A stretch of 64,000 nucleotides of DNA from an uncultured Candidatus Saccharibacteria bacterium. Lineage in GTDB: Bacteria; Patescibacteriota; UBA1384; XYA2-FULL-43-10; 1-14-0-10-43-13. Location: NCBI GenBank assembly GCA_964628585.1, contig CAZVMH010000002.1, forward strand, positions 33,751 through 97,750, read 5' to 3'. The position numbers and the translations under genes are program-made. Below are positions 1 through 64,000 of this stretch, piece by piece. The notes under the pieces were generated by a model. The model did no database searches and was not told the origin of the DNA. It worked only from the letters and a program-made list of their open reading frames with translations. Within the stretch, counting starts at the first letter, position 1; the number at the start of each line of letters is the position of its first letter.

Positions 1-128
1 TTATCATACGGAAAAAAGACTAAAAGGCCAAGATGTGATCAAAAGGATCGAATTGGAAAAATTTTGTCGTAAAGATAATAAGCGAACATTGCACAAAGAA
101 ACCAAATAATCAGCATGCACTGATTCTT

Positions 129-202
129 AGGGGCATAGTTAAATGGTATAACGAGGGTCTCCAAAACCTTTATTAGGGGTTCGATTCCTCTTGCCCCTGC
201 CA
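129..202 (+). tRNA. trnW: tRNA-Trp (anticodon CCA), encoded 3' CCA
   Basis: Manual cloverleaf: acceptor AGGGGCA/TGCCCCT, D-arm GTTA-AATGGTA-TAAC, anticodon arm AGGGT-CTCCAAA-ACCTT (U33, CCA at 34-36, A37), 4-nt variable, T-arm AGGGG-TTCGATT-CCTCT, discriminator G, CCA. Confidence 0.85.
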
Positions 203-234
203 AAAAAATCTCAGATAATTCTGAGATTTTTTTG
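203..234. terminator. Bidirectional rho-independent terminator (stem ATCTCAGA/TCTGAGAT, loop TAAT, flanked by A-run and T-run)
   Basis: Perfect 8-bp hairpin with a poly-A/poly-T flank, between the tRNA (+) and a minus-strand CDS. Confidence 0.8.
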
Positions 235-717
235 TTAGTTTTCTAAAGTATCTTGTAACTGGTTTTGCAACTGCTCCACATCATTCATATTGTTTATTTC
301 AGCCGAATTAAGATATTTCTCAACAAGTTTTAGCTCCCAATATGAAATTAGATAAAATGCGACAACTGAGATGATCATCCCATAAATTGCATAACTGTCC
401 CATTTTTTCTGAACAAGTAGGAAATGGTTAAAGGAATGCCATTTTCGTTGTTTCCAAGCTCTTCTTCTGGAAAAAATAGGAAGTATAAAAATGAGAGGAA
501 AAAATATAAGTGAGGAAAGTATTGAAAACCAAAAAAATGTTTTATCTTTCATTTGCCAGAAGTAAACAACAGAAAAAAACAATGCCGACAAAGAGTATCT
601 ACTCAAATATTTTTCCTGTTCTTCGGGAGATGGGTCAATGGGGCTATAACCCTCTTTTTCTGCGATAATAGCGTTAAATTTTGAATCAATTTTTGTTTGA
701 TCAATATCTGCTTGCAT
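235..717 (-). CDS. Hypothetical membrane protein (160 aa, three predicted TM helices)
   Basis: ORF with hydrophobic segments; no recognisable family. Confidence 0.45.
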   Translation of the reverse strand: MQADIDQTKIDSKFNAIIAEKEGYSPIDPSPEEQEKYLSRYSLSALFFSVVYFWQMKDKTFFWFSILSSLIFFPLIFILPIFSRRRAWKQRKWHSFNHFLLVQKKWDSYAIYGMIISVVAFYLISYWELKLVEKYLNSAEINNMNDVEQLQNQLQDTLEN

Positions 718-773
718 AACTCTATTATATGCAAAAATAGGTTTTATAAATAGGTACTTTTAAAGATGCTTGT

Positions 774-2537
774 TTATAGTTGTGAATTGATTTCAGAAAG
801 AGCCTGATTAATTGGCAAGACAGTTAATCCGCTTGTTGATAGTGCTGCCATTTGAGCATTAAAGTTGGCAGGAGTTGTTTCATATTGGGTCGGGCTGGTT
901 CCAATTCTATGGTATACAATTACTAACCAAGTTTTGTCTTGTTTTGCTTTTTGCACCCACGTATTGAATTCTGCAAGAGTAGTGGTGTTGGTCATATTTT
1001 GAACCCGAATATTGTAGGAATTAAAATTATCTTTTGAATTATAACCCTCGTCTGTGCTTCTGTGGGAGCTATAATATTTTTTTATTTCAGTAATTACTCT
1101 AGTATCGTATTCCCCATATGGAGTAGCAAAACTTTTTATTGTGCCAGATCCAATAATTCCTTCTAAATATGTTTTAGAAGTTGAAAGTTCATTATCTATT
1201 TGGCCCGTGGTCAGTGTCATTAGATGGGGATGGGTAATTGAATGGGATCCAATTTCGTGACCGGCGGTTGCGAAAGCTTTTATTTTATATATTTGATCAG
1301 TCTGACTTTGAAGGTATGTGGTGGCTAAATATTGAGTCGATTTAAAACCGTATTGATTAATCACCGGTAAAACTGAAGTATAATTGTCTTCCCAGCCGTC
1401 ATCAAAAGTTAGTGTTACAAGGGGGCGATTGAACCCAACAATTGTATGAGCAGTTACGCAATAATCATCTGTAATTAGAAAACCAACAGAAGAAATAAAA
1501 TGCAAAACAGTAAATTGTTTTACTCCAATAGGAATTGTAAAGACATCAGAATATTTTTTCCAACCACTCGATGGGTCTGCACTGCCAAGACCGATGTATT
1601 CTTCACTACCATTATTTTTTATTAACCTAACTGCAATTTGAGTCGTCACATTAGATTGGTAATAATCTGTAAACAAGTAGTCGCCAGGCACGGCAGTCTG
1701 GGGGTTATAAGCCCATTTAGCATCACCGTCGGTGTAACTTGTCATTTGAACTTTTACACTGTGAGAGCCAGTGTAACCAGTACTCAAATAGCTGAATTGG
1801 GCGGTATTGGTGCCCCACTTTTCCGTTTGCCAGTCCAAGGGAGTGGCTCCGTTTGTATTTTGTTCAACAGAACTATTTGGAATGATATTGGTGGTTACCG
1901 GTGGAACAGGAGGTACGGGTGGAAGTGGTGGTTCTGGCGGAGTCGGAGGGGTTGGAGGAGTTGGTGGCTCTGGGGGAGCTGGAGGAGTAATTATATCCTT
2001 TTCGCCAAAATAAAAATTATCCGTTGTTAAATATCCAACTTTATTAATCAAGTGTAAAATAGTAACTTTGCTGGCATTTGTTGGAGCAGTAAAATTAAAG
2101 CTAGCGTTTTTCCATGTTGTTGATTTGGCAACTGTGCCGAGTTGAATATATGATTCTTTACCTGTTTGATCAAAAATTCTGGCAACAACCTTGGTTTGGA
2201 CTGAAGACTTATAATAATCACTAAAAATATAAACCTTGTTTGGTGTTACAGAGATTGGATCAAAGTACCATTTAGCATCTCCGTTTTTAAACGAAGTCAT
2301 ATTAATATTTAAGCTTTTTGTTCCATCCTGTGAACCGCTTGTTTGGTATGAGAATGTTGCTTTGTTGGTGCCCCAGCGTTCCGTTTTCCAGTTTAAAGGT
2401 GATTTTAAATCGGCAGTACTTGATTCTACTGAAGAATTTAATATTAAATTTGCGCTTTGTGCTTGAACGCTCTGAGTCACACAAAAACTACCCAATAAGA
2501 TTAACAACCCTGTCAGGGTAAAAAATAGTTTTTTCAT
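774..2537 (-). CDS. Secreted polysaccharide deacetylase (NodB homology domain) with two N-terminal carbohydrate-binding-module-like beta-sandwich repeats and a Pro-rich linker
   Basis: Signal peptide MKKLFFTLTGLLILLGSFCVTQSVQA. Duplicated 'W.TE.WGTN.A.FSY...GDAKWY' modules. Linker PPAPPEPPTPPTPPTPPEPPLPPVPPVPP. NodB motifs TFDDGW and HSITHPHL. Confidence 0.8.
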   Translation of the reverse strand: MKKLFFTLTGLLILLGSFCVTQSVQAQSANLILNSSVESSTADLKSPLNWKTERWGTNKATFSYQTSGSQDGTKSLNINMTSFKNGDAKWYFDPISVTPNKVYIFSDYYKSSVQTKVVARIFDQTGKESYIQLGTVAKSTTWKNASFNFTAPTNASKVTILHLINKVGYLTTDNFYFGEKDIITPPAPPEPPTPPTPPTPPEPPLPPVPPVPPVTTNIIPNSSVEQNTNGATPLDWQTEKWGTNTAQFSYLSTGYTGSHSVKVQMTSYTDGDAKWAYNPQTAVPGDYLFTDYYQSNVTTQIAVRLIKNNGSEEYIGLGSADPSSGWKKYSDVFTIPIGVKQFTVLHFISSVGFLITDDYCVTAHTIVGFNRPLVTLTFDDGWEDNYTSVLPVINQYGFKSTQYLATTYLQSQTDQIYKIKAFATAGHEIGSHSITHPHLMTLTTGQIDNELSTSKTYLEGIIGSGTIKSFATPYGEYDTRVITEIKKYYSSHRSTDEGYNSKDNFNSYNIRVQNMTNTTTLAEFNTWVQKAKQDKTWLVIVYHRIGTSPTQYETTPANFNAQMAALSTSGLTVLPINQALSEINSQL

Positions 2538-2586
2538 TTTTTCCTCCGCTATACTAATAAATTTAATTTATGAAAATTAATACAGT

Positions 2587-3858
2587 CTAATAATTGTACT
2601 GAGAACGAAGATGGGTGCGATGCAAACGCCGATTTACCAATAATACTAAAATTAAAAACAAAAAATTTGAAGTCATATAGAGTTTGCTTAAAAGGTTTGT
2701 GCCCATGATCGAGTTTATTAAAGACTCAAATTTTTTCTTTGAAAAAATAAAACCAGTCGATTTTAAACTTTGGTCAAAACTGGCGTTTGTCTGTTTGGGA
2801 ACGGTTGTATTTTCTACAGAACTTTCTTTTTGCTCATTCAATACTTGGTCATCCACATTTTCTACTACCAACTGAAAGCTCTTAGAACCCTTTTTGTTGA
2901 TAGATTCAGAAGATTTGCTACTACCAGTTGAGGGTGTATTTGTGGTAGTTGAGCTAGGAGTGCTTGTGCCATTTACACCATTTGAAAAGGCAATTCTTGA
3001 TTTTTCACTAGAATTAATTCTCCAGTCAGTCTCTTTGTTAATTGAAAACCAAGTAAAGCCCTGAATTCTTGTAAATTTATTTCGCAAGTCAGAAAACATT
3101 GCTGTTATCCAAGCTGCTTTATCGCCACCGCTTTCAGCAGAAGCAACTTCCATAATCAGAACATTTTTAGAAGATATGCTGGTAATCTCATTGTATGATT
3201 GTCCAAAAACTTCTGAAAATGATTGCCAGACACTCCATGACTGGGTTGTACCCCAGTTATAGCCATCTAGCCCGACAAAATCAACATACTCATCTCCAGG
3301 GTATATCTGACCATACGAACAGGGATCACCGTAAAAACGAACATTCGGTGACCATATCCATGATACATTTGTGACTCCATTATTTCGAAAACGATTTATA
3401 ACATATCGCCAGAAAGTCTTATGACTTTCTGTTGTGTTTCCATTGTTTGTTACTCCCCAAGGAGCCCACTCCGAATTCATTTCTGGAGCAAGGCTTATTC
3501 TGACCGGGGAACCAAAACTTTTTACGCTAGCCGAAAATTGATCGAGGTATGCATCATATTGACCTGCCGTAACATTATCATACGAGACGCCATTGCCTCC
3601 TATTTGGGGTTGCCATGTTAGTTCAGGAATACAACCGTGATCAGAAAATCTCTTGGCTATATCAACATAAAAAGGGTCCGACCAATCTTCGTACCATTTA
3701 CATGAGTTAAATTTTACTCCCAGGTCTGTTTCAAATCGACTCAAAACAGAGATATCAGAAGAAGAGTTCGGGAGAAAAATATTTGATTCCAAATTCCTAC
3801 CTTGTGTGTGAGGTGTTTTTATTGCAGTAGCAACAACCAAAATGGCAACTAAAAACAA
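2587..3858 (-). CDS. Secreted glycoside hydrolase, clan GH-A-like (GH26/GH5-like), with a C-terminal Ser/Thr-rich tail
   Basis: N-terminal signal/TM. Candidate acid/base and nucleophile glutamates in 'LAPEMNSEW' and 'LIMEVASAE', with aromatic-rich (beta/alpha)8-like spacing. Family assignment is tentative. Confidence 0.5.
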   Translation of the reverse strand: MFLVAILVVATAIKTPHTQGRNLESNIFLPNSSSDISVLSRFETDLGVKFNSCKWYEDWSDPFYVDIAKRFSDHGCIPELTWQPQIGGNGVSYDNVTAGQYDAYLDQFSASVKSFGSPVRISLAPEMNSEWAPWGVTNNGNTTESHKTFWRYVINRFRNNGVTNVSWIWSPNVRFYGDPCSYGQIYPGDEYVDFVGLDGYNWGTTQSWSVWQSFSEVFGQSYNEITSISSKNVLIMEVASAESGGDKAAWITAMFSDLRNKFTRIQGFTWFSINKETDWRINSSEKSRIAFSNGVNGTSTPSSTTTNTPSTGSSKSSESINKKGSKSFQLVVENVDDQVLNEQKESSVENTTVPKQTNASFDQSLKSTGFIFSKKKFESLINSIMGTNLLSKLYMTSNFLFLILVLLVNRRLHRTHLRSQYNY

Positions 3859-3951
3859 AACACGGAAAAGAGCTTTATTGATATACCCTCCAAAAACCCT
3901 CCTTGGTTTTCTAGATCAAGAATATAATGACACGGTAGCCGGTGTCAAGTT

Positions 3952-4983
3952 TTATGAAGCAGTAGGCGCAACCGAGTATCTATTAACTTTGTTCCAAAGA
4001 AGATTTTTCTTATCTCCAAATAGAACTCTAAAAATAGAATAATAGAAACAAAATATATTAATACAATAAAAAATCGAGAAAAGAGGGATAAAGGGGATAA
4101 TCCAATATTTTTTTTCAATGAATGAAACCAGTAGGGCAATAGCAGAAATTGTTATAAGGGTAGCTACAAATAAATGAATAAAAATAAGTGGACGCATAAT
4201 AGCAAGCGCGAAAGTAAGAATCCAAAGCATGTTATCAAAAAGTAAAAAATAAAGTTCTAAATTAAATTTTGAATTTGGTTTATAGAGTTTATGTAAAAAA
4301 ATGTTTTGCCAAGTTCCTGTATTCCAACGCAAAACTTGCTTCCAATAGTCTTTAAAAGTCATTGGGTCTTGGGTCGTAACAACAGCAAGAGGCGCATAGA
4401 TAATCTGACCCAATTTTTTCTTATGAATTTGAATTGTGAGGTCAAAGTCTTCAGTTAAAGTTGAGCTTTGTAGATCAAGTTTTTCTAAAACATCACTTCT
4501 ATAAAGAGAGGCGCAACCAGGCGCGACAGTAACTGCACTAATAAAATTTTGAGCGGCTTTATAAATTTTGTGAGAAACACAGTATTCATAGGTACGGAAT
4601 GCGCTAATTAATCCTTTTCTGTCAGAAGTCACTGTACCAACGATTAGAGCGGGTTTTTGTTTTTTATATTTTTTAATTTCACTCATGAAATTTTCAGACA
4701 AACGACTGTCGGCATCAGAAAAAAGAACGTATGAATATCGTTTTGTTAAATTGCGACTCTTTATTAATTTTTTTAGTGCCGTTGCTTTTCCGCAATTGTT
4801 CCTAAGATTCATTACGTTCACATTGGCTTTTTTTGCAATAGACGCAGTTTTGTCAGTTGAGCCGTCACTTACAACAAAAATATCATCAGGACTCAGAACT
4901 TTTTTCATAGCCTGCAATGATGCGCCAATTACTTCCTCTTCGTTTAGAGCGGGAACAACAACACAGAAAGTTTTTTTAGCCAT
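3952..4983 (-). CDS. Family-2 glycosyltransferase, processive synthase type (PgaC/IcaA/cellulose-synthase-like), with C-terminal TM helices
   Basis: GT-A motifs VVPALNEEE, SDGSTD and DADS (DxD); Q(V/L)xRW motif 'KQVLRW'; C-terminal hydrophobic helices. ATG at 4983 preferred over the upstream TTG at 5028. Confidence 0.8.
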   Translation of the reverse strand: MAKKTFCVVVPALNEEEVIGASLQAMKKVLSPDDIFVVSDGSTDKTASIAKKANVNVMNLRNNCGKATALKKLIKSRNLTKRYSYVLFSDADSRLSENFMSEIKKYKKQKPALIVGTVTSDRKGLISAFRTYEYCVSHKIYKAAQNFISAVTVAPGCASLYRSDVLEKLDLQSSTLTEDFDLTIQIHKKKLGQIIYAPLAVVTTQDPMTFKDYWKQVLRWNTGTWQNIFLHKLYKPNSKFNLELYFLLFDNMLWILTFALAIMRPLIFIHLFVATLITISAIALLVSFIEKKYWIIPFIPLFSIFYCINIFCFYYSIFRVLFGDKKNLLWNKVNRYSVAPTAS

Positions 4984-5332
4984 TTTTATGAAGCAATTTT
5001 CTGTATGATTTTCTAAAGAAAACCACAACGCTTGCTACAGCTGCGATTAAAATGTGACCTCCGAAGCTTGGTCCACCCATAGGTAGGTTGTACATAAGTT
5101 CCTTTCGAACAAAACTTGTTAATAAAAAATGAGGGGGAAAACCCTCATTTAATCCGATGGTTTGCATAGTACACTCATTAGATCTTTTTGTCAACAATGA
5201 AAAAAATATTTTAAAAAATAGTTAATACTTTTTCATACTTTTTTAAAACATGGCATATGGAAAATATTTGCTATTTAAAATTATTAAGTCCTGCTATTGA
5301 CAAAACTTATTTCTTTTGGTAAACAATGACTA

Positions 5333-7027
5333 ATGATTAAGAAATTACTTTTATTGATATGTCTAATCGCCTTGCCCTTTTGCGGACTAGATTTTTCACG
5401 TGCTTTTGCAGCCAATCCAAATCTAATTGCCAATCCCTCTGTAGAAACATTGGACTCAACTAAACTTTCTCCAGTCGATTGGTCTTTTAATAGTTGGGGA
5501 ACGAACACAACAACTCATAGCGTTACTACTACTTCACGACAAGACGGAGTGCGGAGTGTTACTATTAATATGCTAAGACGTACAAGTGGTGATGCTAAGT
5601 GGTATTTTAAACCAGTATCAGTTTCTGGGGGCACAGAATACACCTATACTGACTACTACCATTCTAATATTCCAACTGAATTGGTGGTTCAATTTACTCA
5701 TCAGGGCGGAAGAGTCACTTATCAGAGTTTGGGAACGGTTCAAAAAAATCTGGGCTGGGGCAAGTCAGATTTTTCTTTCACCACACCCCAATATGCAATA
5801 AAGGCAACTGTATTTCACTTAATTAATAAAATCGGATACTTGGGAATTGATAATTGTTATCTTGGCAAGAAAGAACCTACACTCCCAACTCCACCAGTAG
5901 TAATTACAGATAATGTCCCAAATAATTCAGTTGAAGAATCTGTTAACTCAGAACCCCGAGACTGGCTAAAAGGCGGATGGGGCAACAATACTGCAACTCT
6001 TTCATATTTAAATGAAGGACACACAGGAACAAAAAGTTTAAAAACTGAAATCACCAATTATGTCGATGGTGACGCCAAATGGTATTTTACTCCACAAAAA
6101 TTGCTTCCAAATACTACTTACCAATTTTCTGATTTTTATAAATCAGATGTTGCTAGTAGCGTTGTCCTACAAATAGATAAAACAGATGGTACAACTAGCT
6201 ATCAATATTTGAAAAATGCCGAGGTAGCTTCTGTTTGGACACAATACAAAGACACTTTTACAACACCAGCCGACGTTTCTACTTTAACTGTTTTCCATCT
6301 GATCGCTTCAGTAGGTTTTTTAATAACTGACGATTTTTCAATAACTCCTTTTGTTGCTCCTGCTTTCAACCAGCCAATAATTGCCATAACTTTCGACGAT
6401 GGTTGGGAATCGCAATACACAAACGGTCTATCAATTCTTTCAAAATATCAGATATTGGCTACATACTATTTAACTTCAAGTTTTCTTGAGCAACCAGAAT
6501 ATTTAACAAAACTAGAAGTGAACTCTCTCAAAATGTCTGGTGGTGAAATTGCTTCTCATTCTGTGACTCATCCATTTTTAACACAGTTGCCTTTGTCACA
6601 AATGCTCTCTGAATTAACTCAGTCTAAAAATGATTTAGAAAATGATTTTGGTAAAATTAACAGTTTCTCTGTTCCTTACGACGATTATAACGATACAGTA
6701 ATTAATTCAATTAAAACTCTTTATTCATCTGCTCGTATTTCTGACACAGGGTATAATAATCTAAATAATTTTGATGCGTACAGACTTAAAACTCAAAATA
6801 TTTCAAGTACTACAACTGTAACTGAATTAAATAGTTGGATTGCGGAAGCAAAAGTCAGCAAAAGTTTGCTAGTGCTTCTTTATCACCAAGTAGACAATAA
6901 TGGTGGAGCTTATAGTGTAACTCCAGAAAACTTTGATCTTCAAATGTCTGCCATCAAATCAAGCGGGATTAAAACCAGTACTATCAGCCAAGCCATGGCA
7001 GAGCTAACTCCACAATTAATAAAGTAA
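5333..7027 (+). CDS. Secreted polysaccharide deacetylase (NodB) with two CBM-like repeats; paralog of 774..2537
   Basis: Signal peptide. 'W.FNSWGTN...GDAKWYF' modules twice. NodB motifs ITFDDGW and HSVTHPFL. Same architecture as the first deacetylase but without the PP linker. Confidence 0.8.
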   Translation: MIKKLLLLICLIALPFCGLDFSRAFAANPNLIANPSVETLDSTKLSPVDWSFNSWGTNTTTHSVTTTSRQDGVRSVTINMLRRTSGDAKWYFKPVSVSGGTEYTYTDYYHSNIPTELVVQFTHQGGRVTYQSLGTVQKNLGWGKSDFSFTTPQYAIKATVFHLINKIGYLGIDNCYLGKKEPTLPTPPVVITDNVPNNSVEESVNSEPRDWLKGGWGNNTATLSYLNEGHTGTKSLKTEITNYVDGDAKWYFTPQKLLPNTTYQFSDFYKSDVASSVVLQIDKTDGTTSYQYLKNAEVASVWTQYKDTFTTPADVSTLTVFHLIASVGFLITDDFSITPFVAPAFNQPIIAITFDDGWESQYTNGLSILSKYQILATYYLTSSFLEQPEYLTKLEVNSLKMSGGEIASHSVTHPFLTQLPLSQMLSELTQSKNDLENDFGKINSFSVPYDDYNDTVINSIKTLYSSARISDTGYNNLNNFDAYRLKTQNISSTTTVTELNSWIAEAKVSKSLLVLLYHQVDNNGGAYSVTPENFDLQMSAIKSSGIKTSTISQAMAELTPQLIK

Positions 7028-7043
7028 TTTTTCAGACAAATAT

Positions 7044-7077
7044 TAAAAAACGGCTGTCACTAAGCCGTTTTTTTTTG
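7044..7077 (+). terminator. Rho-independent terminator (AACGGCT...AGCCGTT plus T9)
   Basis: 7-bp GC-containing stem followed by a T-run immediately after the deacetylase stop. Confidence 0.75.
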
Positions 7078-7149
7078 TGTTATAATATTTTAAAATTTCG
7101 GTTGCATATCATAACTCCTCATACTTTTTATACCTCGAAGTTCGCAATA

Positions 7150-7179
7150 TTGACACGCTAATTTTTACAGGTTTATACT
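7150..7179 (+). promoter_or_regulatory. Sigma70-like promoter: -35 TTGACA, 17/18-nt spacer, -10 T(T)ATACT
   Basis: Consensus -35 hexamer with appropriately spaced A/T-rich -10 upstream of the SipW/TasA-like operon. Confidence 0.5.
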
Positions 7180-7240
7180 AATCAAGGTGATAAAAATTAA
7201 TCGCTAGGGTTAACAATGAAAAAAATAGCGAAGTATATCA

Positions 7241-7281
7241 AAAAATAACTAAGACGAATTTTTGTCTTAGTTATTTTTTTA
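7241..7281 (+). terminator. Intrinsic terminator/attenuator hairpin in the operon leader (11-bp stem ATAACTAAGAC/GTCTTAGTTAT, T7 tail)
   Basis: Perfect 11-bp stem with a U-tract, about 70 nt upstream of the first operon gene and downstream of the putative promoter. A 10-codon mini-ORF (MKKIAKYIKK) precedes it. Confidence 0.55.
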
Positions 7282-7352
7282 GAACGGACTTCCATTGAGG
7301 AGGGTCGATGGTCCGTCGCGTCATAGAACATTAAAAATAAAGAAGGAGGGGA

Positions 7353-7877
7353 ATGTTAAAAAAGTTATTATTTGTGATTGCTTTAGTAGCAGTCGGTGCC
7401 GGTTCGTATGGAATCGCCCGAGCATACTTTAGTAGCTTAACACCCGCTAATGCAACTGAAACATTTACTGCTGGGACAATCAGCATTAGTCTCGAAAGGA
7501 ATGATGCCAATAGCTCAGCATCAATTGGATTAACTAATTGGATGCCAGGAGACGAGGCATGGGTAGCATATGATGTGAGAAATACCAGTACAGTGCCAGT
7601 GACATTAACCGGGTATATTAACGGTACTTGGGGCGCTCCTTTAGGTGATCAAATGGTTCATGTTGTAGCTGCACAGTACTGGGATGGTTCAACTTGGCAG
7701 AACATGGCTGCTCCGAATGGCACATTTTCTTACGCTGGTCCGGTACCTGCAAACGGTGGGATAGTAACGATGAGAATGAAAGCAAGGTTTGAATCAGAAG
7801 CAGGAAATGATTTTCAGGGAAAAACATACACGGCTAGTATCTTTGTTACGGCACATCAAATAGGCGAGCCAATTTAA
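7353..7877 (+). CDS. TasA/camelysin-like secreted protein with SipW-cognate-class signal peptide
   Basis: N-terminus MLKKLLFVIALVAVGAGSYGIARAYFSSLTPANATETFTAGT (AYFS...N..F.AGT signature); strong RBS AAGGAGGGG. Confidence 0.7.
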   Translation: MLKKLLFVIALVAVGAGSYGIARAYFSSLTPANATETFTAGTISISLERNDANSSASIGLTNWMPGDEAWVAYDVRNTSTVPVTLTGYINGTWGAPLGDQMVHVVAAQYWDGSTWQNMAAPNGTFSYAGPVPANGGIVTMRMKARFESEAGNDFQGKTYTASIFVTAHQIGEPI

Positions 7878-8047
7878 ATTGATAGGTTTAAAAATTGACT
7901 TTCTAAATCCCGACAGAACTTTGTCGGGATAAGTGAGAAACAATTAGTAAGGTGAGGTCGATACCTTATATACAAAATTAATTCACTCTGTGAAATAATT
8001 CGCAAAGCGGATTTGAAGAACAATTTCACTAGGGTAAAGGAGTAATT

Positions 8048-8599
8048 ATGTTTAAAATAGTAAAAAGTTTAGTTTTAGTTTTTGCTTTTGTAGTAATGAC
8101 AGCTGGTGCAACGCAGGCTGTATTTACAAGCCAAGCTTCAGTTGTCGGCAATACCTTTGCTACAGGCAGTTTAGAAATTAGAATCAACGGTCAGGCAAGC
8201 ATACCAGGCTTTAATGTTACAAATGCTGCTCCTGGACAATCACAATCAGGGCAATTTGGTGTTAATAACTATGGTCAACCCTGGTTTGCTGGTCCTTCAA
8301 CATTGGCTGCAAAAGATTTAACAATTTCAGCAGTTATGACGGGTGGAGACGCAAGCCTTTTTAACAAGTTAGACGTAGTTGTTGAGGCTAATCGAGGATG
8401 GCCAACTTGGATGCCAGTTTATAGCGGTCCTCTTTCTGGTTTAGCTAACGCTGACTTATTGGATGATCGTTGGTCAGAGCTTATTGCTGGAAGTTCAGAA
8501 GATGTTCGTTATACAGTAACTTTGCCGTTGGATGCTGATGATTCATATCAAGGGCTTTCAACAACTTTCGATTTTGTAGTTGATGCTGCTTCAAGCTAA
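8048..8599 (+). CDS. TasA/camelysin-like secreted protein with SipW-cognate-class signal peptide
   Basis: N-terminus ...MTAGATQAVFTSQASVVGNTFATGSLEIRING; RBS AAGGAG; followed by a GTCCCGATG...CATCGGGAC hairpin. Confidence 0.7.
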   Translation: MFKIVKSLVLVFAFVVMTAGATQAVFTSQASVVGNTFATGSLEIRINGQASIPGFNVTNAAPGQSQSGQFGVNNYGQPWFAGPSTLAAKDLTISAVMTGGDASLFNKLDVVVEANRGWPTWMPVYSGPLSGLANADLLDDRWSELIAGSSEDVRYTVTLPLDADDSYQGLSTTFDFVVDAASS

Positions 8600-8655
8600 G
8601 GGTTTTTAGTCCCGATGTAACATCGGGACAATAAAGCTTTTAATTTAAGGAAAAA

Positions 8656-9261
8656 ATGAAAATTTACAAAATTTTAACCTATCTGATTTACTCGCTACTA
8701 ATTATTTGTTGTCTTCTTTTAATATTATCCCGTTTTTCAATATCCGGAGTCAGGCTTTTTTCAGTTCAGTCGGGGTCAATGGAGCCAGAAATTAAAACTG
8801 GTAGTATGGTTGTTGTAAAAACTGCTTCGAATTATAACCTAAACGATGTTATTACTTATTATGATCGTACAGATAGTAAAAAAACTGTTACTCATAGAAT
8901 AGTGGACAAGAAAACAACTGGCAGTATAGAACAAATTATTACAAAAGGTGATGCCAATGGTTCAAATGATTCAATTGCAATAACTAAAGATCAAATTATA
9001 GGAAAAGTGCATTTTTCAATTCGATATCTCGGTTATCTTGTTGGTGCGGCAAAAACAACGGTTGGTTTTATTATTTTAATTGTGATCCCAGCCACAATTA
9101 TTATTTATGAAGAAATAAAAAAAATCCATCACGAAACAAAACATATTATTAAAAGAAGACGCGAAAGAAAATTAAACAAGGAATTAGATAAAAACAAAAA
9201 CAATTTAGAAAATGAAAAAATGGTTGATAATATAAAAGGAGAAAACAATGAAACTTCTTAA
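8656..9261 (+). CDS. sipW: Signal peptidase I, archaeal/eukaryotic type (SipW-like), with a C-terminal TM and a KE-rich tail
   Basis: N-terminal TM, then catalytic-region motif 'SGSMEPEIKTGSMVVVK' typical of SipW-type S26 peptidases; C-terminal TM and basic tail. Confidence 0.75.
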   Translation: MKIYKILTYLIYSLLIICCLLLILSRFSISGVRLFSVQSGSMEPEIKTGSMVVVKTASNYNLNDVITYYDRTDSKKTVTHRIVDKKTTGSIEQIITKGDANGSNDSIAITKDQIIGKVHFSIRYLGYLVGAAKTTVGFIILIVIPATIIIYEEIKKIHHETKHIIKRRRERKLNKELDKNKNNLENEKMVDNIKGENNETS

Positions 9262-9883
9262 GTTATTAGTTTTTGTTTTTGGTTTGTTATCTGTGACATC
9301 TTTTGCCACAAATGCTTATTATGGTGACCAAGCGACAGTTTCTGGCAATGAATTCTCCACAGGCACTTGGAGCCTCCCAGAAGCAAGGGTAGTAATGAAT
9401 GAAGTTTACTACGATGTTGATGATGTGCATGGTGGCATGGAAGACGAATGGATTGAGCTTTATAATGCTGGAAATGCTTCAATCAACATTAAAGATTGGT
9501 ATTTAGAAGACAATATGGGTTATTCCGATAGAGAAGTTATTAATCAAAATTATATTATTGAACCTGGTCAGTTTGTTCTGCTTTCAGCCAATGCTAGTAT
9601 CTGGAATCAGTATTGGGGAATTGTACCAGAAAATGCAGTAAAAATTGCTTTAGGTGGAACGAGAATATTTTCTGGTCTTGGAAATAATGGGGACAGAGTA
9701 ATTCTTAAAAATGATTCAGGTCTCATTATTGACCAACTAAGTTATGGAACCGATATAACTGTTTTTAACCCTTCAATTCCTGATGTGCAAAAAGGACATT
9801 CAATTTCTAGAAATCCAGCCGGATTCGATACCGATGTGGCGAGTGATTTTATTAACCTAACAATGCCAACGCCAGGAGCATAA
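9248..9883 (+). CDS. Secreted lamin-tail-domain (LTD) protein with SipW-cognate-class signal peptide
   Basis: N-terminus ...TNAYYGDQATVSGNEFSTGTW. LTD signature 'NEVYYDVDD...EWIELYNAGNASINIKDWYL...GQFVLL...GDRVILKNDSGLIIDQLSYG'. Confidence 0.7.
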   Translation: MKLLKLLVFVFGLLSVTSFATNAYYGDQATVSGNEFSTGTWSLPEARVVMNEVYYDVDDVHGGMEDEWIELYNAGNASINIKDWYLEDNMGYSDREVINQNYIIEPGQFVLLSANASIWNQYWGIVPENAVKIALGGTRIFSGLGNNGDRVILKNDSGLIIDQLSYGTDITVFNPSIPDVQKGHSISRNPAGFDTDVASDFINLTMPTPGA

Positions 9884-10849
9884 ATGAAACTATTATCAAT
9901 CAAAAACTTCTATACGGGGGTACTAATTCTGTTATGTTTATTTTTTGCTAATATCTCTACTGTTTCAGCACAAATCTTAAATGTTGGTAATTTGGATATT
10001 GAATACGAAGGAACGGGAGCACTTTTTAACGCTACTAATATTTATCCTGGATATAGTGAAATTAAAACTATATCAGTAAAAAATACTGGACGAGTGGCTC
10101 ATTCTTTTTCTATTGCCGTTACAGGAGAATTGGGGGGACTAGCCAATGTTCTGCAGATTGAACCGAGAAATTTTGAGACAGGTGCACCCATTTGGAATAA
10201 AACAATAAGCAATATTGCTAAAGCGCCCAGTTCAGATGTGATTTTGGGTTCAATCGCTCCGAACGAAACAAGAAAGGTTAGCATTGTAGCGATTTTGCCC
10301 GAAAGCGTTGGTAATGAGTATCAGGACAGCACTACTTTTGCTTTTGATTTTGTAGTTGGGAATGAAAGTACAGACCAAAAAGAACCAAGTGAAAGTTCTG
10401 GTTCTGCGTCTGTCATAACAACATCAATAGATATTAAAAATGTTTTTACTTTAGGTCCAGCACCAATCTCTAGTAATGAAGTTGTAAAAACCGATACTCC
10501 AGAAGTGGCAACAAGCTCACAGACAGATATTGTTGAATTGGCATCGGCCAATAATGAGGGTAAAACGGAAGGTGCTACAATAGACAATAAGCCGGTTTGT
10601 TTTTGGTGGTGGGTCTTACTAGCTCTTTTGGCGGTGGTCTTAATAATATATGGGGTGATAGTTCGAAATTGCAAAAATTGGTTTTTCTTGTTCTGGCCAG
10701 TTTTCTTTGGTGCCACTACTTATGTGGTTCACTGGATTTTCCACGATTATTACAATCCTTCAAAGTGGTGTAATTGGTGGTTTATTGTCATACTTTTAGC
10801 AGAGCTTGTTATATACTATATAGTTAGGAGCAGAAGAGAAGAAGATTAA
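9884..10849 (+). CDS. TasA-like secreted protein with a C-terminal Trp/Cys-rich double-TM anchor
   Basis: Signal peptide; beta-rich domain similar to the upstream cargo proteins. C-terminus CFWWWVLLALLAVV...KWCNWWFIVILLAELVIYYIVRSRREED. Confidence 0.55.
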   Translation: MKLLSIKNFYTGVLILLCLFFANISTVSAQILNVGNLDIEYEGTGALFNATNIYPGYSEIKTISVKNTGRVAHSFSIAVTGELGGLANVLQIEPRNFETGAPIWNKTISNIAKAPSSDVILGSIAPNETRKVSIVAILPESVGNEYQDSTTFAFDFVVGNESTDQKEPSESSGSASVITTSIDIKNVFTLGPAPISSNEVVKTDTPEVATSSQTDIVELASANNEGKTEGATIDNKPVCFWWWVLLALLAVVLIIYGVIVRNCKNWFFLFWPVFFGATTYVVHWIFHDYYNPSKWCNWWFIVILLAELVIYYIVRSRREED

Positions 10850-10863
10850 ATTGGTTATATTCG

Positions 10864-10892
10864 AAAAAAGACCCATTAGTCGGGTCTTTTTT
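10864..10892. terminator. Bidirectional terminator (A6-AGACCC-loop-GGGTCT-T6) between convergent genes
   Basis: Hairpin flanked by an A-run and a T-run. Confidence 0.75.
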
Positions 10893-10907
10893 CATTTATT
10901 TAAATAT

Positions 10908-12587
10908 TTACTTTATCAACAGCCCGCCCCATTCAACTGCTGTGAATCCAGTTCTCTTCTGGGTGGTTAGAGTTTGAGGTTTAATATCGTATGGTGTGTT
11001 CAAACCTTTGAAATCAAGAAATACTCTAATAGTAGTATCTGGCTTTGGGCTAATGGAAAGGGGAGCGAGTCTGTTCATTTGCTCTGTACCAAACCAAGTT
11101 AGACGAACAAATGGAGTAGTTGGCATTTTAGGAAGCCAGAACTCCATAAAGTCAGCCGATTCTTTTTGGTTCAAACCCAATTTAGCTAAATGATCTTTTA
11201 GCGTTGAAGCAATGTCTTCTTTTTTAACAATAAATCCGGCATCTATATTTGGATAAAGGCCCTGTCCCTGTCCTTCCCAGAAAAGATAGGGGAAGGTCTT
11301 ACCATCAACTGTCAACTGTCCGTTTGGCTTTGCAATTGCGGTCCATCCATCGTTATAAATTGGATCGCTTTTGGTAATATCGGCACCAACTTTAACAGTA
11401 ACCCTGGTTTTTTTTGTGGGGTAAAGGTAAACAACTGGCTTGCCACATTCAGCCAGAGCGCCGTAGTTAGTATTTAAATACAAGTTATAATCGCCAAAAG
11501 AATCTTTCCAAACAGTGACTGGGTTTTTGGCCCAAAATGCGTCGATAGCCAGAACGTTTGATTCTCGTCCTACAGAATAAAAACCGTGGAGAGATTTAAA
11601 AAGAGCTGAAGTCGCATCTTTAAAAGTGTAAATTTTATCTCCATTTGAAGCGGTGCCATTTTCTTTTAATAAACTTACAACGGCTTTGGCATCTGCCACA
11701 ATTGAGTTACCACCACGTATTCCACAGGAAGCGCTCATATGTTTTACGGTCGCATCTTTATTAACCGTACCATCGGCAAAGGTAAAAGCAGGAATACCGT
11801 TGTCTGACATAAAAGGCTCTTTGGCGCTATAACTGGTAACCGTACCATCGGCGTGTTTAAGATAAAGAGTTCTAGTAACTACAGCTGGATTGTCTTTATC
11901 TTCAACGGAAGTTGTTCTGTAAATATAGCCATAAACTGTCTCGGCTACTTTGGTTGGGGCTGAAAGTAATGAATAAAAATCTTCTGTCCAACCTTTAGTA
12001 AAGTTTATGCCATCGGGCGTTGAAACGATATCGGGAGAACTAATCGAACCATAAACTGTAGTAGCATCAATTTCAGCGTTCTGAATTATGTCGGCTGCTT
12101 CAGTAGCGCTGACAGAGGAATTTTTTGCTAGATAATAATATTTTCCAGCTGTGTCTTTGCGAAATCGAAGCATCGCCAAATCTCCCATACCATATGGTGT
12201 TCTTACTAGAATAATAGAGCCCCCTCCAGAGATGGTAGCAATGTTATAATATTTCGTATCACTTTCAGATGCCATTCCATTGGCGTCTGCTTTGATTAAA
12301 TTTAAACTAGCAATTTCAGTAGGGTCGTTCCATGTCACGCCAGCATCAACAATCAATTTTGCCGTGCTTATTGTTGTGGTTGTAACTGGTTTGGTTGTGG
12401 CGGTTGTGGTAGTGGGGATCGTGGTGGTTATTTCCAGGGGTTTTGAATTTTTCCAATAATAATAACCGTTAACTCCAGCCAAAATAATCATTATTGGGAT
12501 ATAAATCCAGCGGAATACCTTAGTTGCCCTATCTACTCCTTTTTTCGGATTTTTTACCTCAATCTCTTCTGTTTGCTCTTCGTTCAT
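10908..12587 (-). CDS. Hypothetical membrane-anchored extracellular protein with a Thr-rich stalk
   Basis: N-terminal TM (IYIPIMIILAGVNGYYYW) and a TTTIPTTTTATTKPVTTTTIST linker; no recognisable catalytic motif. Confidence 0.5.
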   Translation of the reverse strand: MNEEQTEEIEVKNPKKGVDRATKVFRWIYIPIMIILAGVNGYYYWKNSKPLEITTTIPTTTTATTKPVTTTTISTAKLIVDAGVTWNDPTEIASLNLIKADANGMASESDTKYYNIATISGGGSIILVRTPYGMGDLAMLRFRKDTAGKYYYLAKNSSVSATEAADIIQNAEIDATTVYGSISSPDIVSTPDGINFTKGWTEDFYSLLSAPTKVAETVYGYIYRTTSVEDKDNPAVVTRTLYLKHADGTVTSYSAKEPFMSDNGIPAFTFADGTVNKDATVKHMSASCGIRGGNSIVADAKAVVSLLKENGTASNGDKIYTFKDATSALFKSLHGFYSVGRESNVLAIDAFWAKNPVTVWKDSFGDYNLYLNTNYGALAECGKPVVYLYPTKKTRVTVKVGADITKSDPIYNDGWTAIAKPNGQLTVDGKTFPYLFWEGQGQGLYPNIDAGFIVKKEDIASTLKDHLAKLGLNQKESADFMEFWLPKMPTTPFVRLTWFGTEQMNRLAPLSISPKPDTTIRVFLDFKGLNTPYDIKPQTLTTQKRTGFTAVEWGGLLIK

Positions 12588-12616
12588 TTACCCCTCCTAG
12601 ATCAAATGTTATAAAA

Positions 12617-14335
12617 TTAATAGCTTATAGTCATTTTATCATATTCAATTTTTATTTTCTCGTTCTGGTCGATGTCTTTTAATATTGTGTCAAGAACTTT
12701 TTGTTTAGCTGTACCAGTTTGAAGTTGGGGTTTAGTATCTTTTTGAATTGTGGGAAGAACAATTAGTTCCAATTTATCTGCCGTAAACTTACCAGCCACA
12801 ATTAAGCCTTGTTGTGTTTCAGGAGAAAAATATTGATCAAAAAGTAGATTGCCCAAAGAATAAACAATCGGGACATTTTTGTAAATTTCGATATCTTGGA
12901 CAACATGAGGATGTGAACCAATAATTAAATCAGCACCGGCATCTATCCAGCTTTCAGCCAAGTTTTCTTGCGCTTGTGAATGAGTTTGTTCATATTCATT
13001 GCCCCAGTGAGGATAAATAACTACTTTGTTGCCTTTTTTCTTTTCGGTTTTTATTAAATTAAGATCTAAGTCGGTATTTAAAGTGTCAATGGTTATAATG
13101 GAGGCCTTAATCCCATTGCCAGAAAATTCTTTAATTGAGTCAGCATCAACTCTGGCGTCTTGACCAATAGGGGCGATATCATTCTTTTTCAATAAATCAA
13201 CAGTGTAGCTCAAACCTTTCTGTCCGTTGTTAAGAGTGTGATTATTGGCTAGACTAACTGCGTTCAGATGCATCCACTTTAAAACATCAATAGTTTTTGG
13301 AGGGAAATTGAAAACTAAACTGTGATTATAATCGGGTTCTCTCGGCACAGAGCTAATTGGTCCCTCTAAGTTAACTATCTTAAGATCTGTTCCCCAAAAA
13401 GTTCTTTCACCTAGATTTTTCATAACATCCATTAATTTTTCACCCTGGAAAAAGTATTCAATTCCTCGATCAAACATCATATCGCCACCAAAAGTAAGAG
13501 AAAAGGATTGTTCAGATGTTGATTTATTGCCTTTTTCATATAAACCCATCACATGAGTGGTGGACTCGACATCAAAATTATTACTCAAAAAACCTGAATT
13601 GGTATTGGCAAAAAGAGAAAATTTTTCTGTTTTCTCTAATTTAGCCCAAGAAAGGGCTACATTCAGAACTTCAGGCGAATCCGTTTCGGCGAGTAAAATA
13701 TTATTTATATCTAAATTATTAAGTGCAGAAATTGTAAAATCGTCATGAAGTTGAGCTAAATTGGCCGGTTGGTAATGCGAAAAATCGACAGAAGCAATAA
13801 AAAGAAGGTTTTCATTTTCTTTTTGCAAAGTAGAAATCAAATTATCAAGATCAGTTGTTTTTGTATTACTTTTAATTATTAGGGGCACGATATTAGCCTT
13901 AGGAAAAGTATTTTCAATGTCGGCCAAAATATTTTTAATGCCGTGTTCTCGTTCAAAAGCTGAATTTTCATTACAAGCAATTTTTTCTTCCACTAATTTG
14001 GTAATTATCGTTTTCTCGGCAGAAATCTTACTATCAGATAAATCCCAATCCTGATCAGTAGTCTCAATATTGCAGGATCCAGTTTGAAAATGATTTGTTG
14101 AAGCTAATACTATCGTTTTTGGATTCGTCTTGTCTTTAATCGATGCAAAAAATTCTGCTCTTTTGTCTTTTACTAGGTCGTGATGGGGGACTATTATAGT
14201 AGAGATGGTGGGTTTGCCCGCCACGAGCGGAGTTGAGGAGTTTTTAGAAACTGACCGACTGCAAAAATAGGCGATGGCGACTATTAAAGCTAAAAAGAAT
14301 ATTGCGATCCAAATTTTGGGGGAAGATTTTTTCAT
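12617..14335 (-). CDS. Fusion protein: N-terminal MEMO1/AmmeMemoRadiSam-B-like domain plus C-terminal CapA/PGA-capsule-synthesis metallophosphatase domain
   Basis: N-terminal TM. 'IIVPHHDLVKD...STNHF' in the N-terminal half. 'FGGDMMFDRGIEYF...LANNHTLNNGQKG...GSHPHVVQDIE...YSLGNLLFDQ' CapA-family motifs in the C-terminal half. Confidence 0.65.
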   Translation of the reverse strand: MKKSSPKIWIAIFFLALIVAIAYFCSRSVSKNSSTPLVAGKPTISTIIVPHHDLVKDKRAEFFASIKDKTNPKTIVLASTNHFQTGSCNIETTDQDWDLSDSKISAEKTIITKLVEEKIACNENSAFEREHGIKNILADIENTFPKANIVPLIIKSNTKTTDLDNLISTLQKENENLLFIASVDFSHYQPANLAQLHDDFTISALNNLDINNILLAETDSPEVLNVALSWAKLEKTEKFSLFANTNSGFLSNNFDVESTTHVMGLYEKGNKSTSEQSFSLTFGGDMMFDRGIEYFFQGEKLMDVMKNLGERTFWGTDLKIVNLEGPISSVPREPDYNHSLVFNFPPKTIDVLKWMHLNAVSLANNHTLNNGQKGLSYTVDLLKKNDIAPIGQDARVDADSIKEFSGNGIKASIITIDTLNTDLDLNLIKTEKKKGNKVVIYPHWGNEYEQTHSQAQENLAESWIDAGADLIIGSHPHVVQDIEIYKNVPIVYSLGNLLFDQYFSPETQQGLIVAGKFTADKLELIVLPTIQKDTKPQLQTGTAKQKVLDTILKDIDQNEKIKIEYDKMTISY

Positions 14336-14414
14336 ACAATCATTATATCAGAGAAAAGAAACTGTGGATAAGTAGTGTTCGTTATTTGTTCGGTATTGGC
14401 CTATACTATAGTAT

Positions 14415-15644
14415 ATGAGCAACATTAACACTCCTCCAAAAGACTATCAAGTACTTTTTCTAGACATGAATTCGTTTTTTGCTTCGGTTGAGCAACAGGT
14501 TCAACCAACTTTGCGAGGATTGCCACTTGGAGTGGCTCCATATACAGGGGATTCCGGTTGTATCATTGCTGCTTCAAAGGAAGCAAAGGCAATGGGCATA
14601 AAAATCGGTCGTATCAGTGAAGCCAAAATGCTCTGTCCAAAATTAAAAATCGTTGAATCACGCCCAGCACTATATATGCTTTATCATAAGGAGATTAAAA
14701 AAGTAATTGAAAGCTTTACGCCATATTTTACGCCTTTAAGCATTGATGAGTTTGCTCTCTTTCTAACGCCAAGAGAGCAAAATTATCAATCGGCTGCAGC
14801 GCTGGGTCGAGATTTAAAGTTAGCTATTAGAGAAAAAGTAGGGGATTTCCTAACCTGTTCAATTGGAATTGGGCCTTCAAAATTTTTAGCCAAAATGGCG
14901 GGGGAGCGGAAAAAGCCGGACGGCCTTACAGTAGTACGTTTATCGGACTTGCAAAACTTCTATACCAGCCTCAAGCTAACCGATATTACTGGGATAAATT
15001 GGCGAATGGAACAGGTTTTAAAAAATTTTTGCATCAACTCCCCTACTGATTTTTTTAATTGTTCAATGACAAGATTGCGAGAACTATTAAATCATCCAGG
15101 GCGAATGTGGTATTTTCGTCTTAGAGGATATGAAGTAGATGATTACTCTTCTCCCACTAAAACAGTTGGTCATTCACATGTTTTGCCACCACAATATCGG
15201 AGCAAGGAGGGGGCAGAGTCAGTTATCCACAGATTAATTTTTAAAACTGCTTCTCGTTTAAGGAAAGAAAATTTTTGGGCCGGCGGTGTTTCAGTAACAA
15301 TCGGATTTTGTGATCGAGGTGGTTTTTCTTTATCAAAAAAGACAGCTAGTTTTTGTGATACGAAAAGCTTAACTGATTATATTTTTCTACTATTAAAGAA
15401 CTGTCATTGGCAGAGCAGACCAATATATGTTAGCGTTTCAACTTTCAATTTAGCGCAGTTTTGTGGTAACCAAATCTCAATTTTTTCCGAAATTGAAAAG
15501 CAGAAATCAGTTTCTTTCGCCGTAGATAAAATTAATGACCAATATGGCTCTAATACAGTTTATTCCGCTTCAATGCACGGAGCACTAGAGAGCGCTCCTG
15601 ATCGCATTCCATTTGGCAGACCAAGATATGAAATATTACATTAG
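14415..15644 (+). CDS. dinB: Y-family DNA polymerase (DinB/Pol IV-like)
   Basis: 'FLDMNSFFASVEQ' palm motif matches the Y-family 'DMD.FFA.VE' signature; size and HhH region consistent. Confidence 0.7.
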   Translation: MSNINTPPKDYQVLFLDMNSFFASVEQQVQPTLRGLPLGVAPYTGDSGCIIAASKEAKAMGIKIGRISEAKMLCPKLKIVESRPALYMLYHKEIKKVIESFTPYFTPLSIDEFALFLTPREQNYQSAAALGRDLKLAIREKVGDFLTCSIGIGPSKFLAKMAGERKKPDGLTVVRLSDLQNFYTSLKLTDITGINWRMEQVLKNFCINSPTDFFNCSMTRLRELLNHPGRMWYFRLRGYEVDDYSSPTKTVGHSHVLPPQYRSKEGAESVIHRLIFKTASRLRKENFWAGGVSVTIGFCDRGGFSLSKKTASFCDTKSLTDYIFLLLKNCHWQSRPIYVSVSTFNLAQFCGNQISIFSEIEKQKSVSFAVDKINDQYGSNTVYSASMHGALESAPDRIPFGRPRYEILH

Positions 15645-15781
15645 TTTGTAAAGCATGAAGTTTATAAAATAAGTCATCAGTTACTTATTATTTGCGGAAT
15701 ATTGAATTGTTTAATATAATAGAACTAATGCACATTACACGCAATTTTTGCTGTATTTGAATCGCTATTTAAGTGAGGGAA

Positions 15782-17701
15782 ATGAAAAAATTGTCGTTGA
15801 CAGATATTCTAAAAACACGGACCAAGGTCAAGGTGATCGGCTTGCTTTTGGTATTTCTCTTAGCAACGCTGTGTTGGCAGTTTGTTATATCAAAAAATCC
15901 AAAAAAAAGTAGCGCTGCCACAACAATAAGTAGCAGCAAAATAGTTGGCTCTAGCAAGGAGTACGACGGTCAGGATTTAATTATCAGCGGAGCCTCGACA
16001 GTTGTTGTTCTTGACGGGGAACACAATTTTTCTTCGTTAACTATTGAAAACGGTGCTACTTTGACTCATACCACTGTTAGTCCCGAAGGCAAGATTAGTT
16101 ACAAGGATAAATTTGCTGTTCGTTGGACGGGGTACATTAAAGTGCCGATAAATACAGACTTAAGGATTGATACACACAGTGATGCTTATAACGATTTCCA
16201 ATTTGGGATAAAGGAAGTTGGCAACTCAGCATATTTAAAATCTACCCCTGGCTGGACGAAGGAGGCATATTCAACCGGTCATTTGGGCAATGCTACTGTA
16301 AAGATATACCAGATTGAGATAGACTATAAGCATCTTTTTCAAATGAAAAAATATTATTCAGAAGGGATAAAGCTTAGTTATCACGACAACGCCAACGGAA
16401 CGGTGCGTTTAGTTGAGGCAAGCATGCTTTGCCAGGACGCGAGTTGTAGCCAGACGGGGGGGCTGGCCGGAGAGTATTATGCATTTACAACTCTTGCGCT
16501 ACAAAATAGTGCGAACCCAATTGTTGATAGCAACGAACCATTTTCTAAATATGGTTGGTTGGTTAAAACTCGAACAGATGCTCAAGTAAATTTTGACTGG
16601 AGCGCTATTGCTCCGCTTGTTTTTGAAGAGGAGGGCGGGCTAAAATTAATGGTTACCAACGCGTTTAATTTAGACAGTGGCGGCAAAATCGACGTTTCAG
16701 GTAAGGGTTATGCTGGGGGAGATTTCAATGATTTGAATAGCAATAATAACTCTCCGGCGTACGGGCCCGGAGCCGGGCAGGGCCTGTATTTGAACCCTAC
16801 TCAACAAAAACCAGGAGATGGTTCCGGTGCCGGTTACGGGGGGGCTGGCTCGTTAGGAGATAGAGACAGGGACAATAATCCTGTAGGAGGCACATATCCT
16901 AATCCGTTTGATCAGTATACTACCTATCTTGATTATGGTTCTGGAGGAGGAGGAGGATATGATGGAGGACCTACAAATGAGTCCAAGGGTAGCGGCGGTA
17001 ATGGTGGTGGACTTGTTTATATTAAAGCTTCGGCCATAAGAATTCTATCTAACCAGTCATCTATTACCGCGGACGGACAGAGAAGCAATATTCATCTATG
17101 GGAAGATGATAACTGTGCCAGTGGTGGTGGCGGATCGGGTGGCACAATCTGGCTGGCCTCTAATAACATTAGTTTTCCAGCAGGAGGCTCTCCATTTAAC
17201 ATATTTGGAGCTTTTGGTGCGAAAGATGGGAGGGCAGAAGTAGGTTCTTTGTCAATTTTCGCCCAGATATCGAGTGATATCGTAAATCTTTCAGTTGCTG
17301 GGGGAAGGCCAGCCGATAGGAATGGTAACTTTTGTACTGGCGGTCAATGCGGTGGCGGTGGCGGTGGCGGAAGAATAATACTTGGTATCTACAATAATTA
17401 TAGTGTACAGAAATCCTTATCACCCATTAGCAGAACAGGTGTTAGTCCTGCTACAAATTTTAACCCTTACACTTTGCAAAAAGGGGACAAGATTGGAGTA
17501 ACACTTAAAATTGGAGGTAGTGCTACTAATTTAATTATAGATGACAACTGGTTAGCAACAAGTAATTTAACTCCGAATTATATTTGTGAACCGGTATCAG
17601 ATTCAGGTCCTCTTGATCCTCTTGCTTGGAATACCAATCCGTTAATTTGGAAGAGCATAAGTGGCGGTAGTGAAATTTATTACGAATGCATAGTAAAATA
17701 A
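15782..17701 (+). CDS. N-terminally anchored large surface protein: PA14 domain plus Gly-rich beta-solenoid-like repeats plus a conserved Cys-containing C-terminal domain
   Basis: TM VIGLLLVFLLATLCWQFVI. PA14 signature 'FAVRWTGYIKVP...LRIDTHSDAYNDFQFGI'. Repeats GSGGGGGYDGG, ASGGGGSGGTIW, GGQCGGGGGGGRIILG. The C-terminal ~110 aa are shared with 17711..19234. ATG 15782 preferred over GTG 15773 (RBS GAGGGAA). Confidence 0.65.
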   Translation: MKKLSLTDILKTRTKVKVIGLLLVFLLATLCWQFVISKNPKKSSAATTISSSKIVGSSKEYDGQDLIISGASTVVVLDGEHNFSSLTIENGATLTHTTVSPEGKISYKDKFAVRWTGYIKVPINTDLRIDTHSDAYNDFQFGIKEVGNSAYLKSTPGWTKEAYSTGHLGNATVKIYQIEIDYKHLFQMKKYYSEGIKLSYHDNANGTVRLVEASMLCQDASCSQTGGLAGEYYAFTTLALQNSANPIVDSNEPFSKYGWLVKTRTDAQVNFDWSAIAPLVFEEEGGLKLMVTNAFNLDSGGKIDVSGKGYAGGDFNDLNSNNNSPAYGPGAGQGLYLNPTQQKPGDGSGAGYGGAGSLGDRDRDNNPVGGTYPNPFDQYTTYLDYGSGGGGGYDGGPTNESKGSGGNGGGLVYIKASAIRILSNQSSITADGQRSNIHLWEDDNCASGGGGSGGTIWLASNNISFPAGGSPFNIFGAFGAKDGRAEVGSLSIFAQISSDIVNLSVAGGRPADRNGNFCTGGQCGGGGGGGRIILGIYNNYSVQKSLSPISRTGVSPATNFNPYTLQKGDKIGVTLKIGGSATNLIIDDNWLATSNLTPNYICEPVSDSGPLDPLAWNTNPLIWKSISGGSEIYYECIVK

Positions 17702-17710
17702 AGGATTAAT

Positions 17711-19234
17711 TTGTCAAAAATTTCATTCGGAAAAATACTTCAAAGGAAACAAAGAACAAAGGTAATAACTATAGTAATCACTACATTGCTTTTGGTTTTT
17801 ATAGGAGGCTATTTTATATCAAAAAGTCCAAGTTTAACTCATGCGGCCTCATACTATAATTCGGGGACAAATGTTTTGAATATTGATGATGTTTCTTGTA
17901 CAGCAACGCTAACTCTATATGGGGCAGGCGTTCCCAATGGAGGGACCGGTGATAGTGATGATTCTTTGCCACAAAGAATTGTAGTTACTGGCGGAACGTG
18001 TGGCACCATATCGACTGAAGTGAATGGGACCACTTTACCATCAAATGTTAGTGTTGTTATTGCCAATAAAGAAGTAAAGATGTTTACTAATCCTGGAGTC
18101 CCATTTCAAGCAAAGAATATTACTATTAATAATGGAGGTGTTTTAACTCACGACTTATTAATTGCTACAACCGATTTTAATCCTGCTGCACCAACATTTG
18201 CTTTGAATCTTAATGGTCAAAGAAAAAAAGTTGATTTGGATATTCTCTATACTGGTGCAGGAACGGGGAATTTAACTATTACAGGAAATGGAAAAATTAA
18301 CGTTGATGGTAAGGGCTACCCAGGGCGAGATGGTAGTGGATATGGGCCAGGATTTAGTCTTTCCAATAGTGGTTATAGCGGGGGTGCTGGTTATGGAGGG
18401 GCGGGAGGAGATGCTAAACAAAACGGAAGCATTGGTGGTGTTGCTTATCCCTCGATTGCGACTGCTTCACAATTAACAGAGTTATTGCCGGGATCAAGTT
18501 CCGGTTCTGATGATGGTGCTAACGGAGCGAGTGGAGGAGGAATTATACAACTTAGAATTGGGGGACAACTAACCATTGGCTTAAACGGTCTAATATCGTC
18601 AAATGGTAATAATGGATCAGATTTGTGGTTTAATCATGGAAGCGGAGGAGGATCGGGAGGAAGCATAAAGATAACTTTTTTGGCCAATCAAGTTCAATCG
18701 CCTAGTGTAAATGTAAGTTGGGGAGACAAAAGTGGCAACGGGCAAGACGGGGCTGCTGGTACGGTGTATATTAGCGGCGTTGTTCTAGCTGGTAATGCTC
18801 CTGACAGAATACAAGCCAAAGGCGGTGATGTTGCTGTTTTGTCCGATTCGGGTGGTGGTGGAGGCGGAAGGATTGCGCTTTTTGGTGTAGATTCTCCAGG
18901 CACTTTAAGTGCCAATATAACAAAAACATTAACAGCTGTTGAAAGAAATGGCTTGCCAGATACAAGTTTTAATCCTTATGCTTTGCAGAAGGGCGATAAA
19001 ATAAAAATCACTCTGACAGTATCGGGTATAAAAACATTTCCCTATATACTAGAAGATCCGTGGTTGAAAACAATAAACAATACTAAAATATGTACGCCAA
19101 TAAATGGTACGTATGCTGGATTGGGGAATCCATTTTTAGACACATCGGACTCTCAGAATAAAAAAATAGTCTGGACATTTATAAGCACGGACCCGTCTTC
19201 TCCAATTGTTGAATATCAATGTTTGGTTAATTAA
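17711..19234 (+). CDS. N-terminally anchored Gly-rich beta-solenoid-like surface protein; paralog of the upstream gene (shared C-terminal domain)
   Basis: TM VITIVITTLLLVFIGGYFI. Repeats GSGGGSGGSIKITF, SGGGGGGRIALFG. C-terminus 'FNPYALQKGDKIKITLTV...EYQCLVN' aligns with 'FNPYTLQKGDKIGVTLKI...YYECIVK' of the previous protein. TTG start with an AAGGA RBS. Confidence 0.6.
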   Translation: MSKISFGKILQRKQRTKVITIVITTLLLVFIGGYFISKSPSLTHAASYYNSGTNVLNIDDVSCTATLTLYGAGVPNGGTGDSDDSLPQRIVVTGGTCGTISTEVNGTTLPSNVSVVIANKEVKMFTNPGVPFQAKNITINNGGVLTHDLLIATTDFNPAAPTFALNLNGQRKKVDLDILYTGAGTGNLTITGNGKINVDGKGYPGRDGSGYGPGFSLSNSGYSGGAGYGGAGGDAKQNGSIGGVAYPSIATASQLTELLPGSSSGSDDGANGASGGGIIQLRIGGQLTIGLNGLISSNGNNGSDLWFNHGSGGGSGGSIKITFLANQVQSPSVNVSWGDKSGNGQDGAAGTVYISGVVLAGNAPDRIQAKGGDVAVLSDSGGGGGGRIALFGVDSPGTLSANITKTLTAVERNGLPDTSFNPYALQKGDKIKITLTVSGIKTFPYILEDPWLKTINNTKICTPINGTYAGLGNPFLDTSDSQNKKIVWTFISTDPSSPIVEYQCLVN

Positions 19235-19244
19235 AGAAGAAACA

Positions 19245-21170
19245 ATGGTTAAAATTATTCGTAAAATATCATTATCATTATTACTCCTAGGTTTACTTTT
19301 TTCCTATTCAGAAGCAGCTGATCCTGCTTTGCCGGAAGTAATGGTGGGACAACCTAGGGTTTGGTATGGGGCAGCAGCTCCCTACACGTATGTTTACGGC
19401 GGTTTTTCTGGTAGCGAAGCAGTTTATAACTATCAGAACGATCCTGGCCAAACAATGGGGGAGAGGTTAGCCCCAAGTTTGAGTTTAAGTGGGACAACTA
19501 ACAGTTATATTGATGTAGGAACTGGTCCTGTTATTACAGGACAGGGTGATTTTTCGGTTTCTCTTTGGTTTAAAAGAAACGGACCCAATCAAGCAAATGA
19601 TTGGCAAATGCTTGCGACCCAAATTGGCATTCCTCACATGTCAAATTTTAAATTACAATTTAATCATACTACTAATAAAATACACTTTAGCATTTTCGGC
19701 ACTTCCGATGGAGTTTCTTGTGGTGGTGCTGGAATACCTGAATTTGAAGTGATATCAAGTACTTCCATAAACGGAACAGACACAAAATGGCATCATGTAG
19801 TTGCTCAAAGAGTTAATCAGGGAGGAGGAGTAACGAAAGGTCAACTCTGGCAAGATAATATAAAAGTGGCAGAATCAGGGGCATCAACCGGTATTGTTTA
19901 TTTGAACACTCCCACTCCAACTTGTTCTGGATATGTTGATGCGACAAAGAGTAGGGTTGGTATTGGTTCTACTCCAGAATCGGTAAGAAGTGGTTCTAAT
20001 CCCGCAAACTCTTTTAAGGGTAATATTGATGAAACAAGAATATATACAAAATCTTTAACCTCTACAGAAATTTCTCGGTTGTATAAGGGGACAGAAACAG
20101 CAGAGGACAATTTGTCGTCAAATGGTCTCAGAGCCTATTGGAAATTTAATGAGGGCGCAGGATCGCAAGTCTTAGATTCATCTGGTAATAACTATACTGG
20201 TAATGCGATCAATACTACATGGAATGCCAATGAAGGTGCTTCGCCTGTTGATTCTACTAAATATGATAACATGGGCTATGATTTATTTGGATTTGATACA
20301 ACTGCCTTGGCTGATTGCATAAATGGGATAATTTTAGGACGAGACAGGTGTTTTGTCTCAAATTCTTCGATGAGTAATATTGTGGTTATGAATAGTCGAA
20401 CATATATTAATGATAATCCAGCTACAGAGGTGGCAGCACTTTTGTCTCCACCGAAGCCATTAATAGCGGGAGATGCCTATTTAGGTGCCCTTCTTGATCC
20501 AAATAACTTTGCTTATTGGGGAAAGAATTTGACTGAAAGAAGAAGTGCGGGTACTAGTCCAAATGCATATTGGGGGATAGGATCGTACGCTAACATATTG
20601 GCGAGCGATATACCAAAATATGAAGAAAAAATTAATATTGCTTTAAAAAGTGCCAAATCAATAACTTCGTTACCGAACTCAATGGGCCTTCAGGGTAGCG
20701 GTGATATGTCTGATATTTCAAGCGAAGCTGACAAATATCCCAATGGTAAGGTTTGGTCCATGAGCGCGCCTGGAGGCCAAACGAATTTTGGAAGCCCTAG
20801 AACATATATAGGAAAGGGCACACTGATTATCAAAAATAATGTTTGTTTTGGCTATGCTGCTCCAAACTGTAATGCGTCAAATTATACTTGGAAAAAAAGA
20901 GTGGATGGGAACACAAATGATTATCAAATGGGCATTATTGTTCAGGGGAATGTAAACATTGCAAGTGGTAGCACAATTGAGGCAGCAATATTTTGTACCG
21001 GGACTATGACAGTTGGTGATAACGTTACATTAAGGGGATCTTTTGTAGCACAGCAGTTCTTGTTTAGTGGTACTGGAAGTGGTACAAAATTTATTTATGA
21101 TGAGAGTTTGAATAAAAATACTCCACCGATATTCGGTGAGTTGAATATGCCGAATCCGACAGAAAATTAA
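19245..21170 (+). CDS. Secreted LamG/concanavalin-A-like lectin-domain protein with a large C-terminal region
   Basis: Signal peptide ISLSLLLLGLLFSYSEA. Laminin-G-3-like signature 'GDFSVSLWFKRNG...WHHVVAQR...FKGNIDETRIYTKSLTSTEISRLYKG'. ATG 19245 with an AAGAAGAAA RBS. Confidence 0.65.
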   Translation: MVKIIRKISLSLLLLGLLFSYSEAADPALPEVMVGQPRVWYGAAAPYTYVYGGFSGSEAVYNYQNDPGQTMGERLAPSLSLSGTTNSYIDVGTGPVITGQGDFSVSLWFKRNGPNQANDWQMLATQIGIPHMSNFKLQFNHTTNKIHFSIFGTSDGVSCGGAGIPEFEVISSTSINGTDTKWHHVVAQRVNQGGGVTKGQLWQDNIKVAESGASTGIVYLNTPTPTCSGYVDATKSRVGIGSTPESVRSGSNPANSFKGNIDETRIYTKSLTSTEISRLYKGTETAEDNLSSNGLRAYWKFNEGAGSQVLDSSGNNYTGNAINTTWNANEGASPVDSTKYDNMGYDLFGFDTTALADCINGIILGRDRCFVSNSSMSNIVVMNSRTYINDNPATEVAALLSPPKPLIAGDAYLGALLDPNNFAYWGKNLTERRSAGTSPNAYWGIGSYANILASDIPKYEEKINIALKSAKSITSLPNSMGLQGSGDMSDISSEADKYPNGKVWSMSAPGGQTNFGSPRTYIGKGTLIIKNNVCFGYAAPNCNASNYTWKKRVDGNTNDYQMGIIVQGNVNIASGSTIEAAIFCTGTMTVGDNVTLRGSFVAQQFLFSGTGSGTKFIYDESLNKNTPPIFGELNMPNPTEN

Positions 21171-21230
21171 TTGTTTGCATTATTTTATCCATTGTTTTAA
21201 AATATAGTTAGTTTAATTTTGGGAGGGTGA

Positions 21231-22028
21231 ATGAATCCAGATGACTCAAATACTGGTACAATGGAGTCTCAACTTGCGGGTTCTCCTTTTGTAAGTCCAC
21301 AAAGGATTGAAACGGAAACTGCACCGAGCTCTGCTTCTGAAAGTTCAGCACTAAAACATCAAGAATTTCGGCCAGAGGCTGACCTGTCTCATCAAGCCAA
21401 GACGGATCATCTCGGTGCTGAAAAAAAGCACGATGAGAGCAATCTTATTCATTTTGAGGATCATAAATCTTTCAATTTTGGTTTGGCTTTGGCTTGGATT
21501 ATCGCCCTGCTTTCAATTACAGCAACATTATATTTTTGGTGGCTTAATCGCAACTTAACAGATGCACTGGAAGACAAAAAAGAAAAAAGAACAGCTGTAG
21601 TCTCTCAGCTAGAATCACCGGGCAATAAAGAGGTGGAGACAGAGGCTAACAATTTTAAAGCTTCAGTTGCTGCATTAACTGCAGCAAAAACAGCTCGCAG
21701 TCCTGTCGGAACTTTTTTACCAGATTTTTACACAAAAATTGACAATGATGTAAAAATTACCTCAATGTCTATGAGTGCCGGAGGCGCCCTAAGTATTGCT
21801 GGGACCACTGCAAATTACAGAACAATCGCCGATCAGGTCATGGCTCTAAAAAGCTGGTCTCAGCTTTCCGATGTCGATCTAACTTCTTCTTCTTACTCTG
21901 TTGATGCCGAAAACATAAAAAGCGCGGCTAGTTTTAGTATAACGGCAAAAGTAAAAAGCAGTAGTACTACAACTACCGGCGCATCTGCTACTTCTGTTTC
22001 CGGTACCACAACAGGAGGGGCACAATGA
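21231..22028 (+). CDS. PilN-like type IV pilus assembly protein (bitopic, long N-terminal cytoplasmic low-complexity tail)
   Basis: Single TM FGLALAWIIALLSITATLYFWWL followed by a periplasmic coiled region; position immediately upstream of a PilO-like gene; RBS GGGAGGGTGA. Confidence 0.5.
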   Translation: MNPDDSNTGTMESQLAGSPFVSPQRIETETAPSSASESSALKHQEFRPEADLSHQAKTDHLGAEKKHDESNLIHFEDHKSFNFGLALAWIIALLSITATLYFWWLNRNLTDALEDKKEKRTAVVSQLESPGNKEVETEANNFKASVAALTAAKTARSPVGTFLPDFYTKIDNDVKITSMSMSAGGALSIAGTTANYRTIADQVMALKSWSQLSDVDLTSSSYSVDAENIKSAASFSITAKVKSSSTTTTGASATSVSGTTTGGAQ

Positions 22029-22645
22029 CCAAAAAATCAAACAGCACTTTCTATGGAGGAGTTACAGTTTTAATAGTGATATGTTCATTCATTTATTCAT
22101 GGAAGTTTTTGGTGCCAAAATACAATACTCAAAAAGCCGAAATAAAAGTTGTTGAGGATGAGTTAAAAATGGCTACAAATAAACTTGAATCTATCAAAAC
22201 TACCAAAGTCACACTCGAGAGTTTAAAACCAATTACAAATCAGCTTTTTATAGCGGTGCCGGGCGACAAAGATTCGCCAAATTTGATTACCGAGTTAGAA
22301 GCTTTGGCTTTGAAGAACAAAATAGTAATTCCTTCGATTCAAATTGCAGAAGGATCAATCGCTAATTCTGGTGGTGAGACAGCTACAGCCTCCTCTGGTG
22401 CAAATGCCGTTTCAATTAGTTTTGCAGTCAGCGGTTCTTTCGAAAATTTAAATTCTTTAATTGTTTCGATTGAAAAAGACATCCGCTTTATGAATATTAA
22501 GAGTTTTTCTTTTTCGGCAAACGAAAAAGATTCAAATCAAATGTCTCTAACACTTCAAATTGAAGCATATAGGCGGTCAGCATCGGCTGCTACAGCTACT
22601 TCTAGTAGAGTGCCAAGCGCAACTACAAATGCAACAGGAGAATAA
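22025..22645 (+). CDS. PilO-like type IV pilus assembly protein
   Basis: N-terminal TM, coiled-coil, then 'alpha/beta' periplasmic region; start overlaps the upstream stop (ATGA). Confidence 0.5.
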   Translation: MTKKSNSTFYGGVTVLIVICSFIYSWKFLVPKYNTQKAEIKVVEDELKMATNKLESIKTTKVTLESLKPITNQLFIAVPGDKDSPNLITELEALALKNKIVIPSIQIAEGSIANSGGETATASSGANAVSISFAVSGSFENLNSLIVSIEKDIRFMNIKSFSFSANEKDSNQMSLTLQIEAYRRSASAATATSSRVPSATTNATGE

Positions 22646-22647
22646 TT

Positions 22648-22908
22648 ATGAATAAAAATAGCGTCGGAGTTATTGTCAGTTTAGTCTTTGCTCTAATCAC
22701 GGCCGGTTCTTTTTATTGGCTTTGGATTGAGGCAAATAAGCCTGTTTCAGTGCCAACTTCAAAAGCAAAAAACTATACCGCGGTGGAAATTGAAGCGGTC
22801 AAAACCCAAGCCAATGATATTTTGAGTTCGCTTGAAAAAAATAGTGATATTCCTCTTACCACTCCAACTGCCAAGATGGGCAGAGTCAATCCATTCATAG
22901 GACTATAA
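22648..22908 (+). CDS. Small bitopic protein (86 aa), possible PilP-like pilus assembly component
   Basis: Single N-terminal TM; position in the pilMNOP-like block. Confidence 0.4.
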   Translation: MNKNSVGVIVSLVFALITAGSFYWLWIEANKPVSVPTSKAKNYTAVEIEAVKTQANDILSSLEKNSDIPLTTPTAKMGRVNPFIGL

Positions 22909-23003
22909 ATTTACAATAGCTCATAGCTCATATATCATATATTTCTCATTTATTAATTGATCAATAAAAAAATAATTATTTTAGATGAGTTATGAGCTAT
23001 GGG
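22909..23003. repeat. Inverted CTCATA-type repeats (CTCATAGCTCATA ... TATGAGCTATGG) flanking an AT-rich spacer
   Basis: Read directly; the same CTCATA(A/G)CTCATA family recurs at about 30537, 33421 and 34281. Confidence 0.6.
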
Positions 23004-24234
23004 ATATATTAAATTAGATGTGGTAAATGGAGAACAACCAACGGTGGGGAAGAACAATAATCGTCTAGAAAACTTAGCCAAAAGGCCTTGGACAACCCAG
23101 TCAATACTGGATGTTTTTGTATTACAGGGGCTAATTGAATATTCTGATGCTGAAAAAATTGGGCGTAATTTTAAAACCAATAATCAGATTGAAAATTTTC
23201 TTATTAAAAATAAAATTGTCACGCCCGATACAGTAAACAAGGCCTACAGTATTTTATTAAAATTACCCTTTGTAGGGCTTAAAAATGTTGAAATTCCGGC
23301 TGAATGTAAGCTGGTCGTTACCAAAGAAATTGCTAGAAAATATGAAATTATTCCTTTTGATATAGATAGAAACACATTACGGATCGCAATAGCCAAGCCC
23401 TCAGCTCTTATGCTTGGATATTCCTCGGGGCTTTTGAGCGTTTTTAACTCCAAAAATATTAAAGTCGAGGTATTTATTACTGGTAAAAGCGATTTTTTAG
23501 AGAGTATTAAGCAATATGAAAAAGAAAATTCTCTTTTGCTCAAAAAGGGTAGTTACCCCACTATATTTTTACGCAACTACCGAATGTCACGATTTTTTTT
23601 AGAAAAATTACCGCTTCAATTTGTTAAAAAATATCGAATAGTTGTTTTTGGTGAAAATATTAGTGGTGATTATATGATAGCTTGTGAAGAGCCAAATTCT
23701 CCCTTGACAAAGAAAGTCCTTCAAGCAATTTCTCGTGAAAACAAAATAAATATTGAAGTTTTTGCTGCTTCAAAAGATGATTTTGATTATATTACCAATC
23801 ATTGGTATGATATAGGCAACTACAACTTGGAAGAAGTCGAGGAGGAGGTAGGAGGGCAATCTGGAAAAATAGAATCTTCGGGTGTGTTTGATCTGGGAGA
23901 ATTTTTGGGATTAAATAAAATTCCAGCAAAACCAAAAATTACTATAGATTCAATTTCACAGATCGAAGAAACCAATAATTCAGAGTTACCAATAATTGAT
24001 TTATCGAGCATTAAGATTGATAAGTACTTTTTGAAGATTTTGCCGAAGGAGTTATCACAAAAATATCGTGTGGTTGTCTTTGGGTCAGAGAAAAATGGAG
24101 CGCTGAAGCTAGCCACAGACGCACCAAATTTGCCCAATATGCAGAAGACAGTAGATTATATTAAAAGTCAACATGCAATAAAATTATATCAGTGTTTAAC
24201 AAAAGATTTTGACAACTTTATCAAACAAATTTAA
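22999..24234 (+). CDS. Standalone protein composed of three GspE_N (T2SSE_N/PilB-N-terminal-like) domains, no ATPase domain
   Basis: Three repeats of the 'LP...A(R)KY(E/R)IIPF/VVVFG......L.IA...P' pattern (e.g. 'IARKYEIIPFDIDRNTLRIAIAKP', 'VKKYRIVVFGENISGDYMIACEEP', 'SQKYRVVVFGSEKNGALKLATDAP'). Confidence 0.55.
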   Translation: MGYIKLDVVNGEQPTVGKNNNRLENLAKRPWTTQSILDVFVLQGLIEYSDAEKIGRNFKTNNQIENFLIKNKIVTPDTVNKAYSILLKLPFVGLKNVEIPAECKLVVTKEIARKYEIIPFDIDRNTLRIAIAKPSALMLGYSSGLLSVFNSKNIKVEVFITGKSDFLESIKQYEKENSLLLKKGSYPTIFLRNYRMSRFFLEKLPLQFVKKYRIVVFGENISGDYMIACEEPNSPLTKKVLQAISRENKINIEVFAASKDDFDYITNHWYDIGNYNLEEVEEEVGGQSGKIESSGVFDLGEFLGLNKIPAKPKITIDSISQIEETNNSELPIIDLSSIKIDKYFLKILPKELSQKYRVVVFGSEKNGALKLATDAPNLPNMQKTVDYIKSQHAIKLYQCLTKDFDNFIKQI

Positions 24235-24239
24235 TAAAC

Positions 24240-25790
24240 ATGAGTGACGATCAACCAAAAATAAATACAGTGGCTCCAATCCAAGCAAAACCCACAATAT
24301 CATTAGGTGGTTTTTTCGATAAAGCTTTTTCCGCTCAAAGTAATCAATCAACGGATCAGAAAACAAATAAGAGCACACCAATCGAACCTGCCGCGAATCA
24401 GTCCCAGAACCCACCTGTAGCTCCTACTTCGGCTGGACAGGATAATATTCCCCAAACACAGGAAAAAGAGATCGATTCAGAGTTTGACAAGAAAAAAGAT
24501 ATTAGTCAATCAACATCTCTTGACAATAATGATATTGGTAGCTTGGTTACAGGAAATATTTTAAATATTAATCAACTTGCTGAGATTATTAAAGAAGGAT
24601 ATGTTCCTAAAATAGTGGCGGCAATTATTAACTTTGCTCTCAATAATCGTGCTTCCGACGTTCACATTGAACCCCAGTCGAAATCGATGCGCATTCGGAC
24701 AAGAGTCGATGGTATTTTAACCGATATTGCAAAACTATCACTTGAAATGCATCCGCCCATAGTTAGCCGAATAAAAATATTGGCCAAGTTAAAGATTGAC
24801 GAAAACAGAATTCCGCAAGATGGTCGTTTTGATGTTACTTTCTCGGACAGACAAACAGATGTTCGTGTCTCAACTTTGCCAACCGTTCATGGCGAGAAGG
24901 CAGTTATGAGAATTTTAGATAAAAATCAAAAGATATTGACGCTTGAAGATTTGGGTCTTAAGGGGGAGGCTTTTGACAGAACGGTTGAGGCGATTTCAAA
25001 GCCTTGGGGGGTTATTTTATCCACAGGCCCTACTGGTAGTGGTAAATCTACTACTCTTAATGCAATAATTGCACGATTAAATCAACCGGGGGTAAACATT
25101 TGTACATTGGAAGACCCGGTTGAGTATGAAACACCGGGAGTGAACCAGTCACAAGTGAAACCAGATATCGGTTTTACTTTTGCTACTGGTTTGCGTAGTT
25201 TGTTGCGTCAGGACCCAAATATTATTATGGTTGGTGAGATTCGTGACGGCGAAACAGCCGGTATGGCAACTCACGCCGCTTTAACAGGTCACCTGGTTTT
25301 AACAACGCTCCATACCAACGATACTGCCGGAGCTTTACCCAGATTGATTAATATGGGAATTGAGCCATTTTTAATAACATCTTCAATGAATTTAGTTATT
25401 GCTCAGAGACTGGTTCGTCTAATTTGTCCAAAATGCAAAGAAGAAATGAAAGTGCCACCAAAATTACTGGAAGAGATTGAAAATGTTTTAAAAACAATAC
25501 CACAAACAAATAAAAAAGACTTGGCCAGAATTCCGGCCCAAAGAAAGTTTTATTATGGACGAGGTTGCAGTGAATGCGTACAGGGCTACAGGGGAAGATT
25601 GGGGTTGTTTGAGGTAATGAGCATGACAGCTGAAATTGAAGATTTTGCAATTGCTCACAAATCGTCTAGTGATATAAAAGCCGCCTCAATTAGAGCAGGC
25701 ATGATTACAATGAAACAAGACGGGGTTTTAAAAGTGTTAGAAGGATTAACCACGCTTGACGAAGTGTTCCAAGCAACAATGGACAACTAA
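24240..25790 (+). CDS. pilB: Type IV pilus assembly ATPase PilB (GspE family) with a C-terminal tetracysteine Zn motif
   Basis: Walker A GPTGSGKSTTL, Asp box, His box; 'RIPQDGRFDV'; CPKC...CSEC. Confidence 0.9.
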   Translation: MSDDQPKINTVAPIQAKPTISLGGFFDKAFSAQSNQSTDQKTNKSTPIEPAANQSQNPPVAPTSAGQDNIPQTQEKEIDSEFDKKKDISQSTSLDNNDIGSLVTGNILNINQLAEIIKEGYVPKIVAAIINFALNNRASDVHIEPQSKSMRIRTRVDGILTDIAKLSLEMHPPIVSRIKILAKLKIDENRIPQDGRFDVTFSDRQTDVRVSTLPTVHGEKAVMRILDKNQKILTLEDLGLKGEAFDRTVEAISKPWGVILSTGPTGSGKSTTLNAIIARLNQPGVNICTLEDPVEYETPGVNQSQVKPDIGFTFATGLRSLLRQDPNIIMVGEIRDGETAGMATHAALTGHLVLTTLHTNDTAGALPRLINMGIEPFLITSSMNLVIAQRLVRLICPKCKEEMKVPPKLLEEIENVLKTIPQTNKKDLARIPAQRKFYYGRGCSECVQGYRGRLGLFEVMSMTAEIEDFAIAHKSSSDIKAASIRAGMITMKQDGVLKVLEGLTTLDEVFQATMDN

Positions 25791-25792
25791 TC

Positions 25793-25880
25793 CAGAAATG
25801 GATAGCTAATGTGTACCAATAGCCAATATACAAATTATTAGTAAATTAGACATTAGTGCAAACTAGACATCCATTTGTGA
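25793..25880. repeat. ~85-nt intergenic element, copy A (about 90% identical to 27014..27100)
   Basis: 'cagaaatggatagc.aatgtgtaccaatagc.aatatac.aat.attagtaaatt.g.cattagtgcaaa.tagacat' shared between the two copies. Confidence 0.8.
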
Positions 25881-25945
25881 TCTTTGTTGCTTAAGCTTAC
25901 ATCTTATAATATAATGTAACAAGAAGGTATTTTTTAGGAGGGTGT

Positions 25946-27013
25946 GTGGAAGCAAAAACAAGTGGTGAGATCAATAAATATCTCGATTTTGCAATTGAAA
26001 AAATTGCCTCTGATATTCATATAATTTCCGGAATTCCAATAGTAATTCGTATAGACGGGAAACTTTTTGCGGTTCCTGGCTCCAACCCAAACACTCCAGA
26101 AAAAATAAAAGAACTCTTAGACGGTTTTGTCCCCAGAGAACTGGGCGAGTTATTTAAAATCAAAAAAGAGCTCGATTTTTCTTTTGGTTATAAAGAAATG
26201 CGCTTTCGTGTAAATATATATATGGAAAAGAGCGTTCCGGCCGCTTCTTTGCGACTAATACCCAAAGCAATAAGAGGATTTAAAGAACTTGGTTTGCCAC
26301 CAATACTGGAAAAATTTACCGAACATAATCAGGGCTTTGTGGTTTTGGCTGGCCCAACCGGTTCTGGCAAATCGACAACTTTGGCCGCGATTGTGGATAG
26401 AATTAATGAAAACTCTTCAAAACATATTGTTACAATCGAAGATCCTATTGAGTATGTCTTTGAACATAAAAAAAGTATTATTTCACAGAGAGAAGTTGGA
26501 TACGATACAGAATCTTTTCCAAAAGCGTTGCGTTCGGCTTTGCGAGAGGATCCAGACGTTGTTTACATTGGTGAGATGCGAGACTTAGAGACAACAGAGG
26601 CCGCCTTAACTATTGCCGAGACCGGTCACTTGGTCTTTACGACTTTGCATACCAATTCAGCCGCTCAAACGGCCGATCGTATTGTTAATATTTTTCCAAC
26701 TCATTTACGACAACAGGTAGCGAGTCAACTTGCCTCTGTTCTTCTCGGTGTTGTGTCGCAAAGATTAATTCCAAAGGTTGGTGGAGGAAGAGTCTTGGCA
26801 GCGGAAATTTTGATTGGCAACTCTGCCGTTAAATCGTTAATTCGAGAAGAAAAATCATATCAAATTCCAAATGTTATTCAAACATCGGCAGCAGAGGGGA
26901 TGATTTCTTTAGACAAAGTTCTGGCCGAATATGTTTCAAGGGGGGAGATTACACTAGAAGACGCCCTGTCCTGGTCGCTTGATCCAAAGAGCTTTAAAAT
27001 GATGGTATATTAA
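25946..27013 (+). CDS. pilT: Twitching motility/retraction ATPase PilT
   Basis: Walker A AGPTGSGKSTTLAA; 'GNSAVKSLIREEK' (AIRNLIRE-like motif); ~350 aa without an N-terminal GspE_N domain; GTG start with a GGAGGG RBS. Confidence 0.85.
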   Translation: MEAKTSGEINKYLDFAIEKIASDIHIISGIPIVIRIDGKLFAVPGSNPNTPEKIKELLDGFVPRELGELFKIKKELDFSFGYKEMRFRVNIYMEKSVPAASLRLIPKAIRGFKELGLPPILEKFTEHNQGFVVLAGPTGSGKSTTLAAIVDRINENSSKHIVTIEDPIEYVFEHKKSIISQREVGYDTESFPKALRSALREDPDVVYIGEMRDLETTEAALTIAETGHLVFTTLHTNSAAQTADRIVNIFPTHLRQQVASQLASVLLGVVSQRLIPKVGGGRVLAAEILIGNSAVKSLIREEKSYQIPNVIQTSAAEGMISLDKVLAEYVSRGEITLEDALSWSLDPKSFKMMVY

Positions 27014-27100
27014 CAGAAATGGATAGCGAATGTGTACCAATAGCGAATATACGAATAATTAGTAAATTGGCCATTAGTGCAAATTAGACATTCATTTATA
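27014..27100. repeat. ~85-nt intergenic element, copy B
   Basis: See copy A; located between pilT and pilC. Confidence 0.8.
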
Positions 27101-27102
27101 AT

Positions 27103-28308
27103 ATGAGTAAATTTCTTTACAAAGCAAAGGGGCCTAACGGTAGAACCGTAACTGGAACCGTTGAGGCGAAAAACGAAATCGAGGCTGAGGCACTACTTAC
27201 TCAGCATAGCTTAGTGGCGGAGGAAGTTGTAGCAGTAAACGAATCGCCACTCGATTTTTTGAGGAATATTTTTTCGCGCATAAATGATAAAGACAGAGCA
27301 ATTTTTGCTCGTCAGCTTTCTACTATGGTTTCGGCTGGCTTAACGCTTCCAAAATCGATTAAAGTTACCTCGAATCAGGCCAGAACAGAGAAACTTCGAA
27401 ATATATATATGGATTTGTACAAGCAGTTGGAAGAGGGTAAAACTTTTTCTTCTGCTTTAAGAGATCATCCGGAAGCGTTTAACGATGTGTATGTTGCGGT
27501 TGTGGCAGCCGGTGAACAAACAGGTAAGGTAGATGTGGTTTTAAAACAGTTGGCAACTCAATTGGAGAACAATAACAATTTTGTAGGCAGAGTTCGCGGG
27601 GCGCTATATTATCCCGGTTTTATTATCGTAGCTATGGTGGCAATAGCAATCTATATGCTAGTAAAAGTTATTCCTGCTCTTAAAGGAATTTTTGATCAAG
27701 AAGGCGAGCAACTGCCAATTGCTACTCGCATTCTTTTGGCTATGTCAGATGCGGTTCAGGTCTATTGGTGGGCGGTTATTATGGTAATAATCGGGATAGT
27801 TATATTTTTGCGTTTCTTTTTTGAATCGCAGTCCGGCGCAGCAGTCAAAGATAAGTTGGCGATAAAAACCCCTGTCATAAAAAAAATGTTTGAGGGAATG
27901 TATATGTACCGAGTAACCGAGATTATGGCAATGCTTCTCGGCGCTGGTGTTCCACTTTTGAATACAATTAAAATTGCCGCCACAACAGTAAACAACGGTG
28001 TTTATGAAGAAAGCCTGCTCAATGTAGCTAAATATGTTGAGCGAGGCGTGCCACTTTCAGTTCAGCTGATGAAAGAGCCGGTTTTTCCGCCAATTTTTGG
28101 CCAGATGGCCTCTGTGGGTGAGGAAACAGGCCAACTCGATAAAGTTTTGAAAAAAGTTTCGGATTACTACCAAGAGACAACAGACCAGATGATTAAAACT
28201 CTTTCAACTTTAATCGAACCGGCAATTTTGCTCTTGGTTGGAGCCGCCGTTGCCTTTATTGTTTTTGCGGTTTTGGTACCTATATATAACATTGCCCAGA
28301 TAGAGTGA
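27103..28308 (+). CDS. pilC: Type IV pilus platform protein PilC (GspF family)
   Basis: Two GspF repeats with three TM helices; 'RQLSTMVSAGLTLPKSI' and the second repeat 'EPAILLLVG'. Confidence 0.85.
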   Translation: MSKFLYKAKGPNGRTVTGTVEAKNEIEAEALLTQHSLVAEEVVAVNESPLDFLRNIFSRINDKDRAIFARQLSTMVSAGLTLPKSIKVTSNQARTEKLRNIYMDLYKQLEEGKTFSSALRDHPEAFNDVYVAVVAAGEQTGKVDVVLKQLATQLENNNNFVGRVRGALYYPGFIIVAMVAIAIYMLVKVIPALKGIFDQEGEQLPIATRILLAMSDAVQVYWWAVIMVIIGIVIFLRFFFESQSGAAVKDKLAIKTPVIKKMFEGMYMYRVTEIMAMLLGAGVPLLNTIKIAATTVNNGVYEESLLNVAKYVERGVPLSVQLMKEPVFPPIFGQMASVGEETGQLDKVLKKVSDYYQETTDQMIKTLSTLIEPAILLLVGAAVAFIVFAVLVPIYNIAQIE

Positions 28309-28344
28309 TATAATATTAATATATTAAATAAATTAGGAGGAAAA

Positions 28345-28947
28345 ATGGATAAACCTAAAAAAAGGCCTGTCCTGAGCTTGTCGAAGGGGTTCACGCTCAT
28401 TGAGTTACTGGTTGTGATTGCCATTATTGGCATTTTGGCAACAATTATTATCATTAATGTTGCCAATGCCCGTGGCAAGGCCAACGACGCAAAAGTATTA
28501 AGTGATCTTTCCGGAGCACAAAGAAGTATAGCTGCATGTATTGCAGATGGCAAAGTTCCTACTAATGGTGCCACTGGTTTTCCGCCTGCTGGGAACATAG
28601 ACCCCCCCACTGTGGGACCATCAGGTGGTGATTTTGGTGGGAAAACTACCTGCGGACCTAACTCTGCTACAATGCCAGTTCTTAATGCGAATCTTAGAAG
28701 TGCTAACAAGAATTATTGGAATTATGTTGGTGGCGGTATTGCGAGCGAAAAACTGGGATTTGATTCAAAAACTAATTATTTTAAATTTGCTGCCACAACT
28801 TCAGCGGTTCAAGTTAATACACCAAGTTACTTAGAACTTGACCAAGCATTACATAATGGTATCGATGGCTGGATAGTAATAGAGTGTGATAATAATGGTT
28901 GTACAAAATGTAAGACTAGCGTATCGAATGTTTGTACTAAGTATTAA
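28345..28947 (+). CDS. Type IV pilin (class III signal peptide)
   Basis: Prepilin motif 'KGFTLIELLVVIAIIGILATIII' with E at +5; C-terminal Cys pair. Confidence 0.8.
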   Translation: MDKPKKRPVLSLSKGFTLIELLVVIAIIGILATIIIINVANARGKANDAKVLSDLSGAQRSIAACIADGKVPTNGATGFPPAGNIDPPTVGPSGGDFGGKTTCGPNSATMPVLNANLRSANKNYWNYVGGGIASEKLGFDSKTNYFKFAATTSAVQVNTPSYLELDQALHNGIDGWIVIECDNNGCTKCKTSVSNVCTKY

Positions 28948-29047
28948 TTAAAAATATTATCCCGTTATTATTGGTCGATCGGGAGGTTAATCCCGCTAAA
29001 TATTACCCGTTAACGGATATTTAACTGGGATTTAATAAGGAGAAAAA

Positions 29048-29467
29048 ATGAAAAAATTTAAAAAAGGTTTTACTTTAATCGAATTACTTGTTGTTATCGC
29101 TATTATTGGTATTTTGGCAACAATTATTATTATTAATGTTGCTTCTGCCAGAGGAAAAGCCAATGATTCCAAAGCATTAAATGATCTAGCAACTGCTGCA
29201 AAAGTTGCAGCACTGTGTCTTGCAGAAGAAGGGACGATCGAACAAATTGATGCCGCTGATACCGGTGGTGGTAATATCTGTAGTTCCGCTTCTGTAACTG
29301 GAGATTGGCCAGGATTAAACCAAAAATCACAAACTGGTAGTCTTTGGGCATATAACTCTGAAGATGTTGGGGCTGGCAATGAACCAACAGATGGTAGTTT
29401 CGGTGCTGGAGCAGGTACAAATAAAATAAATTGTACCGTAACGGGCTGTAATAAAGTTGGTTTTTAA
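29048..29467 (+). CDS. Type IV pilin (class III signal peptide)
   Basis: 'KKGFTLIELLVVIAIIGILATIII'; the N-terminal 30 aa are nearly identical to the upstream pilin. Confidence 0.8.
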   Translation: MKKFKKGFTLIELLVVIAIIGILATIIIINVASARGKANDSKALNDLATAAKVAALCLAEEGTIEQIDAADTGGGNICSSASVTGDWPGLNQKSQTGSLWAYNSEDVGAGNEPTDGSFGAGAGTNKINCTVTGCNKVGF

Positions 29468-29621
29468 ACTTGTTTTTATTCGGTGTGGGGAGGAGAAAAG
29501 CCCCATACCAATAAGGACGAATGGTTGGAACCGGAGCCCATCTTCGGAGTTCATGCTTCAGCCTGCTAGGCCAAGTAGCATAAAGGCTGGTCTTCATAAT
29601 TAATCATTAACAAAAAAAATT

Positions 29622-30083
29622 ATGAAACGAGCATTTACATTAATTGAATTGCTTGTTGTTGTTGCCATTATTGGAATTTTGGCTTCAATGGCAATGTTTG
29701 CTCTTTCTGGTACTCGCGAGAAAGGCCGAGATGCGACTAGAAAAAGCGATTTGGCGCTGATTAAATCTTCTCTTGAAGTATATTACTCGGATCAAAAACC
29801 AAATAAGTACAATGTTCCAGCCACCAATCCTGCCAATATGGATACAGAAGAAAAGGCTAGGACGGCAACCGGTATGACAACCGATTATATTAAAACAATT
29901 CCGGTTGACCCAACAGCAGATACTACAACTCCATATGTCTATCTTGCAAGTGCTGATGGTCAGGATTACGCGGTTTTTGCCCAATTAGAAAACAGTTCAG
30001 ACAGTCAGATTAAGACCAAAGACCCAACTGCCGGCGCTAGGCCTAGCAGTTATACAAATTGTTTCTGGGTTGAAAACGACTAA
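29622..30083 (+). CDS. Type IV pilin (class III signal peptide)
   Basis: 'MKRAFTLIELLVVVAIIGILASMAM'. Confidence 0.8.
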   Translation: MKRAFTLIELLVVVAIIGILASMAMFALSGTREKGRDATRKSDLALIKSSLEVYYSDQKPNKYNVPATNPANMDTEEKARTATGMTTDYIKTIPVDPTADTTTPYVYLASADGQDYAVFAQLENSSDSQIKTKDPTAGARPSSYTNCFWVEND

Positions 30084-30106
30084 TAAATCATATTTCATAA
30101 ATCATA

Positions 30107-30478
30107 ATGCAGAATGATAAGTCAAAGTTCAAAAAAGAATTTATTAGACGGTTAATGGTATTTTCAGTCAATTTAGTAAAATTTTGTTCCAAATTGCGTC
30201 AGAAAAGAGATTATTGGGTAATAGCAGATCAGTTATTGGATTCTGGCACGTCGATTGGAAGCAATTCAGTAGAGGCGAAAGCCTCATCATCCCGCAGAGA
30301 ATATATTAAATTTTTTGAAATAGCCTTAAAAAGTGCCAACGAAACGCTTTACTGGCTGATCATAGTAAAAGAATCGGTTCTAGAGTTAAAAACAGAATCA
30401 GAAAAGCTCTATAACGAATGTGAAGAGCTAACAAAAATATTGTGTTCGAGTGTATTAACCCTGAAGGGAAAGAAATAG
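30107..30478 (+). CDS. Four-helix-bundle protein (23S rRNA intervening-sequence-type, TIGR02436-like)
   Basis: Signature 'DQLLDSGTSIGSNSVEA...REYIKFFEIALKSANETLYWL'. Confidence 0.7.
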   Translation: MQNDKSKFKKEFIRRLMVFSVNLVKFCSKLRQKRDYWVIADQLLDSGTSIGSNSVEAKASSSRREYIKFFEIALKSANETLYWLIIVKESVLELKTESEKLYNECEELTKILCSSVLTLKGKK

Positions 30479-30622
30479 GTTTTTGCATTATAATTTATCA
30501 TTATGACCTATAAGTTTTAATTTGTGAATTATTGATATACTCATAACTCATAACTCATGCTTCGTGACTCAATGTAAAAATAGGAATTGCAATTTAGACA
30601 TTAAAACTAAAAATTAACAATC

Positions 30623-31402
30623 ATGAACATCTTATATCTCATATTAGCCTTGGTATTCGGCTTGGTCATCGGAAGCTTCCTTAATGTCTTAATTTTTCGT
30701 TTGGATAGTCTCAACACAATTTGGAGCACACGGTCTCATTGTCCAAAATGTAAGAAAAAACTTCTCTGGTATGATTTAGTACCAGTATTTTCATATATTA
30801 TTCTCGGTGGACGTTGCCGTTTTTGCCAAGAAAAAATTTCTCTTCAATATCCAATAGTGGAGTTATCCACAGGTCTCTTATTTGTGTTTTTGTTGTTTAG
30901 CTTTGGTTTAAGTATCGCTTTATTCTATTACATGATTATTTTTTCTCTTCTTGTGGTAATATTGGTCTCTGATTTAAAGACTCAAATGATGCCAGAAATA
31001 TTTGCTTGGATTGGTTTAATTTTGGCCCTATTGTTTGGGTGGTATTTTGGTAATCTTACAATTCCTTCTGCGCTTTGGGGTGGAGTAATAGGTGGCGGTT
31101 TTCTAGCACTTTTGGTTTATGGTTCGCTAATAGTGAGTGGAGCAAGTGAAAAATGGATGGGGGCGGGTGACATAAAGATAGGAGCGATCATGGGCTTTTT
31201 GGTTGGTTTTCCAGCCATTATTCTGGGCCTATTTTTTGCTTTTATTAGTGGGGCCATTGTTGGTTTGATTTATATTAAACTTCAAAAAAAGACAATTAAA
31301 GAGTCCCTTCCTTTTGCTCCCTTTTTAATTTTGAGTACCTTATTGACATTAGTTTACGGACAATATTTACTTAATTGGTATTGGAATTTATATATATTTT
31401 AG
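30623..31402 (+). CDS. pilD: Prepilin peptidase PilD (A24 family)
   Basis: N-terminal TM, CPKC...CRFC zinc motif, multi-TM body with a 'GAGDIK' catalytic Asp region. Confidence 0.85.
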   Translation: MNILYLILALVFGLVIGSFLNVLIFRLDSLNTIWSTRSHCPKCKKKLLWYDLVPVFSYIILGGRCRFCQEKISLQYPIVELSTGLLFVFLLFSFGLSIALFYYMIIFSLLVVILVSDLKTQMMPEIFAWIGLILALLFGWYFGNLTIPSALWGGVIGGGFLALLVYGSLIVSGASEKWMGAGDIKIGAIMGFLVGFPAIILGLFFAFISGAIVGLIYIKLQKKTIKESLPFAPFLILSTLLTLVYGQYLLNWYWNLYIF

Positions 31403-31415
31403 AAAGAATGGAAAT

Positions 31416-31982
31416 ATGTTGAATAAAACGAAAAAGCTAAAAGGGCTCACTCCGTTAAATCCAGTAAAATGGAATCGCCAGAAGCGATATTTAACGGGGT
31501 TCACAATCGTAGAGCTTATGATAGTTTGCGCCATAATTGCAATACTGGCGGCAATTATTGTTATTAATTTTGAGCGAAGTAAAATGCGCACAAGAGATGC
31601 ACAGAGGAAATCTGATTTAACTAGAATTGCAGGTGCTCTAGAAGGATATAAGGTCGATACGAAATCATATTTATCATCTGGTGTCGCCATTGAAGGAACT
31701 CCTCCTATTAAACCTGTTTCAAGTTTAACTGAACTTACAACGGGAAATTACATTAGTAGTCTGCCAACAGATCCTCTTAATCAGACACCATACAAATATG
31801 CCTCCGATCAGAATCAATATAAACTGCTTGCAATATCGGAAACAATTACTGGAATAAGCAACGCCTCAAATATTGCTGGTGATTTTTATAATTATTCCGC
31901 CTCAAATGATAATAATTTTAAATGCTTTCAAGTTTCTTCTAGCAATACTGCGTTAGGTTGGGCATATCCAGAATGTCAATAA
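31416..31982 (+). CDS. Minor pilin/pseudopilin (class III signal peptide)
   Basis: 'GFTIVELMIVCAIIAILAAIIV'. Confidence 0.7.
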   Translation: MLNKTKKLKGLTPLNPVKWNRQKRYLTGFTIVELMIVCAIIAILAAIIVINFERSKMRTRDAQRKSDLTRIAGALEGYKVDTKSYLSSGVAIEGTPPIKPVSSLTELTTGNYISSLPTDPLNQTPYKYASDQNQYKLLAISETITGISNASNIAGDFYNYSASNDNNFKCFQVSSSNTALGWAYPECQ

Positions 31983-32515
31983 TGAAACAAGGTTTTACCC
32001 TAATTGAATTGATAGTAACAATGTCCATTATTGTGTTAATGGCTTTAATTGCTGTTCCTGCATTTACCAAATATGAAGAAAATGCCAGTTTCAATGCCAA
32101 AGTTGCAGAAATTGAGTCGGCTATAAATCAAGTAGCCATTCAGGCCCAAAATCCAGAACAAGAAATTAAACAATATATTATTAACACGGCCGATCCAAAA
32201 AAAATCAAGTTCGAAAAAATTGATTTAAATAGTAATCTCATTACGGAAAAAGAAATTTCAATGCCTCTAAATATTACAATAGAGAACAAACAAGGTCCAT
32301 TAAACATGCCATTATCAATTCTTGTTTTTGGTTCAGAGATTAGAAATCTTTGCTTAACAAAAGACGAACTTCAGGATGGAGTGGACTTATACTCAATGCC
32401 GGACTGTAATCCAAATAGCCACTTCAGTGGTGAATATATTTCTGTTAAGGATATAAGTGGACGATCCAAAACGATAAGCATTCAATTAAATCCAATCAGA
32501 GCAACGAGTTGGTAG
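31982..32515 (+). CDS. Minor pilin/pseudopilin
   Basis: 'MKQGFTLIELIVTMSIIVLMALIAV'; start overlaps the upstream stop (TAATG). Confidence 0.7.
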   Translation: MKQGFTLIELIVTMSIIVLMALIAVPAFTKYEENASFNAKVAEIESAINQVAIQAQNPEQEIKQYIINTADPKKIKFEKIDLNSNLITEKEISMPLNITIENKQGPLNMPLSILVFGSEIRNLCLTKDELQDGVDLYSMPDCNPNSHFSGEYISVKDISGRSKTISIQLNPIRATSW

Positions 32516-32549
32516 ATTTATCGCCATTGGAGATCACGCTTTAGGGTGA

Positions 32550-33416
32550 TTGATGCAAGAAAAACTAATAATGAAAATAATTAGCAAAAAATTTAGTAAA
32601 GAGCTTGTCCCGAAAATGTCGAGGGGATTTGGCCTTTTAGAAGTAATGATATCTGGAGCAGTGATTATTATTATTCTAGGGTCTTTAGTTTTAGTTGCCC
32701 ATGCCGCTATAAACAACAATCAATATATGCAAAAACGAGCAGAAGCAACATTCTTAGCCCAAGAGGGTCTTGAAATGGTCAGGCAGATTAGAGATTCTAA
32801 CTGGATAGATCGAAGTGCCAGTAATTGTACAAGTGATTGTACTAGTAGCAATCCGCAAACCAATTATGGCAAAACTAACTGGGACTCAGTTCAATTATAC
32901 CCTGAATCGGGTTTTGTTAATGGAAAATATATTTATAATCCATCGCTTTTTGTAGATCAGGGCTGTTATAGAAAAAATAAGTATTTTATGACCTATCCCG
33001 GGCTTGATGATCAACAACAACAAAGGCGTTTTAGTCTACAAACTCTAAATGATTCTATAAATCCTAACAATATTAATAATTGTAGAAAATTGATTTACCC
33101 GGATAATAATGCGTCCCCAAGCGAAACCAATACCGAAAAAATATCAGTCTATCCGAATAACATGTCTTTTGATGGTGTTCCGGACCCAGATCCAAAACGA
33201 GCCAATAAACAAGATTATGAAGCTCCTGCGAATGTATTTTTTAGAGTTTTTTTCATTGAACGAGATTTAGGTGATCTTTTGCCAGACGTGTCCGGAGATA
33301 TTCACCCAGAGGTCAATGCTTATAAAGTTACGGTTTATATTGGGTTCAATTTTAATGGACAAAATAAAATTATTGAGTCGAGCGAGATTTTAACCAATTG
33401 GAGACCAGATTTCTAA
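32550..33416 (+). CDS. Minor pilin (PilV/PilW-like) with a long leader
   Basis: 'SRGFGLLEVMISGAVIIIILGSLVLV'; the start is uncertain (an alternative ATG lies at 32613). Confidence 0.6.
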   Translation: MMQEKLIMKIISKKFSKELVPKMSRGFGLLEVMISGAVIIIILGSLVLVAHAAINNNQYMQKRAEATFLAQEGLEMVRQIRDSNWIDRSASNCTSDCTSSNPQTNYGKTNWDSVQLYPESGFVNGKYIYNPSLFVDQGCYRKNKYFMTYPGLDDQQQQRRFSLQTLNDSINPNNINNCRKLIYPDNNASPSETNTEKISVYPNNMSFDGVPDPDPKRANKQDYEAPANVFFRVFFIERDLGDLLPDVSGDIHPEVNAYKVTVYIGFNFNGQNKIIESSEILTNWRPDF

Positions 33417-33441
33417 AAACATGAGTTATGAAGTATGAATT

Positions 33442-34281
33442 ATGAATAGCAAGCAATATAAAAAAGGGTTTACTTTAATGGAGGTGCTAGTTGCAACCAT
33501 GATTTTTGTATCGATTATGGTAATTGCTACGGGCGTAATTGGCCAAGCAAGTTCTTATAGTGGAAAAATTAAAAAACTCAGAGAAACATCCGCTGAAGCT
33601 CGTCGTTTATCTGACATGATTACAAGAGATATAAGAGAGGCAAATGCACCAGTAGTTTTGGATTCGGAATTTTTTCGAGATAATGGGGACCCATCTGATC
33701 TTTGTATCGAATTAGTTGACGAAGGAAACACAGTTACCTTTAAAAGTGGCTTGGCTATTCTTTCTTGGAGGAGGGCTGTTGATGGATATACTAAGTATTC
33801 AGAAGCTCAGAGTCAGTGCATAGATGAAGCTTATAGAGTGCCTGACGGTCTTTTTTATGGCAACGGCCATGGTCTATATGACGCTCGCATGCTTGTTGTT
33901 GGACTAAAGAATAAAACACGGGTTTACGCTACAGCTCAAGATACGAACGCGAACCCAAGAGTCCATCGGGTTTATATGAAGGAATTTACTCAGGGCAAAT
34001 TGAGCGTAACCGACATTAATAGTGTGGTTGAAAGTGCAAATCTAATATCAAATCCCAATTATGGTGCCATAGTTGGTTTTGGTGGTTATGCACCACCATC
34101 TTCGACAGACGGAGCGGGTAAACCATTGCCTCGTGATATTAAGCAACAGCCGGTTATAAGGTTTCTTGTTACTGTGCAGTCAAAAGACTATATTCACAAC
34201 GACATCGTTTCTCCCAAGGTTCATAAAGGAGAACAAGCAGTAATTCGATCTATGGCAACTTCCAGAAATTATGATATATAA
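33442..34281 (+). CDS. Minor pilin (PilW/PilX-like)
   Basis: 'KKGFTLMEVLVATMIFVSIMVIATGVIG'. Confidence 0.7.
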   Translation: MNSKQYKKGFTLMEVLVATMIFVSIMVIATGVIGQASSYSGKIKKLRETSAEARRLSDMITRDIREANAPVVLDSEFFRDNGDPSDLCIELVDEGNTVTFKSGLAILSWRRAVDGYTKYSEAQSQCIDEAYRVPDGLFYGNGHGLYDARMLVVGLKNKTRVYATAQDTNANPRVHRVYMKEFTQGKLSVTDINSVVESANLISNPNYGAIVGFGGYAPPSSTDGAGKPLPRDIKQQPVIRFLVTVQSKDYIHNDIVSPKVHKGEQAVIRSMATSRNYDI

Positions 34282-34320
34282 TACTACATATCATATCTTA
34301 TATCTCATATCTCATATACA

Positions 34321-34767
34321 ATGAAAAGCAAAACAATAAACATTTACACAGATGGTGGGTCTCGTGGTAATCCTGGTCCAGCGGCGATTGGGATTGTTTT
34401 TTATAACGCTTCGGGTGAAATAATCCATGAACATAAGAAATCAATTGGCCATGCTACCAATAATGAAGCAGAATACAGTGCAATCTTAGAAGCTTTGCAA
34501 TTATTGGTAAAAAGTAAATGGTTTTTAGATAATAATACTGAATGTGGGAGAGTAGATTGTTTTTTAGATTCTCAACTGGTAGTTGAACAATTAAACGGTA
34601 GATATAAGATTAAACAGTCTCATATTTCAGAATTTGTAAATAGTATCAAAAGTATTATCATTAAATCAGGCTTAGAAGTGTCGTTTACTCATATTCCGCG
34701 CGAAAAAAACAAACTAGCCGATAAATTAGTAAATGAAGCATTGAACGAAATTAAAGGAAAATTATGA
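34321..34767 (+). CDS. rnhA: Ribonuclease HI
   Basis: 'IYTDGGSRGNPGPAAIGIV...TNNEAEYSAILEAL' catalytic DEDD core. Confidence 0.85.
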   Translation: MKSKTINIYTDGGSRGNPGPAAIGIVFYNASGEIIHEHKKSIGHATNNEAEYSAILEALQLLVKSKWFLDNNTECGRVDCFLDSQLVVEQLNGRYKIKQSHISEFVNSIKSIIIKSGLEVSFTHIPREKNKLADKLVNEALNEIKGKL

Positions 34768-34918
34768 TTAGAACTGATTTGTCTTTTATAATAATTTTTT
34801 TCATAATTATTGCTCTTTGTGTTACATTCTTATTGATATTCATTTTTTACTATAAAAGAAAAGAATATCTTAAAAACAAAAAATATATTGATAAGGCACT
34901 TTTTAGACACCATAAACA

Positions 34919-36037
34919 ATGAGCTCTATTAAACTCAAGACCTTTGATCCGCTCTTATTTTTAATTCCAATCTTACTTTTAATTATCGGTATATCGGTAA
35001 TTTATAGTCTTGTTATTGGAACAGCTGATTCAGAGTTGATTCTTAAACAAGTTATTTCTGGAGTGATAGCAATATTCTTAGCAATCGGAGTTTCTTTTGT
35101 AGACTATCGATTTTTTAAGTCCGTGACTTGGATTTTTTATTTTGCTGTTATTCTCTTACTAATATATGTCGATTTTTTTGGAATGCAAGCAGGTGGTGCG
35201 ATGCGCTGGATTGATCTTGGTTTCTTTCAACTTCAGCCATCTGAACTAGCAAAACCGGCATTGGCGCTGATTCTTGCATCTTTTTTTTCTAACAAGATTG
35301 GAAAAATTAGGTTTAGGGATATTATTATTTCATTCTTAATAATCCTTGTGCCAGTTTTATTAATTCTAAAAGAACCGGATTTAGGGACCGCTTTGGTCGT
35401 AATTTTTATGTATGTAGTATTAATTCTCTTTTCAAAACCAAATAAATTTCAACTTACAATCTTTATCTTAATCTTTGGACTGGCATTGGTCTCTGCGATA
35501 CTCTCAGTTAAGGAGGTAGAACCATTTGACAAACTGATGAAGGATTATCAAAAAAATAGGATCTTGATTTTTATTGATCCAAGTCTTGATCCATATGGTA
35601 AGGGCTATAATGTTCGTCAGGCTCAGATCACAGTTGGTTCGGGTGGTATTTTAGGCAAAGGACTGGGGCGTGGTTCACAAAGTCAGCTTCAATTTTTGCC
35701 TAAGCCACAAACAGATTTCATTTTTGCTGGAATTGCCGAATCATTTGGTTTTTTGGGTTTAATGGTTTACCTAGCTTTGTTTGTGGTTCTAATAATTAAA
35801 ATTTTAAATATTGGAGTTTATGCAAAAGATAATTTTGGTATGTTGATTTGTATTGGCGCGGTTGCAATTATTTTGTTTCAGACAGTTGTTAATATGGGAA
35901 TGAATATTGGTTTGATGCCAGTTACTGGTATACCGTTACCATTTGCAAGTTATGGTGGTTCTGCTCTTATCTCTTACTTTTTTATACTCGGTATCTGTCA
36001 AAGTATAATAATTCGCCATAAAAAGATAAACTTTTAA
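34919..36037 (+). CDS. SEDS-family peptidoglycan glycosyltransferase (RodA/FtsW)
   Basis: 10 TM helices; conserved 'GSGGILGKGLG...QFLPKPQTDFIFAGIAESFGFLG'. Confidence 0.85.
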   Translation: MSSIKLKTFDPLLFLIPILLLIIGISVIYSLVIGTADSELILKQVISGVIAIFLAIGVSFVDYRFFKSVTWIFYFAVILLLIYVDFFGMQAGGAMRWIDLGFFQLQPSELAKPALALILASFFSNKIGKIRFRDIIISFLIILVPVLLILKEPDLGTALVVIFMYVVLILFSKPNKFQLTIFILIFGLALVSAILSVKEVEPFDKLMKDYQKNRILIFIDPSLDPYGKGYNVRQAQITVGSGGILGKGLGRGSQSQLQFLPKPQTDFIFAGIAESFGFLGLMVYLALFVVLIIKILNIGVYAKDNFGMLICIGAVAIILFQTVVNMGMNIGLMPVTGIPLPFASYGGSALISYFFILGICQSIIIRHKKINF

Positions 36038-36076
36038 CTTGACTTTTTATAGGGAATAAGATACTCTTATAGATAT

Positions 36077-36096
36077 AAGACCGCCGGTCTTTTTTA
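36077..36096 (+). terminator. Rho-independent terminator after the SEDS gene (AAGAC-loop-GTCTT plus T6)
   Basis: Short GC stem followed by a T-run. Confidence 0.55.
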
Positions 36097-36145
36097 AAAT
36101 CGGCGACAAACGATACAAATAGCTGGAATTGAGAGGAAATACACA

Positions 36146-36472
36146 ATGTTTGCAATAGTTTCAATCGCAGGAAAACAGTTACAGGTAGAAGAAGGTAAAG
36201 AGTACACGGTGCTTTTACCGCTAGAACAGAAAAAACAGAAAAAAATTTCATTTTCTGAAATTTTGATGGTATCAAATAGGGAAAAAACTGTTTATGGCAC
36301 GCCATTAATTGAAAAAGCAACTGTTGAAGCAGAAGTTCTAAAAGAGTTTTTGAGTGAAAAAACCGAAGTATTTAAATTTCATTCTAAAAAAAGATATACT
36401 AGAAGCAAGAGTCAGAGACAAAAATTAGCTCAAATTAAAATATTAAAAATCTCTTATGAAATTAAAAAATAA
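36146..36472 (+). CDS. rplU: 50S ribosomal protein L21
   Basis: 'MFAIVSIAGKQLQVEEG...VFKFHSKKRYTRSKSQRQ' aligns with the L21 consensus 'MYAV..GGKQ..V.EG...VKF.RRK.Y.R..GHRQ'. Confidence 0.75.
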   Translation: MFAIVSIAGKQLQVEEGKEYTVLLPLEQKKQKKISFSEILMVSNREKTVYGTPLIEKATVEAEVLKEFLSEKTEVFKFHSKKRYTRSKSQRQKLAQIKILKISYEIKK

Positions 36473-36659
36473 CTCAATTGTGAAATATATCGTTTCTTCG
36501 TATCAAGAGCTAAAAAAAGTTAGCTGGCCAACAGGAAAGACGATACTCAATCATACATTGATAGTGGTAATTTCTTCGGCAATAGCAATTGCAATAACAA
36601 GTGCAGTTGATTATGGGTTAACTAGTCTAGTCGAATACTTTATTGAGAATAGGGGCTAA
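36456..36659 (+). CDS. secE: Preprotein translocase subunit SecE
   Basis: 67 aa; 'ELKKVSWPTGKTILNHTLIVVISSAIAIAI' single-TM SecE pattern; immediately upstream of nusG. Confidence 0.7.
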   Translation: MKLKNNSIVKYIVSSYQELKKVSWPTGKTILNHTLIVVISSAIAIAITSAVDYGLTSLVEYFIENRG

Positions 36660-36660
36660 G

Positions 36661-37464
36661 ATGACAGAGAAAAAAATCAAAGATACGATAGAGAATAAGA
36701 TAAAAGTTCCGACAATTCCTAAAGAGGATATCGGAATTCCGACCGAAGACCCAAAGGGTTCCCTTCGGGACGTCGGGAAAATCGAAAATGCACCAATAAT
36801 TGAGGTTAAGAACTTGGATGAAGCTGATTCGCCAAAAGAAATTATTGTAGAAGATGTAGCAGCCGAACCAGAAACTTTAGATGATGCCAAAAAAGAAGAG
36901 GAAGCTCCTCGAAGAAAACTTTTAACTCTAAAACAGACTGGTGAGCGTAACTGGTATGTTATTCATACTTATTCAGGATATGAGGAGCAGGTAGCCGATT
37001 CACTAAAACAAAGAATTGAGTCCTTAAATATGGGCGACAAAATTTTTGACGTGATTGTACCGAAAGAAAAACAAATTGAAATTAAAAATGGTAAACGCAG
37101 AACAATAGAGAAGAGGATTTTTCCAGGATATGTATTGGTCGATATGATTGTAACGGATGATTCCTGGTATGTGGTTCGAAACACTCCCAATGTGACCGGT
37201 TTTATTGGTTTTGGTGTCCGTCCTACTCCAATGTCAAAAACAGAAATAGACCGAATTAAAAAAAGAATGGGAGTTGAAGAACCAAAATTCAAGGTAGATT
37301 TTAAAGTTGATGATTTGATCAAGATTACAGACGGAGCGCTTAAGGGTTTTGAAGGTAAAATTGAAGATATTGATCAGGACAGAGGCAAGGTAAAAGTTTT
37401 GGTTAATATGTTTGGGCGCGAGACACCAGTAACACTAGACTTCTTGCAAGTTAAGAAAATATAA
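36661..37464 (+). CDS. nusG: Transcription termination/antitermination factor NusG with an ~90-aa N-terminal extension
   Basis: NGN domain '[15 protein letters not shown]'; KOW '[25 protein letters not shown]'; ATG 36661 with a GGGG RBS. Confidence 0.85.
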
Positions 37465-37472
37465 GGAAAACA

Positions 37473-37898
37473 ATGGCTAAAGAAGTTAAAACAACAATAA
37501 AATTACAATGTCCTGCAGCCAAAGCAAATCCTGCACCTCCAGTCGGGCCAGCATTGGGACAACATGGCGTAAATATTATGGAGTTTTGTCAATCTTTTAA
37601 TGAACAAACAAAAGATAAGGGCGACACAATAATTCCAGTAGAAATCACTATCTACGAAGATAGAACTTTTACATTTGTTCTAAAAACTCCTCCAGCGGCA
37701 GTCTTGATTAAGAAGGCATTAAAATTAGAAAAGGCCTCCGATAATTCAAAGAAAAACAAAGTTGGTAAGTTATCACAGGAACAATTAACCCAAATTGCTG
37801 AGGAAAAAATGCCAGACCTTAATGCTAATGATATTGAAGCCGCTAAAAAAATTATCGCTGGTACTGCCAGAAGCATTGGTGTCGAAATCGAAAAATAA
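37473..37898 (+). CDS. rplK: 50S ribosomal protein L11
   Basis: '[34 protein letters not shown]'. Confidence 0.9.
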
Positions 37899-37918
37899 TA
37901 AGAAGATATATTCTACAC

Positions 37919-37950
37919 AAAAAAAACGGATAATTATATCCGTTTTTTTG
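37919..37950 (+). terminator. Rho-independent terminator after rplK (A8-CGGATA-ATTA-TATCCG-T7)
   Basis: Perfect hairpin with a T-tract. Confidence 0.8.
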
Positions 37951-37957
37951 TTGTTTT

Positions 37958-38029
37958 CGGCTTAATGCTATCCACGGAGGAAAAACCAAAGGAGGGGCAA
38001 AGGTTCTCATCGTAGATAGCATTAAGCCG
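37958..38029. repeat. Perfect 15-bp inverted repeat (CGGCTTAATGCTATC / GATAGCATTAAGCCG) around a 42-nt loop containing two GGAGG motifs
   Basis: Read directly; lies between the rplK terminator and the mfd promoter. Confidence 0.7.
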
Positions 38030-38076
38030 ACAATCTATAAATAAATTAGCAGTTGTGATATAATTTGTCAATTGAA

Positions 38077-39918
38077 ATGAAAAGCATAAAAATAAAACTT
38101 GGCAAAAGCTTAACCCTCAATAAATTGAAAGAAAATTTATTGGGTTTAGAGTATGAAAAAGTAAGCAACCTTGAAAAATCAGGACAGTTTTCTAGTATTG
38201 GCGGAAATGTTCTAGTATATCCTGTAAACGAATTAGATCCGATTAAAATTGAATATTTTGGAGATGAAATTGATAATATTTATTCTTATGATTTAGAAAC
38301 CGGCAAAAGACTTAAGAATTTAAAAAGCTTTGAATTATCTCAAAATTTTATAATACTATCGAATGGAGAAAAAGTTATTCCGGAAAATTTTGTGGTACAT
38401 GAAGATCACGGTATAGGCAGATTGTCTGGATTGATGACAAGAAAAGTAGGTGGAGAAAATCAAATATATATTGTTTTGCATTATTTAAATGAAGATAAGC
38501 TTTTTGTCCCGTTAGAATTGATTGAGAAAATATCACCTTATATTGGGGTAGGCAGAAAGTCACCACGATTAAACAAACTTGGAAGTGAAACTTGGAAAAA
38601 GACCTACAAAAAAACATATGAAAATATCATAATCCTAGCGAAAGAGCTTTTAAGTATCTATGCAAAAAGAGAAATAGCTAGTAGAAAACCATGGCAAATT
38701 AGCAAAGATTGGAACGTGGAAGCTATTAAAACCTTTGGATATAGAGATACTTTAGACCAAGAGAAAGCTATCAAAGAAGTATTTTCTGATTTGCAAAAAA
38801 ATATTCCGATGGACAGGTTGATTTGTGGCGATGTCGGCTTTGGTAAAACCGAGGTAGCAATAAGGGGAGCTGTCCAGGCAGTCTTCAACGGTTTTCAAGT
38901 TGCAATTCTTGTCCCTACCACAATTTTGGCGGAGCAACACTTTGTTACTTTACAAAAACGATTCGAAAAGCTGCCGATCAAGATTGCACATGTAAGTCGG
39001 CTAGTCAAAAAGAAGGATCAGGATGAAATATTGGAAGGCTTAAAAAACGGTACGGTTGATGTTGTTGTTTCGACTCACAAGATATTTCATCGGAGTATGG
39101 AGATATCAAACCTGGGGCTTCTTGTGATTGATGAAGAACAGAAATTTGGTGTTAAAGATAAGGAAAAGCTTAAAAAACTTAAAACAGCGCTCAACGTTTT
39201 ATCGCTAACCGCTACACCAATTCCAAGGACGCTTTTTATGGCCCTTTCCGGTATCCGTGATTTGTCACAAATTAATACTGCTCCAGCTGGGCGCAGAGAA
39301 ATTGCAACTGAAATTGATAAATTTGATATAGAAAAAGTCAAAAAGTATATTGACAGAGAAATTAAACGGAATGGGCAGGTTTATTATTTGCATAATGAAG
39401 TGAGCACCATAGGTGGAGTTAAAAACAAATTATCCAAACTATATCCAAAATTAAGAATTGAGGTTGCTCACGGGCAAATGGGAGAAATGGCTCTTCCAAA
39501 AATAATGAGTCAATTCGCTGAAGGCGAGATCGATATATTGGTTTGCTCTACTATTATAGAGAACGGTTTAGATATATCAAACGTTAATACCCTGATTGTA
39601 GAAGATGCTGATAGGTTCGGACTTTCTTCCCTTTATCAAATTCGTGGACGCATAGGACGATCTCCAAAACAGTCGTATGCGCTTTTCACTTATAAAAACA
39701 AAACAATTACTACCAATGCCCACAAAAGACTAAAAGCACTTTTAGATAATAGCGAACTTGGGTCTGGATACAACATTGCTCTTTCAGATCTAGAAATTCG
39801 TGGAGGTGGCAATATTCTCGGTCGAGAGCAACATGGCAATATGGAAGCGATTGGGCTGGTGCTATACACAAAACTTCTTAACCAAGCAGTTATGAAATTA
39901 AACAAAAAATCGGTATAA
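38077..39918 (+). CDS. mfd: Short transcription-repair coupling factor (Mfd-like): RNAP-interacting CarD/TRCF domain plus SF2 translocase with TRG motif; lacks the UvrB-homology N-terminal modules and C-terminal D7
   Basis: 'VVHEDHGIGRLSGL' (CarD_TRCF); helicase motifs 'GDVGFGKTEVA', 'VIDEEQKFG', 'LTATPIPRT', 'QIRGRIGRS'; TRG 'DLEIRGGGNILGREQHG'. Extended -10 TGATATAAT at 38056-38064. Confidence 0.75.
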   Translation: MKSIKIKLGKSLTLNKLKENLLGLEYEKVSNLEKSGQFSSIGGNVLVYPVNELDPIKIEYFGDEIDNIYSYDLETGKRLKNLKSFELSQNFIILSNGEKVIPENFVVHEDHGIGRLSGLMTRKVGGENQIYIVLHYLNEDKLFVPLELIEKISPYIGVGRKSPRLNKLGSETWKKTYKKTYENIIILAKELLSIYAKREIASRKPWQISKDWNVEAIKTFGYRDTLDQEKAIKEVFSDLQKNIPMDRLICGDVGFGKTEVAIRGAVQAVFNGFQVAILVPTTILAEQHFVTLQKRFEKLPIKIAHVSRLVKKKDQDEILEGLKNGTVDVVVSTHKIFHRSMEISNLGLLVIDEEQKFGVKDKEKLKKLKTALNVLSLTATPIPRTLFMALSGIRDLSQINTAPAGRREIATEIDKFDIEKVKKYIDREIKRNGQVYYLHNEVSTIGGVKNKLSKLYPKLRIEVAHGQMGEMALPKIMSQFAEGEIDILVCSTIIENGLDISNVNTLIVEDADRFGLSSLYQIRGRIGRSPKQSYALFTYKNKTITTNAHKRLKALLDNSELGSGYNIALSDLEIRGGGNILGREQHGNMEAIGLVLYTKLLNQAVMKLNKKSV

Positions 39919-39925
39919 TGTTTTT

Positions 39926-41005
39926 GTGCAGACAAATTATTTACTTCCATTTGTGGCGCATGAGAAAATTGGCAGCCAGACCTTAAAAAAGGCGCTGGCT
40001 CCTTTTGAAGATGATGCAGAAAAGCTTTGGCGGGTAAGTAATAAAGAGATATCGCAAAAACTGGATCAGAAAATTGCGAAACTAATTATCGAGGCAAAAG
40101 ATAAATATAACCCAGATGAAGAACTGGAAAAACTTAAAAAGTATGATGTCGGCTACATAACATTAAATGACAGGGAATATCCGCCGTTATTGAAAGAGAT
40201 TCACGATTATCCGGTCGTTCTTTTTATTCGGGGCAATATTAAATCTTTAAAAATGCCAGCGCTGGCCATAGTTGGAAGTCGTAAATTTTCTAATTATGGT
40301 CAGAAAGTGGCTTACAATTTATCAAGGGCATGCGCTGAAGCTGGGATAGCAATTATCTCCGGCTTAGCATTGGGAATTGATGCGTCTGCTCACAGAGCGG
40401 CGCTGGATGCAGATGGCATTACTATCGGCGTATTGGGTTGCGGATTAGATAGGGTTTATCCGGTCAGCAATTTTCAATTGGGGAAAGAAATGATCGAAAA
40501 GGGCGGAGCAATCGTTTCAGAATTTCCGATTGGAACACCACCGATGAAGTACAACTTTCCAGCCCGCAATCGCATCATAGCAGGACTTTCAGCTGGTACA
40601 CTTGTAGTTGAGGCGGCAGAACAGTCTGGGGCCTTAATTACAGCTTATCAAGCGCTGGAATACAACAGAGAGGTCTTTGCAGTGCCTGGAAACATCGATT
40701 CAATACAATCGGCCGGAACCAACAAATTAATTCAAAACGGAGCGAAGATGGTACTATCGCCCGAAGACATCTTTGCGGAACTAAATATCGAGGTGAAAAA
40801 ATCGGAAACGAAAGCCAAAGAAATGTTTCCAGAATCAGAAGATGAGAAAAAGGTTGTGGTAACACTCTCGTCTGGAAAAAAATTGGTTGATGAGATAATT
40901 GCCGAAACCGGACTTAATGTAATTGCTATTAACACATCCCTAACAACTTTAGAGATGAAAGGTGTAGTTGAAAATTTAGGTGGAGGTAGATTCAAGCTTT
41001 GTTGA
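39926..41005 (+). CDS. dprA: DNA processing protein DprA (Smf)
   Basis: Rossmann core 'LAIVGSRKFSNYGQKVAYNLSRACAEAGIAIISGLALGIDASAHRAAL'; GTG start. Confidence 0.85.
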   Translation: MQTNYLLPFVAHEKIGSQTLKKALAPFEDDAEKLWRVSNKEISQKLDQKIAKLIIEAKDKYNPDEELEKLKKYDVGYITLNDREYPPLLKEIHDYPVVLFIRGNIKSLKMPALAIVGSRKFSNYGQKVAYNLSRACAEAGIAIISGLALGIDASAHRAALDADGITIGVLGCGLDRVYPVSNFQLGKEMIEKGGAIVSEFPIGTPPMKYNFPARNRIIAGLSAGTLVVEAAEQSGALITAYQALEYNREVFAVPGNIDSIQSAGTNKLIQNGAKMVLSPEDIFAELNIEVKKSETKAKEMFPESEDEKKVVVTLSSGKKLVDEIIAETGLNVIAINTSLTTLEMKGVVENLGGGRFKLC

Positions 41006-41083
41006 AATTTTATAATTTTGATTTATGATATAGTATCTGATAAATTCTTAAGTGTTTACTTAAAACAAAAAATTGGAGGAGAA

Positions 41084-43276
41084 ATGAATCTAGTAATTGT
41101 AGAGTCACCAGCTAAGGCAAAGACGATCGAAAAGTATTTGGGCAAAGACTACAAAGTTTTGGCTTCTTTTGGTCATGTCAGAGATTTACCACAAAAAGAA
41201 CTAGGCATTGATGTTAAAAATGATTTTGAACCGGATTATATTATTCCTCCAAAAGCAAAGAAAATAATTAGCGAACTGGCTAGGCTCGAAAAAAGCTCTG
41301 ATGCTCTTTATCTGGCAACTGACTTGGATCGAGAAGGTGAAGCGATTGCTTGGCATTTAATTAAAGCCCTCAAACTAAAAGACAATGATCCAAAAATCAA
41401 ACGAATAGTTTTTCACGAGATAACTAAAAGTGCAATTGAGAATGCGGTTAAACACTCAAGGGGTATCGACAAAGATTTGGTAGATGCGCAGCAAGCTCGT
41501 CGAATTTTGGACAGATTGGTTGGCTATAAGCTTTCTCCTCTTTTGTGGAGAAAGGTAAAATCTGGTCTTTCAGCTGGACGAGTCCAATCAGTGGCGGTGC
41601 GACTTGTGGTTGATAGAGAAGAGGAAATCCGCAAATTTAAATCCGATGAATATTGGATTTTGGGTGCAAATTTGTCAAAAAAGTCGGAGGAAAGTACTTT
41701 CGCATCTTATTTGATTGAATATGATGGCAAGCCGATCAAGAAGCTCGATATTAAAAATAAAAAAGAAGCAGGGAAAATTTCAAATAGTTTAGAGAACGCA
41801 AAATATCTAGTTCTGGACATACAAAAGGAACAATTACTTCGTAGTGCTTCGGCTCCTTTTACTACTTCAACAATGCAGATGGAGGCTTCAAGAAAGCTTG
41901 GTTTCTCAGCCAAGCAAACAATGATGCTGGCCCAAAAACTTTATGAAGCAGGACATATTACCTATATGAGAACTGACTCAATAAACTTGGCTCAAGAAGC
42001 TCAAAGAGCAATTGGTGAAATAATTGTAAAAGAATTTGGTCAAAAATATTTACCTGAGGTTGCAAAGGTCTACAAAACTAAAACAAAGAGAGCACAGGAA
42101 GCTCATGAAGCAATTCGACCAACAGATTTTTCAAAAAAAGAAGTAGCAGATGATCCTAGAGAACAGAAATTATATGAATTAATCTGGAAAAGAACGGTAG
42201 CCTCACTAATGAAAGATGCAATTTTTGACTCTACTTCTGTAACTATTGAAGCAAAAAGTGATAAGAATTCAAAGCTTTTTGCAAAAGGAGAAAAGATATT
42301 TTTTGATGGTTTTATCCGAGTATATATTGAAAGTAAAGATGATGAAACAGAGGAAGAACAGAATCCAATACCAAACTTGATGGCAGGAGAAATATTAGAT
42401 TTTCACGAATTAATTTCGGAACAAAAATTCACCGAACCACCAAAAAGGTACACCGAAGCTATGTTGGTTAAAAAATTGGAAAGTTTAGGGATCGGTCGGC
42501 CATCAACCTATGCTCCAACTCTTTCAACAATACAGGACAGGGGATATGTTGAGTTGGTTGAAAAGAAATTTGTTCCAACAGAAATTGCCGAAATTGTAAA
42601 CAAGGTTTTAGTTGAAAATTTTGCTGAAGTCGTTGATTATCAATTTACAGCAAAGATGGAAGATGATTTAGATGATGTGGCTGAGGGGAAGAAAGAGTGG
42701 GTACCTGTTATTCGAGAATTCTACGAACCGTTTGCTAAGAACTTGACTGAAAAGGGGAAGGAACTTGAGAAAAAAGATATAATTCAACCAAAAGAATTAA
42801 AGGAAAAATGTCCAGAGTGTAAAAAACCCTTAATGGAACGACTTGGTAGATATGGAAAATTTATTGCTTGTTCTGGATATCCAGAATGCAAATATTCTCG
42901 GCCTCTGGATGACGGCAAGAAGATGATGGAAGCAAATGAAGATGGTAAACCAACCGAAGTTGACGAGAAAGAGAAATGTGAAAAATGCGGTGGAAAAATG
43001 GTGTTAAAAGAGGGTCGGTTTGGTAGATTTTTTGCTTGTGAAAATTATCCAAAATGTAAATTTACCAAAACAATAATTACTTCTTCTGGCATTAAGTGTC
43101 CTGAATGTGGCGAGGGAGAGTTAATTGAAAAAAGAACAAAAAAAGGTAGAATGTTTTGGGGCTGTTCTCGCTATCCTGGATGTAAATATGCTTCTTGGAC
43201 AGATCCTAAAAAACCAAAAGAAGAAGATACGGGAGAACAAATAGAAAATCAGACTAGTGATACAGACGAAAAATAG
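41084..43276 (+). CDS. topA: DNA topoisomerase I with three C-terminal Zn ribbons
   Basis: Toprim 'MNLVIVESPAKAKTIEKYLG'; active-site Tyr region 'GHITYMRTDS'; CPECKK, CEKCGG and CPECGEG zinc fingers; ATG 41084 with a GGAGGAG RBS. Confidence 0.9.
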   Translation: MNLVIVESPAKAKTIEKYLGKDYKVLASFGHVRDLPQKELGIDVKNDFEPDYIIPPKAKKIISELARLEKSSDALYLATDLDREGEAIAWHLIKALKLKDNDPKIKRIVFHEITKSAIENAVKHSRGIDKDLVDAQQARRILDRLVGYKLSPLLWRKVKSGLSAGRVQSVAVRLVVDREEEIRKFKSDEYWILGANLSKKSEESTFASYLIEYDGKPIKKLDIKNKKEAGKISNSLENAKYLVLDIQKEQLLRSASAPFTTSTMQMEASRKLGFSAKQTMMLAQKLYEAGHITYMRTDSINLAQEAQRAIGEIIVKEFGQKYLPEVAKVYKTKTKRAQEAHEAIRPTDFSKKEVADDPREQKLYELIWKRTVASLMKDAIFDSTSVTIEAKSDKNSKLFAKGEKIFFDGFIRVYIESKDDETEEEQNPIPNLMAGEILDFHELISEQKFTEPPKRYTEAMLVKKLESLGIGRPSTYAPTLSTIQDRGYVELVEKKFVPTEIAEIVNKVLVENFAEVVDYQFTAKMEDDLDDVAEGKKEWVPVIREFYEPFAKNLTEKGKELEKKDIIQPKELKEKCPECKKPLMERLGRYGKFIACSGYPECKYSRPLDDGKKMMEANEDGKPTEVDEKEKCEKCGGKMVLKEGRFGRFFACENYPKCKFTKTIITSSGIKCPECGEGELIEKRTKKGRMFWGCSRYPGCKYASWTDPKKPKEEDTGEQIENQTSDTDEK

Positions 43277-43293
43277 GTAAATATTATTTATTA

Positions 43294-43896
43294 TTGATGC
43301 TACCCAAATCCATACAAAACTTGATTGACGAGTTATCAAAACTGCCAGGTGTAGGTCCAAAAACGGCAGCCAGACTTACTTTTTATCTGCTTTCCAAACC
43401 TCAATATGATATTGATAATATTGGAAAAGCATTTTTAGAATTAAACAATAATATTAAAAAATGTAAAAATTGTTTCAACATTACTGATAAAGAAGTTTGT
43501 TTTGTGTGTGAAAACGAAAAAAGAAATCAGTCGTTGGTTGCGGTTGTAGAAGAACCACTTGATGTTATAGCACTAGAAAAATCTTACGGTTACGACGGAG
43601 TTTATCATGTTCTTGGAGGTTCAATTTCTCCAATTGAAGGCATTGGGCCTGAAAACTTAAGGATACAAGAACTAATTGACAGAATTATTAAAGGAGAAAT
43701 TGAAGAAATTATTTTAGCAACGAATCCCGATCTAGAAGGTGAAGCGACGGCAGCTTATATTAAAGAGAAAATTACGAATACTGGCAAGACAATAAGAGTT
43801 ACTAGAATTGCTCGGGGCTTACCAGTTGGAGGAGAGCTCGAATATGCTGACGAAGTCACTCTAAAGCGATCTATGGAGGGTAGAAGGGACTATTAA
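43294..43896 (+). CDS. recR: Recombination protein RecR
   Basis: HhH 'LPGVGPKTAARL', C4 zinc finger CKNC...CFVC, Toprim, Walker B-like. Confidence 0.9.
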   Translation: MMLPKSIQNLIDELSKLPGVGPKTAARLTFYLLSKPQYDIDNIGKAFLELNNNIKKCKNCFNITDKEVCFVCENEKRNQSLVAVVEEPLDVIALEKSYGYDGVYHVLGGSISPIEGIGPENLRIQELIDRIIKGEIEEIILATNPDLEGEATAAYIKEKITNTGKTIRVTRIARGLPVGGELEYADEVTLKRSMEGRRDY

Positions 43897-43994
43897 TTTC
43901 TTTAATATAATTATCATACAACTTCATATTATGATAAAAACATAGAGCTGGACAATATAAATAAATATTGGCAATAGACCGTGGATAAGTCGTC

Positions 43995-44022
43995 TTGACA
44001 GGAAGTGAATTTTGGTTATAAA
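43995..44022 (+). promoter_or_regulatory. Sigma70-like promoter TTGACA-16-TATAAA upstream of a small Zn-ribbon ORF
   Basis: Consensus -35 with an A/T-rich -10. Confidence 0.5.
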
Positions 44023-44079
44023 ATCCAGAGGATAAAACAAAAATAAATTTCGCTTAGGCGAAATAAAGAAGAGGGTACA

Positions 44080-44277
44080 ATGGCAGATGAGTTCATTTGC
44101 GAGGGATGTTCTTACTCTACACAAAGTTTTGAGGAAAAATGTCCTCTTTGCGGAGGAAGAGTAGTCAACATCGACGATGGTATAGATGACAGGGCCTTTG
44201 CAGAGAATTATCACGAAGATCCCGCACCACAAGACGATTTAGACCTAGATCTGGACGAAATGCCAAGAGCGGCCTAA
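44080..44277 (+). CDS. Small acidic zinc-ribbon protein (65 aa, CxxC...CxxC)
   Basis: 'CEGCSY...CPLCGG'; RBS AAGAAGAGGG; own promoter and terminator. Confidence 0.5.
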   Translation: MADEFICEGCSYSTQSFEEKCPLCGGRVVNIDDGIDDRAFAENYHEDPAPQDDLDLDLDEMPRAA

Positions 44278-44289
44278 ACATTCCAAAAC

Positions 44290-44319
44290 AAAAAAATCTC
44301 CTACCAAGGAGATTTTTTA
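44290..44319 (+). terminator. Rho-independent terminator (ATCTCC-loop-GGAGAT plus T6)
   Basis: Hairpin with a T-run after the small ORF. Confidence 0.75.
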
Positions 44320-44363
44320 GTACAGACCTTAATATTTTCAATATTTTCTGATATATTGCCCAT

Positions 44364-45443
44364 ATGAAAAACTTTTGGGAAAAGTTAAAAAAACCGTTTT
44401 TGATGCTTGCTCCAATGGCCAAGTACACCGACTCGGCCTTTCGCATGCTTTGCAAAGAATTTGGAGCAGATGTAACTATAACGGAGCTAATTAGTGCTGA
44501 CGCAATTACTTTCGGAAAATTTAAAGTGAACAAGTCAAAAAAGAAAACTATTGTATCAGGTGTTAAAAATCATAGTACTGCAGAATTATTAAGTTTTTAT
44601 GAGAATGAACGACCAATTGTTATTCAACTTTTTGGTAAAAATCCTGAAAATTTTGCTAAAGCGTCAAAGTGGGTATGGGAAAATTTAAGACCGGATGGAA
44701 TTGATATCAATATGGGCTGTCCAGCTAGAAAAGTAGTAGGAAGTGATCATGGCGCAGCATTATTAAAAAACCCGCTCCTTGCCTGTGAGATAATAAGAGC
44801 AGTAAAAAAGAATTGTGATTGCCCAGTATCGGTAAAAACACGGCTTGGTTGGGAAAACGATGACGAAATTTTGGCTTTTGTCCCTCTTCTACTTAGCGCC
44901 GGAATAAGCGCCGTCACTATTCATGGTCGAACATATAAAGACGGATTTAAGGGGATAGCACGTTGGGAGAATATTTATAAAGTTAAAGAAATAGTGGGAG
45001 ATAAATTGATCGTTGTTGGTAACGGTGACATTACATCAGCAAGTGATACCTTGCTACAAACTACCAGCTACCTGCCCGCAGTTGCTACAGCGTTGCAGGC
45101 GGGCAAACTACAGGCTAGTTTAGATGGGATTGCGGTTGGAAGAGCCACTTTTGGACACCCCTGGATTTTTGAGGAAATTAAAACAAAAAAAGCAATCAGC
45201 TATAAGCAATCAGCTATAAGCAAGATAATTCTGAAGCATGCAGAATTAGCACTTGAAACCAAAGGGGAACATGGTATTATTGAATTTAGGAAGCACCTAC
45301 TGGCGTATTTAAAAGGATTCCCTGAAGCAAAGTCACTTCGAGCAGAAGCCGTAAAAGTTGAAACTTTGGAAGAAATTGCAAAAATCGTGAGTAAATTGGG
45401 TGTGTCAGGGCGTACAATCCTTGACAAAAACATAAAAATGTGA
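44364..45443 (+). CDS. tRNA-dihydrouridine synthase (Dus family)
   Basis: 'LAPMAKYTDSAFRMLCKEFGADVTITELISA', FMN-binding TIM-barrel motifs 'GIDINMGCP', 'VSVKTRLGW'. Confidence 0.85.
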   Translation: MKNFWEKLKKPFLMLAPMAKYTDSAFRMLCKEFGADVTITELISADAITFGKFKVNKSKKKTIVSGVKNHSTAELLSFYENERPIVIQLFGKNPENFAKASKWVWENLRPDGIDINMGCPARKVVGSDHGAALLKNPLLACEIIRAVKKNCDCPVSVKTRLGWENDDEILAFVPLLLSAGISAVTIHGRTYKDGFKGIARWENIYKVKEIVGDKLIVVGNGDITSASDTLLQTTSYLPAVATALQAGKLQASLDGIAVGRATFGHPWIFEEIKTKKAISYKQSAISKIILKHAELALETKGEHGIIEFRKHLLAYLKGFPEAKSLRAEAVKVETLEEIAKIVSKLGVSGRTILDKNIKM

Positions 45444-45801
45444 TAGTATTGGGCAAGTAAATTGTATTTTAATAAGACGAGGAGTGGGATCCTTGTTTTT
45501 TTGTTTCCAATCTGGCTGGGAACTGGGGAAACTTAAGATTCTGGGCTTATAGGTTGGTTGGCATTGATGGCCCCTTAAAAAATGTGGGCCTGGCCTAACC
45601 AACTTCCACTATCCTACGCCTTTTTCCTGGCTGGGTTAGAAACTAAAAGTGGCAAAGGGCGAAAAACAGCAATTGAATTTGCAGTTTTTCGTCTCTTGCC
45701 AGAATCATTCTGGCAGAGTTGACATAGTAAACCCTCCTCACCGGAGGTTACATATGTGGCACATCCACAATTTAAGACAAAAAGAAAGTGAGGAACGAGA
45801 A

Positions 45802-46857
45802 GTGAAAAAGCTTCTAATCGTCTCTAGTATCAGTATCGTGATCCTGATGCTGGCGATCGTGCCAGTATCTGCCAACTCGATCGGCTGGGGGGCAAGTTTC
45901 CCCTTGGTCGGCGACCTGATCGGCGGACAGAGGACAACCGAGGTGCACGCCGGCATAACCTTGCCGGTGGCGACCTCGAGTTCGACTGACGGCCCCGACG
46001 AGGCAGTCTGGCAGGGGGGATACATTTCCTTGCCGAACAACACTACGGGCCTGTTCCCCGAGTTTCAATACCTGAAGACAACCCCGCTTATCATGGGGGT
46101 GGATCCGAAGGATCTCCGGGAGAACAGAGTGATCCTTTCTGGAGCGTGTCAGTACGACAAGAGCTCGGAAGAGATCACGATCAACACGGCAGGGATTCTG
46201 CCCGGCCAACACACGCTGGTCTATGAGCAGGATCAAAAAGCGAGCCGGAAGGACACAAGAGTCTTGATCTTCCGGTTTGCGAAGAGAATCGAGAAGACGG
46301 ATACGGCGGCGATGATCTTTACGGTCACGGAGCCGCAACCGTTCCTCGAAGACTACTGCCGTTTGACCGAGGGCAAGGGCTTTGCCGAAGCCTCGATCGA
46401 GTGCAAGCGACTTGCTCGGGTCCTCTACCTGGAGAAGGAAGCGGGTGCGTTTCGGCTGGTAAAGCCGGAGTTGCCCTATAACCTTCTCGTAGACGCATAT
46501 TGGCGGCAGGGGCAGAAGATGCCTCGAGTCGGCGATGTAGCGCCTGCACCGAAGGTGGAAGTACCCGTGCCCGCACCGGCGCCCGTGCCGAAAGTAGAGG
46601 TGCCTGTGCCCGCTCCTATTCCGGCGCCCGTCGCTCCCGTTTCGACCAGAGTAGAGTTCGCGCTCAACGTGATCAGCTCTGCTTCGGGAGCAGTCAGCGT
46701 GCAGATAGGCGATAAGGCCTACCAGGGCACGAGCATCCCGCTCTGTCTTGAGCCTGGCACTTATCAAGCGAAGGTCAAGATAGGAAGTCGTTCAACCGAT
46801 TGGGTCTCATTTAGGGTCAGCCCTAACATGGGCCCGGTCAACATCACGGCCAACTAA
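45802..46857 (+). CDS. Secreted protein with tandem Pro-rich (PAPAPVPKVEVPVPAP) repeats, encoded in the GC-rich island
   Basis: GTG start with a GAGGAACGAGAA RBS; signal peptide KKLLIVSSISIVILMLAIVPVSANS; ~60% GC codon usage unlike the flanks. The upstream in-frame extension to 45649 is less likely. Confidence 0.6.
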   Translation: MKKLLIVSSISIVILMLAIVPVSANSIGWGASFPLVGDLIGGQRTTEVHAGITLPVATSSSTDGPDEAVWQGGYISLPNNTTGLFPEFQYLKTTPLIMGVDPKDLRENRVILSGACQYDKSSEEITINTAGILPGQHTLVYEQDQKASRKDTRVLIFRFAKRIEKTDTAAMIFTVTEPQPFLEDYCRLTEGKGFAEASIECKRLARVLYLEKEAGAFRLVKPELPYNLLVDAYWRQGQKMPRVGDVAPAPKVEVPVPAPAPVPKVEVPVPAPIPAPVAPVSTRVEFALNVISSASGAVSVQIGDKAYQGTSIPLCLEPGTYQAKVKIGSRSTDWVSFRVSPNMGPVNITAN

Positions 46858-46871
46858 AGGAGGGACACACC

Positions 46872-47588
46872 GTGAGGAAGTTCTTGGTTGTAGCAATCCT
46901 GCTCTGCATCGTCTCATCGGTGATGGCAGAGGACTTCTCGGTCACGCTCCAGAAAGCGAAGCCGTGGCCGGGAAAGACCGTTTACGTTTCCGGAATGCAG
47001 TCTCGGACTGCGCCGGCGAACAGCCTGACCGCGGTCCAGTTCTGGACCAAGGGTTGGATCACCGGCACAAATGGTTTGCCGATGACCGTTTACGCTGTCC
47101 CACGGCAGCAGGAAAACGGCATATGGTGGGCGATCTGCCAGGTGTCTGCCTACTGCGGGAACCCGGCAAAAGGTGGCTGGCTCGAGCGCAAAGAGGAGCC
47201 GAAGCCCTTGACCGCAGCTGTCTCGCAGGTGGAAACGCGGGTAGAGACGCGTACAGAGATCAAACTGGTGGAAGTTGAGGTCGAGAGGCCCTGTCCACCA
47301 GCTCTGCTCCCACCGCCGATGGTTGGGGGGCGAGAGGTGTCTCCCGGGTACCCTATAATATATGGGACCCGAAGCGAGAGATGGGTGCCTCTTGCGGTGC
47401 CGTTCGTGTTTTCGTACGAACCGCCCAAGTACGAGCGGCACTGTCCGCCGCCCCCGCCACCGCCGACCTGCCCGCCCGGGGGGTCTCCACCCCCCGAGCA
47501 GAACCCGAGTGGGTGTAATGTTCTCCCCACCGACGGGGGGAGTAACACCCACGTACCTCCTGTTCCGCCGCCTCCTAGCTCACGCTAG
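46872..47588 (+). CDS. Secreted protein with a Pro-rich C-terminus (PPPPPPTCPPGGSPPPEQ...VPPVPPPP), GC-rich island
   Basis: RBS AAGGAGG; signal peptide FLVVAILLCIVSSVMA. Confidence 0.6.
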   Translation: MRKFLVVAILLCIVSSVMAEDFSVTLQKAKPWPGKTVYVSGMQSRTAPANSLTAVQFWTKGWITGTNGLPMTVYAVPRQQENGIWWAICQVSAYCGNPAKGGWLERKEEPKPLTAAVSQVETRVETRTEIKLVEVEVERPCPPALLPPPMVGGREVSPGYPIIYGTRSERWVPLAVPFVFSYEPPKYERHCPPPPPPPTCPPGGSPPPEQNPSGCNVLPTDGGSNTHVPPVPPPPSSR

Positions 47589-47604
47589 GCGGTGGCAAAG
47601 TACC

Positions 47605-47635
47605 GTCCCGCCCTTTCAACCAGAAAGGGCGGGAC
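47605..47635 (+). other. Strong GC hairpin (12-bp stem GTCCCGCCCTTT/AAAGGGCGGGAC) marking the right boundary of the GC-rich island; no U-tract
   Basis: Read directly. Confidence 0.6.
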
Positions 47636-47698
47636 TCCTCTAAGCTCACAAAGAGATTTGTGAACTTAGAAAGAGTAAAAATAAGTAATTAAGTATTA

Positions 47699-49399
47699 AT
47701 GAAAGGTTTCAAAATGGGTTTTAAAGATTATGTAAAATCAAAGTTAAAATACCTTGTAGGTATTGCAACATGTGCGGCGATTGTTTCGCAGCTTGTTTTG
47801 CCTATTGTAGGCACAAAAGCTTCTACACCTCGCTTTAACTTTATGGCAGGTGATTATGAGATGTTAAAGGGTGCCAACGTATCAAACAATGAAACGGTCT
47901 GGAAAGACCCCGTTTCTGGAATAGCTGGTGACGAATTTCGTGCCCAAGTCTATTATCATAACGGAATGATTGATACTGTTGCGCAAAACACAAAAATTAA
48001 AGTGAATATCCCTTCAAAAACTACCAACAAAACTGCAAAAATTTCAGCTACTATTTCAGCTGATAATGCCGGTACGATTACTGACACAGTCGTTGATGGT
48101 AATGTTATCGGTCCAAATGGCCTAACTGCTAATTTTTCCGAAGATGTTGACTTGGAATACATCCCTGGTTCAACTAAATGGTTTCCAAATGCAACTCCAG
48201 TTGGAGGCGCTTCAACATTCTTCCCAAATGGTCAGTCTGGTGATGAAATTGTAAATACAAATGGTGTAAATATCGGTGACATTCAAGGTTGCTGGAATTA
48301 TGCTGGTTTTGTAATCTTTGGTTTCAAAGCAAAAAGAAACATTGTTCACACTCCGGCTTTAGAGTTAACAAAAGAAGTCTTAAATGTTTCAAAGAATGAA
48401 GTTTCTTTTCATGATCACTCTGTAGCTGATAATAAAGATGAGTTAATTTATCAGATTGTAATTCGAAATGGTGGTAACTCTGATCTTTCTAATCTGATAG
48501 TTTCTGATGTATTGCCAGCAGGAGTAAACTTCGTGCCTGGTTCAATGCAAAAGTTTCTTGACGGATCGACTACTCCAATTGCTCTTTCTGATGCCAATGC
48601 AAATGCTGTTTTTGGGCAAGGTTTCAATATCGGAACATTGGGAATGGTCTCAGCTGGTGGTCAAATAGTTCTTAGATTTAAAGCCACAGTTGATACTAAT
48701 GAAGCTATCTGCAAGGAAGCAATAAATAGAGCAATTGCTACTGGCGAAGGTCTAAGATCTGAAGATACAGCCATTGTTACAATTTGTGCACAAGAAAAGA
48801 TTGTAAAAAGTAAGTCTGCTTTTAATCAGACAAAAAATCAAGTTGCAACTGTTGCTAGCGCTGGCGACATAATTGAATACACTTTAACTACTAAAAATTC
48901 TGGAGATTTAGCTGTGAACTTTGTAGTCGAGGATGGTATTGCCGATGTTTTAGAGTATTCCGATATTGTATCTATCTCTGACAATGGTGTTATTGTTGCT
49001 GGAACAACTGGCAATGAAGCACAAATGGTACGATATCCAACTACTCATATCGAAATTGGTCAAACAGTAGTTCGCAAATTTGTCGTAAAAGTAAAAAATC
49101 CACTCCCAACCTATGCTCCAAGTGGATATCACTACGACGACAGAATGTACAATTTTTATGGCAATGAAGTCTTAATAAAGATTGAACGCGAAACTATCAA
49201 GCCAACACCTTCTCCAACTCCAGCTCCAAAGCCTGTAACTCCTTCAACTCCAGCAAAACAACTTCCTGTGACTGGTTCTGCGACTGGTGCTAGTTTCATT
49301 ATAACTTTCATGGCGGGACTAGGTTTAACCTATCTTCGTTACAGAAAACTATACGATCCATCAACTGGATTAATAATTTCTGATCTATTGGCTAAATAA
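47699..49399 (+). CDS. Large cell-surface protein with a C-terminal LPxTG-like sorting signal
   Basis: Signal peptide; beta-rich repeats; 'LPVTGSATGASFIITFMAGLGLTYLRYRKL' (LPxTG plus a hydrophobic stretch plus a basic stretch) followed by 16 extra residues. Confidence 0.7.
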   Translation: MKGFKMGFKDYVKSKLKYLVGIATCAAIVSQLVLPIVGTKASTPRFNFMAGDYEMLKGANVSNNETVWKDPVSGIAGDEFRAQVYYHNGMIDTVAQNTKIKVNIPSKTTNKTAKISATISADNAGTITDTVVDGNVIGPNGLTANFSEDVDLEYIPGSTKWFPNATPVGGASTFFPNGQSGDEIVNTNGVNIGDIQGCWNYAGFVIFGFKAKRNIVHTPALELTKEVLNVSKNEVSFHDHSVADNKDELIYQIVIRNGGNSDLSNLIVSDVLPAGVNFVPGSMQKFLDGSTTPIALSDANANAVFGQGFNIGTLGMVSAGGQIVLRFKATVDTNEAICKEAINRAIATGEGLRSEDTAIVTICAQEKIVKSKSAFNQTKNQVATVASAGDIIEYTLTTKNSGDLAVNFVVEDGIADVLEYSDIVSISDNGVIVAGTTGNEAQMVRYPTTHIEIGQTVVRKFVVKVKNPLPTYAPSGYHYDDRMYNFYGNEVLIKIERETIKPTPSPTPAPKPVTPSTPAKQLPVTGSATGASFIITFMAGLGLTYLRYRKLYDPSTGLIISDLLAK

Positions 49400-49404
49400 C
49401 CAAT

Positions 49405-49445
49405 CAAAAATCGTCCGACCAAATACTGGTTCGGGCGATTTTTGT
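49405..49445 (+). terminator. Rho-independent terminator (ATCGTCCGA...TCGGGCGAT plus T4)
   Basis: 9-bp stem with one G-U pair, followed by a T-run. Confidence 0.6.
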
Positions 49446-49479
49446 TTTTATAGAGCGAATTTTTTGCTATTATGGTGTT

Positions 49480-50493
49480 ATGAGTGTATTGTCTCGTCTG
49501 GAAGAGTTGAAAGCGCTTCTAAAAATTGAAGAAAAAAACAAGAAAATAAAAGAACTCGAAGCAGAAATGCGAGAGCCATCGTTTTGGTTGTCAGAAGAAA
49601 ATTCGCAGGGTAAGTCGAAAGAACTTAAAAGATTAAAAGACGAAGTTAAAAACTTTAACGAAACATATGAGCTAGCACAGATAGCTAGCGATGAAGAAGC
49701 GAAAAGTTTGGAAGGTGAATTAGACAAACTAGAAATTATTGCATTATTTTCAGGAAAATATGATAGTAATGATGCAATTTTAAATTTTTATGCTGGAGCT
49801 GGTGGTGTAGATGCGCAGGATTGGACTGAGATGCTATTAAAAATGTATTTAGGCTGGGCTGAAAAAAATGAGATGGGGGCAAAGATATTGTCACAAACTC
49901 CCGGGGGAGAAGCAGGAATTAAAAGTGCTACAATTGAAATTTCTGGTTCATATGCGTATGGAAAATTGAAGGGCGAAGACGGTGTACATCGGTTGGTGCG
50001 ACAGTCACCTTTTAATGCTAAAAATTTACGTCAAACTTCTTTCTCTTTAGTAGAAGTCTTACCAGAAGTTGAAACAGAAACAGAAGTTTTAATCGATCCA
50101 AAAGAAATAAAAATAGATACTTTTAGAGCGGGCGGGCATGGTGGACAATCTGTTAACACTACTGATTCGGCTGTTCGAATCACTCACCTTTCAACAGGAG
50201 TTGTAGCTTCTTGTCAAAACGAAAGAAGTCAATTGCAGAATAAAGAGAATGCGATGAGAGTTTTACGATCTCGCTTAGCACAGTTATTAGAGAAACAACA
50301 CAAAGAAAAAGTCAGTGAAATAAAAGGCGACCATTCATCTCCGGAGTGGGGCAACCAAATTCGTTCCTATGTTTTACATCCATACAAAATGGTAAAAGAT
50401 CATAGAACAGAAGAAGAATCAAAGGACCCCGATAAGGTTTTGGCAGGAGAAATTGATAAATTTATTGAGGCAGAACTTAAACAAATTAGTTAA
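49480..50493 (+). CDS. prfB: Peptide chain release factor 2 (no programmed frameshift)
   Basis: SPF tripeptide 'SPFNAKN', GGQ 'RAGGHGGQSVNTTDSAVRITH'; continuous ORF. Confidence 0.9.
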   Translation: MSVLSRLEELKALLKIEEKNKKIKELEAEMREPSFWLSEENSQGKSKELKRLKDEVKNFNETYELAQIASDEEAKSLEGELDKLEIIALFSGKYDSNDAILNFYAGAGGVDAQDWTEMLLKMYLGWAEKNEMGAKILSQTPGGEAGIKSATIEISGSYAYGKLKGEDGVHRLVRQSPFNAKNLRQTSFSLVEVLPEVETETEVLIDPKEIKIDTFRAGGHGGQSVNTTDSAVRITHLSTGVVASCQNERSQLQNKENAMRVLRSRLAQLLEKQHKEKVSEIKGDHSSPEWGNQIRSYVLHPYKMVKDHRTEEESKDPDKVLAGEIDKFIEAELKQIS

Positions 50494-50505
50494 CACTAAA
50501 ATGAT

Positions 50506-51246
50506 ATGCATTGGATCTTAAATAAAATTGGATCATTTCAATTTTCAAATATTGAAATCTCACCCTCAGTTGGTAAGTTTTTAATTTTAATTTTTGCAGT
50601 AGTTGTAATGTCTTTTTTAATAAATATGTTACTGTCTCAAACTATTCTAGGAATAGGATACCGTATTTTTGTAGCGCCAGGCATAATATTGCATGAGCTT
50701 TCTCATGCCCTTCTTTGCCTTTTAACAGGAGCCAAAATATCAAAAATATCGTTTTTTGATAGAGACGGTGGCGAAGTGAAACATTCAGCATCGAGTATTC
50801 CGATTGTTGGCCAGGTTCTAATATCTATTGCACCTTTCTTTTTTGGAGCAATGGCAATCTATTTTTGTTCAAGAAAACTTGGTATTTCAGGCATTGACCT
50901 AGGAGCAATCGACGTATCAAAAGTGGGTTTTTTACATTATTTTACTCAGACAATATCGAACTTAAAATTAGATGATTACAAAACATATATAATTCTATAT
51001 TTGGTAATTTCAATTGCAGTTACAATGACACCAAGTTGGCAGGACTTAAGAAATATATTTTTGTCTGCAATTTTAATATTGATTATTTCATACTTTCTCA
51101 TACACTATAAGGTTTTATATCTTTCTTCAATTGTTGTACCACAAACAGTTTTCACATTATTTTCTGTGATATTATTTTTATTGATTTTAGCGTTCATTTT
51201 CAGTATTATAATGTTTGTATTAAGTAAATTAATAAAACCGAATTAA
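50506..51246 (+). CDS. Polytopic membrane protein with an intramembrane HExxH motif (possible M50-like metalloprotease)
   Basis: 'GIILHELSHALLC' in a TM helix; 6-7 TM. Confidence 0.4.
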   Translation: MHWILNKIGSFQFSNIEISPSVGKFLILIFAVVVMSFLINMLLSQTILGIGYRIFVAPGIILHELSHALLCLLTGAKISKISFFDRDGGEVKHSASSIPIVGQVLISIAPFFFGAMAIYFCSRKLGISGIDLGAIDVSKVGFLHYFTQTISNLKLDDYKTYIILYLVISIAVTMTPSWQDLRNIFLSAILILIISYFLIHYKVLYLSSIVVPQTVFTLFSVILFLLILAFIFSIIMFVLSKLIKPN

Positions 51247-51259
51247 GAATGGAGTAGTA

Positions 51260-51565
51260 ATGGTTGATTTTTCAAAAGCAAGAGAACTTTATGACCTACA
51301 AAAGAAAGCGAGAAAATTACAAAAAGAACTAAAAGATACAGAAATAGAAGCAAGAAGTTCTAACGGTTGGGTCACGGTAGTTTTTAATGGCGAACAGCAT
51401 ATGACAGAAATTAACATTGAAGAAGAAGCGTTGTCTATAGAAAACAAGAGAGAACTAGAAAAAGACATAAAAAATACCGTTTCCCAAGCAATTGCTAGAG
51501 CTCAAGCCTATGCAGCCGAAAAAATGAAAGAAATTACAGGGAACCTGAACATTCCTGGCTTATAA
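51260..51565 (+). CDS. ybaB: Nucleoid-associated protein YbaB/EbfC
   Basis: ~100 aa; 'GWVTVVFNGEQHMTEINIEEEAL' plus a C-terminal helix. Confidence 0.8.
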   Translation: MVDFSKARELYDLQKKARKLQKELKDTEIEARSSNGWVTVVFNGEQHMTEINIEEEALSIENKRELEKDIKNTVSQAIARAQAYAAEKMKEITGNLNIPGL

Positions 51566-51577
51566 TAATTTTATAAT

Positions 51578-52189
51578 ATGAAAATAATTGTGGGATTAGG
51601 AAATCCAGGTGAGGAATATAAAAATACACGACACAATGCCGGATATTTATTTATTGACGCCCTGGTTCAGAATAGAGACCTTGCTCCTGCTGATCAAGAG
51701 ATAGAATTGAAATTTGATAAAAAATTTAATTCTTTAACTTCTAAAGTCCGGCATAAAGGTGAAGATATTGTTTTTATGAAGCCAGAAACCTTTATGAATA
51801 ATTCAGGGAAAGCAGTTCAATCGATATTAAATTTTTATAAAGTTGAGCCTAAAGATTTAATTGTTATTTTAGATGATATAGATTTACCGATCGGGATAAT
51901 CAGAGTTAGAAATGAGGGCGGGAGTGCAGGACAAAAGGGTCTACAAGACATCATTGATTGTATTGGAACTGATAAATTTGTCAGATTTCGAATTGGTATA
52001 TCTAGTGACGGGGAGCGAAAAAATATCGAAGAAACAGCCGAATACGTGCTAAATCAATTTTCAAAAAGAGAGAAACCAATACTTATTAACTCCATTAAGC
52101 TAGCAATCGAATATCTATTAACATATTTGGGGCAAAAGGAAGAAATTCCTTCGCATACTTTAGAGGTTGAATTTGATCCACAAAAGTAA
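51578..52189 (+). CDS. pth: Peptidyl-tRNA hydrolase
   Basis: 'IVGLGNPGEEYKNTRHNAGYLFIDAL', 'ILDDIDLPIGIIRVR'. Confidence 0.9.
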   Translation: MKIIVGLGNPGEEYKNTRHNAGYLFIDALVQNRDLAPADQEIELKFDKKFNSLTSKVRHKGEDIVFMKPETFMNNSGKAVQSILNFYKVEPKDLIVILDDIDLPIGIIRVRNEGGSAGQKGLQDIIDCIGTDKFVRFRIGISSDGERKNIEETAEYVLNQFSKREKPILINSIKLAIEYLLTYLGQKEEIPSHTLEVEFDPQK

Positions 52190-52205
52190 TTTACTAGGAG
52201 GACAA

Positions 52206-52877
52206 ATGAAAAAAGGATTTTCTATTGTTGAGTTAATGATAGTCGTAGCAATTATTGGGATTTTGGCAACAATTTCTGGGATAACCTATGCGCGTTCAAA
52301 AATGAGAACCAGAGATGCAAAAAGAATTGCTGATATTAATTCAATCTCTCAAGCACTTTTTATATATAAAGAAAAAAATAATAGTTTTCCTATGTCTGAG
52401 ACAACTCCTCTCAAGACATGTTCCGTATATTATCAGGATTTTAGTAAAACCTTATGGTGGGAACACGGTCAGGAATCTGATAGCTTTCTTTCTGAATTGT
52501 CTGGTCAAGAAATGGAAACTGTTCCAACGGAAACTAAACCGATTCAAGACAAAGATATAAAAGCTATTTTGGGTCAAGATGTAACTTGCACCTATCGCTA
52601 TCTCAATTCAGTCGATTCTTCGGTAGAATTTAGTAGTAAGGGAAGATGTAGTACTAATTACGCTGTTTTGAGTGCATCGTTGGAAATTCAAAGGAAAGTT
52701 GAAACTGAGGATCAAAGACCAAGATGTTTAAGTGGGACAATTTCGTCTCCGGGAATGATTGACGGCGTTTCTCCTCTAAATAAAGATTACGCAGTCCTTA
52801 GCTCTGAAAGCTCAGGAGGAGGGGTATCAACCATAGATGTGGGGTTCAGCTATGCCAAATATCTGCCGACAAATTGA
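52206..52877 (+). CDS. Orphan type IV pilin-like protein (class III signal peptide)
   Basis: 'MKKGFSIVELMIVVAIIGILATISGITYARSKMRTRDAKRIADI'; RBS GGAGGACAA. Confidence 0.7.
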   Translation: MKKGFSIVELMIVVAIIGILATISGITYARSKMRTRDAKRIADINSISQALFIYKEKNNSFPMSETTPLKTCSVYYQDFSKTLWWEHGQESDSFLSELSGQEMETVPTETKPIQDKDIKAILGQDVTCTYRYLNSVDSSVEFSSKGRCSTNYAVLSASLEIQRKVETEDQRPRCLSGTISSPGMIDGVSPLNKDYAVLSSESSGGGVSTIDVGFSYAKYLPTN

Positions 52878-53098
52878 TTAATCATAAATAGTATGATATA
52901 TACAAGTAGTCAGTAAAACAGCAAAACAATAATAATTGTTAACATCAACTGACAACCTGCCCATACGGCAGGCGGTCTTACAACCCATAAACTTATAACT
53001 TACTAATAATGTGGGACCCAGCCCTTTTACTAAAAGAGCTGGGGTTTGGACCACTAACCCTTCGAATCGCCTTTCGCGACTCAGGGTAAAGGAGAACA

Positions 53099-53887
53099 GT
53101 GTCAAAAAAAGTTGCGGATATGTCTTCAGAAAATGAAGAAATTATCGACGAGAAAAAACTGCTTAGGGAAGCAGAGGAAAGAGAAAAAGAAAGAAAAGCT
53201 GAAGAAAAGATTGCAAAAGAAGAGGCAAAAGAGGAAGAAAAAAAAGAAAAAAAAGAAAAGGTTGCAGAAGAGATTAAAAAACGAAAGCCTCAACATGGTA
53301 AGAAATATCGTGAACTGCTAAAACAAATTGATAAAGATAAAGAATATCCAATTTCTGAGGCAATTGATTTAACTTTAAAAATTTCTCCAGCAAAATTCGA
53401 CGCGACAGTTGAATTCCATGCTAAGCTATCAAAAAAAGAAAAGAATATTCGCGGAATGGTAACTTTGCCGGGAGGTCTTGCCAAAGAAAAAAGAATTCTA
53501 GAAATTACTTCTAAAAATGTCGAAGATTCTATTATAAAGATTAAGGCTGGAAAAGCTGAATTTGATCTAATCATTGCAGACATTAAGTTAATGCCACAAC
53601 TTGCTGTTTTGGCAAAGGTTTTGGGACCAAAGGGATTAATGCCTTCACCAAAAGCAGGAACAGCCGTTGAAGACGTTGCAAAGGCAGTAGCGGAGATGAA
53701 GGGCGGTAAAGTGGAATATAGAGCCGACAAAGACAACAATGTCCATTTAGCTCTTGGCAAAGTTTCCTTTGGATCAGAGAAAATTTATCAAAACTATGAA
53801 GCTATAGTTCATGCATTGCCAAAGAAACTTGAATCTATTCATTTGACAACAACAATGGGTCCAAGCGTCAAGGTTATCAAAAAGTAA
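53099..53887 (+). CDS. rplA: 50S ribosomal protein L1 with an ~70-aa K/E-rich N-terminal extension
   Basis: 'KKYRELLKQIDKDKEYPISEAIDLTLKIS...FDATVEFHAKL...IRGMVTLPGG'; GTG start with an AAAGGAGAA RBS. Confidence 0.85.
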   Translation: MSKKVADMSSENEEIIDEKKLLREAEEREKERKAEEKIAKEEAKEEEKKEKKEKVAEEIKKRKPQHGKKYRELLKQIDKDKEYPISEAIDLTLKISPAKFDATVEFHAKLSKKEKNIRGMVTLPGGLAKEKRILEITSKNVEDSIIKIKAGKAEFDLIIADIKLMPQLAVLAKVLGPKGLMPSPKAGTAVEDVAKAVAEMKGGKVEYRADKDNNVHLALGKVSFGSEKIYQNYEAIVHALPKKLESIHLTTTMGPSVKVIKK

Positions 53888-53907
53888 TATCAAATTTTTA
53901 TAAACTG

Positions 53908-53936
53908 TTGACTAAAGGGGAATATTTTGATATATT
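53908..53936 (+). promoter_or_regulatory. Sigma70-like promoter TTGACT-17-TATATT for rplJ-rplL
   Basis: Near-consensus hexamers with a 17-nt spacer. Confidence 0.6.
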
Positions 53937-54030
53937 TGATACATCCGCAGACAGTAGGTGCCCTAAAAGGCTTAATTACCTGCCGAGGAAAAAACTAGAA
54001 TCATGAATATGTAATCATTATTTTAGATTT

Positions 54031-54058
54031 AATCTGCGGAAAGGCAGATTTTTTTTAA
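54031..54058 (+). terminator. rplJ leader attenuator hairpin (AATCTGC-GGAAAG-GCAGATT plus T8)
   Basis: Intrinsic-terminator-like hairpin about 25 nt upstream of the rplJ start, as in characterised L10 leaders. Confidence 0.6.
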
Positions 54059-54083
54059 TTCATTATTGAGAAATTGGAGCCAA

Positions 54084-54602
54084 ATGGCAAAGACAAAAAT
54101 ACAGAAACAGGAAATTTTAAATCAATTAGATTCAAAAATTGCCAATATGAAATCGGCTGTTATTGTTGAATATAAAGGTTTAAAGGTAAAAGATATTGAG
54201 GCATTGCGAAAAAATCTTTTGAAACAAAACATCTCATTTAATGTTTCAAAAAACACTTTAACCAGAATTGCGTTAAAGAAAAACGGTATCGAATTTGATG
54301 AAGGCGTTTTTGCAAAACCAGTTGCGGTTGCATTTGCGCAAGACGATGAAGTCGCTCCAGCAAAAGATATTGTTCTGTTCGCTAAAAGTAACGAAGCAAT
54401 CAATATCTTAGGCGGAATTTTAGAGAAAAAGTTTATCGATGAGTCAATGATTCGAAAACTTGCTTCTCTTCCATCCAAAGACGAATTGCGTGGTAAATTG
54501 GTCGGAGTACTTTCTGCTCCAATCTCTGGCACAATTAATGCCATTGGCGGAAATTTAAGAAGTTTGATAAGTATATTAAATCAAGTTGGTGAAAAAAAGT
54601 AA
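54084..54602 (+). CDS. rplJ: 50S ribosomal protein L10
   Basis: 'MAKTKIQKQEILNQLDSKIANMKSAVIVEYKGLKVKDIEALRKNL'. Confidence 0.85.
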   Translation: MAKTKIQKQEILNQLDSKIANMKSAVIVEYKGLKVKDIEALRKNLLKQNISFNVSKNTLTRIALKKNGIEFDEGVFAKPVAVAFAQDDEVAPAKDIVLFAKSNEAINILGGILEKKFIDESMIRKLASLPSKDELRGKLVGVLSAPISGTINAIGGNLRSLISILNQVGEKK

Positions 54603-54622
54603 TTAATAAATAAGGAATCAAA

Positions 54623-55255
54623 ATGGCAGACGAAGAAAAAAAAGCGGTGGATACCGTCCTGAGCGAAGTCGAAGGATCTGGAGAAGCAGTAGCCGAAGTT
54701 GAAGACCCAAAGGGTCCCCTTCGGGGCTTCGATGAGGAAGCTAAAGTCGAAGAAGCTCCTAAAGTAGAAGAGGCTCCAAAAGCAGAGGGAAAGAAAGCTC
54801 CGACGCCTCAACCAGAGGTTGAGGGTACGGAGTCCCGACCTGAAAGCGTCGGGAAAGAGAAAAAAGACGTTCCAGCTAAATTTAAAGATTTAGTTGCTGA
54901 AATCGACAAGATGAGCGTTTTGGATCTTTCTGAATTCGTAAAAGTTTTGGAAGATCACTATGGTGTAACGGCTGCTGCTCCTCAAGCAATGGCAATGGGC
55001 GCTGCTCCAGCTGCTGGTGAAGCAGAGGCTGCTGAAGAGAAATCAGCTTTCGATGTAATCTTGGCAAATGCTGGTGCACAAAAAATCGCTGTAATTAAAG
55101 CTGTGCGAGAGATTAAACCAGATCTTGGTTTGAAGGAAGCAAAAGATTTAGTTGATGCTGCTCCAAAAGAACTTCTAAAAGGTGCTAAGAAAGAAGATGC
55201 AGATGCTGCAAAAGCTAAGTTAGAGGCCGCAGGCGCTACAGTAGAAATGAAATAA
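54623..55255 (+). CDS. rplL: 50S ribosomal protein L7/L12 with an ~85-aa acidic N-terminal extension
   Basis: The canonical L12 begins at '[19 protein letters not shown]' and ends '...[12 protein letters not shown]'; the extension contains '[10 protein letters not shown]'. Confidence 0.85.
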
Positions 55256-55525
55256 GTCCCGATGTGGCGTAGCCAATCGGGATCCCGATAATCCACAGGG
55301 TTCATCGGGACTGCTGGTGCTACTGTTGAAATGAAGTAATTACGCAAGCATACCCGTCCGCCATGTAAGCCCACAAGGCATTACGGGCAGGCAGATATCA
55401 GATAACAGAATACAGTTACAAAAAGAGAACCATTCCAGTCAAATAACAGTACGATTTGACGGGACACGGGCTCTTTTTTGTTTATCAGGGTTTAATTTTA
55501 CATAAATTTAGGGTATAATATTGCA

Positions 55526-56632
55526 TTGATGTTTAAACTAATTAAAAAATCAAAATCAGGTGTACGGATCGGAGAACTTGCAACTGCTCATGGAAAAATT
55601 GAGACGCCTTTTTTTATGCCAGTAGGAACACAAGGGAGCGTAAAGGGGATTTCACCTGATGAATTAAATCAAATTGGTGCACAAATCATACTTTGTAATA
55701 CATATCATTTATACCTTCGTCCAGGTGATAAAGTTATCAAAAAACTTGGCGGGTTACATAAATTTATTGGTTGGGGAAAGCCGATCCTTACTGATTCTGG
55801 TGGTTATCAAGTTTTTTCACTTGGAGAAAAAACGGCACAGAAATCCAAAGAATCTTTAGTAAAAATTACCGAAGAGGGTGTTGAATTTAAGTCTCATCTG
55901 GATGGATCTAAACATCTTTTAACTCCAGAGAAGGTGATTCAAATACAATTAGACTTGGGCATAGATATTCTGATGCCTCTTGATGTTTGCCCAAGCGGAA
56001 AAGCTACTAAATATGAAATAAAAAATGCATGTGATCTTACTCTAAGATGGGCAAAACGATCGAAAGAATATTTTGATGCACAAACAAAAAAAATCAAAAA
56101 CGAGAAACGACCATTGCTTCACGGCATTGTTCAGGGTGGTCTTTATGAAGATTTGCGCAAAGAGCATGCCAGTGAAATGATCAAACTTAATTTTGACGGT
56201 TATTCGGTCGGTGGACTGGCGGTTGACCATGAAACACGAGATATGTGGAAAACGGTGAAATTAATGGGGCAAATTTTGCCGGAGGATAAACAGCGATATC
56301 TTATGGGCGTAGGAACCCCGAACGACATTATTAAAGCAACTAAGCTGGGAATGGACATGTTTGATTGTGTCTTGCCAACTCGTTTAGCTAGACATGGTTC
56401 TGTATACATAAAGAACAAATCAAAATATAAATTAATTAATCTATTAAATTCTAAATATCGAGAAGATGAGGAAGCAATCGAAAAAGGTTGTAGCTGTTAT
56501 GCATGTAAAAATAATTATTCGAGAGCGTATATTGGTCATTTAATACGGTCAAGCGAGATATTTGGACTTCGTTTGGCTACTTTACACAACTTGCAAACAT
56601 ATATTAATCTCTTAAAAAAAATTAGAAATTAA
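55526..56632 (+). CDS. tgt: Queuine tRNA-ribosyltransferase (tRNA-guanine transglycosylase)
   Basis: 'FFMPVGTQGSVKG', 'LTDSGGYQVFSL', 'LMGVGTPNDI', C-terminal Zn site CxCxxC...H. Confidence 0.9.
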   Translation: MMFKLIKKSKSGVRIGELATAHGKIETPFFMPVGTQGSVKGISPDELNQIGAQIILCNTYHLYLRPGDKVIKKLGGLHKFIGWGKPILTDSGGYQVFSLGEKTAQKSKESLVKITEEGVEFKSHLDGSKHLLTPEKVIQIQLDLGIDILMPLDVCPSGKATKYEIKNACDLTLRWAKRSKEYFDAQTKKIKNEKRPLLHGIVQGGLYEDLRKEHASEMIKLNFDGYSVGGLAVDHETRDMWKTVKLMGQILPEDKQRYLMGVGTPNDIIKATKLGMDMFDCVLPTRLARHGSVYIKNKSKYKLINLLNSKYREDEEAIEKGCSCYACKNNYSRAYIGHLIRSSEIFGLRLATLHNLQTYINLLKKIRN

Positions 56633-56718
56633 TTTATTTGACAACATATTTAGATATGTTGGATAATATAAATGTCAATATTTACTAATTTTTGTTTTGT
56701 TATTCTTTGGAGGGTTAT

Positions 56719-59700
56719 ATGCCAGAAGATCTACAAGCGGGCTTAGACGATGTAAAAAAGTTTGAAGATGAAATGAATAAGCAGCAGGAGGGTGCTGTTT
56801 CAACCCAAGAAGAGGAAAAAGCTAAGCCAATCTTATCTGAAGAAGAAAAAAGAGAAGAAGATCGTAAAGAGAACGAAAGACTAGACAAAGTTAGAGAAAA
56901 TTTTCTATCCTTAATCAAAGACCGTTCTGCCAGTTTAGTCCAGATAACAGATGAAAAAAATTTACTAGAACTTCTAAATCTGTCTGGAAATTACACACAA
57001 GAGCAACTAGAAAGAAGTTTAAACGCTGTTGATGATCTATTGAGTGACAATACCCTTGATTATGACAGACGAATGTCAATTGAAAAGTACTTACGAAATA
57101 CTGCTGACAAATTGCCACGAGAGGGTGATGGCAAAGAAGAAGAAGTTGACGAAGCCACCAGGTTAGCTAAAGTAAAAGAGAATTTCAGGCGGCTGATTAT
57201 TGATGATAAATACGATCTCTTTCAAATAACCGATAATGATAAATTGCCTGTTCTTTTGTGCTTGCCAAAAGATTTTACTCAAAAACAGCTTGAAGATAGT
57301 TTAAATGTAGCAGACGACGTTACAAGCGACAAGTCGATAGCGGGAGAAAAGCAGTTACCTCCCGAAGAACAGAGGGCCCATGAGACAAAAGTTTACGATC
57401 GACAAAGAACAATAGAAGCATATTTAAGAAGAAACACACTTAAGGGCAGAGAAGAAGAGAAGCCCGAAGATAAGCCAGAGGAAAAACCTGATGGCAGATA
57501 TGCTATGACATTTGAAAATGGGAAGCCTGTCGAAGAAGATACAATTCCTTTTAGCGAGGGAAATATTCCTCCAGAACACGCACTGGTAAGATTACAACAT
57601 GGTAAATTGGCTGTCATTGAAGGGGGCAAACCAGTTGAACCATCAAAAGAAATGATATTAATCGCCGATGTCTCAGAAGTATTAAAAGCAATGGCTTGGC
57701 GTTTGGCTGAAAATAGATTGAATGAGATTGTAAATAATAACAGAGACAGGACTGGCGATGGCAGGATTAAAGGATTTTTCAAATCACAGATGGCTAGAAT
57801 GGGAGAGAGGGGATATTTAACTAAATTCTATTATGAAGCATTAGAGGAGATGAGAAACAATCAAGACCTAATGGCGGAAATTCGTGGCAGGATGATGGGC
57901 AGAAGTGAATTTGTGGGTTCTGACCCAGCCAAAATTGAACAATGGCAAGTTCTTGATCAAGTTGTTCGAGAAATGGAAGAAGGAGTACTAGAATCTTGTG
58001 AAAAGGGTGAAGATATTGAAAATTCAGGAATAATATTTGCAGACCTTATAAATAGACATATTGCTGGAGAATTTGCCGACAGGGGTGCTTTTGAAGCAGC
58101 GGCAAGAGAAGCGATAGAAGCTGCGATTTCTTCAGGAAAGATAAAAAGAGAGCAATTTGCAACCGATAAGGGCAGACAGGGTGAAGCAGAAGGGCTAATG
58201 TATGCTTCAAATCTTTACGAAATAGCTGAGGCGCAGAGATTAAAAATTGAAGCACGTTATGAAAACGGTGAATGGTCAGAATTTTCACCAGAACAGAAAA
58301 AAACCATTGCAGAGCATATTAATGCAACTGGAAATTTGGATATAAGACTAGCAACTAAACTACGTGATATAAATGAGGAGCGTCCTGAGCGACCAGATCA
58401 GACCAGAGGATATTTGAGAGGAATGGACAGAATCGCCCAATTTGCTAGATCTCGGCCAATTCTTGGAGCTATTATAAATCCGACGACGATTGGTCTAATG
58501 TCTTCAATGGCAGTGAGAAGTCCGGCCAGAATGGCGGCAATGGCTGGAGTTGGTGCATTGGGAGTCGTCGGCGGTTTTGCATTACCAATTTTAGTTGGAG
58601 CTGGTTTGGGCGGAGCTTTCGCATATGCCAGAAGACATAACGCCTTAGCACATGACAGAGGGCTAGAGCAGAGGAGAGAAGCAATCGGTCAGCAGGGTCA
58701 GGGCGCTCGTGCAGAAAGGCTGCGAGATTTTGGTTTCTCTGGAATTGGTAGAAGTGCAGAAAGCCTTTTAGCCGATGTGACTGCTGGCAACGCCGATGCT
58801 GTTCTTGAGGCAGCCGCTCTTTTTCAAGCAGAAAGAGAATTAAGAGATGGGGGCAGACCGGTTGACTTGATTACAACCGAGCAAGAGACTGGTGAGCAAT
58901 TTAAAACTAACTATATTCCAAAAACCGAATTAAAAATTGCTATTAGAGACCAAATTGGCTCACTAGATGCTGGAGCCCTAAGCGCAAGGGTAGCTGAAAT
59001 TAAGGGCCGAATTGCAGAACAAGACTCTGGTTTTGAAAAATTTAGAGGCAGAGAGTCTTGGAAGGCAGCAGCTTTTGGAGCAGCAGCTGGAGCCGTGGCG
59101 GGTGCAGCAGCTATTGAAATTAAAGATTATGTCCAAGAACACTATATGGGGCAGGAAACTGGTGTAACAATGCTGGAATACGCACAAGGAGAAAGACCAG
59201 CAGTGGCTCATTATGAAGTTGGCGGAACAGACATTGTTCCAATGGACAAAGTACATTCTGCAGTTACAATGCCAGATACTGGAGAAAAAATTGATGTGGA
59301 ATATAGATTGGGTTACGACGGCAAATTAATACCAATTCATACTGGTTTGCCAGAAGGATATAGCTTTGATGCGGCTGGTAACCTTGTGCATCATGTTGAT
59401 GGTATTGAGGGTGGTCCAGTTACAGCAGAAAATTGGGATCAAATGCGGAGTATATTGGAAAGCCAGCACGGGGACTTATTAGAGAAACAGCATGTTAGTT
59501 GGTCTGGATTTGGTTACAATGAAAATGCTCCGTCTGGAAATTCATATACCGATTTCTATATACCAAGAGCCGAGGGCACAGAACTACAAATGGACTATAT
59601 AGGCAATCAAGATGGTTCAGTCACAATTAGTGCTGAAAGAATGCTTGACCATGTTGCTTTTTCTCATGGCAAAGAGGTTAAAGTTACTCCTGAAATGCTA

Positions 59701-60723
59701 GATAGGTTAGTTGCAACAATTTCTCCAAGAGACAGAGTACTACAGCACGAGGCATTGGTAGCCCACATTCAGGATGGAAAAATTACTTTTCCAAAAGAAC
59801 TTGCTGAAAAAATATTTGATCTAATTAATGGCAAAGTTGAACCAAAGCCTGGCATTCAAATTACACTTGATCAGGTGGTTCATAGTGATTCGGAGGGCCA
59901 ATCAAGTCTGTACAGTCTTGCCGCAGATTATGCTGAAGGAACAGCTCAAATTGATCCAGTTCCAGCAATAGATGAAACAGTGCCACCACCAGTAATAGAC
60001 TACGTGCCAGCAAAAGATATTATTCCTCCAGTAGTTATTCCTTGGGACAGAAGAAAACCAATTGGTGATGTTGAGGGTGGAAAAAAAGTCCAAGAGCGGG
60101 GTGCTAGCGAGAAAGAAAACAAAGAGAAGAAAGGCAAAATCAAAATTATTGACCAAAAAAATAAAGCAGTTTTATGGGCGGTAGGGAAGTCAGAACAAAG
60201 AGAAAAAGATAAACTTAAAGCAGAAGAAGGACAAAAACTTGAAGCGGTACAACAAAAAATTGCTTCTATGCCAGACGGAAGTCCGGTAATGGAAAATCTT
60301 TCAGTGTCGGGCGAAAAACCAGTTGAAGGAAAGCTCTCAAATGAAAGCGTTGAACAAGACCTTAATCGTGCCGTAAGCGCAGTTCCTGAACGCGAGATAG
60401 ATTCCGTTATAAGTGGATTATCAAAAATTTCAAGAGAAAGAGACAATTTTGCGCAACAAAAAGCTTATATGCAAATGGGTGCCAGAGAGGGTGGAAGCGT
60501 TGGCACTTTTTCTTCAAAAGTTCCTATTAGGGAAGGTGAAGCTTGGAAATTTATTAAAGCAGAAGATTTAACAGAAGAAAACCAGAACGAAATTGACGAT
60601 TACATAAGAAGAGTAATGAAAAAATTAATGGATCGATCAAATCAAATAAAAGCAAACGCTCCAGCTAGGACAAGTTTGGGAGATAGAGTTAAAACACTTT
60701 TTGGTAGAAATAAGGAGAGATAA
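56719..60723 (+). CDS. Very large (1334 aa) charged coiled-coil protein with a central Gly/Ala-rich TM hairpin
   Basis: Continuous ORF, RBS GGAGGG; central 'ILGAIINPTTIGLMSSMAV...AGVGALGVVGGFALPILVGAGLGGAFAYA'; no recognisable catalytic motif. Confidence 0.6.
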   Translation: MPEDLQAGLDDVKKFEDEMNKQQEGAVSTQEEEKAKPILSEEEKREEDRKENERLDKVRENFLSLIKDRSASLVQITDEKNLLELLNLSGNYTQEQLERSLNAVDDLLSDNTLDYDRRMSIEKYLRNTADKLPREGDGKEEEVDEATRLAKVKENFRRLIIDDKYDLFQITDNDKLPVLLCLPKDFTQKQLEDSLNVADDVTSDKSIAGEKQLPPEEQRAHETKVYDRQRTIEAYLRRNTLKGREEEKPEDKPEEKPDGRYAMTFENGKPVEEDTIPFSEGNIPPEHALVRLQHGKLAVIEGGKPVEPSKEMILIADVSEVLKAMAWRLAENRLNEIVNNNRDRTGDGRIKGFFKSQMARMGERGYLTKFYYEALEEMRNNQDLMAEIRGRMMGRSEFVGSDPAKIEQWQVLDQVVREMEEGVLESCEKGEDIENSGIIFADLINRHIAGEFADRGAFEAAAREAIEAAISSGKIKREQFATDKGRQGEAEGLMYASNLYEIAEAQRLKIEARYENGEWSEFSPEQKKTIAEHINATGNLDIRLATKLRDINEERPERPDQTRGYLRGMDRIAQFARSRPILGAIINPTTIGLMSSMAVRSPARMAAMAGVGALGVVGGFALPILVGAGLGGAFAYARRHNALAHDRGLEQRREAIGQQGQGARAERLRDFGFSGIGRSAESLLADVTAGNADAVLEAAALFQAERELRDGGRPVDLITTEQETGEQFKTNYIPKTELKIAIRDQIGSLDAGALSARVAEIKGRIAEQDSGFEKFRGRESWKAAAFGAAAGAVAGAAAIEIKDYVQEHYMGQETGVTMLEYAQGERPAVAHYEVGGTDIVPMDKVHSAVTMPDTGEKIDVEYRLGYDGKLIPIHTGLPEGYSFDAAGNLVHHVDGIEGGPVTAENWDQMRSILESQHGDLLEKQHVSWSGFGYNENAPSGNSYTDFYIPRAEGTELQMDYIGNQDGSVTISAERMLDHVAFSHGKEVKVTPEMLDRLVATISPRDRVLQHEALVAHIQDGKITFPKELAEKIFDLINGKVEPKPGIQITLDQVVHSDSEGQSSLYSLAADYAEGTAQIDPVPAIDETVPPPVIDYVPAKDIIPPVVIPWDRRKPIGDVEGGKKVQERGASEKENKEKKGKIKIIDQKNKAVLWAVGKSEQREKDKLKAEEGQKLEAVQQKIASMPDGSPVMENLSVSGEKPVEGKLSNESVEQDLNRAVSAVPEREIDSVISGLSKISRERDNFAQQKAYMQMGAREGGSVGTFSSKVPIREGEAWKFIKAEDLTEENQNEIDDYIRRVMKKLMDRSNQIKANAPARTSLGDRVKTLFGRNKER

Positions 60724-60739
60724 GTAATTAGGAGCATAT

Positions 60740-61075
60740 ATGGATGAAAATAAAATCGATAACAAAGTAAGTGCCTTGGTCCCAGAACTTAAAGAATATG
60801 TTCAGGCGCTTATGATAGAAAAGGGGAATGATATCATGCCGGCAGATATTCAGGCAGAAATGATGCATGATCTTTATACTCGTTTCGGAGATTATCTTAT
60901 GGTTAATCTGGCAAAGTCTATGGAGAAAGAAGCTTCGTATCAATTTGAAGATATGCTCTCTAACCAGGATCCATCTGAAGAGGTGATAAATTTTATCAAG
61001 GAAAAAACTGATTTTGAAAAAGTTGTGAAAGAAACTTGCGACGAATTTAGAGAGATATATATCGGTAAAAAATAA
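60740..61075 (+). CDS. Small acidic protein (111 aa)
   Basis: RBS TAGGAG; follows the giant ORF by 16 nt; own terminator at 61090..61116. Confidence 0.5.
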   Translation: MDENKIDNKVSALVPELKEYVQALMIEKGNDIMPADIQAEMMHDLYTRFGDYLMVNLAKSMEKEASYQFEDMLSNQDPSEEVINFIKEKTDFEKVVKETCDEFREIYIGKK

Positions 61076-61089
61076 GTAGTAACTATTCA

Positions 61090-61116
61090 AAAAAGAGAAA
61101 CAAAGTCTCTTTTTTG
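61090..61116 (+). terminator. A/T-rich intrinsic terminator (AAAGAGA-loop-TCTCTTT plus T-run)
   Basis: Hairpin plus a T-run. Confidence 0.5.
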
Positions 61117-61134
61117 TTTTCCCTGTCTTAGGTA

Positions 61135-61163
61135 TTGACAAAATAAATTAGTTGTGCTATAAT
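61135..61163 (+). promoter_or_regulatory. Consensus sigma70 promoter with extended -10: TTGACA-17-TGCTATAAT
   Basis: Perfect -35 and -10 hexamers, 17-nt spacer, TG at -15/-14. Confidence 0.7.
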
Positions 61164-61169
61164 GCATCC

Positions 61170-61346
61170 ATCATGAGGGTGAGTGAGGAAGCATTCTCAA
61201 GAGGGACAAATTAATTAGTTATTCAGTCACGCCAGATATAATTACAAATTATGCGGTAGTGTGCTGGACAGTCATTTCTGCCTTCGGGCAGAGCGTAGGT
61301 TCCCCCTCCGCCTACGAGACTGTTCGGCACAGTGCCGCATTTTTTA
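61170..61346 (+). ncRNA. Candidate ~175-nt structured transcript (sRNA or riboswitch-type leader) ending in a hairpin plus T6
   Basis: Bounded by the consensus promoter and the CGGCA-CAG-TGCCG plus TTTTTT element. Internal hairpins CTGCC-TTCG-GGCAG and CGTAGG...CCTACG. No convincing ORF or RBS. Confidence 0.3.
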
Positions 61347-61448
61347 CAGGATTTTGGTAAGATATGCGTCTGCACGTTAACATACGGTGGTATGGCCTCT
61401 CAAGTAGGCCGCCACTAATATAACCTCGCAAAACGAGGTGGAGGGATC

Positions 61449-61961
61449 ATGAGACTCAGTATTGCTATCCTTCTGGCGTTAATAGGCGCCAGCCTCCTCG
61501 CTCCGTGCGAGGCGGTAGAGATCTACGCACCGTTAGAACCCAAGGCGACGAAAGTCGCTCCTCCGGTGATTACGGTAATACACGACGACGGTGACTACGA
61601 TGTGGTTACTGAGCGCTCGGGTAGAGTTCCTGGGATAGAGCGAAAGCTCTCCGAGCTCGAATCGGAGTGGCGCAGGCTTAACCGCCGAAGCCACATCGAC
61701 TACAAAGCTCGACAGAGAGCGAACGCTCTCTCTGTTCAGATTGTCTCTCTTCGGAAGGCAATAGGAACAGAGCGATCAGAGAGAGTCTCCGCTGACCAAT
61801 GGGAAAGAACCCAGAGGGAAGCTGGAGATATCAATCTATCTGGGCGTATCAACAACGAGGCCCAGGCAAGGCGAACTGGCGACGAGGACAACATGCTCCT
61901 CACAGTCTGCCTCTGCGGAATTCTTCTGGTAGGATTGGCGTACGTCGCAACATCGCGCTGA
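61449..61961 (+). CDS. GC-rich small bitopic protein (signal peptide plus a C-terminal TM anchor)
   Basis: RBS GAGGTGGAGGG; 'MRLSIAILLALIGASLLAPCEA'; C-terminus LLTVCLCGILLVGLAYVA. Confidence 0.5.
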   Translation: MRLSIAILLALIGASLLAPCEAVEIYAPLEPKATKVAPPVITVIHDDGDYDVVTERSGRVPGIERKLSELESEWRRLNRRSHIDYKARQRANALSVQIVSLRKAIGTERSERVSADQWERTQREAGDINLSGRINNEAQARRTGDEDNMLLTVCLCGILLVGLAYVATSR

Positions 61962-62011
61962 CGCCACAGACCATAGCGGCACCGGCTAAACAGGTGCAGA
62001 AAGAGATTTCA

Positions 62012-62359
62012 ATGAACACGATTCTTACGGTTTTCGCACTTCTAGTCGTTGGTATCATTGTCGCTAATGCCCTTAAGGGACGCGGTGGTGCTCCCGCCGG
62101 TGCTGTTGTGCCGGTCCCACCCATGGGTATGCTCAATGTTAACGGGGGTTGGAGCACCCCAGTCGACGCTGATCAGGCCGTTAAGGCCGGTTGCCGACTT
62201 GTCGACGTAGTCACTTCTGGCTACGCCTACCGCAAGGTAGAGCCGGCTCGGAACGTGACCATTGGGGCAGTGAATGCTGCCATCGTCGGACGCGAGAAAG
62301 ATGGCGTACGACGTCTCCGCGGCTACGCGCGGGGAGAAGTTATCAACATTGGGCCGTAG
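62012..62359 (+). CDS. GC-rich small secreted protein (115 aa)
   Basis: 'MNTILTVFALLVVGIIVANA' signal peptide; followed by a hairpin terminator. The upstream in-frame extension to 61799 is unlikely. Confidence 0.45.
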   Translation: MNTILTVFALLVVGIIVANALKGRGGAPAGAVVPVPPMGMLNVNGGWSTPVDADQAVKAGCRLVDVVTSGYAYRKVEPARNVTIGAVNAAIVGREKDGVRRLRGYARGEVINIGP

Positions 62360-62426
62360 CTCCCAAAGAACAGAAGTCCCTGTCGCATCCGCGGCAGGGC
62401 TTCTTTCGTTTCTAGGACATATTTAC

Positions 62427-64000
62427 TTATTTTTTAGCTTGTGATTTTTCGAATGCATCAAAATTGTCAAATAACCCATTAACTTTTATCTTTTTATCTT
62501 CTTGTTCTTTCAACCATTTTGTTGCCGCTTCACTATTTTCGAAATTTTGATTCTCTTTTTCTATAGTGTTTTTTTTCTTTTTGTTCTTGTCATAATTGAA
62601 CTTGGCAAACTTTACTTTCTCTCCATCTATTGTTATCTCATAATAGATATCTTTCTTTTTCTTTTCATCTGTTTCATCAACGAGAGCGATGACTTGACCG
62701 CTAACTATTTCTTTTTCTACTTCCTTATCACCTTCTTTAAATTTAATCTTTACCTTTGCTTTTTCTGGTTCTTTTGTTGGCTCTGGTGGAGTAGGCTCTT
62801 TTGCAAGTTTGGGATCTTTGTATCTCTCTGCTATCATATCAACATTGCGTTTTTGAAGTAAATCTTCAGGGGAAATATTACGAATTACATTAAATTCTTT
62901 TTCTTCGCCGGTTACTTTGTCTATTTCAGTTCCCAGCGACGGATCAAATTCGCTGTAAACCAACATTTTCTGATGAGGTGGTCTGTCAACTATATTTACA
63001 ATTTTTATTCGATGCATTCCGCCATCATTATCTTCATATACCCATTCCTGACCGATTGCAAAATCTGGTTTAAGCTCTCTTTCAGCAAGATTTCTTACAA
63101 TTGAGTCTCGAGGTTCTGGCTGATAACGTCGTCTTTGTATTTCTTGTTTTTCTTTCATGTCTTTTCTTCTGTCTTCGAATGCTCTGTTTTGCAATTCATT
63201 ACTAGTACCACGCCAAGCAAAGCGAGTCAAAAGAGCGCCCAAAGTTGTCATGGCATTGCGTCCCAATTCGTTCCAAGCTGCTCCTGCCAAAGGTCTGGCT
63301 AATGATTCGTTCAATATATGAGAACCGGATTCTCCGAGTGGAAGAACAGTTGCTTTGTCAGCAACAGCCTGGAGCATTTCGGCGCTACTGTTATAATGAA
63401 AAATGTAATCTTTGGCAATACCCAAACTTTGTTGCATAGCCTCGTTTACTCGTTGCACTCCATGATAAATACCATTTCCATCTAAATCCATTTTTACAAT
63501 TTCACCCCGAGCCAGTTGCTCAGCAAGTTGGGTCTTGGCGTTAAGAAGACTCATAATACCACCACCAATTCCACCAGCCAGAGCAAGCCCCTCCTGAATC
63601 CATTCCCATCTGCGGTTGTAAGCCTGCAGTTGTTTCTCTTGAAAGTCTATTGATTTTCCAGGAGCAACTTTGCTCGATTGATAGACTTCAGTTCCGGTAT
63701 TTAAAACGGGTCCAGTTGGACCACCCTGCATTGGGTCTCCAAGTTCGCCTCTAGTTTCAAGGGGTTCACCAAGTACTCGAGTATCAATAAAAGGCGTACC
63801 CCCATTTGTCTGTTCAAAAGTTACAGTATTTTGTTCTGAATCGTGAATAAAGTTAACTAAACTTTCAATTGCAGCGTTACGAGCCTTGTAGTGACTTGCA
63901 AGTTGTTCGTCGGTCAGAGTTTCTCTATTTGTCGGCTCTTCATCTGGAATATGATCCGCTAATTCACGAGCCTTTTTATAATATCTTTCTCTGCTAATTA
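62427..64000 (-). CDS. Hypothetical protein, 5'-partial (reading frame open to the window edge); KE-rich C-terminus
   Basis: The minus-strand frame was manually translated from 64000 to 63731 without a stop (…ELADHIPDEEPTNRETLTDEQL…GDPMQGGPTGP…), so the listed 434-aa ORF is an internal fragment of a longer gene. Confidence 0.55.
   Translation of the reverse strand, partial: ISRERYYKKARELADHIPDEEPTNRETLTDEQLASHYKARNAAIESLVNFIHDSEQNTVTFEQTNGGTPFIDTRVLGEPLETRGELGDPMQGGPTGPVLNTGTEVYQSSKVAPGKSIDFQEKQLQAYNRRWEWIQEGLALAGGIGGGIMSLLNAKTQLAEQLARGEIVKMDLDGNGIYHGVQRVNEAMQQSLGIAKDYIFHYNSSAEMLQAVADKATVLPLGESGSHILNESLARPLAGAAWNELGRNAMTTLGALLTRFAWRGTSNELQNRAFEDRRKDMKEKQEIQRRRYQPEPRDSIVRNLAERELKPDFAIGQEWVYEDNDGGMHRIKIVNIVDRPPHQKMLVYSEFDPSLGTEIDKVTGEEKEFNVIRNISPEDLLQKRNVDMIAERYKDPKLAKEPTPPEPTKEPEKAKVKIKFKEGDKEVEKEIVSGQVIALVDETDEKKKKDIYYEITIDGEKVKFAKFNYDKNKKKKNTIEKENQNFENSEAATKWLKEQEDKKIKVNGLFDNFDAFEKSQAKK

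Follow-up and report, generated by a model that had tools for sequence, protein, structure and literature searches.

The window, by which we mean the whole 64,000-nucleotide stretch of DNA analysed here, belongs to a CPR/Patescibacteria genome of about 37% G+C and carries nusG and rplL, whose products are closest to proteins of Patescibacteria and Berkelbacteria. nusG and rplL are members of a single ancestral gene cluster, and each encodes a low-complexity, E/K/A/P-rich N-terminal extension, about 95 aa long in NusG and about 85 aa in L7/L12. Each extension contains one copy of a 31-nt element built around a 24-nt core:

36745..36775, + strand: 31-mer in nusG, inside ORF 36661-37464
36748-36771: 24-nt twin-hairpin core of the nusG copy, GACCCAAAGGGTTCCCTTCGGGAC, T-A subtype (core positions 13/23), read DPKGSLRD
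54701..54731, + strand: 31-mer in rplL, inside ORF 54623-55255
54704-54727: 24-nt core of the rplL copy, GACCCAAAGGGTCCCCTTCGGGGC, consensus C-G subtype, read DPKGPLRG

This pair had been described in the initial annotation as a near-identical, in-frame element of the two N-terminal extensions, shared beyond chance, and that description held. The degenerate 31-mer matched the 64-kb window exactly twice, at these positions and both times on the + strand, and an independent repeat search returned the same nusG/rplL pair at 90% identity, with no extension past 31 nt. The copies are identical at 28 of 31 nt, and the ORF translations give EDPKGSLRD in NusG and EDPKGPLRG in L7/L12, i.e., EDPKG(S/P)LR in the proposed frame. 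In both proteins the Pfam domains begin downstream of the element (NGN at residues 97-199 and KOW at 216-247 in NusG; N-terminal domain at residues 88-133 and C-terminal domain at 143-210 in L7/L12). None of 100 dinucleotide-preserving shuffles of the window contained a match. For rplL we could also reject an over-extended ORF, with the extension being 5' UTR, because there is no alternative in-frame start: the start at 54623, with AAGGA upstream, is the only one ahead of the L12 N-terminal domain helix. Relatives keep the MADEEKK start and the ...VPAKFKDL junction, with a variable insert between them.

All three nucleotide differences between the copies are nonsynonymous, all synonymous positions are identical, and two of the differences (T16C and A26G) form a compensatory pair. 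This suggests that what is shared is the nucleotide sequence rather than the peptide.

The surroundings of the two genes have some features of their own. The usual nusG-rplK-rplA-rplJ-rplL cluster is split, since rplK (37473-37898) and rplA (53099-53887) lie about 15 kb apart, with a Dus gene, a gene for a DUF11 protein and pilin-like genes between them. A block of 55% G+C at 45600-47700, with ORFs open on both strands and no Pfam match, may be foreign DNA; a very strong hairpin, GTCCCGCCCTTTC-aacca-GAAAGGGCGGGAC, is found at 47605-47635. Between rplL and rpoB lies tgt (queuine tRNA-ribosyltransferase, 55526-56632), and the same rplL-tgt order in L100 and L101 indicates that the arrangement is conserved in this clade. 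Elsewhere in the window, the two copies of an 89-nt direct repeat (25793-25881 and 27014-27102, 89% identical) each immediately precede the start of a gene and may stem from duplication of a leader or promoter.

The 24-nt core has the form GACCC-AAA-GGGTC / CCCC-TTCG-GGGG and had been proposed to fold, as RNA, into twin mini-hairpins. Taken alone, the consensus 24-mer does have the twin hairpin as its minimum-energy fold (-10.2 kcal/mol). In their mRNA contexts, however, both window copies are predicted to pair with their flanks and to favour one long hairpin instead (-17.9 and -16.6 kcal/mol), and the 71-nt contexts are not unusually stable with respect to shuffles (z = -0.31 and -2.13). The first hairpin, originally given as CCC-AAA-GGG, was drawn too short, being in fact GACCC-AAA-GGGTC, with 4-5 bp. 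The flanks of the rplL core are complementary as well, pairing as GTTGAA / TTCGAT (or CGAAG / CTTCG).

In the set of 79 distinct core copies described below, core positions 13 and 23 are Watson-Crick partners in 76 (64 C-G, 7 T-A and 5 A-T; permutation p < 1e-4), a covariation that supports a 4-bp second stem. Given that the nusG copy is of the T-A and the rplL copy of the C-G subtype, neither is a direct copy of the other. Positions 1 and 24 are G-C or G-T in 72/79 copies. A closing stem adjoins the core in both window copies and in several subfamilies and is absent from some copies. Flank stems of at least 6 bp occur in 29% of cognate vs 12.5% of non-cognate flank pairs, with a mean longest stem of 4.5 vs 3.9; this test weakened, and led us to reject, a universal three-way junction with a covarying outer stem, and it implies that the outer stem belongs to some subfamilies only. 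The flanking DNA of the fetched loci also holds diverged copies of the core, some with altered loops and one in which hairpin 1 has covaried throughout, so that the core looks more invariant than it is, in part because the scans demanded an exact pattern.

Two ordinary identities for the hairpin were discarded. Rfam, at the gathering threshold, found only the L10 leader and one tRNA in the window, with nothing at the hairpin copies, and only tRNAs in 18 copy-bearing loci; with no Rfam match at any copy, a known RNA family was rejected. An intrinsic terminator was rejected for the window copies, which are followed by ACGTCGGGAAAATC and CTTCGATGAGGAAG, with no T-run; elsewhere a T-run follows the twin core in only a few copies (L009, L032).

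Outside the window, collection scans demanding the exact core (pattern GACCCAAAGGGNNCCCTTCGGG, 20 bases) revealed a wide dispersal. In species-representative genomes (one per species, 596 Gb) there were 33 core loci, against about 1 expected, and in a metagenome collection there were 63; after removal of duplicates, 79 distinct copies remained. A viral contig collection gave 0 core matches, and a phage origin was rejected on that ground. The hosts are mostly Berkelbacteria, Saccharibacteria and Peregrinibacteria/Peribacteria: the core was found in three Berkelbacteria MAGs (with 4, 3 and 1 copies), five Saccharibacteria MAGs, four Peregrinibacteria/Peribacteria MAGs and one unclassified MAG with 7 copies. 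Non-CPR MAGs contain a few variants whose central dinucleotide differs, and these may be unrelated palindromes. Each MAG carries about 2-7 twin-core copies, a low number for a selfish repeat, and no transposase or other mobilising gene was found beside any copy in the fetched 8-15-kb loci.

With genes called in these loci by simple long-ORF criteria, 11 of 72 distinct main-type copies (about 15%) lie inside ORFs, 5 in sense and 6 in antisense orientation, and about 85% are intergenic. The intergenic copies divide evenly with respect to the nearest upstream gene (22 co-oriented, 22 opposed), and some twin copies lie directly after tRNA genes or before T-runs.

The copies inside genes occur in a disparate set of proteins. 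Within one Saccharibacteria MAG, the core is found both in the ATP synthase gamma subunit and in LeuRS, hosts that were confirmed by Pfam; in LeuRS it falls between the catalytic domain and the editing domain. At the insertion site GatB has about 33 residues, against 5 in the Aquifex structure 3h0l_B, and the insertion corresponds to one whole repeat unit; TsaD has about 53 residues, against about 5 in 8iey_A. Ribosomal protein S15, a Mg-chelatase/YifB-like ATPase, a metallophosphoesterase and an Fe-S protein are further Pfam-confirmed hosts, and a pilin-like protein, whose Pfam match is weak, has the core at its N-terminus. The translation of the core varies with the host, covering at least five frames (the products include PRRGPFGS and, in GatB and TsaD, PEGDPLGR), and the 24-mer is free of stops in all six. 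The conservation of frame suggests that the extensions are translated.

These results bear on the interpretation first attached to the element, namely a shared inserted or selected RNA/peptide motif that might act as a regulatory RNA or protein-binding tag linking NusG to L7/L12. The inserted element and its nucleotide-level conservation were borne out; the RNA or peptide link was not. Neither the 120 closest NusG homologues nor the 120 closest L7/L12 homologues carry the motif (0/120 and 0/120, counting DPKG(S/P)LR and near variants), and it is instead present at unrelated sites: intergenic, downstream of tRNAs, and inside atpG, leuS, gatB, tsaD and other genes, in both orientations. The proposed link thereby fails the refutation test that was set out with it.

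A regulatory RNA or EDPKGxLR tag coupling specifically NusG and L7/L12 would fit the fact that both copies are in frame, share one reading frame and belong to proteins acting where transcription meets translation. Disordered tails are a known setting for short linear motifs, and disorder is predicted here: from an alignment of 35 sequences, AlphaFold2 assigned NusG residues 1-93 pLDDT values of 36-50 and no secondary structure, and it folded the NGN and KOW domains confidently. Yet, besides the absence from homologues, the two copies differ in three amino acids and at no synonymous site, and the same DNA is mostly intergenic, with five or more reading frames used in unrelated proteins. Since the core is read, stop-free, in different frames in unrelated hosts, a peptide tag is excluded, and the use of both orientations and many frames makes an orientation-specific RNA signal unlikely. 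Consequently, we find a coupling of this kind hardly credible. The N-terminal extensions of the 120 closest NusG homologues range from 18 to 92 aa and are not alignable, and the tails of both NusG and L7/L12 are hypervariable and probably disordered. The simplest account of the sharing between nusG and rplL is that it does not reflect a functional coupling of the two proteins, their tails being two permissive targets that have collected the same repeat family.

The twin core is often embedded in something larger. In other genomes it lies near the 3' end of units of about 75-210 nt that start with (T)GTCATYYC and end with GRRATGACA, contain internal hairpins, are non-coding and are found in a mostly intergenic setting. 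About 690 kb of fetched loci contained 34 GTCAT...ATGAC units (inverted ends complementary at 11/13 positions or more), and most of them lack the twin core, which makes the twin-bearing units one part of a larger superfamily. Such units are dense in other CPR contigs (e.g., L078 at 5669-5766, 9341-9430 and 12885-12964, plus 31 other sites), and their subfamilies include GTCATTCCCGC, GTCATTGCGAG, GTCATTCTGG and GTCATCTCGAG. No consistent target-site duplication was seen at the aligned unit boundaries of the E14, ELA105 and TCGAGATGACA subfamilies, and long-range GTCAT inverted pairs in the 8-15-kb loci enclose only ordinary genes, with no transposase-like ORF seen.

The Berkelbacteria ELA105 units (L001, L018, L021, L031) share a constant scaffold of two ATTCCNGC hairpins, GCTTAC and the twin core. 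All four differ completely over about 30 nt between CCACAAATAG and GCTTAC, a segment that may be either a spacer under no constraint or a functional part that varies.

The window itself contains no intact GTCAT...ATGAC unit and 0 occurrences of GGRATGACR, which identifies its copies as fragments or stand-alone modules. Around and beside them we recognized the following companion features:

36737..36779, + strand: H2-type outer hairpin in nusG, enclosing the core, which fills its loop; arms 5' TTCCGAC (36737-36743) and 3' GTCGGGAA (36772-36779)
54656..54676, + strand: 21-nt module in the rplL extension, GTCCTGAGCGAAGTCGAAGGA
54797..54856, + strand: module B in the rplL extension, hairpins H1 + H2, z = -4.03; H1 is CCTCAACC-aga-GGTTGAGG (54806-54824) and H2 is TCCCGAC-ctgaaagc-GTCGGGA (54833-54854)
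7908..7929, + strand: intergenic H2-type hairpin TCCCGAC-agaacttt-GTCGGGA, 31 nt past the stop of ORF 7353-7877
8610..8628, + strand: intergenic H2-type hairpin TCCCGATG-taa-CATCGGGA, 11 nt past the stop of ORF 8048-8599
55257..55282, + strand: intergenic H2-type hairpin TCCCGAT...ATCGGGA, 2 nt past the rplL stop

The H2 hairpin pattern has 4 matches in the window vs 0 expected. At the orthologous nusG site, the closest relative (L034) has a plain hairpin, TCCCGAC-CTGAAAGC-GTCGGGA, followed by the same AAAATC, in place of the core-filled version of the window. A plain version, GGAATCCCGACCGAAAGCGTCGGGAAA, which encodes GIPTESVGK, is found in the rplL gene of L098.

The rplL 21-mer matches, at 21/21 positions, a hairpin located inside intergenic GTCAT...ATGAC units of the E14 MAG (L004 and L010), a score reached by 0/300 shuffles; 18-nt matches occur in L079 and L043. 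In L004 the 21-mer precedes the twin core, which is also the arrangement in rplL. Apart from this significant match in the rplL left flank, decayed unit ends around the window copies were rejected, the nusG flanks and both right flanks having no significant match to unit ends (p = 0.2-0.5).

Module B recurs in three other genes. It is 55/60 identical in the nusG gene of the closest relative (L034), 58/60 in the rplL gene of a distant relative (L100), where the gene cores are just 68.8% identical, and 47/60 in the rpsO gene of a Saccharibacteria genome (L013). The modules are thus better conserved than the genes that host them. In L013 (7097-7525) the N-terminal extension of S15 contains module B in frame, and the 5' UTR of the gene holds a twin core 21 nt ahead of the start codon.

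Other structures of this general kind were noted. A recurrent peptide, S(T)SAEATADKK, is present, sometimes twice, in many L7/L12 extensions, those of the homologues P0121, P0123, P0135, P0139, P0151, P0163, P0183, P0198 and others; in L102 its coding sequence forms another small hairpin, TCCGC...GCGGA, a hint at a further family of modules. At 61270-61335 of the window there is an intergenic multi-hairpin element with GTCAT, TCTGCC-TTCG-GGCAGA and CGTAGG...CCTACG, closed by GACAGTC/GACTGT. Its layout resembles that of the twin-hairpin units but its sequence differs, and Rfam gave no match at E <= 1 on window positions 60.7-62.45 kb.

Could the 31-mer be due to a private gene conversion or duplication between the nusG and rplL tails of a single genome, with no wider family behind it? 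The genes derive from one ancestral cluster and have tails of similar low-complexity composition, and modules have been exchanged between nusG and rplL across genomes. Against this, other genomes have the core in about 79 distinct settings, the window copies are of different covarying subtypes (T-A and C-G), each of which is also found elsewhere, and their flanks are alike nowhere beyond the 31 nt. We therefore consider a purely private event very unlikely, although ectopic copying between existing copies may be the route by which modules spread.

The main alternative is that the twin hairpin is a functional cis-acting nucleic-acid signal (an RNA-stability or terminator hairpin, or a site bound or processed by a conserved CPR protein) kept similar across phyla by selection, the in-gene copies being by-products or modulators of host expression. 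The near-identity of the core in distant CPR lineages and the covariation of its second stem speak for it, and the G-C or G-T combination that prevails at positions 1/24 would suit RNA pairing. The position of several copies is also suggestive: the three simple intergenic H2-type hairpins of the window lie 2-31 nt after stop codons, several twin copies come directly after tRNA genes or before T-runs, and the L013 twin closely precedes the rpsO start. However, there is no orientation bias with respect to neighbouring or host genes, no Rfam family match and no T-run after either window copy. Folding in context is not significantly stable and other structures are preferred, the motif is absent from orthologous nusG and rplL, and diverged copies become common once exact-match ascertainment is removed. 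On balance, a selected cis-acting signal seems to us unlikely.

The explanation that we favour, and regard as likely, is that the 31-mer represents one instance of a short, GC-rich palindromic module, the 24-nt twin hairpin, which is repeated at dispersed sites in CPR/Patescibacteria. In other genomes the module is usually part of the 75-210-nt non-coding units with inverted GTCAT...ATGAC ends, which are reminiscent of MITEs or REP elements. When the module, or its unit, lands in a permissive region of a gene and the frame is kept, the gene would survive and the module would be translated. Being free of stops, and with the surviving events keeping frame, the modules would be translated passengers, and the encoded peptide presumably has no function of its own. 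Permissive sites would be the N-terminal tails of NusG and L7/L12, which are acidic, hypervariable and probably disordered, and, in other proteins, inter-domain or surface loops. The nusG tail is a mosaic in which an H2 hairpin holds the twin core in its loop, and the rplL tail a mosaic of at least three modules, namely the 21-mer, the twin core and then H1+H2. Spread could have occurred by transposition or by copy-paste processes such as template switching or gene conversion.

Direct support for the dispersed-module explanation comes from the dispersal of the core, its intergenic bias, its occurrence in both orientations and multiple frames, its absence from orthologues and the filled vs plain nusG hairpin. 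The higher conservation of modules relative to host genes, the hairpin covariation and the low-confidence tail point the same way.

A bolder extension of this explanation is that the twin hairpin and its companion modules are the recognition structure of a CPR-wide system, either a hairpin-loop-targeting mobilisation machinery or a conserved nucleic-acid-binding factor, that copies modules across CPR phyla. We hold this to be rather doubtful. If it were true, such a system would be a main generator of lineage-specific extensions and insertions in CPR proteins, and it would also copy modules into ribosomal and transcription genes, at the 5' ends of their coding sequences.

Lineage-specific extensions and insertions are a known but unexplained feature of CPR proteins, ribosomal ones included; both bL12 and uL1 are noted as enlarged in CPR, with no cause given (PMC9297842). 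Small stop-free palindromic modules, copied between intergenic DNA and genes, would be a source for some of the CPR protein extensions. The N-terminal uL1 extension of the window (53099-53380, about 93 aa, K/E-rich) showed no match to hairpin modules in the fetched loci. Modules of this type create spurious nucleotide identity between unrelated genes and can mislead the alignment, phylogeny and binning of CPR genomes, and comparative evidence is needed before they are read as regulatory or interaction motifs.

Among known systems, the L10 leader (RF00557), the cis-regulatory RNA known for the rplJL operon, is present at 53927-54065 upstream of rplJ (73.7 bits in Rfam). It is a structured RNA tied to the same operon, but upstream of rplJ is its normal place, and it is unrelated to the element inside rplL.

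The units found in other CPR genomes resemble MITEs in being short, non-coding, multi-copy and structure-rich, with terminal inverted repeats GTCATYYC...GRRATGAC. Unlike MITEs, they show no target-site duplication in the three subfamilies aligned, and the copies in the window have no inverted ends at all. Neither a parent or autonomous insertion sequence sharing those ends nor a neighbouring transposase turned up in the fetched 8-15-kb loci.

With REP/BIME elements, REPINs (mobilised by RAYT) and PATEs (derived from IS200/IS605), the modules share the form of short imperfect palindromes that are mostly extragenic and often just after stops, and also modular hairpin combinations, the lack of target-site duplications and a conservation of structure over sequence in the stems. 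They differ from REPs in that the 5' GTAG signature is absent from the flanks of the 79 CPR copies, the copy number is far below the hundreds typical of REPs, and no RAYT or Y1 transposase was identified in the fetched 8-15-kb loci. To our knowledge, REPs are essentially never in frame inside genes.

In the literature searched we found no description of the core sequence or of palindromic/MITE-like elements in CPR proteins. An established precedent for in-frame palindromic insertions in housekeeping genes is offered by the Rickettsia palindromic elements (RPEs; Ogata et al. 2000, summarised in PMC10969869). These are Rickettsia-specific and about 100-150 bp long, with each family encoding a conserved peptide in one frame. 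Like RPEs, the CPR modules are palindromic repeats forming a stable hairpin (the minimum-energy fold of the core, with positions 13 and 23 paired in 76/79 copies) and are dispersed in the small genomes of host-dependent bacteria. They occur both between genes and in frame in unrelated housekeeping genes, where they would be translated at permissive positions. RPEs have no associated transposase, and none was found beside the CPR copies in the fetched loci. In contrast to RPEs, the CPR core is only 24 nt long, is used in either orientation and in at least five frames, and is one module of heterogeneous 75-210-nt units, and the modules span several phylum-level lineages. Taxon and size thus set them apart: with a 24-nt core, units of 75-210 nt and CPR hosts, they are RPE-like in behaviour and stand outside the RPE family. 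We propose that they represent a family of dispersed palindromic modules analogous to the RPEs.

Follow-up and report, generated by a model that had tools for sequence, protein, structure and literature searches.

A probable new structured RNA with its own promoter ahead of two putative envelope-protein genes

The 64,000-nt stretch of DNA analyzed here (the window) contains, ahead of two small GC-rich genes, a conserved and previously uncatalogued structured RNA. It is probably a new leader or small RNA of one rare lineage, and of an ordinary kind, with a promoter, a leader or sRNA, and a putative terminator. The interpretation that we prefer, with somewhat better than even confidence, is a new leader that works by attenuation and, when terminated, gives a stable small RNA. 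Following this, we propose that transcription from a perfect extended -10 promoter begins at about position 61170 and yields an RNA comprising, in order, a 5' stem-loop with Shine-Dalgarno (SD)-like tracts, a neutral AU-rich spacer, a Y-shaped junction followed by U5-6, and a structured untranslated region of about 100 nt. The Y-junction and the U-tract would act as a strong but leaky intrinsic terminator, at which most transcripts would stop at about 61343-61346 so that a stable RNA of about 175 nt accumulates, and the read-through fraction would be the sole mRNA for the downstream genes ORF1 and ORF2. An exposed C-rich loop of the junction, which is anti-SD-like, could pair with ribosome-binding sites, that of its own operon included.

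Promoter and genomic surroundings

The host is an AT-rich (38% GC) bacterium, and among its genes are rplA, rplJL with an L10 leader, tgt and topA, together with those for an Mfd-like helicase and a type IV pilus. The DUF5663 match and the large number of orphan proteins hint at a Patescibacteria/CPR-like organism. The L10 leader and a tRNA are ordinary features, which indicates that the context is chromosomal. The elements identified upstream of the RNA are as follows:

Positions 129-199: tRNA at the start of the window (Rfam)
Positions 53927-54065: L10 leader upstream of rplJ (Rfam, 73.7 bits)
Positions 61088-61121, plus strand: intrinsic terminator of the upstream DUF5663 gene, an 11-bp stem followed by a T-run
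Positions 61135-61163, plus strand: extended -10 sigma-70 promoter TTGACA-17-TGcTATAAT (consensus scan, 12/12)

The promoter is composed of TTGACA (61135-61140), a 17-nt spacer with its terminal TG at 61155-56, and TATAAT (61158-61163). In accordance with the first-pass annotation, which had ranked it as the best promoter in the window, it is the sole 12/12 site on either strand of the 64 kb, the runners-up reaching 11/12 and lacking the TG, and the exact pattern is expected to occur by chance only 0.01 times. Moreover, the 12/12 hexamers, the spacing and the TG are identical in the related loci L013 and L014 and invariant in alignment A2. Canonical sigma-70 signals seem valid in this organism, since a 10/12 site with TG (53908) serves as promoter of the L10 leader confirmed by Rfam. 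The upstream DUF5663 gene has its own terminator, an equivalent hairpin of which is carried by L013; the RNA promoter is thereby shielded from upstream transcription and stands alone.

Orphan proteins of very large size (1343 and 697 aa), which have no Pfam match and contain charged low-complexity stretches, are encoded in the vicinity. The respective genes are found in the window at 56692-60723 and on the minus strand from 62427 to beyond 64000, where the gene for the 697-aa protein overruns the end of the window, as well as at 3306-5755 of the related locus L001. Each large orphan gene is paired with a small DUF5663 gene, and the pairs are convergent around the RNA operon, forming a repeated module. 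When compared to the related locus L002, positions 58500-64000 are a mosaic in which blocks of 99-100% identity (e.g., 60100-60299, 61000-61199 and 63200-63699) are found beside blocks of 46-75%, and the sequences suggest frequent recombination among strains. Additionally, the L7/L12 ORF (54623-55255) encodes 210 aa with Pfam domains from residue 88, implying an N-terminal extension of about 85 aa, and its L013 orthologue was called at 170 aa; the extension may be real or the start call over-long.

Conserved structure of the RNA

Relatives of the locus were recovered by exact-protein look-ups, which yielded syntenic variants, four of them complete and one partial. They include copies from the same species (L003-L012), strains that are about 86% identical (L001, L002 and L014), the distant relative L013, in which the DUF5663 protein, ORF1 and ORF2 are 66, 47 and 49% identical at the protein level, and a fifth lineage, L023, represented by a short contig whose first bases already lie within the 3' strand of the basal helix described below. 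The synteny of the RNA with ORF1 and ORF2 is strict in every recovered locus. The following elements were assigned to the RNA up to its putative terminator:

Positions 61170-61210, plus strand: 5' domain, from the predicted start, with a terminal stem-loop at about 61171-61202 (consensus hairpin)
Positions 61211-61250, plus strand: unstructured AU-rich linker, showing neutral evolution and indels and differing in length between the window and L013
Positions 61251-61340, plus strand: three-way junction (folds and consensus structure)
Positions 61340-61346, plus strand: U-tract, the putative 3' end of the terminated RNA, with T6 at 61340-61345 and T5 in relatives

As judged from the promoter geometry, transcription would start at about 61170. 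The fold of 61170-61350 has an energy of -73.2 kcal/mol as compared to -45.7 ± 3.8 kcal/mol for dinucleotide shuffles (z = -7.19), none of 200 shuffles folding as well, and the corresponding RNA of L013 reaches z = -6.05. The stem-loop of the 5' domain has a purine-rich loop (GAGGAAGC), and the domain contains the SD-like purine tracts GAGGG, GAGGAAG and GAGGGA, the last of which is single-stranded at 61201-61206; no conserved ORF lies downstream of these tracts. The junction is built on a basal helix of 22 bp (61251-61273 with 61318-61340, with one G/G mismatch), which encloses hairpin A (61276-61293, with a UUCG loop) and hairpin B (61294-61316, with the C-rich loop UCCCCCUCC at 61301-61309), and the T-tract lies directly 3' of this helix. 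The several GC-rich hairpins previously seen by eye are therefore real, among them the UUCG-tetraloop hairpin CTGCC-TTCG-GGCAG at 61278-61291, but they are parts of one three-way junction and not independent structures.

The comparison with L013 was carried out against a saturated neutral background, since third positions of conserved four-fold-type codons are just 16-47% identical between this relative and the window. The junction with its T-tract is 88% identical and the 5' domain 74% identical to L013, far above the neutral level and, for comparison, next to 77% nucleotide identity for the L10 gene, whereas the linker has a column identity of 26%. The element thus consists of two RNA modules under selection with a neutral spacer between them, and its sequence is conserved precisely from the predicted +1 onwards. 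All 36 pairs form in the four complete variants, with standard pairs in 144 of 144 stem cells. Five pairs vary and still pair, one through a compensatory double change from G-C to A-U in hairpin A and four through wobble-preserving changes; L023 adds a change from U.G to U-A in the basal helix, assuming that its missing 5' strand is unchanged. Thus, with regard to the covariation that had been named as a check on the structure, every substitution in a stem keeps pairing, but the signal is not significant, being equaled by 126 of 500 shuffles (n = 4 sequences). Furthermore, 20 of the 22 pairs of the basal helix are invariant despite the saturated neutral divergence. This invariance exceeds what pairing or termination explains and, on the alignment, points to an extra constraint, which might be a protein partner or an alternative pairing.

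The fold is strand-specific: it contains G.U pairs, and covariance model R1 scores 119 bits on the plus strand as compared to 34 bits on the minus strand, which favors an RNA over a DNA palindrome. It is very improbable that the region is not an RNA feature at all and represents such a palindrome, a leader-peptide gene, a gene for a small protein on the reverse strand or one end of a GC-rich mobile island. A leader peptide could be read from the 13-codon ORF at 61173, but a 1-nt deletion converts this ORF into a different frame of 29 codons in L013 although the nucleotides are still conserved; similarly, the minus-strand ORFs, one of which encodes 50 aa in the window, lie in different frames in the window and in L013. 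An island end might be seen in the perfect 13-nt inverted repeat flanking the GC-rich island of ORF1 and ORF2, and in the GC3 of this island (0.57 as compared to about 0.3 in its neighbors). However, the repeat is not conserved, being absent in L013, and was put down to the coincidence of two genes that both end in KK-stop, and the island is present, syntenic and equally GC-rich in all relatives. Moreover, three pattern scans of viral contigs and blastn searches against phages and plasmids gave no match.

A search for paralogues with R1 and the pattern of the 5' domain found one copy only, both in the window and in L013. Scanning genome contigs with the DUF5663 protein revealed no relative, and a two-motif DNA pattern retrieved from genome and metagenome contigs only GC-rich chance matches (L015-L022), which were rejected as homologues because they possess neither promoter nor junction and are not matched by R1. 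As far as searchable data go, the RNA appears to be restricted to one rare lineage, whereby absence from the scanned metagenome collection is weak evidence of rarity because this collection misses JGI/Logan contigs that carry the exact pattern.

With respect to known families, positions 61135-61460 gave no match to Rfam 15 at gathering thresholds. At E <= 10 and with permissive filters, two chance-level matches were obtained for 1.8 kb, both outside the RNA, and none for 300 nt, and L013 gave two chance-level matches only, so that the impression that no known RNA family is present was borne out. The first-pass annotation had offered an sRNA or a riboswitch/attenuator. The former and/or an attenuator fits a conserved, strand-specific structure with its own promoter and T-tract ahead of genes with no other recognizable promoter, whereas a metabolite riboswitch is not supported. 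A ligand-sensing riboswitch using the terminator as expression platform would agree with a promoter-proximal conserved structure, including a conserved 5' domain, upstream of a terminator and membrane-protein genes, and yet we regard it as very unlikely: besides the lack of an Rfam match even at E <= 10, the junction strands are longer by 2 and 1 nt in L013, which argues against a fixed binding pocket, and the one conserved module besides the junction is a hairpin domain of about 40 nt. Additionally, the basal helix is very stable with no evident competitor, and the upstream linker, neutral at 26% identity, holds no conserved antiterminator.

Termination, read-through and downstream genes

GCCGCA forms the end of the basal helix, and T6 follows without a gap, as the stem plus T6 recognized in the first-pass annotation had implied, and the T5-6 run is kept in five of five lineages. 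A GC-rich stem that runs straight into a U-rich tract, as in intrinsic terminators, is thus present. The stable fold is branched and encloses 90 nt, and a branched 90-nt "loop" is atypical of intrinsic terminators. A local hairpin, CGGCACAGTGCCG, was flagged together with the T-run by the terminator scan, and the 3' strand of the basal helix can by itself fold into a canonical terminator hairpin of 5 bp with a loop of 3 nt; both conformers hence set a stem against the U-tract. We propose that the Y-shaped junction and the U-tract form an intrinsic terminator of branched, unusual architecture. Since the helix and U5-6 are conserved in all lineages, many transcripts would be expected to stop there, giving an abundant RNA of about 175 nt.

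Alternatively, the RNA might be a non-terminating structured 5' UTR in which the 5' hairpin and the Y-junction control mRNA stability or translation, in a STAB-SD-like manner or by binding a protein, with the T-run being incidental. The location of the 5' hairpin 1-2 nt from the predicted start, the SD-like GAGGGA with no associated ORF and the extension of conservation beyond the T-tract are in line with this possibility, as is the fact that branched structures are unusual terminators. We nevertheless consider it quite unlikely, because GCCGCA and T5-6 are kept in five lineages while the neighboring spacer diverges, and because the 5-bp hairpin of the 3' strand and the branched conformer both abut the U-tract.

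Downstream of the T-tract, the following elements were found:

Positions 61364-61384, plus strand: conserved block AUGYG-N3-4-GCAC-N-UURACAUA, retained by each of the five lineages, L013 and L023 among them
Positions 61388-61416, plus strand: post-terminator hairpin in the read-through 5' UTR (fold)
Positions 61424-61445, plus strand: small hairpin CCUCG-CAAAA-CGAGG abutting the SD sequence of ORF1 (fold)
Positions 61449-61961, plus strand: ORF1, 170 aa, GC-rich, signal-like at the N terminus, charged in the middle and with a membrane anchor at the C terminus
Positions 62012-62359, plus strand: ORF2, 115 aa, GC-rich, with an N-terminal membrane helix
Positions 62378-62410, plus strand: terminator at the end of the operon, a GC-rich stem of 9 bp with a T-rich tail after it

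In the hairpin at 61388-61416, three pairs show compensatory changes and 90% of cells are paired; 13 of 500 shuffles reach as many compensatory cells and, likewise, 13 of 500 reach the covariation score, and L013 is without a corresponding hairpin. Together with the conserved block, this hairpin indicates that the region past the T-tract is transcribed and constrained as RNA, so that read-through is likely and the element would be a 5' leader. The combination of this constraint with a conserved terminator favors an attenuating leader from which a stable short RNA would arise as well. As a separate observation, the two halves of the block at 61364-61384 might base-pair with the terminator's 3' strand (GUGC-CGCAU), with a variable bulge.

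If the RNA were instead a purely trans-acting sRNA, termination would be efficient, ORF1 and ORF2 would be transcribed from their own unrecognized promoter and the RNA would act elsewhere, for instance through its C-rich loop on ribosome-binding sites. The perfect promoter of its own and the helix with the U-tract are in accordance with this, as is the pairing of the C-rich loop with several strong SD sites in the window (-14 to -16.5 kcal/mol); moreover, the conserved block includes a -35-like hexamer, TTGACA or TTAACA, at 61379-61384. However, this hexamer is not followed by a usable -10 in any lineage, so that a second promoter at this site was rejected, and no further promoter-like site was found between the T-tract and the operon end on the plus strand of the window, L013 and L014 by a plain consensus scan, which could miss a weak or non-sigma-70 promoter before ORF1. 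Taking into account also the strict synteny with ORF1 and ORF2 and the RNA-level covariation past the T-tract, we consider a purely trans-acting role unlikely and retain the attenuating leader.

The part of loop B at 61304-61312 (CCCUCCGCC) is complementary to GGUGGAGGG (61437-61445) at the ribosome-binding site of ORF1. The predicted duplex with the ORF1 initiation region (-19.2 kcal/mol) ranks first among the 55 translation-initiation regions of the window, and energies of -15.9 to -19.2 kcal/mol were calculated for L001, L014 and L023. As the ORF1 initiation region ranks just 7th of 25 in L013, the assignment of loop B as a specific binder of the ORF1 ribosome-binding site was downgraded, and the conserved property of the loop would be a generic anti-SD character rather than a proven specific target. 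Loop B might just as well pair with the GAGGG tracts conserved in the 5' domain; since the two partners are invariant, covariation cannot probe their pairing.

ORF1 starts at 61449, 103 nt past the T-tract, with GGAGGG at 61440-61445 as its SD sequence, as expected from the earlier placement of the next coding sequence about 100 nt downstream with its own SD. Differences between strains are dominated by third codon positions, with 54 as compared to 29 and 17 at the other positions in ORF1 and 33 as compared to 12 and 13 in ORF2, which supports that both are real genes. Neither has a Pfam or PHROG match, and a HMMER search run exhaustively over 1.84 billion representatives revealed no relatives outside this lineage, ORF2 having only two true relatives; the AlphaFold model of ORF2 (pLDDT 47) is not usable. 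ORF1 and ORF2 are two small, lineage-restricted putative envelope-protein genes. At the site of the operon-end terminator, L013 carries a 13-bp hairpin.

GC3 in the window is 0.57-0.58 for ORF1 and ORF2 as compared to 0.28-0.33 for their neighbors, with the same pattern in L013. Taking the island as a whole (61449-62410 in the window and 10694-11640 in L013), the GC content is 55-60% and GC3 is 0.57-0.63, as compared to 0.28-0.42 in flanking genes. Since this bias is kept in a relative with saturated neutral sites, it does not reflect a recent transfer awaiting amelioration. ORF1 and ORF2 also evolve faster (47-49% amino acid identity) than their neighbors (65-66%). The first 15 nt of the RNA (61170-61184, ATCATGAGGGTGAGT) match the start of ORF1 (61446-61460, ATCATGAGACTCAGT) at 12 of 15 positions, a likeness that is probably due to chance, as L013 shares only ATGAG. 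The signal-peptide codons of ORF1 are the top-ranked pairing site of the 5' domain in both species, but this pairing is no better than that of shuffled queries (p of about 0.05-0.14).

Significance and relation to known systems

To our knowledge, almost no regulatory RNAs have been described for small-genome uncultivated Patescibacteria-like bacteria. The locus offers a clean candidate for such an RNA, with a perfect promoter, two conserved RNA modules, a branched terminator and linkage to orphan envelope proteins, and, if the Y-shaped terminator is functional, an unusual terminator architecture would be added. Likewise, if the invariant helix has a binding partner, a lineage-specific control circuit could come to light. 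In a more far-reaching interpretation, which we find quite unlikely, the 22-bp helix with its near-invariant sequence and the loop of anti-SD character would be the hallmarks of a new regulatory RNA class that binds a protein or the ribosome. This class would be specific to a lineage of ultra-small, probably episymbiotic (CPR-like) cells and would gate two fast-evolving, anomalously GC-rich envelope proteins that could mediate contact with host cells. The constraint on both strands of the helix would then reflect a dedicated partner and not mere termination. At present, the RNA is one more unclassified leader or sRNA family from few metagenomic contigs, which is useful as an Rfam-style seed and leaves the general picture unchanged.

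With its compact Y shape and long basal helix, the junction is reminiscent of the phi29 pRNA or 5S rRNA; contrarily, it shows no sequence or model match to them, it has no phage context and its arm lengths are unlike those of 5S rRNA. Pairing of the 5' and 3' ends around a central bubble, as in 6S RNA, was not seen in the predicted structure, in which the 5' and 3' domains fold separately, and no Rfam match to this family was obtained. STAB-SD of Bacillus cryIIIA is a 5' mRNA stabilizer with an SD-like sequence. The SD-like purine tracts and the hairpin at the extreme 5' end resemble it, which is a resemblance only, and, unlike in STAB-SD, the tracts might pair with the C-rich loop instead.

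RsaE/RoxS (Rfam RF01820) are C-rich-loop sRNAs of Gram-positive bacteria that act on ribosome-binding sites. The terminated RNA proposed here would be similar in its length of about 100-200 nt, its own promoter, its intrinsic terminator and an unpaired C-rich motif complementary to GGAGG sites. By contrast, it has a single C-rich loop where RsaE/RoxS have two or more, a different fold with no Rfam match, strict linkage to one operon and probably a Patescibacteria-like host. A further comparison is with attenuating leaders, among them SreA and SreB of Listeria, which are terminated SAM-riboswitch RNAs and thus small RNAs arising from premature termination of a leader. Here, unlike in those systems, no known aptamer and no conserved antiterminator are present, and a three-way junction is built on the terminator stem. 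What is shared is a promoter-proximal structure with a stem and U-tract before genes that have no other promoter and, as predicted for the RNA described here, one promoter would give rise to both a short terminated product and a read-through mRNA.
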